Positions 1 to 19,738 of a stretch of DNA of 19,738 nucleotides are shown one piece after another; the stretch's first letter is position 1, and each line of letters starts with the position of its first letter. A program made the translations under genes and the position numbers. The DNA lies in assembly GCA_029856435.1 (NCBI GenBank), contig JAHQXB010000130.1:1-19738 (forward strand). The letters run 5' to 3'. Under the pieces are notes generated by a model. It was given only the letters and a program-made list of their open reading frames with translations, searched no databases and was not told the origin of the DNA. Source of the DNA: Candidatus Jordarchaeia archaeon (GTDB lineage: Archaea; Asgardarchaeota; Jordiarchaeia; Jordiarchaeales; Jordiarchaeaceae).

Positions 1-406
1 GCCTAAGAGTGGAAGACCGCCCAAAGATCAGCGGTGAGGAGTTTCAGGAGGTGCTGGAGAAAAATCCCCGAGAGGAGGATTATCCGCTGGAGGTGTGGTC
101 TTTAAGGATTCTTCACGTCCACCTCAAAAGGAGGGGGGTTAACTACAACCTAAGATATATCTATGAGGAGATTAAGAAGCACGGCTTCAACCTAATTTAA
201 GCCCAGGCCCCAGCACTACAAGGCTGACCCTAAAAGCTGCTAAAGGTTTTAAAAAAATAAGGGAATTTCAGGCTGGCAGCACCCCTTCTGGTCTTTGAGG
301 ATGAAGCGGGACGCACCCCACCATGAAAATAAGAAGGGTCATAGCAAAAAGGGGCGGCAAGCCCATCATCAGGATAAATCTAAAACACAAGGGTGTCTTC
401 GTCTTT
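1..406 (+). mobile_element. IS630-family transposase remnant (pseudogene, several frameshifts, truncated at window start)
   Basis: IS630-like segments lie in successive frames: PKSGRPPK (2-25), winged-HTH ...PLEVWSLRIL...YNLRYIYEEIKKHGF (24-197), KPRPQHYKADPK (199-234), a T4A7 run (247-257) where IS630 elements typically frameshift, the first DDE Asp motif LLVFEDEAG (285-311), and IRRVIAKRGGKPIIRIN..HKGVFVF (323-406). I saw no further DDE similarity after ~406. Confidence 0.85.
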
Positions 407-1059
407 CTGCGCCCCCTAAAAGGCGGTGGGGTGGGTTCTGAGGTGTTTGTTATGTTGAGCCGGACTTTTCTTATTGTGGTTTTTGATTGCTCATTTTTAC
501 GGATTGGAGGGTTGGTGTGGGGGTTATTTCTGATTAAAATTGGGTGGTGGAAAAGGGTAAGAGGGGGGAAGCAGGGCGGGTTGGAGGATTGGTGTACAGG
601 GGCTTTTCTTGGGGGTGGTATGCTTTCCAGTCTGTGGGGATCTAGTTTCGCACTGGTTTGTTTGAGGTGGGAAGGTACACTGTGATCTGGGAATTGAAAT
701 TGCAATGGTGGGGTGGATTCTTGGTGATGGAATAACTTTGTGAGTAGTGCTGTTTCAGACACGTGTCCACTTATGCATCTTTCAGAAATTGGAAATTTTA
801 AACTTCTGGATGTTTTCTCAAAGATTTACATTTTAACTATTCTCTGTGGCTCACGATTTTAGTTGGGTTCTTGGTAGATCCTAACCTAGTGCAAACTGAA
901 AATAGGTTTTGTGAAGCTTTTCTGTGTTGATTGGTTAAAGCTTATTAGTAGCCTTTTACCCTCTTTTGTTTATCCTGTGTGGTTTTATCATAACTCTTAA
1001 ATTGGTGGCGAATCCTTTAACACTTGGTGTGTTTATGTGAATTTTTGGAGACGGGAAAA

Positions 1060-2166
1060 ATGGCAGTGGAAAAGTATGCTGATGAGATAAGGTTTTGTGC
1101 TTCGTGTGCAAAGATGTGTCGTCATGTTTGCACTTCGGGCACCATTACCAAGTCTGAGACCGCTACGCCCTATGGGCGGTGCCTGCTTGCATATTATATT
1201 GTGAATGGGGTGCTTGAGCCTAGCGGAGAAATACTTGATGTCCTTTACCAGTGTACTACTTGTGGCTTGTGCCAGGCTAATTGTCTTTTGGACTATGATA
1301 TTCCTGGGGTGGTTGAGGCTCTGCGGGCGGAACTGGTGGAGAAGGGGTTGGCTAATGAGGATGCGGCTAGGCTTGCCGAGAATGCTGAGAAGGAGCATAA
1401 TCCTTATGGTGAGCCTCACTCGCAGCGTTTCTCCAAGTTGAGAGCCGCAAAAAATGAGAATCCCGAAGTGGTATACTTTGTGGGCTGCACTAGTGCTTAT
1501 CGTAATCCCGAGATTGCCGAGGCGGTTTTAAACATTTTGGAGCGGGCTGGTGTTGGCTACACGGTTTTGGATGATGAGTGGTGTTGTGGTTCTCCAATTC
1601 TTAGGGCTGGTTACAGAAGGCAGGCTAGGGAGTTGATGAAGCACAACCAGGAAATGATTAACAGTCTGAACGCCAAAACCATTGTTACGCCCTGCGCCGG
1701 ATGTTACAAGACTCTGAAGCAGGATTACCCGGAGCAGGGGTTTCCCCTAAAAGCCGAAGTGCTACATGCATCAGAATTCATCCAGAAACTAATAGACGAG
1801 AAGAAAATCAAATTCGACAAAAAAATTAAAAAAGTTGTAACCTACCACGACCCCTGCCACTTGGGGAGGCACTCCGAAATTTATGATGCTCCCCGAAGGC
1901 TCTTGAAACAGATTCCGGGAGTGGAACTGGTGGAAATGGAGTTTAACAGGGAGAATGCTCACTGCTGTGGAAGTGGTGGCGGGATGGAAGCAACCTACCC
2001 CGAGGTGGCGGAGCAAGCGGGAAGAAGAAGAGTGGAAGAAGCTAAAGAAACAGGAGCCAAAATCTTAGCCACCTGTTGCCCCTTCTGCAAAAAACAACTA
2101 CTGAAAGCTGGCAAAGACGAAATCGAAGTCTACGATGTCGCCGAACTCATAGCCCAATGCCTGTAA
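1060..2166 (+). CDS. HdrD/GlpC-like Fe-S oxidoreductase subunit (two ferredoxin-type Cys clusters plus two CCG domains)
   Basis: CASCAKMCRHVC and CTTCGLCQANC; CCG-domain motifs YFVGC...WCCG...TPCAGC and YHDPCHLGR...CCGSGGG...TCCPFC. ATG 1060 follows GGAG (1047-1050); the ORF track starts at 1024. Confidence 0.88.
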   Translation: MAVEKYADEIRFCASCAKMCRHVCTSGTITKSETATPYGRCLLAYYIVNGVLEPSGEILDVLYQCTTCGLCQANCLLDYDIPGVVEALRAELVEKGLANEDAARLAENAEKEHNPYGEPHSQRFSKLRAAKNENPEVVYFVGCTSAYRNPEIAEAVLNILERAGVGYTVLDDEWCCGSPILRAGYRRQARELMKHNQEMINSLNAKTIVTPCAGCYKTLKQDYPEQGFPLKAEVLHASEFIQKLIDEKKIKFDKKIKKVVTYHDPCHLGRHSEIYDAPRRLLKQIPGVELVEMEFNRENAHCCGSGGGMEATYPEVAEQAGRRRVEEAKETGAKILATCCPFCKKQLLKAGKDEIEVYDVAELIAQCL

Positions 2167-2342
2167 AAAAAGGCCACAGAAACCCTCCATCCTTCTTTTG
2201 ACCTTTATGGGCAATAATTTTTCTTCTTTTGCAGGATTTTGTTTGATGGTTATCTCCACTATGTGAGGAAGATTATATTCCCTCTCTGATCATCTAATGT
2301 TTGCCATGGGCGTCTTAAAATCTATAATTGGGTTGTGATGGT

Positions 2343-3122
2343 TTGCCTGAGCTTCCGGAGGTTGAATTTTTCAAGTCTATTATAGAGGAGTGTCTTTTTT
2401 TGGAGATTGAGAGTTTTGGGGTTCGAGACGAGCAATTTTTAGCTACTCCCGTTTGGGATTATGGGGGAATTTTGGTTGGGAACGAGTTTGTTGGTGTTGG
2501 TCGGAGGGGCAAGTTTCTGGTTGTGGATTTGCGTCTTTACTCGTTGAAACTGGTTTTTCATTTCGGTATGACAGGTGGTTTAAGCTACAATAAAACTGGA
2601 GAGCCTGAGGAGAAGCATGTGCGTGTGGTGTTTCGCTTCGTTAACGGCTACGAGTTGAGAGTGATTGACCAGAGAAGATTCGGTAAGCTCTACTTGGTGG
2701 AGGACATGGTTCAGGTGAAGACTATTAGGAATATGGGTGGGGAGCCCTTAGAAATGGATGAGAAGAATTTCCTAGAAATTTGTGATAAGCACCCGAGGAG
2801 GGCTGCTAAGAGCTTTCTTATGGATCAAAGTATAATTGCTGGTATAGGGAATATTTATTCTGACGAAATACTTTTTCAGGCGGGTGCGAGGCCCTATAGA
2901 AAAATTGGGGAATTAACCGATGCGGAGAAGAGGAGACTATTCCAAAAAATGAGGGAGGTTTTGGAGAAAATGGTTAGAGCCGAAGCAAATTTTGATGGGT
3001 TTAAAGATTTCCTGCTGCTTTACAGGGAGAGGGGCGCTAAATGTCCAAGATGTGGAGGGGCGCTGGAAACTCTTAAAATAGCTAATAGAACTTCCTATTA
3101 CTGCCTTAGGTGCCAGGGCTGA
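2343..3122 (+). CDS. mutM: Fpg/Nei-family DNA glycosylase/AP lyase
   Basis: TTG start gives N-terminal PELPEVE (catalytic Pro2/Glu3). Also RRGKFL, HFGMTG, DQRRFGKL, H2TH motif LMDQSIIAGIGNIYSDEILF and a C-terminal zinc finger CPRC...YYCLRCQ. Confidence 0.93.
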   Translation: MPELPEVEFFKSIIEECLFLEIESFGVRDEQFLATPVWDYGGILVGNEFVGVGRRGKFLVVDLRLYSLKLVFHFGMTGGLSYNKTGEPEEKHVRVVFRFVNGYELRVIDQRRFGKLYLVEDMVQVKTIRNMGGEPLEMDEKNFLEICDKHPRRAAKSFLMDQSIIAGIGNIYSDEILFQAGARPYRKIGELTDAEKRRLFQKMREVLEKMVRAEANFDGFKDFLLLYRERGAKCPRCGGALETLKIANRTSYYCLRCQG

Positions 3123-3136
3123 TTTAAAACCATTTC

Positions 3137-4879
3137 TTGAAACTATTCACCTTAAAGGAGCGGTTAGGTCTGAAGAACTTTGAGATTGCAAGGATTCTAG
3201 AAAACATAGCCTTTTACTTAGAAATGTTTGGCGAAACCAAGTTTAGGATTAGAGCCTTCCAGAATGCAGCGAAAATTATAGAGTCCCTACCAGAAGACAT
3301 AGCCGATGTTTACCGCAGGGGGGAGGTATCCACCATTCCCGGAATTGGTGCGGCGATCGCGGAGATTATTGGTGAACTGGTTGAAACTGGTACCGCAAAG
3401 ATTTACCAGGAGTTCAGGGAGAAGTATCCCGTCAACATAGAGGAATTGTCAGCAGTCGAGGGTTTGGGGCCCAAGAGAATTAAGCTTCTCTACGAAAAGT
3501 TGAAAATTAAAAATTTGGAAGAGCTGGAAAAGGCAGCCCGGGAACACAGGATAAGAAGGGTTAAAACTCTGGGCGTGAAAACAGAGAAAAACCTGCTTAA
3601 AGCAGTGGAGTTTGCAAAAAAGAGCAAGGATAGACTGCTCCTGGCATACGCGGATGAGATTGCCGGGGATCTAGTTGAGAAATTGGGGTCTCTGAGCTTT
3701 GTGGAGCGCATTACTGTCGCTGGCTCTTATAGGAGGAGGAAGGAGACTGTGGGAGATTTAGATATACTGGTAGTTTCTAAAAGGCCAGAAGCTGTCATGG
3801 ACTATTTCACCAGTTTGGAGAATGTGGGAATTGTTCTGGGTAAGGGGCCTGCCAAATCCTCCGTACTGCTAAAGGACGGCTTGCAGGTTGATGTTCGGGT
3901 CTTCGACGAGGAAATCTATGGTTCCGCTCTGCTCTACTTTACCGGCTCCAAGGAACACAACGTTAAACTGAGGATTGTAGCCATGGAAAAAGGTCTGAAA
4001 CTAAGCGAGTATGGAGTTTTCAGGGACGACAAACGAATAGCGGGAAGAACCGAAGAAGAGTGTTACAGGGCACTGGGACTAAGCTATATTGAGCCGGAGC
4101 TGAGGGAGGATATGGGTGAGGTTGAAGCTGCTAGAAAAAACAGTCTACCCCAACTGGTGGAGTACTCCGACATTAAGGGAGACTTCCACGTTCATAGCAA
4201 TTGGAGCGATGGGATGAATACCATATTGGATCTGGCTGAAGCTGCCAGAGAAAAAAATTATCAGTACCTGTGCATTTCTGACCATGTGGGAGCCCTAAAA
4301 GTCGCTGGAGCAATGGATGAGGAGAGTTTGAGGAAGCAGATGGAGGAGATTGATAAGCTTAACGGTAGGCTGGACGATTTCCGGATTCTAAAGGGGGCGG
4401 AGGTCAACATCACCGCTGAGGGAAACCTTGACCTGAGCGTTGGCCTCATTAAAGAATTGGATGTGGTTCTTGCTGGGATACACTCAGGTTTCAGGGCAAG
4501 TAAGGAAGCCATCACAAAGAGGGTTATTAAAGCCATGGAGAGTGGTTTAATGCATATACTCGTCCACCCCACGGGGAGAATAATTAATAGGAGAGCGCCC
4601 TGCGAAATAGATTTAGGCGCCATAATGGATACAGCAAAGGAATTGGGCATTGCACTGGAGATAAACGCTTTTCCCGACAGGCTCGATCTTAGGGACGTTC
4701 AAATAAAGTCCGCCGTGGACAAGGGAGTCAGTCTGGTTCTGGGTACCGATTCCCATAGTTGTAACCACCTAAACTATATGAGGTTTGGGGTTGACCAGGC
4801 TAGGAGGGGTTGGTGCACTAAAAGAGGCTTGATCAATACTTTAAGCCTCTCAGAGCTTGAAAAAAGATTCGATATTTAA
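3137..4879 (+). CDS. polX: Family X DNA polymerase with C-terminal PHP domain
   Basis: HhH repeats (IPGIG, VEGLGPK), AGSYRR, GDLDILV (DxD), QVDVR, YFTGSKEHN. PHP metal ligands HVHS..SDG, SDH, GAEV, IHS, HPTGR, EIN, GTDSH. The true start may be CTG 3170. Confidence 0.95.
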   Translation: MKLFTLKERLGLKNFEIARILENIAFYLEMFGETKFRIRAFQNAAKIIESLPEDIADVYRRGEVSTIPGIGAAIAEIIGELVETGTAKIYQEFREKYPVNIEELSAVEGLGPKRIKLLYEKLKIKNLEELEKAAREHRIRRVKTLGVKTEKNLLKAVEFAKKSKDRLLLAYADEIAGDLVEKLGSLSFVERITVAGSYRRRKETVGDLDILVVSKRPEAVMDYFTSLENVGIVLGKGPAKSSVLLKDGLQVDVRVFDEEIYGSALLYFTGSKEHNVKLRIVAMEKGLKLSEYGVFRDDKRIAGRTEEECYRALGLSYIEPELREDMGEVEAARKNSLPQLVEYSDIKGDFHVHSNWSDGMNTILDLAEAAREKNYQYLCISDHVGALKVAGAMDEESLRKQMEEIDKLNGRLDDFRILKGAEVNITAEGNLDLSVGLIKELDVVLAGIHSGFRASKEAITKRVIKAMESGLMHILVHPTGRIINRRAPCEIDLGAIMDTAKELGIALEINAFPDRLDLRDVQIKSAVDKGVSLVLGTDSHSCNHLNYMRFGVDQARRGWCTKRGLINTLSLSELEKRFDI

Positions 4880-4904
4880 TTTTTTGAATCAGGGCTCAAG
4901 GTTG

Positions 4905-4992
4905 GGGGGCTTTTCAATTTTAGTAAACATGTAGGGGTTTAAACCCCAACTTTTTCCACTGTACGTTTGGGGGCTTTTCAATGTTAGTAAAC
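4905..4992. repeat. Pair of 24-bp direct repeats around a 14-bp perfect palindrome
   Basis: GGGGGCTTTTCAATTTTAGTAAAC (4905-4928) and GGGGGCTTTTCAATGTTAGTAAAC (4969-4992) match 23/24. The 40-bp spacer contains GGGGTTTAAACCCC (4934-4947). Confidence 0.85.
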
Positions 4993-5253
4993 GCCTCCTC
5001 TCAATATGACTTCACCAGTAGCGAGGAATGTTTTTAGAGATTTTTATAATGGGGGCGTCTGTCTTGTGATGTTGCGTGCCAAGAAACATTGGAGCTTAAG
5101 AGACGGGTCTAGTTTTTTTGAAAATTTTTTCTTCAGATGTCGATGAAAACATTCTTTGGAATCGAAGGACTTATAACTTAGAAGTAATAAAACATATACA
5201 ATATAGAAAAAATTTTTTGAGGTTCATGAAAAAAATTGTTGGGGTGAGAATGA

Positions 5254-5547
5254 ATGGAAGCAGCAAAGCCTAAGCCTAAGCCGAAGCCCAAAGCGGCTGA
5301 TCCGTTGAACACTGCTCTAGCTTGGGAGAAGAAGACGATTGAGACTTACACGAAGATGGAGAAGGACGCGGAGAAGAAGAATGATAGGATGTTAATGAGC
5401 GTATTTGGGGATCTTAGAAGGGACGCAGAGAAACATGTCAGAAAGATTCAGGACACCATAGAGAAGAGGAAGAGGGAAGAAGAGAAGCGAAAAGAGAAAG
5501 AGAGGTTGGAGAAGGAGAAGCTTAAGGCTGCGAAGGCCAAAAAGTAG
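5254..5547 (+). CDS. Small Lys-rich protein with a single ferritin/rubrerythrin-like helix pair
   Basis: GGTGA SD upstream. LNTALAWEKKTIETY...VFGDLRRDAEKHVRKI resembles one ferritin-like helix pair. N-terminal (KP)4K and C-terminal K/E/R-rich coiled coil. The family call is tentative. Confidence 0.6.
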   Translation: MEAAKPKPKPKPKAADPLNTALAWEKKTIETYTKMEKDAEKKNDRMLMSVFGDLRRDAEKHVRKIQDTIEKRKREEEKRKEKERLEKEKLKAAKAKK

Positions 5548-5675
5548 CGTTTATAAGCCCTTTTCCTGTCTCAACTCAGAAATGTCGACAGCTTCTGACC
5601 TTCCCTATTTTTTATTCTCCCTTTTTTGTGTACTTGCTCCCACTCATTTTTTTAATGTTTCAACAAATTGGTTTA

Positions 5676-6065
5676 GTGACTGGGTTGAAGAATAAGTGTG
5701 AGAGGTGTGGTAGCACGCTTGGTGTGCAGGAAGTGGTGGAAAAGGGTAGGAGTGTTTTTCTTTGTGGTAGTTGCCGTATGGGGAAAAGAATCACTATTAG
5801 GGATTTGCTTAATGAAGTTAAGTGGGATAAGAGGCATGACCCTGAATCGTATTCAATAATTTTTATTCACAGAACAGATGAGGGGGACACAAAGGAAATT
5901 CCCTATTCCAGCATTACCGAGATCGGCAGTGGCTACTTCGCCTACTCTTACATGGGGGATGAGGCCACCATTCCCTTCCACAGGGTGCTTCTAATCATAA
6001 ACAGGAAAACTGGGGATATACTAATAGACCGGCGGGTTCGAAAGAAATCAAAAAAAGAACATTAA
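5676..6065 (+). CDS. Zn-ribbon fused to MJ1316/DUF504 (RNA cyclic-end recognition) domain
   Basis: N-terminal CERC...CGSC. C-terminal IRDLLNEVKWD...YSIIFIHR...KEIPY...IPFHRVLLI...GDILIDRR matches the DUF504 pattern. Start is GTG 5676 or TTG 5685; the ORF-track extension to 5628 lies in a T-rich terminator-like tract. Confidence 0.75.
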   Translation: MTGLKNKCERCGSTLGVQEVVEKGRSVFLCGSCRMGKRITIRDLLNEVKWDKRHDPESYSIIFIHRTDEGDTKEIPYSSITEIGSGYFAYSYMGDEATIPFHRVLLIINRKTGDILIDRRVRKKSKKEH

Positions 6066-6172
6066 CATTTTTAGAAGTGATGTCCTCAATCTCTCAAGGA
6101 GGGGAAACTGGTGTTTTTAGGTAAAGTATATAGTCTTGTTCTCCTATTTTGTAATAGTTGCGGTGTTTGGTG

Positions 6173-6766
6173 ATGTTTTTGGGTGTGGTTCCTAAGACTA
6201 AGGTTTGGTTGGAGTTTGATGGTGAGTCTCTTCTGGGTAAGGGTGGAGCTGAACTTCTAGAAAATATTGATAGGACGGGTTCCCTCGCCCAAGCTGCTAG
6301 GAATCTAAACATTTCCTACAGGTATGCTTGGGGATACCTGAAAAAAATTGAGAAGAGGATTGGGAGACCCGTGGTTGAAACCTTTAAGGGTGGGATGGAT
6401 GGAGGAGGGGGAATGAAACTCACTCCGGTGGGAAAATATCTTCTTCGTAGGTATAACCGTTTTGAGAGTTTCATCGGGCACGCACTGGAGAATTCAGAGC
6501 TGTGGGAGGCCTGCGGTTTTTCCATCCCGGACAAAAACAGGCTGAATGGAGAAATAGTAAAGGTGGAGATGGATGATGCCACCGCCCTTGTTCAGATAGA
6601 GTTGAAAAAACCATTTACTCTAAAATCCATAATCACAACCAACTCTACTGAGGATTTGGAAATAGAGAAGGGCAGCAGGGTGGAAGTATTCATAAAGTCC
6701 ACTGAGGTAATGGTGGATAAACAGGAACAGGTAACCTTTAATGATGAGGGAGGAAATCAAAGTTGA
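6173..6766 (+). CDS. modE: ModE-type molybdate/tungstate-responsive regulator (wHTH plus one TOBE domain)
   Basis: KVWL...LGKG..ELLENIDRTGSLAQAARNLNISYRYAW...GG..GGG..LTP.G wHTH signature, then a TOBE domain (NRLNGEI...IITTNS..DLEI..G..V...IKSTEV). Start is ATG 6173 or GTG 6185. Confidence 0.88.
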   Translation: MFLGVVPKTKVWLEFDGESLLGKGGAELLENIDRTGSLAQAARNLNISYRYAWGYLKKIEKRIGRPVVETFKGGMDGGGGMKLTPVGKYLLRRYNRFESFIGHALENSELWEACGFSIPDKNRLNGEIVKVEMDDATALVQIELKKPFTLKSIITTNSTEDLEIEKGSRVEVFIKSTEVMVDKQEQVTFNDEGGNQS

Positions 6767-6969
6767 AGTTGAGCGCCAGAAACCAAATGAAGGGTACCGT
6801 AACAAACGTTGAAAAGGGTGTCATTACTTCGAGAGTCAGCATAAGGGTAGAAGCTCCGGTAACCATAACTGCGGTCATAACAAAAGAAGCAGCAGAAGAG
6901 CTAAAGTTGAAGGTGGGCGACAGGGTACAGGCAATAATAAAGGCTACAGAAGTAATCATCGGGAAGTAA
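6763..6969 (+). CDS. mop: Molbindin (Mop), stand-alone TOBE protein
   Basis: MKLSARNQ.KG.V...ITAVIT..A..EL.LKVGD.V.AIIKATEV. The TTG start overlaps the modE stop (TTGA, 6763-6766). Confidence 0.92.
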   Translation: MKLSARNQMKGTVTNVEKGVITSRVSIRVEAPVTITAVITKEAAEELKLKVGDRVQAIIKATEVIIGK

Positions 6970-7070
6970 AACTGCTGCAGATCCCCCTAACCAGTGCAAC
7001 GGGAAACAGGTGACCGAAAACTTGTTTCAATGGTTGTTTTCGACTGGTGTTGGAGAGTTACTTTTTCCTC

Positions 7071-7086
7071 AAAAGTTTTTTATAAG
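7071..7086 (+). promoter_or_regulatory. Putative BRE/TATA for the PAP2-like gene
   Basis: AAAAGTTTTTTATAAG lies inside the N-terminal extension of the 6994 ORF, which suggests that extension is non-coding. Confidence 0.4.
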
Positions 7087-7200
7087 ACTGTTTCAAAAAG
7101 TAGAGTTTCAGTGCTGTTTAGAGGTGTGTGTTTGAATCCCAATTTTGCTGTGAGGGACAGAGAGCATGAGGAAAGGGGAGGGAACGGTTCGGCGCCTAAT

Positions 7201-7860
7201 TTGAAGAGTGGGAAAAGTGGCGCTTTGCGCGCCGCGGATTTGGTGTCCAAGATGGTTACTCCCCAACTTGTGGGTGTAGTGGTGGTATTAATATTCTCTT
7301 TTTTGTCGCCCATTGGTACGGGGCCTAGGCTTAACTCTTTGGAGTGTTTCCTTACTGGAATTGTTTTCATTGTTGTTCTTCCCATATCTCCAGTTCTGGT
7401 TGCATATGCTTTGGGTAAAGTGGACATTTGGGTTTCTTCGCGTGAGGCTAGAACTCCCTATTTTGTCTGGGCCATTTTAATGTATGCTGTAGGTACACTC
7501 ATATTTTTTTATGCAGAATCCATAGCTATGTACGCCATTTCCCTAACTTACGTATTTGTCACCCTATCTGTAACTCTAATTAACTTGAAGTGGAAAATCA
7601 GCATACACGCAGCGGGTATTTCTGGGCCCTCAACGGCTCTGGCATACGTTTTCGGCATATTGGCTTTTCCCTCGCTGTTTTTCATAATTTTAGTTGTTTG
7701 GGCCAGAGCCAAGTTAAAAGCACACACCTTAGGGCAATCAGTAGCGGGAGCAATAGTCGCGGTTCCCATCGCCCTCGGCTCCTACGCTCTAGTTTACCCC
7801 ACGTGGAACCCGGTTTTCTGGTTCACCATTTTACTTCACAATCTCCTAGCGCTATTCTAA
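7201..7860 (+). CDS. PAP2-superfamily integral membrane protein
   Basis: Several hydrophobic helices; KISIH (motif-2-like) and WARAKLKAHTLGQ (R-x5-H, motif-3-like). Start probably TTG 7201 or 7225 rather than 6994. Confidence 0.7.
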   Translation: MKSGKSGALRAADLVSKMVTPQLVGVVVVLIFSFLSPIGTGPRLNSLECFLTGIVFIVVLPISPVLVAYALGKVDIWVSSREARTPYFVWAILMYAVGTLIFFYAESIAMYAISLTYVFVTLSVTLINLKWKISIHAAGISGPSTALAYVFGILAFPSLFFIILVVWARAKLKAHTLGQSVAGAIVAVPIALGSYALVYPTWNPVFWFTILLHNLLALF

Positions 7861-8040
7861 CTACCATCCCTCTTTATGGTGGGAAGCCATCATCGACAAA
7901 ATGCGTTCCGGAGCTATTTTTACGCTTGTTTTGTGTGGCGTAAATGATGTTGCGTCATTTTGCATAGATTTTCTATAAAAATGTTTATTTATGTATAATG
8001 CGTAAACACTACAATATAGTTCAGTGTTAAGGTGGCGCCT

Positions 8041-9093
8041 ATGGATATAAGCGACGTGAAGGAAAACTTGGAATTCCGTAAGGTGCAAATAACGGGTAAA
8101 TCATCCTACATTGTTTCTCTGCCAAAAAGTTGGATAATGAACAATAAGATAAAAAAGGGGGACACCCTCACAATAATCGAGGAAGAAGAGGGGGAGTTAA
8201 GAATTGCAAAGGTTCTTGAAACCAAGAAGAGGGAAAAACCAACCCCCAAAATAGTTATGGATGATCTTTCAGATTCAGAGTTAATCACCACAGTTTTAGG
8301 CAACTATGCTATGGGCGTTGATGGCCTAGAAATTGTTTCAGAGAACAAGGACATGGATATTGCAAAGAGGAAAGTGGCACTAGAAGCCATACGTAGCCTG
8401 GTAGGCTTCGAAGTTATATCAGAATCTCCAAATTCAATTAGAGTAAAAAACCTCTTGGAACCCTCAGACTTTAACTTGGACGAGGTCATTAATCGGCTGG
8501 CTCTGATTTCTACATCGATGTTCAAAAATGCTACAAGCTCCATCGTGGACCTAAACCCCGAAAAGGTGAAGGAGATTGAGGCGCAGGACGAAGAGGTGGA
8601 CCGCCTTTACCTACTCACGCAAAGATTACTGGCGGTGGGACTGCGCGATAAGGCTACTGCCAGAAGAATCGGCTTAGACTCCAACGGCGCAGCTATAGGC
8701 TGGAGCACCATCATCAGAAGCATAGAAAGAATCGCAGACGCTTCAACGGAGATCGCCCAACAAGTAGAGACACTAAGAAAATTCAAGATACCCGGCGAGG
8801 TACTAAACCTCCACTCAAAATTCAACAAAGAAATAGCTTCCTTGACAAACGATGTCCTAGTGGCGGGCTCCCAGAAAAATCCCAAAGCCGCCCTCGAAGC
8901 CCTAAGGAAACTGGAGAAACTGGACAAGCTCAGAGAAGACATAAGAAAAACAGAAATGGAAAAACCCATTGAACCCAAAGCCCTTCTTTCACTCGAAACA
9001 GTAAACAACGCTCTGAAAGGAGTAATCAACAACACTCGCGACATCCTAAAAGTTCTAATAAACTCTGAATACTGGCAAAACTACAAAAAATAA
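8041..9093 (+). CDS. phoU: Archaeal phosphate-uptake regulator: AbrB/SpoVT DNA-binding domain plus PhoU repeats
   Basis: RKVQITGKSSYIVSLPKSWI...GD.L (AbrB-like); PhoU motifs QDEEVDRLY and SIERIAD. ATG 8041 follows AGGTG; GTG 8032 is an alternative. Confidence 0.88.
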   Translation: MDISDVKENLEFRKVQITGKSSYIVSLPKSWIMNNKIKKGDTLTIIEEEEGELRIAKVLETKKREKPTPKIVMDDLSDSELITTVLGNYAMGVDGLEIVSENKDMDIAKRKVALEAIRSLVGFEVISESPNSIRVKNLLEPSDFNLDEVINRLALISTSMFKNATSSIVDLNPEKVKEIEAQDEEVDRLYLLTQRLLAVGLRDKATARRIGLDSNGAAIGWSTIIRSIERIADASTEIAQQVETLRKFKIPGEVLNLHSKFNKEIASLTNDVLVAGSQKNPKAALEALRKLEKLDKLREDIRKTEMEKPIEPKALLSLETVNNALKGVINNTRDILKVLINSEYWQNYKK

Positions 9094-9174
9094 GAATTCA
9101 CCAATTATGGAAGAAAAGGGAGGGTGGAGAGCCACAAGCTCCCCCATTCAGTGGATAACCACTATCTCTATTTT

Positions 9175-10338
9175 TTAACGCTTAAAAAGTCGCAGCAAGT
9201 GCTTGCGCGTCACAAGCTCAACTTCGATCCACAGGGCAATAATAATTATTATGAGGCCAAGCAGATCTCCCATAACACAATAAACTATTATGCCCGCGCC
9301 TCCAAAGAACAAAAGTAGAGTCAAAGCCATCCCCGCCACCTTCCTCTGGTTAAATGCGTCATCCCTCCTAATTCTGGATAGAATCAGCTTCCAAAAAGCA
9401 AAGGGTAAAACCAAATAGTAAGCACCGCCAAAAAGTCCGAACCACCAAAAAACTTCAGAATGTAGGGTGTCCAGAACATTAACTCAAAAACCAAAACTAA
9501 AGCGACGTAGACTTTCCAACCCACAAATCTCTTCTTAGAACTAGTTAAATTTAGTGTGGGCAGGCGTAGGTGATGTAGATTTATTCGATTCCATCTCCCT
9601 AATAAGGCTCCAAATCGTGAAAAAAGCCCTATAAACACCCCCCTTTTTGAGGCGAAACCGAACGATTCTGCATCACCGCAGGCGTATGACGAGTAGGGGC
9701 AATACCAAAATTGCCGCCAGCTGAATGACTATGGACTCCCAAGTGGGGTAAAACCTCGCAGAATTTATTAGAATGAAATTGTCGAGAAAGAACTGGGGTC
9801 TAAAAAGCAGGAAGGCGAAATGCTGGCTGGTGTTGACCATATTCAAAACATAATTTGGAACAAGCAGATAAAGCACTGCTAAATATCCCAGAACTGGAGC
9901 ATACTGCCATTTGGACAGCACGGGACCCACTTTTTTCCTAGGTACGATAATGTCCGCTATGATGAAGGTTAAAATTACAGTGTATATTGCATGGAACTCT
10001 GAAATGAAAACCGCCCAAGGCACATTTAAACCCAAGTAGCGCCCATAGCCCACTGCAATCTGGGAATACCCGGGCAAGAGGTTTGTGAGAGCCAAAAAAC
10101 CCTCCTCCAGGATTCCATATATAAATCCTATTAGGAGCAGTTTGCGGTAGTCCAGAGAGTATCGGGAAACCAAATCCTCAATAACCAGCAGGGAAAGCCC
10201 ATAGAACATAAATGTAACAAAAATAGACCAAGGATCATAAACCCACTTGTAGGGAGGCGTAGCTCCCGAAAGAGACTCAGCATTAAAGGCTCCCAGAACC
10301 ATTATGCATATATTCCCCTTCCACTTCCAAACATCCAT
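9175..10338 (-). pseudogene. Multi-pass membrane protein gene interrupted by a MITE and a second frameshift
   Basis: Three ORF pieces (9673-10365, 9384-9638, 9175-9414) form one hydrophobic protein (...YGILEEG...YGRYLGLNVPWAVFISEFHA...). Deleting the element plus one TSD (118 bp) joins ...VIRL to PTLNLTSSKK... in frame. Adding one base, most simply in the T6 run at 9447-9452, joins the last piece and gives 348 aa from ATG 10338. Confidence 0.8.
9569..9677. mobile_element. 109-bp MITE-like element, copy 1
   Basis: Perfect 9-bp direct repeat GCAGGCGTA at 9560-9568 and 9678-9686. Terminal inverted repeats GGTGATGTAGATTTATTCGATTCCATCTC and GGTGATGCAGAATCGTTCGGTTTCGCCTC match 21/29. No coding capacity. 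Confidence 0.9.
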
Positions 10339-10352
10339 AAGACATCCATAAG
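10331..10352. repeat. 11-bp tandem duplication at the start codon of the minus-strand membrane gene
   Basis: ACATCCATAAG occurs twice (10331-10341, 10342-10352), and each copy carries a minus-strand ATG. Confidence 0.85.
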
Positions 10353-10461
10353 ACACTCCAACCAATTATTTCCAGAAGGTGTATCTCCTAATTTGGCTTT
10401 CACCATGCAAGAACAGAATCCCTTTTCCACCCTTAGAAGAGTTTTTTATGCCATTCCCAAA

Positions 10462-10570
10462 CGCGGTGTAGATTCGTCCAATTTCGCCTTCGAAGGAAGC
10501 TTTCATAGGGCTTCTTTTCCAATTATAGAGCCTCAAAATGAGGTGTGGAATCGGACTAATCTACATCACC
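10462..10570. mobile_element. 109-bp MITE-like element, copy 2 (opposite orientation to copy 1)
   Basis: 9-bp direct repeat ATTCCCAAA at 10453-10461 and 10571-10579. The right end reads GGTGATGTAGATTAGTCCGATTCC on the minus strand; the left end is decayed (CGCGGTGTAGATTCGTCCAATTTCGCCT). It shares internal blocks ATAGGGCTT, GAGCCT, GGAATCG and AATCTACATCACC with copy 1. Confidence 0.88.
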
Positions 10571-10646
10571 ATTCCCAAACCACAAATAACTTAAATAATT
10601 GTTTAGGAAATATTACAGTCATCACTAGAAGTGGAGAAATGTTTGA

Positions 10647-11513
10647 ATGATTGTAGATGTTCACACCCATCCTGTATGCAAAGATTTGACGCCCACACCC
10701 GACCCCCAAACCCTTATCAAAAACCTTTTTGGAGAACGGGCGAAGACTGCAAGGTCTCAAATGGTCATAAACGGATTCCTGTTCCTACACCAGAACCAAA
10801 CCATTGAGGACTTCGTAAGAGCCTTCAACTCTGCGGGAATAGACAAAGCTGTGATTGTACCCATGGACATGACCACAGAATATGGAGTACAGCTGGGTAC
10901 AAATGAAGATATTGCCCGAATGAGGAACAAGTTTCCCGAAAAACTCATAGGCTTCTCATCTGTGGATCCCCGCCGAAAAGATGCAGTTCAAGCCTTAGAG
11001 CACGCCGTCAAAGACCTCAAACTGAAGGGATTGAAACTTGTGCCACCCCTACAAAAATTCGACATAAGCGACAGAAAATACGACCCACTATGGGAAAAAG
11101 CCCTAGATCTAAACATACCGGTGTGGACTCACGCCGGTCACCAAGCCTCCGTTCCCACCTCCGTAGCCAAGTATGGGCACCCCATGCTCATAGATGAAGT
11201 AGCCAGAAGATACTCAGACCTCATCATCATAATGGGCCACCTCAGTGCACCCTGGTTTATGGACGCCTGGTCACTAACCCTACGTCACGAAAACGTTTAC
11301 TTGGATGTTTCCGTCTGGTACAGCCTCTACCCTTACTTCCCCTGGAGCGCCTACACAGACAACGGCATAGAACACAAGCTACTCTTCGCTACAGATTTCC
11401 CATTCACACCCTTCAACATTGGGATACAAGCCGTAAAAAATCTGCCAATAAGCGAGGAATTTAAAAGAAAAATCCTGGGAGAAAACGCACAAAAACTGTT
11501 AAACATTAAGTGA
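10647..11513 (+). CDS. Amidohydrolase-family metal-dependent hydrolase (Amidohydro_2 type)
   Basis: DVHTH, KGLKL, VWTHAG, IIMGH, NVYLDVS, LLFATDFPF; GGAG SD upstream. Confidence 0.9.
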   Translation: MIVDVHTHPVCKDLTPTPDPQTLIKNLFGERAKTARSQMVINGFLFLHQNQTIEDFVRAFNSAGIDKAVIVPMDMTTEYGVQLGTNEDIARMRNKFPEKLIGFSSVDPRRKDAVQALEHAVKDLKLKGLKLVPPLQKFDISDRKYDPLWEKALDLNIPVWTHAGHQASVPTSVAKYGHPMLIDEVARRYSDLIIIMGHLSAPWFMDAWSLTLRHENVYLDVSVWYSLYPYFPWSAYTDNGIEHKLLFATDFPFTPFNIGIQAVKNLPISEEFKRKILGENAQKLLNIK

Positions 11514-11598
11514 CCGAAAATTCAACCCTTTTAGAAAAATTTTCATCAAAAACATGAATGACCTTCCAACATTTCTCAGATTTAGAGGGCGGATATAA

Positions 11599-12798
11599 AT
11601 GCAGAAATATGATGTTATAGTGGTGGGAGCGGGGCCAGCAGGCAGCATGGCTGCTATGAAGGCGGCTCAGGGAGGCGCAAAAACCCTCCTCCTTGAGAGA
11701 GCGGAATTGCCGAGATATAAGCTCTGTGGGGGTGGGGTTGCCAATTGGATTATGAGAAAATTTGACATACCAGAAGACGTCATTGAGAGGGAGTACAAAA
11801 ACATTGTCACTTATATTCCTCCCAATTATGAGGGGCAGGTTTTTCCTATGCCTGGGCTGGGGTACTTCGGGGTGTGCAGAGACAAGTTTGATTACTGTCT
11901 GACTAAAATGGCCATGGAAGCTGGTGCAGAGTTCAAAGAGGGAATAAACATAAGAGATGTGATTATGGAGGAGGGATATGTTAAAGGTGTCGTTTCTTCG
12001 GATGGTCAAGTTTTCAGAGGAGACATAATTATAGGATGTGATGGTGCCCACTCGATTGTGGCGAAGAAATCAGGTTTCTGGAAGTTGTGGTTTGGCCAGA
12101 AGGGCGAAAACTGGAGGGATCACATGTGGTTCTGTGTTGGTGTGGAAGTTAAAATGGACAAAAAAATCATTGATGAGAGGTTTGATGATAACTACCTATT
12201 TTTCACTGGGAGAGAGGTAGCACCACTAGCATACGGGTGGCTGTTTCCAAAGAGGGAAACCGTTTCGGTGGGCTTGGGGTCTTTTTTGTTCTCCATGAAC
12301 AAGAAGCCGTGGAGCTACATGGACTATTTCCTAAATAAACATCCTGTCCTACCCAAACTGTTAGAGGGTGGCAAAATAGTTCTTCGGCGTGGTGCTTGGT
12401 TGCCCATAAGGCATTGTCAGCGGCCAAGCTACGGCAATGGGGTGCTATTTGCGGGAGACTCGGTGGGCATGGTTTCTCCAATATCGGGGGAGGGAATCTA
12501 CTACGCTGTTAGGGCGGGATTGGAAGCTGGTGCAACGGCCGCCGAAGCGGTAAACATTGGTGACGTCTCTACACATTTCTTATCCCACTATGAAGAAAGA
12601 TGGTTGGGTGTAATGGGAGAACAGTTGCTCTACCAAGAGAAACTATTCCTAGATACTGTGGGCAAAGCCTTGGAAGTTAGGGATGAGAAACTACGCCACG
12701 AACTCTACGAGAAAAGGCTGTTAGAAGCCATAGTTGGCTACACTCAGTGGATAATTGAATGGATACTGAAGCGCAAGGAAAAAGCTAAAAAAGACTAA
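11599..12798 (+). CDS. Geranylgeranyl reductase-family FAD oxidoreductase, paralog 1
   Basis: VVGAGPAG, PRYKLCGGG, RDKFD, GCDG, PLAYGWLFP, GDSVG, SPISGEGIYYA. Confidence 0.9.
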   Translation: MQKYDVIVVGAGPAGSMAAMKAAQGGAKTLLLERAELPRYKLCGGGVANWIMRKFDIPEDVIEREYKNIVTYIPPNYEGQVFPMPGLGYFGVCRDKFDYCLTKMAMEAGAEFKEGINIRDVIMEEGYVKGVVSSDGQVFRGDIIIGCDGAHSIVAKKSGFWKLWFGQKGENWRDHMWFCVGVEVKMDKKIIDERFDDNYLFFTGREVAPLAYGWLFPKRETVSVGLGSFLFSMNKKPWSYMDYFLNKHPVLPKLLEGGKIVLRRGAWLPIRHCQRPSYGNGVLFAGDSVGMVSPISGEGIYYAVRAGLEAGATAAEAVNIGDVSTHFLSHYEERWLGVMGEQLLYQEKLFLDTVGKALEVRDEKLRHELYEKRLLEAIVGYTQWIIEWILKRKEKAKKD

Positions 12799-12827
12799 AA
12801 CAGCCTCTGTACAAAATTCTCAGACCA

Positions 12828-12849
12828 TTTTTTATTTTCTTTCCTTTTT
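12828..12849 (+). terminator. Oligo-T terminator-like tract after GGR paralog 1
   Basis: TTTTTTATTTTCTTTCCTTTTT about 30 bp after the stop codon. Confidence 0.45.
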
Positions 12850-12871
12850 GCCGAATCAATCTTCATCATCC

Positions 12872-12889
12872 AAAGGTAAACTTATAAAT
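12872..12889 (+). promoter_or_regulatory. Putative BRE/TATA for GGR paralog 2
   Basis: AAAGGTAAACTTATAAAT about 70 bp upstream of the start, followed by GGAG motifs. Confidence 0.5.
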
Positions 12890-12958
12890 TAGATGGGAAA
12901 TTCATAATTCATTCTAGTAACTTTTCGGTAAAGGAGTCGAATTTGTGGAGCGGGTTTG

Positions 12959-14176
12959 ATGACTCGCAAATATGATGTGATTGTTGTGGGTGCTGGTCCC
13001 GCTGGAAGTATGGCGGCTATGAAGGCTGCAGAAGGTGGAGCGAAAACCCTTATTTTAGAGAAGCATCGCCTTCCAAGGTTTAAACTCTGCGGTGGTGGAA
13101 TAGCAAACTGGGTAGTTAGACACTTGAAAGTACCCGAAGATGTTTTGGAGAGGCAGTACCGGGTTTTATCCTTCTTTACTCCCCCAAGTTATGAACGCCA
13201 CGATATAAACCTTGGCGGATTGGGATATTTTGGCGTTTACCGGGACGCGCTAGACTACTATCTTACTAAATTAGCTTTGGAAAAGGGTGCGGAGCTAAAA
13301 GAGAATACTTGTGTGGACGGTGTGATTAGGAAGGAGGGATACGTTAAAGGGGTCACCACTAAGACGGGGGAGAAGTTTGAGGGCGATGTGGTGGTGGCTT
13401 GCGATGGTGCGCTCTCAACTGTTGCGAGAAAGTGTGGGATGTGGGATGTTTGGTTCAAGGAGAAGGGTGAAACCTGGAAGGATCAGATGGTTTTCTGTTT
13501 GGGTATGGAGGTGAGGCTGGGGGAGAAGGTGGTTAGCGAGCGTTTTGGCGACAGCTACATGATTTTCACGGGTCGCGATATTGCTCCTATGGGGTATGCC
13601 TGGATTTTTCCAAAACGAGAGAATGTTTCAGTGGGCTTGGGCTCTATGGCTAAAACCCTGGAGAAGAAACCCACCGAATACATGAACCACTTCATAAAGA
13701 ATAACCCCATAGCTTCAAAGCTACTGGAGGGCGGAGAGGTCATTCTGCAAAAGGGAGCTTGGATTCCCATAAGGAATGCTTACAAACCAAGCTACACTTC
13801 AGGATTACTGATTGCCGGGGACGCTGCAGGTATGGTTTCACCCATCACCGGTGAGGGTGTTTATTACGCGGTAAGGGCGGGTATGGACGCTGGAGTTACT
13901 GCTGCAGAAGCCGTAAACAGCGGCGATTTTTCCGCCGAATTCCTATCACTGTACCAGGAGAGATGGGTAAAATCTGTGGGAAACATTTTAGATTTCCAGG
14001 ACCAGATTTTTAAGAACACTGTGGGAAAGATTCTAGCCTTGGAGGATGAAAAAGAGAAGGATGAACAGTACGAGAAGGGCTTCGTTGAAGCCTTCAACAT
14101 ATTTGTATCAGTAATTGAGAAATACGCTCAGCAGAAAAAAGAAACACCACAAGCCACAACCCAGAAAAAACCCTAA
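12959..14176 (+). CDS. Geranylgeranyl reductase-family FAD oxidoreductase, paralog 2
   Basis: VVGAGPAG, PRFKLCGGG, RDALD, ACDG, PMGYAWIFP, GDAAG, SPITGEGVYYA. ATG 12959 (TTG 12956 is an alternative). Confidence 0.9.
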   Translation: MTRKYDVIVVGAGPAGSMAAMKAAEGGAKTLILEKHRLPRFKLCGGGIANWVVRHLKVPEDVLERQYRVLSFFTPPSYERHDINLGGLGYFGVYRDALDYYLTKLALEKGAELKENTCVDGVIRKEGYVKGVTTKTGEKFEGDVVVACDGALSTVARKCGMWDVWFKEKGETWKDQMVFCLGMEVRLGEKVVSERFGDSYMIFTGRDIAPMGYAWIFPKRENVSVGLGSMAKTLEKKPTEYMNHFIKNNPIASKLLEGGEVILQKGAWIPIRNAYKPSYTSGLLIAGDAAGMVSPITGEGVYYAVRAGMDAGVTAAEAVNSGDFSAEFLSLYQERWVKSVGNILDFQDQIFKNTVGKILALEDEKEKDEQYEKGFVEAFNIFVSVIEKYAQQKKETPQATTQKKP

Positions 14177-14247
14177 AAAAGAAAAATTAAGTGCCATCCC
14201 ACCAAAATTTCTTAGGAAAATGAATTCGGTGTTGAACACTTTAAAAT

Positions 14248-15429
14248 GTGGAGGATTTAAAATTGAGTTGGGAACAAGTCCAAAAACACCTTAAAGAAGG
14301 TGAAATAATCAATTTGACTCAGGAACTTGTGAGAATACCCAGCTCCAAGGACGTGAAGGGGGGAGAAAGAAAGGTAGCTGAAACCCTAGCATCTTTCTTT
14401 GAAAAATATGGAATACCTTCAGAAATCCAGAGGGTGGGCTTAGGGGCAAACATAATAGCCCGAATAGGAGACCCAGACGCTGGACCCACACTCATGCTTA
14501 ATGGCCACCTTGACACGGTGCTCGCTACAAATATGACCATACCACCCTACGATCCCGTGATAAGGGGAGGAAAACTTTATGGTAGGGGTTCATGTGACAT
14601 GAAGGCGGCTCTGGCAGCCATGGCAGCGGCACTGGCAGCGCTTCACAAAGCGGGAGTGAAACTTGAGGGAAGCCTACTCTTCACTGGTGTTTCTGGGGAG
14701 GAGACGGGAAGCGCGGGGGCGAGGAGAATAGTGGAACGTGGACCAACCTCGAACTGCGCCATTGTTGGAGAACCAACCAGTCTGGTCATCACACACGGGG
14801 GGTATGGAATTACCTTTGCCACAATAAGTGTTAGGGGTAAGGCCGCTCATGGAAGCACCCCCCATGAGGGAATAAACGCCATAGAGAAGGCTGCCAAAAT
14901 AATTGTTAGAATGCGGGAGAAGCTTCCCAAAATTTTTGCGGAGAGAGCTGATCCCGTGGTGGGGCCTCCAACCTATAATGTGGGTATCATAAAGAGTGGA
15001 ACTCAACCGAACATAGTTCCTGACAGGTGTACTCTGGTCATAGATAGAGAGGTGGTTCCCGGAGAAACCTTGGAGCAGATTATAGCTGATTTCCAAGACA
15101 TAATTGACGAATTAAAGAAAGAGGATCCAGAACTGGACGCCACTGTTACCGTGCCAGCAGTTGATCTTCAACCCCTGAAAACCTCCCTTGATCACCGTTT
15201 CATTAAACATTTGGCACAAGCTACACAACAAGTCTTGGGAAGGGTGGAGTATACTGGGAGGTGTGGAAGCACAGACGCTGCAATATTCTCAGAGGCCGGA
15301 ATCTCAAGCGTAATTTTCGGACCCGGAGAAATAAAGGTTGCCCACTCAGAGGTAGAATACGTTGAAGTGGAACAAGTGGTAAACGCCGCAAAAATATACA
15401 CCCATACAGCTTTAAACTACCTGACCTAA
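14248..15429 (+). CDS. M20-family metallopeptidase/deacylase (ArgE/DapE-like)
   Basis: LNGHLDTV, GRGSCDMKA, GEE, GEPT, GKAAHGS, AHS metal and catalytic motifs. TTG 14263 is an alternative start, preceded by GGAGG. Confidence 0.9.
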   Translation: MEDLKLSWEQVQKHLKEGEIINLTQELVRIPSSKDVKGGERKVAETLASFFEKYGIPSEIQRVGLGANIIARIGDPDAGPTLMLNGHLDTVLATNMTIPPYDPVIRGGKLYGRGSCDMKAALAAMAAALAALHKAGVKLEGSLLFTGVSGEETGSAGARRIVERGPTSNCAIVGEPTSLVITHGGYGITFATISVRGKAAHGSTPHEGINAIEKAAKIIVRMREKLPKIFAERADPVVGPPTYNVGIIKSGTQPNIVPDRCTLVIDREVVPGETLEQIIADFQDIIDELKKEDPELDATVTVPAVDLQPLKTSLDHRFIKHLAQATQQVLGRVEYTGRCGSTDAAIFSEAGISSVIFGPGEIKVAHSEVEYVEVEQVVNAAKIYTHTALNYLT

Positions 15430-15471
15430 CCCAGTCTTTTGCACAATTATTGAAAGGAGCGGTTGGTTTGA

Positions 15472-16662
15472 ATGGTTCAAAAATATGATGTAGTGGTGGT
15501 GGGGGCTGGTCCCGCTGGAAGTATGGCGGCTATGAAGGCCGCGGAGGGTGGGGCTCACACCCTTATTTTGGAGAAACAGAGGCTGCCTCGATTCAAGCTT
15601 TGCGGGGGCAACGTGGCTAACTGGGTGGTTCTCAAACTCAACATTCCTCAGAATGTTCTGGATAGGAAATATACTTCAATCACTTTTTGCACTCCACCGA
15701 AGTATGAGAAGCAAAACTTTCCGGTTCCCGGTGCCTACTGGGGAGTTTACCGAGATCGATTTGACTATCACCTTGCAAAGATGGCTGTTGGCGCGGGAGC
15801 TGAGTTAAAAGAAGGCGTACATGTCAATGACGTTATCGTGGAGGGGCGGAGCGTTAAGGGAGTGGTCACGAGTGAGGGGGAGAAAATTTTTGCCGATGTG
15901 GTTATTGCTTGTGATGGAGCTTACTCGAGAATAGCGAAAAAATGTGGTTTTTGGGACAGGTGGTTTAAGGAAAGGGGGGAGACTTGGCTTGATAATATGG
16001 GTTTCTGTATGGGTGTGGAGATGGAGATGGACAACGACACCATTGAGGAGAGGTTCGGAGACTCGTACGTGATTTTCACTGGGAAAGATATAGCTCCCTT
16101 GGGATACGGCTGGATTTTCCCCAAGGATGGTATGCTTTCTGTGGGTGTGGGTTCGGCGGCGGGCATGATGAATAGAAAGCCGTCAGAGTATTTGGAATAT
16201 TTTATGAGGCACCCTGCTGCAGCTCAATTTCTGGAGGGAGGCGAAGTGATGTTGAGGCGCGGTGCTTTTGTGCCCTATAGGCGTTTCTTTACTCCCAGTT
16301 ATTCCACGGGCATATTGGTGGCTGGGGATGCTGCGGGTATGGTTTCACCAGTAACTGGGGAAGGTATTTTTTTCGCGGTGAGGGCGGGTATGGATGCTGG
16401 TATAACTGCGGCTGAGGCTGTTCAGAGTAAAGACTTTTCCGCCGCTTTTCTCTCCAAGTATGAGGAGAGATGGATGAATTCTATTGGTCATAACCTGGGA
16501 TTCCAGGCCCAAGTTTTTGAGGAAACGATTGGAAAAATTCTCAAAATGGAGGATAAACTGGTTCAAGAGGAGCAGTATGAGAAAGGCGTGATTGAAGCCT
16601 TCCTAAAATATATAGCTTATGTGGCAGAGTACTCTACAAAGAAATCTAAAAAGACAACCTAG
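15472..16662 (+). CDS. Geranylgeranyl reductase-family FAD oxidoreductase, paralog 3
   Basis: VVGAGPAG, PRFKLCGGN, RDRFD, ACDG, PLGYGWIFP, GDAAG, SPVTGEGIFFA; AAAGGAG SD. Confidence 0.9.
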   Translation: MVQKYDVVVVGAGPAGSMAAMKAAEGGAHTLILEKQRLPRFKLCGGNVANWVVLKLNIPQNVLDRKYTSITFCTPPKYEKQNFPVPGAYWGVYRDRFDYHLAKMAVGAGAELKEGVHVNDVIVEGRSVKGVVTSEGEKIFADVVIACDGAYSRIAKKCGFWDRWFKERGETWLDNMGFCMGVEMEMDNDTIEERFGDSYVIFTGKDIAPLGYGWIFPKDGMLSVGVGSAAGMMNRKPSEYLEYFMRHPAAAQFLEGGEVMLRRGAFVPYRRFFTPSYSTGILVAGDAAGMVSPVTGEGIFFAVRAGMDAGITAAEAVQSKDFSAAFLSKYEERWMNSIGHNLGFQAQVFEETIGKILKMEDKLVQEEQYEKGVIEAFLKYIAYVAEYSTKKSKKTT

Positions 16663-16713
16663 CAACTATTTTTCCGAAGACTATCCTCACAAATTGATGA
16701 TTTTTTTCTGATT

Positions 16714-17382
16714 TCAATCTTCCACAATGAGGTAGGGAAGTATTTCTCTCATATCTTTCAAGTTTAGGATAATTTTGGCATGTTTTTTGAGGGCTTCTGA
16801 TGGGTTGACTGCTATGCTGTATTTTGCCTTCATGAACATGGGTATGTCCATCTCATCGTTGCCTATGACTGCGCATTCTGAGGGGTCAAGTCCTGCTTCT
16901 TGGGCTACTTTTAGGAATAGTTCTGCTTTTTTCACGGCGTCCACTGGTGGAGCTGTGAGCCTGCCGGTAAACTTGCCATCCACAACCTCCGCAGAGTGGC
17001 TGTAAACATAATCTAGTCCCAATTTTTGCTTGATGGCTTGAAGTGCAGTGTTGCTGCCGCCACAACTTATAAGGGCAACTAGGTATCCCGCCTTCTTCAG
17101 TTTTTGAATGGTTTCCTCTGCTCCCACCCTTAGCTTGAGTTCTTTCATCAGTTGTAGGGCTCTCTCAACCTCCACACCCTCCCAATACTTTGCAGAGTTA
17201 ATTATGGCTTCTTCAAAGGAAATTTTCCTAGATCTCAAATCTTTAAGGATCCTTCCAACCTCATTCTGTATTCCCAAACTTTTTGCCAATTCTACGCTGT
17301 GGCTGTCTCCATCGTATAAAACCCCGTCAAAGTCAAAAACCACCATTCGCAGCTCTTTACCCTCAAACTGGACTCTTCTCAT
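16714..17382 (-). CDS. HAD-superfamily phosphatase, phosphoserine-phosphatase (SerB)-like
   Basis: Motif I FDFDGV, motif II ISCG, DGKFTG...K, motif IV GNDEMD. ATG 17382 follows GAGGTG. Confidence 0.82.
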   Translation of the reverse strand: MRRVQFEGKELRMVVFDFDGVLYDGDSHSVELAKSLGIQNEVGRILKDLRSRKISFEEAIINSAKYWEGVEVERALQLMKELKLRVGAEETIQKLKKAGYLVALISCGGSNTALQAIKQKLGLDYVYSHSAEVVDGKFTGRLTAPPVDAVKKAELFLKVAQEAGLDPSECAVIGNDEMDIPMFMKAKYSIAVNPSEALKKHAKIILNLKDMREILPYLIVED

Positions 17383-17694
17383 CAAGCGCACCTCTATTTT
17401 TAACTTTCTTCCAAACATTCACTTAATAACTAATTAAATTTGTCTCTAACAATAGCAGTCCTTGTCACTCTTTTCTTTTTCCCCTTTAAGGAATAATAGA
17501 ATTAGAATTCCTCTTTAACAGTGAGAAGCGTTGATCCTTGTGCCTTCCGCCCCATAAGTTGTAGGTAAAAACTTTGAGAAACCATAGAGGAGAAGCGCAG
17601 CTAGGAGAGGGGGCTAGGGGAAAGTTGACTTCTTGGGGATATTGTTGGAAGAGTTAAGCTGTTTCTTACGCGGTTGGTTGTGTTTCTGGTTTTT

Positions 17695-18264
17695 CTAGTT
17701 TTCGGGTTTCGATATGGAGATGCCTGCATCTTCTAGCATTTCGATTTGGAATCCGTACCACCAGTCTGGTACTTGTAGAATGTCTTTTTCTCTTATTTTT
17801 TCAAAGAGTTTTGCCTCTTGCACTTCTTTTCCGGGTTTCAATTTTCCCCCTATGGTTCTTGTAGAAAAGGCGATTAGTTTTGCGTCTACCTTTTGTCCCT
17901 GGTTTAAGAAGCGGAAAATGTAAACCCCTAAAAGCTTCTCCACTTCGACCTCCAGGCCCAACTCCTCCCTTATTTCCCTAATAACAGCCTCCTCGTAACT
18001 CTCGTGAGGTTCTGGTTTTCCCCCGGCGAGGATCCAACCATCCATACTCATAGGCAGGCCGTAGGCGTCCCTAACAACTACTGGTTTTTTAATCATTACC
18101 ACTCCTCCCCCCATCTTAACTACGGCGACAACCCTCACCCATTCCTCATTTTTAAAATAGTCAAAGATGGATTTCACCACCGGGATTTCCACAACTCTTT
18201 TTCTAGCATTTTTGTAGCGGGACAGAAGTGAATCAAGAGATTCCATATCTAACACCAAGCCCAA
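17695..18264 (-). CDS. NUDIX hydrolase
   Basis: Complete Nudix box GGKPEPHESYEEAVIREIREELGL. Start is TTG 18264 or ATG 18246. Confidence 0.88.
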   Translation of the reverse strand: MGLVLDMESLDSLLSRYKNARKRVVEIPVVKSIFDYFKNEEWVRVVAVVKMGGGVVMIKKPVVVRDAYGLPMSMDGWILAGGKPEPHESYEEAVIREIREELGLEVEVEKLLGVYIFRFLNQGQKVDAKLIAFSTRTIGGKLKPGKEVQEAKLFEKIREKDILQVPDWWYGFQIEMLEDAGISISKPEN

Positions 18265-18305
18265 AAATTCGAATACAATAATATATTTACCTTGTAAAAA
18301 TTTTA

Positions 18306-18785
18306 TTATTCATCCCGACTTTTTGAACCCACATATTTTTCTGATTCTGGGCCATACTCTCTGATTACTCTCCGATACAGGGCAAAGGCGGCGAATGCGA
18401 AGAATATGATAATCGTTATTATGGTCAATGTCAGACTGGCAAACTTTAACAGTGTTATTCCGAAACCCAAGGAGTAGCCTGTGGGCAGCCTAATGTAATT
18501 TTTACTCTCCCTGCCAAGGGCGCTCTGGGTCCACCAATCAATCATGGCGGGCATAGCCAGAATAATCGCCAAAAACAGGCTCAAATACTCCCCCAAATTT
18601 GGAACAATTGAGAATGACAATAACACTATTCCGGTGATAAATCCCAGAGTAGTACCGGTGCACCGGGCACAGAGATGGATCTTCCGACCCAAAATCTTCA
18701 AACCAATAGTTCTGTCAAGATGCTCCTCTGTATGATGCGACAAAAGGTAAAGTAGGGCCTTCTTTAAATCCTCTTTACTAACCAT
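18306..18785 (-). CDS. DUF2085-like membrane protein
   Basis: LCARCTG, PAMIDWWTQ..GRESKN.IRLPTG...G. ATG 18785 gives MVSKEDL. Confidence 0.78.
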   Translation of the reverse strand: MVSKEDLKKALLYLLSHHTEEHLDRTIGLKILGRKIHLCARCTGTTLGFITGIVLLSFSIVPNLGEYLSLFLAIILAMPAMIDWWTQSALGRESKNYIRLPTGYSLGFGITLLKFASLTLTIITIIIFFAFAAFALYRRVIREYGPESEKYVGSKSRDE

Positions 18786-19276
18786 TAAACCACCAAGCCA
18801 AAATTCAGAAATCCAAACTCCAAAACCTTCCAATCGTATACATATTTGACTCGATGATGTTAAATTTGTTTTGTTTCACCTCCACCGCTTAACCATCCTA
18901 CTTCTAGGTGAGGGAAAAACACCATCCCCCTCCACTTTTTGGAATGTTAAAAACATAAATACAATAGAGCGTTCTTGATAACCTACATACACTTACGAAT
19001 TACAGATAAACGCCATTACCTTACGCGTCCCAAGTGAATAGGAAAAATTCGGTTTTTCATGTGAAGGTTCATACATTTACGCGTTTGGGATAAGTATGAT
19101 AACATGTTTTTGTAGCAAATAAAGGAAAATGGGTTTAAGTGCTGGCGAGTCATTTCACATTCTATTAGCAAAAGCTATTTTTGTAAATTCTCATCCTTCC
19201 TAAAAAAGCTAAAAAAAGGGTTCTCTCCAAAATTTTTGCGTATCAGAAAATATTTAACTTGTTGATGCTGTATGTA

Positions 19277-19424
19277 TTTAGCTGTTGTGATTAAGTAACG
19301 GATACTGGGGCTCTAAACGAAGGAAGGCTTTTCTGGCTAATGCTTCCCACCCCAAAAAAGCCAAAATAGCCCTCCCTTCGGGGAAAGGAAGCATATAACA
19401 CCAGGTCGGCTCCCAAGAGCTAAA
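19277..19424 (+). ncRNA. Candidate structured non-coding RNA or cis-regulatory leader (unidentified)
   Basis: ORF-free. TATA-like GAAAATATTTAAC at 19246-19258. Closing stem 19277-19290/19411-19424 (12/14 pairs), helix 19340-19347/19387-19394 (8/8), UCCC-UUCG-GGGA hairpin at 19373-19384. T-tract near 19456-19461. Confidence 0.45.
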
Positions 19425-19682
19425 CACCCATTTGATGCTTTATTAATAAAGAGTCTTTTTTGCTTTGCCTCTCTACGCCCCAGATATGTGAGGAGCTTTT
19501 AAAAGTTTGTATCTCCCTCTTGGTTTTGGCAGAATTTTTCGAAGTGCAGTGTTGGGGGTGGTGACTGTTAGTTTCCCAACAGTTTTCAGCCTTTTATGAC
19601 GCTTCAAAACTAGGACAGCGCCCCGCAGAAGGTTGGATTTGGCTTGGAAAAAAGAGGGGGTGGTTGGGGGGTGAACTGCCTC

Positions 19683-19738
19683 GTGAAGCTGCTGGTTTTC
19701 GAACCGCCCTACTCCTCTTTGTCCAATTCCCCTAGGAG
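19683..19738 (+). CDS. Possible N-terminus of a gene running off the window
   Basis: GGTGA at 19670-19674, then GTG AAG CTG CTG GTT TTC GAA CCG CCC TAC (MKLLVFEPPY...), open to the window end. Loosely like B12-binding radical-SAM N-termini, but only 18 codons are visible. Confidence 0.3.
   Translation, partial: MKLLVFEPPYSSLSNSPR

Follow-up and report, generated by a model that had tools for sequence, protein, structure and literature searches.

An abundant MITE family in Candidatus Jordarchaeum's genus of Asgard archaea and an insertion sequence with shared ends as its candidate partner

Two elements of identical length, set in opposite orientation less than a kilobase apart, raise the question of whether they are mobile DNA and, if so, which transposase moves them. 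They lie in a window of 19,738 nucleotides, the whole stretch analyzed here, which corresponds to contig C19 of assembly G000 (3.54 Mb, 181 contigs, 42% GC, 97.8% complete), from a genus of the Asgard class Jordarchaeia, alias Freyarchaeia, that also holds Candidatus Jordarchaeum madagascariense (G002). MITEs are short non-coding DNA elements that are unable to move themselves, and the original prediction assigned both elements to a non-autonomous MITE family mobilized in trans by an IS1-like transposase. We consider it likely that both are copies of a high-copy MITE of Candidatus Jordarchaeum's genus that a 1.4-kb insertion sequence (IS) mobilizes in trans, and we describe below the evidence for the MITE, for its candidate partner and against IS1.

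Two insertions and their empty sites

Copy 1 occupies positions 9569-9677 on the forward strand, spans 109 bp with left end GGTGATGTAGATTT and right end GATTCTGCATCACC, and is bordered by two exact, unstranded repeats of the 9-mer GCAGGCGTA at 9560-9568 and 9678-9686. Copy 2, likewise 109 bp, lies on the reverse strand at 10462-10570 between exact repeats of ATTCCCAAA at 10453-10461 and 10571-10579 (again unstranded), a flanking repeat that can also be read as the 12-bp sequence CCATTCCCAAAC; its IS-left-type end is at 10570 and an atypical right end, CACCGCG, at 10462. The two copies are 784 bp apart, so that the sequence reads as originally predicted, with two opposite 109-bp elements carrying perfect 9-bp target site duplications (TSDs) at a distance of about 0.8 kb. 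The imperfect terminal inverted repeats (TIRs) of roughly 29 bp proposed at the same time were also recovered; in copy 1 the arms are 29 nt long and 72% complementary. When each copy was compared with the subfamily consensuses described below, copy 1 was 95% identical to the 108-bp consensus of subfamily A (profile score 95 bits) and copy 2 was 93% identical to that of subfamily B (91 bits). Both 109-bp elements are confirmed as genuine copies of a small mobile element family, far beyond chance.

Alignment of the 4-kb stretch around the elements with sibling genomes of the same genus gave 87-93% identity for G001, G003 and G004 and 70-78% for G002 and G005, and these alignments break precisely at the element borders. 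An empty copy 1 site with a single 9-mer was present in G001, G002, G003 and G004, where flank, 9-mer and flank align without a gap and the target reads as one GAAGGCGTA, GCAGGTGTA or GTAGGCGTA. For copy 2, gapless alignment of the sequence excised in silico revealed the empty site in G001 and G003, with one ATTCTCAAA or ATTTTCAAA as the target. Empty alleles with a single 9-mer, which the original prediction had proposed looking for in related genomes, were thus found for both copies, and because the siblings carry these unoccupied sites, copies 1 and 2 are real species-specific insertions. TSDs and empty sites together establish that the MITE has been mobile.

Copy 1 had also been predicted to interrupt a reading frame, and this could be traced to a conserved membrane-protein gene of ~350 aa on the reverse strand (9175-10365) with no Pfam family in a Pfam search. 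The gene is visible as the open reading frame (ORF) fragments 9673-10365, 9384-9638 and 9175-9414, and excising 9569-9686 joins the first two in one frame that matches the sibling orthologues, which are intact at 350-358 aa in G002, G003 and G004. Two further lesions were seen: compared with three siblings, the gene has lost 1 bp near 9422, and in G000 only, an 11-bp tandem duplication overlaps the start codon. Given the MITE insertion, the deletion and the start-codon duplication, the membrane-protein gene is therefore a pseudogene. Copy 2 sits between this gene and a neighboring amidohydrolase gene on the forward strand (10647-11513; PF04909 Amidohydro_2, E 2.2e-37), in a divergent intergenic/promoter region, and ends 76 bp upstream of the amidohydrolase start codon.

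A large family of variable length in the genus

Using both copies as blastn queries against their own genome, as the original prediction had suggested, we located the family at ~125 places in G000, and a profile search, for which 26 diverse copies served as the seed and up to 150 candidates were scored per genome, returned at least 147 matches, in line with the large family that had been proposed. The family makes up ~0.4% of the genome. Subfamily A, which resembles copy 1, comprises 64 full copies with a 108-bp consensus and a median identity to it of 97%, and subfamily B, which resembles copy 2 and is likewise a 108-bp subfamily, comprises 21 full copies with a median identity of 95% and closes on the right with CACCGCG, an unusual tip; between the A and B consensuses, identity is 75%. 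At either end, the core GxxGATGxAGAxT hardly varies among the 26 diverse copies, and the ORF list contains no frame confined to the element. Short non-coding copies, TIRs, TSDs, empty sites and many dispersed members all support the predicted non-autonomous MITE family, and the different TSDs, the different subfamilies (75% alike) and the empty sites in siblings likewise bear out the prediction that the two window copies are independent insertions.

The original prediction was less accurate regarding the dimensions of the family. A length of 109 bp holds for both window copies and does not hold as the family length, as copies range from 98 to 109 bp and are mostly 107-108 bp. Similarly, the 9-bp TSDs are correct for both window copies, whereas family-wide the duplication is 9 or 10 bp: TSDs are exact in 61 of 89 full-length copies, over 9 bp in 28 of them, 10 bp in 31 and 11 bp in two, and both subfamilies show 9-bp and 10-bp duplications. 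As chance extension would predict 10 bp in about a quarter of cases by our own estimate and half were seen, staggers of both 9 and 10 bp are made. A fixed length imposed by the spacing needed for end synapsis, as had been suggested, finds no support, given the 98-109-bp range and the use of these ends by a 178-bp composite element, which carries its own 10-bp TSD, as well as by the 1.4-kb IS. Given the 97% median identity of subfamily A copies to their consensus, recent descent from a common ancestor accounts better for the uniform length.

The distribution of the family follows the genus. Beyond the source genome, the profile matched 90 times in G003, 62 in G004, 45 in G001, 13 in G002 and 9 in the complete genome G005, all of the same genus, as well as once in G009, from another family of the order, and at no place in four further genomes of the order that also belong to another family. 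A blastn search with copy 1 gave no match in 35 Asgard genomes outside the genus, and no copy of the family was present in the viral contigs scanned. At locus L034 of G005, a 68-nt MITE-like stretch is a partial relic with no adjacent transposase.

A candidate partner insertion sequence

We searched for an autonomous element by following the terminal motif of the MITE. A scan of the siblings with the 13-nt motif returned many matches that lie tens of bases from contig ends and point outwards. In G002, at least 17 contig ends share one sequence of up to 119 bp that starts GGCGATGTAGATTCGTTCGATTTT and then diverges into an open frame running towards the tip, and a homologous IS end was found at several contig ends in both G003 and G004. 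The element breaks all three of these assemblies. A degenerate pattern drawn from the conserved stretch of coding sequence then led to a complete IS in a public metagenome contig (L133, positions 526-1943), which is 1418 bp long and contains a single ORF of 410 aa. The element has GGTGATGTAGATTTATT at its left end and, reading inwards, GGTGATGTAGAATTGC at its right; compared with subfamily A, the ends match at 17 of 20 positions on the left and 17 of 20 on the right, including all 13 of the right tip, and the difference between AGATT on the left and AGAAT on the right is kept in both IS and MITE. The termini that the two have in common are GGYGATGYAGAWT.

The IS was found through the terminal motif, and the end match is biased by this. 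The right end of the G002 IS agrees with that of the resident MITE at 23 of 24 positions, which is significant beyond the core (p = 0.004), whereas outside G002 the similarity beyond the core does not rise above shuffled controls. For the interior of the MITE, no origin in the IS could be detected. Within the IS family, members at 39-40% protein identity still end CGTGATGCAGATT and CGTGATGCAGAAT. Target duplications of the IS are of the same size as those of the MITE: in G003, two IS copies can be joined across contig ends via the 10-bp TSDs CAGTGTTATA and TAGCATGCCA, junction 10-mers that we estimate to arise by chance at ~2e-5 over 24 pairings, and a family member at 62% protein identity carries a 9-bp TSD. 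The two full-length copies readable in one piece, L133 and L148, have no flanking TSD. An autonomous IS sharing the MITE end, which the original prediction had recommended seeking, is therefore at hand, with the same asymmetric ends and 9-10-bp TSDs.

Traces of this IS are spread over the genus in fragments. Pieces of its transposase occur in G000, G003, G004 and G010, and the IS ends of G002 encode its C-terminus. In the source genome, contig C51 terminates in an IS left end of the same type as in G003 and contig C171 begins with a 152-bp internal IS remnant (91% identical), while the assembly of 181 contigs contains no complete IS copy and no intact transposase gene. No transposase match was obtained in G001 (87% complete, 640 contigs) despite its 45 MITE matches. 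Other candidates for the partner were rejected. An IS1595 element was considered on the basis of PF12762 matches in G003 and G004, but these loci lack MITE-like ends; an IS5-like element in G000 (ends GAACTTGTTAAAAAA) and a TnpB-like element have ends unrelated to the MITE; and the long elements bounded by MITE-like 13-mers on G000 contigs C49 (2.4 kb), C145 (1 kb), C169 and C72 have genes for a transporter, a coiled-coil protein or a P-type ATPase and none for a transposase.

Closer inspection of the 410-aa protein revealed an N-terminal CxxC...CxxC zinc ribbon and the conserved blocks ADETYP, TDG...Y and TNAIEGGNWR.K, which carry D191, D269 and E349. In an alignment of 38 sequences, D191 is invariant and D269 and E349 are present in at least 90%. 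The best PDB match of its AlphaFold model (pLDDT 90.9) is the IS256-family ISCth4 transposase (PDB 6xg8; E 1.1e-6, TM-score 0.44), followed by other RNase-H-fold transposases and (retroviral) integrases. At the level of conserved residues and modeled structure, the partner protein is a DDE transposase on an RNase-H-like fold whose catalysis is predicted.

Assignment of this transposase to a family was less straightforward. It has no Pfam DDE domain above threshold, and the NCBIfam matches among the 38 members are weak and mostly N-terminal, falling on IS66 in 30, ISL3 in 25, ISKra4 in 11, IS6 in seven, ISH6 in two and IS1 in one, with the best IS66 match at 5.8e-14. The 410-aa query itself scores 31 bits against the IS66 model, for which the cut-off is 180 bits, and all scores lie far below this value, none exceeding the curated family cut-off for IS66, ISL3, ISKra4, ISH6 or IS256. 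Its language-model neighbors fall in IS66-, ISL3-, MULE/IS256- and IS6-type clusters. The transposase thus sits in the IS66/ISL3/IS256 neighborhood and is claimed by no tested family. Approximately 100 homologues were found, nearly all unnamed and most on contigs of 1.4-2 kb, with sources, where given, in Jordarchaeum, Nanoarchaeota, Nitrososphaerales and Halobacteriales; one on the plasmid of a cultured haloarchaeon bears the PGAP label hypothetical protein. We tentatively raise the possibility, to which we assign somewhat less than even chances, that the partner founds an undescribed archaeal IS family and forms the first characterized Asgard IS-MITE pair, with the MITE still transposing in Jordarchaeum. 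Members of such a family would be ~1.4-1.6 kb long, have one zinc-ribbon/HTH/DDE transposase, 9-10-bp TSDs and the termini (G/C)G(Y)GATGYAGA(T/A)T, and extend over Asgard, DPANN-type, Methanosarcinales, Nitrososphaerales and haloarchaeal sequences.

Competing readings, mechanism and relation to known systems

We asked whether the MITE could be moved, as originally predicted, by a transposase of the IS1 family, be it InsAB'-like or that of an archaeal single-ORF IS1. The left end of subfamily A starts GGTGATGC, identical to the first 8 nt of the left inverted repeat (IRL) of E. coli IS1A; IS1 typically makes TSDs of ~9 bp; and the partner transposase resembles that of IS1 in its N-terminal zinc ribbon, which for 12 of the 38 members gives a weak match to the IS1/IS1595 zinc-domain model. 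The end consensus of the IS1 family, GGnnnTG, is too short to discriminate, and the agreement between the MITE end and IS1A falls from 8/8 to 9/13 and 11/20, which is chance level beyond 8 nt. The IS1 DDE domain (PF03400) has no match in G000 and five other genomes of the genus, although control genomes respond; hhalign gives the protein of the end-sharing IS a probability of 1.1% against E. coli InsB; and the NCBIfam IS1 model (transpos_IS1) accounts for its single member at E 6e-4, compared to the 30 of IS66. The partner IS also differs from IS1A in size (1.4 kb versus 768 bp), in having one 410-aa ORF where IS1A has insA/insB with a frameshift, in ends with no similarity beyond 8 nt and in a transposase that is unrelated at family level. 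IS1 is largely refuted as the source of the transposase, and we regard its involvement as barely credible.

Of the 61 targets that could be reconstructed, only six, that of copy 1 among them, fall inside an open frame of at least 150 aa, versus 77% of random positions, as befits a mobile and abundant MITE. In a different reading, the repeats would not be selfish DNA but would serve the host, for instance as a structured small RNA, a promoter cassette or a protein-binding site. In its favor, adjoining genes face the element with their starts more often (77) than with their stops (43). Single copies also fold better than shuffles, and better on the right-to-left strand (z -3.9 and -5.8), where the interior holds a conserved TTTATAGGGCTTC-like, TATA-box-like block. 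That block is altered in subfamily B and in the G002 copies, however, and gene starts face the left end 38 times and the right end 39 times, an absence of orientation bias that rules out an orientation-specific promoter role. A conserved RNA structure was ruled out as well, since RNAalifold on 87 distinct copies gave essentially no consensus structure (0 and -3.2 kcal/mol) and the MITE has no Rfam match. The flanks are weakly AT-rich at a distance of ~12 bp from the TSD on either side, in a sample too small for a motif. With TSDs and empty sites marking insertion by transposition, a host-element origin is very improbable. We hold it unlikely, if less strongly so, that the MITE is a fossil whose transposase is extinct in this organism and whose copies are immobile relics kept by neutrality. 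No intact transposase gene is assembled in G000, where the traces are a truncated remnant and a left end that runs into a contig edge, and the complete sibling genome G005 has no transposase match beside its 9 MITE matches. Against this stand the routine loss of multi-copy IS from short-read MAGs, as in G002 and G003, the near-identity of subfamily A copies to their consensus and the perfect TSDs kept in over two thirds of full-length copies. Both window insertions are absent from species with 87-93% identical flanks, which places the burst after speciation, and the family may still be active.

We thus return to mobilization by the 1.4-kb IS as the preferred reading. In this model, the MITE would keep only the two ends recognized by a DDE transposase, with cores GGYGATGYAGATT on the left and GGYGATGYAGAAT on the right and an imperfect terminal repeat that extends to ~24-29 bp, and the IS with the same asymmetric ends would supply the transposase in trans. 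The predicted 410-aa enzyme, with its zinc ribbon, helical DNA-binding region and RNase-H-like core (D191, D269, E349), would join the element ends to the target at 9- or 10-bp staggered cuts, and gap repair would then leave the 9-10-bp TSDs. Copies accumulate in intergenic DNA, with copy 1 as a rare in-gene insertion that has helped create the pseudogene. That this particular transposase moves the MITE is suggested by the matching ends and duplications. The route may be replicative, as suggested by the number of copies and by the structural resemblance to ISCth4 of the IS256 family, which transposes by copy-out/paste-in.

Among known prokaryotes, Asgard archaea are the nearest relatives of eukaryotes, and little of their mobile DNA has been charted; our literature search returned no paper that treats Asgard MITEs or transposases of Jordarchaeia. 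Judged by Rfam and this literature, it is plausible that the MITE is unannotated. As its insertions are species-specific, at least one gene was inactivated with its help and many copies lie in promoter regions, the MITE visibly drives recent change in the genomes of the genus. The parent IS in turn explains many contig breaks in Jordarchaeia MAGs. Current pipelines label its transposase family as hypothetical protein, and recognition of the family would improve IS and MITE annotation in several archaeal phyla. Should the new IS family and the activity of the MITE prove true, the pair could offer a natural tool for insertional genetics in Asgard archaea.

The layout of the partner, with a zinc ribbon, a helix-turn-helix region and a DDE core, resembles that of the IS66, ISL3, ISKra4 and IS256 families. 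Those families usually make TSDs of 8-9 bp, whereas the TSDs of the partner reach 10 bp, and IS66 ends in GTAA, unlike the shared termini of the partner and the MITE. Movement of a MITE in trans by a DDE transposase is textbook biology, and what is new here is the family member and its unannotated parent IS. Among the MITEs of archaea and bacteria that stem from DDE insertion sequences are SM1-SM4 of Sulfolobus, and the Jordarchaeum family is similar to such elements in its length of ~108 bp, its lack of coding capacity, its high copy number, its imperfect TIRs in common with a resident IS, its TSDs of IS length, its intergenic preference and its division into subfamilies. It departs from the known DDE-derived MITEs in its host, an Asgard archaeon of the class Jordarchaeia, in ends and a transposase that belong to a family unnamed in Pfam, NCBIfam and PGAP, and in an interior without detectable derivation from the IS.

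Lesions in the membrane-protein gene

The conserved membrane-protein gene on the minus strand of the window (9175-10365) is split by MITE copy 1 (9569-9677). Upon comparing this gene with three sibling genomes, we observed that 1 bp is missing at 9415-9425 (AGTAAG-CACC in the window versus AGTAAGCCACC in the siblings); this represents a second inactivating lesion, or possibly an error of the assembly. An exact 11-bp tandem duplication, consisting of two copies of ACATCCATAAG at 10331-10352, lies over the minus-strand start codon of the gene, whereas ACATCCATAAG is single in the sibling genomes. The one gene carries a cluster of four lesions: two MITEs, the frameshift and the tandem duplication.

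MITE interior, a nested insert and a separate repeat

Closer inspection of the MITE copy alignment revealed a conserved interior block at about columns 55-70 (window 9625-9637) that is TTTATAGGGCTTC on the strand running right-to-left across the element. This block is similar to the TATA box of archaea and is changed in subfamily B, one of the two MITE consensus groups, and in the copies of the same-genus sibling G002. We also looked for a bias in MITE orientation towards gene starts and found none. Elsewhere in the genome under study, a subfamily B copy (contig C79:34526-34830) retains its 10-bp duplication TGTCTATGTG intact and carries approximately 196 bp inserted at position 63-69, which is probably another small element nested within the MITE.

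Another multi-copy element, bearing the end GAACTTGTTAAAAAATAATTGG, likewise breaks the assembly of this genome; it lies at C10:4412-5113, C39:50093-50791, C77:11259-11737 and C176:1-488. By eye, its open reading frame looks like a putative IS4/IS5-type DDE transposase, and the element is unrelated to the MITE.

Insertion sequence copies and transposase homologues

At database locus L133, which holds a complete copy of the 1.4-kb insertion sequence with MITE-like ends, a minus-strand serine-recombinase gene with a MerR-type N-terminus (3-587) directly adjoins the left end of the IS. This neighbor looks like an IS607-type TnpA, and its position may explain why the L133 copy lacks a target duplication. 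Full-length IS copies were also found on contigs labelled Candidatus Hadarchaeum sp. (L148, 93% protein identity) and Deltaproteobacteria bacterium (L150, 62%). Both are short contigs, each binned to an unrelated lineage; either a repeat contig has been mis-binned or the IS has spread horizontally.

A repeat search around seven haloarchaeal loci (L154-L160) recovered terminal repeats at none of them; it returned identical spurious "ends" at four, and these four loci therefore have flanking sequence in common. The loci represent five genera (Haloarchaeobius, Halobellus, Halorussus, Halarchaeum and Halorarius) and gave near-identical matches to the transposase query (36% identity, E values 2e-76 to 4e-76). 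The annotation was read for one of the seven loci, a Halorarius halobius plasmid, where the homologue (WP_049987710.1, 441 aa) is labelled a hypothetical protein. The haloarchaeal gene may be a piece of a larger shared element, or it may have been domesticated.
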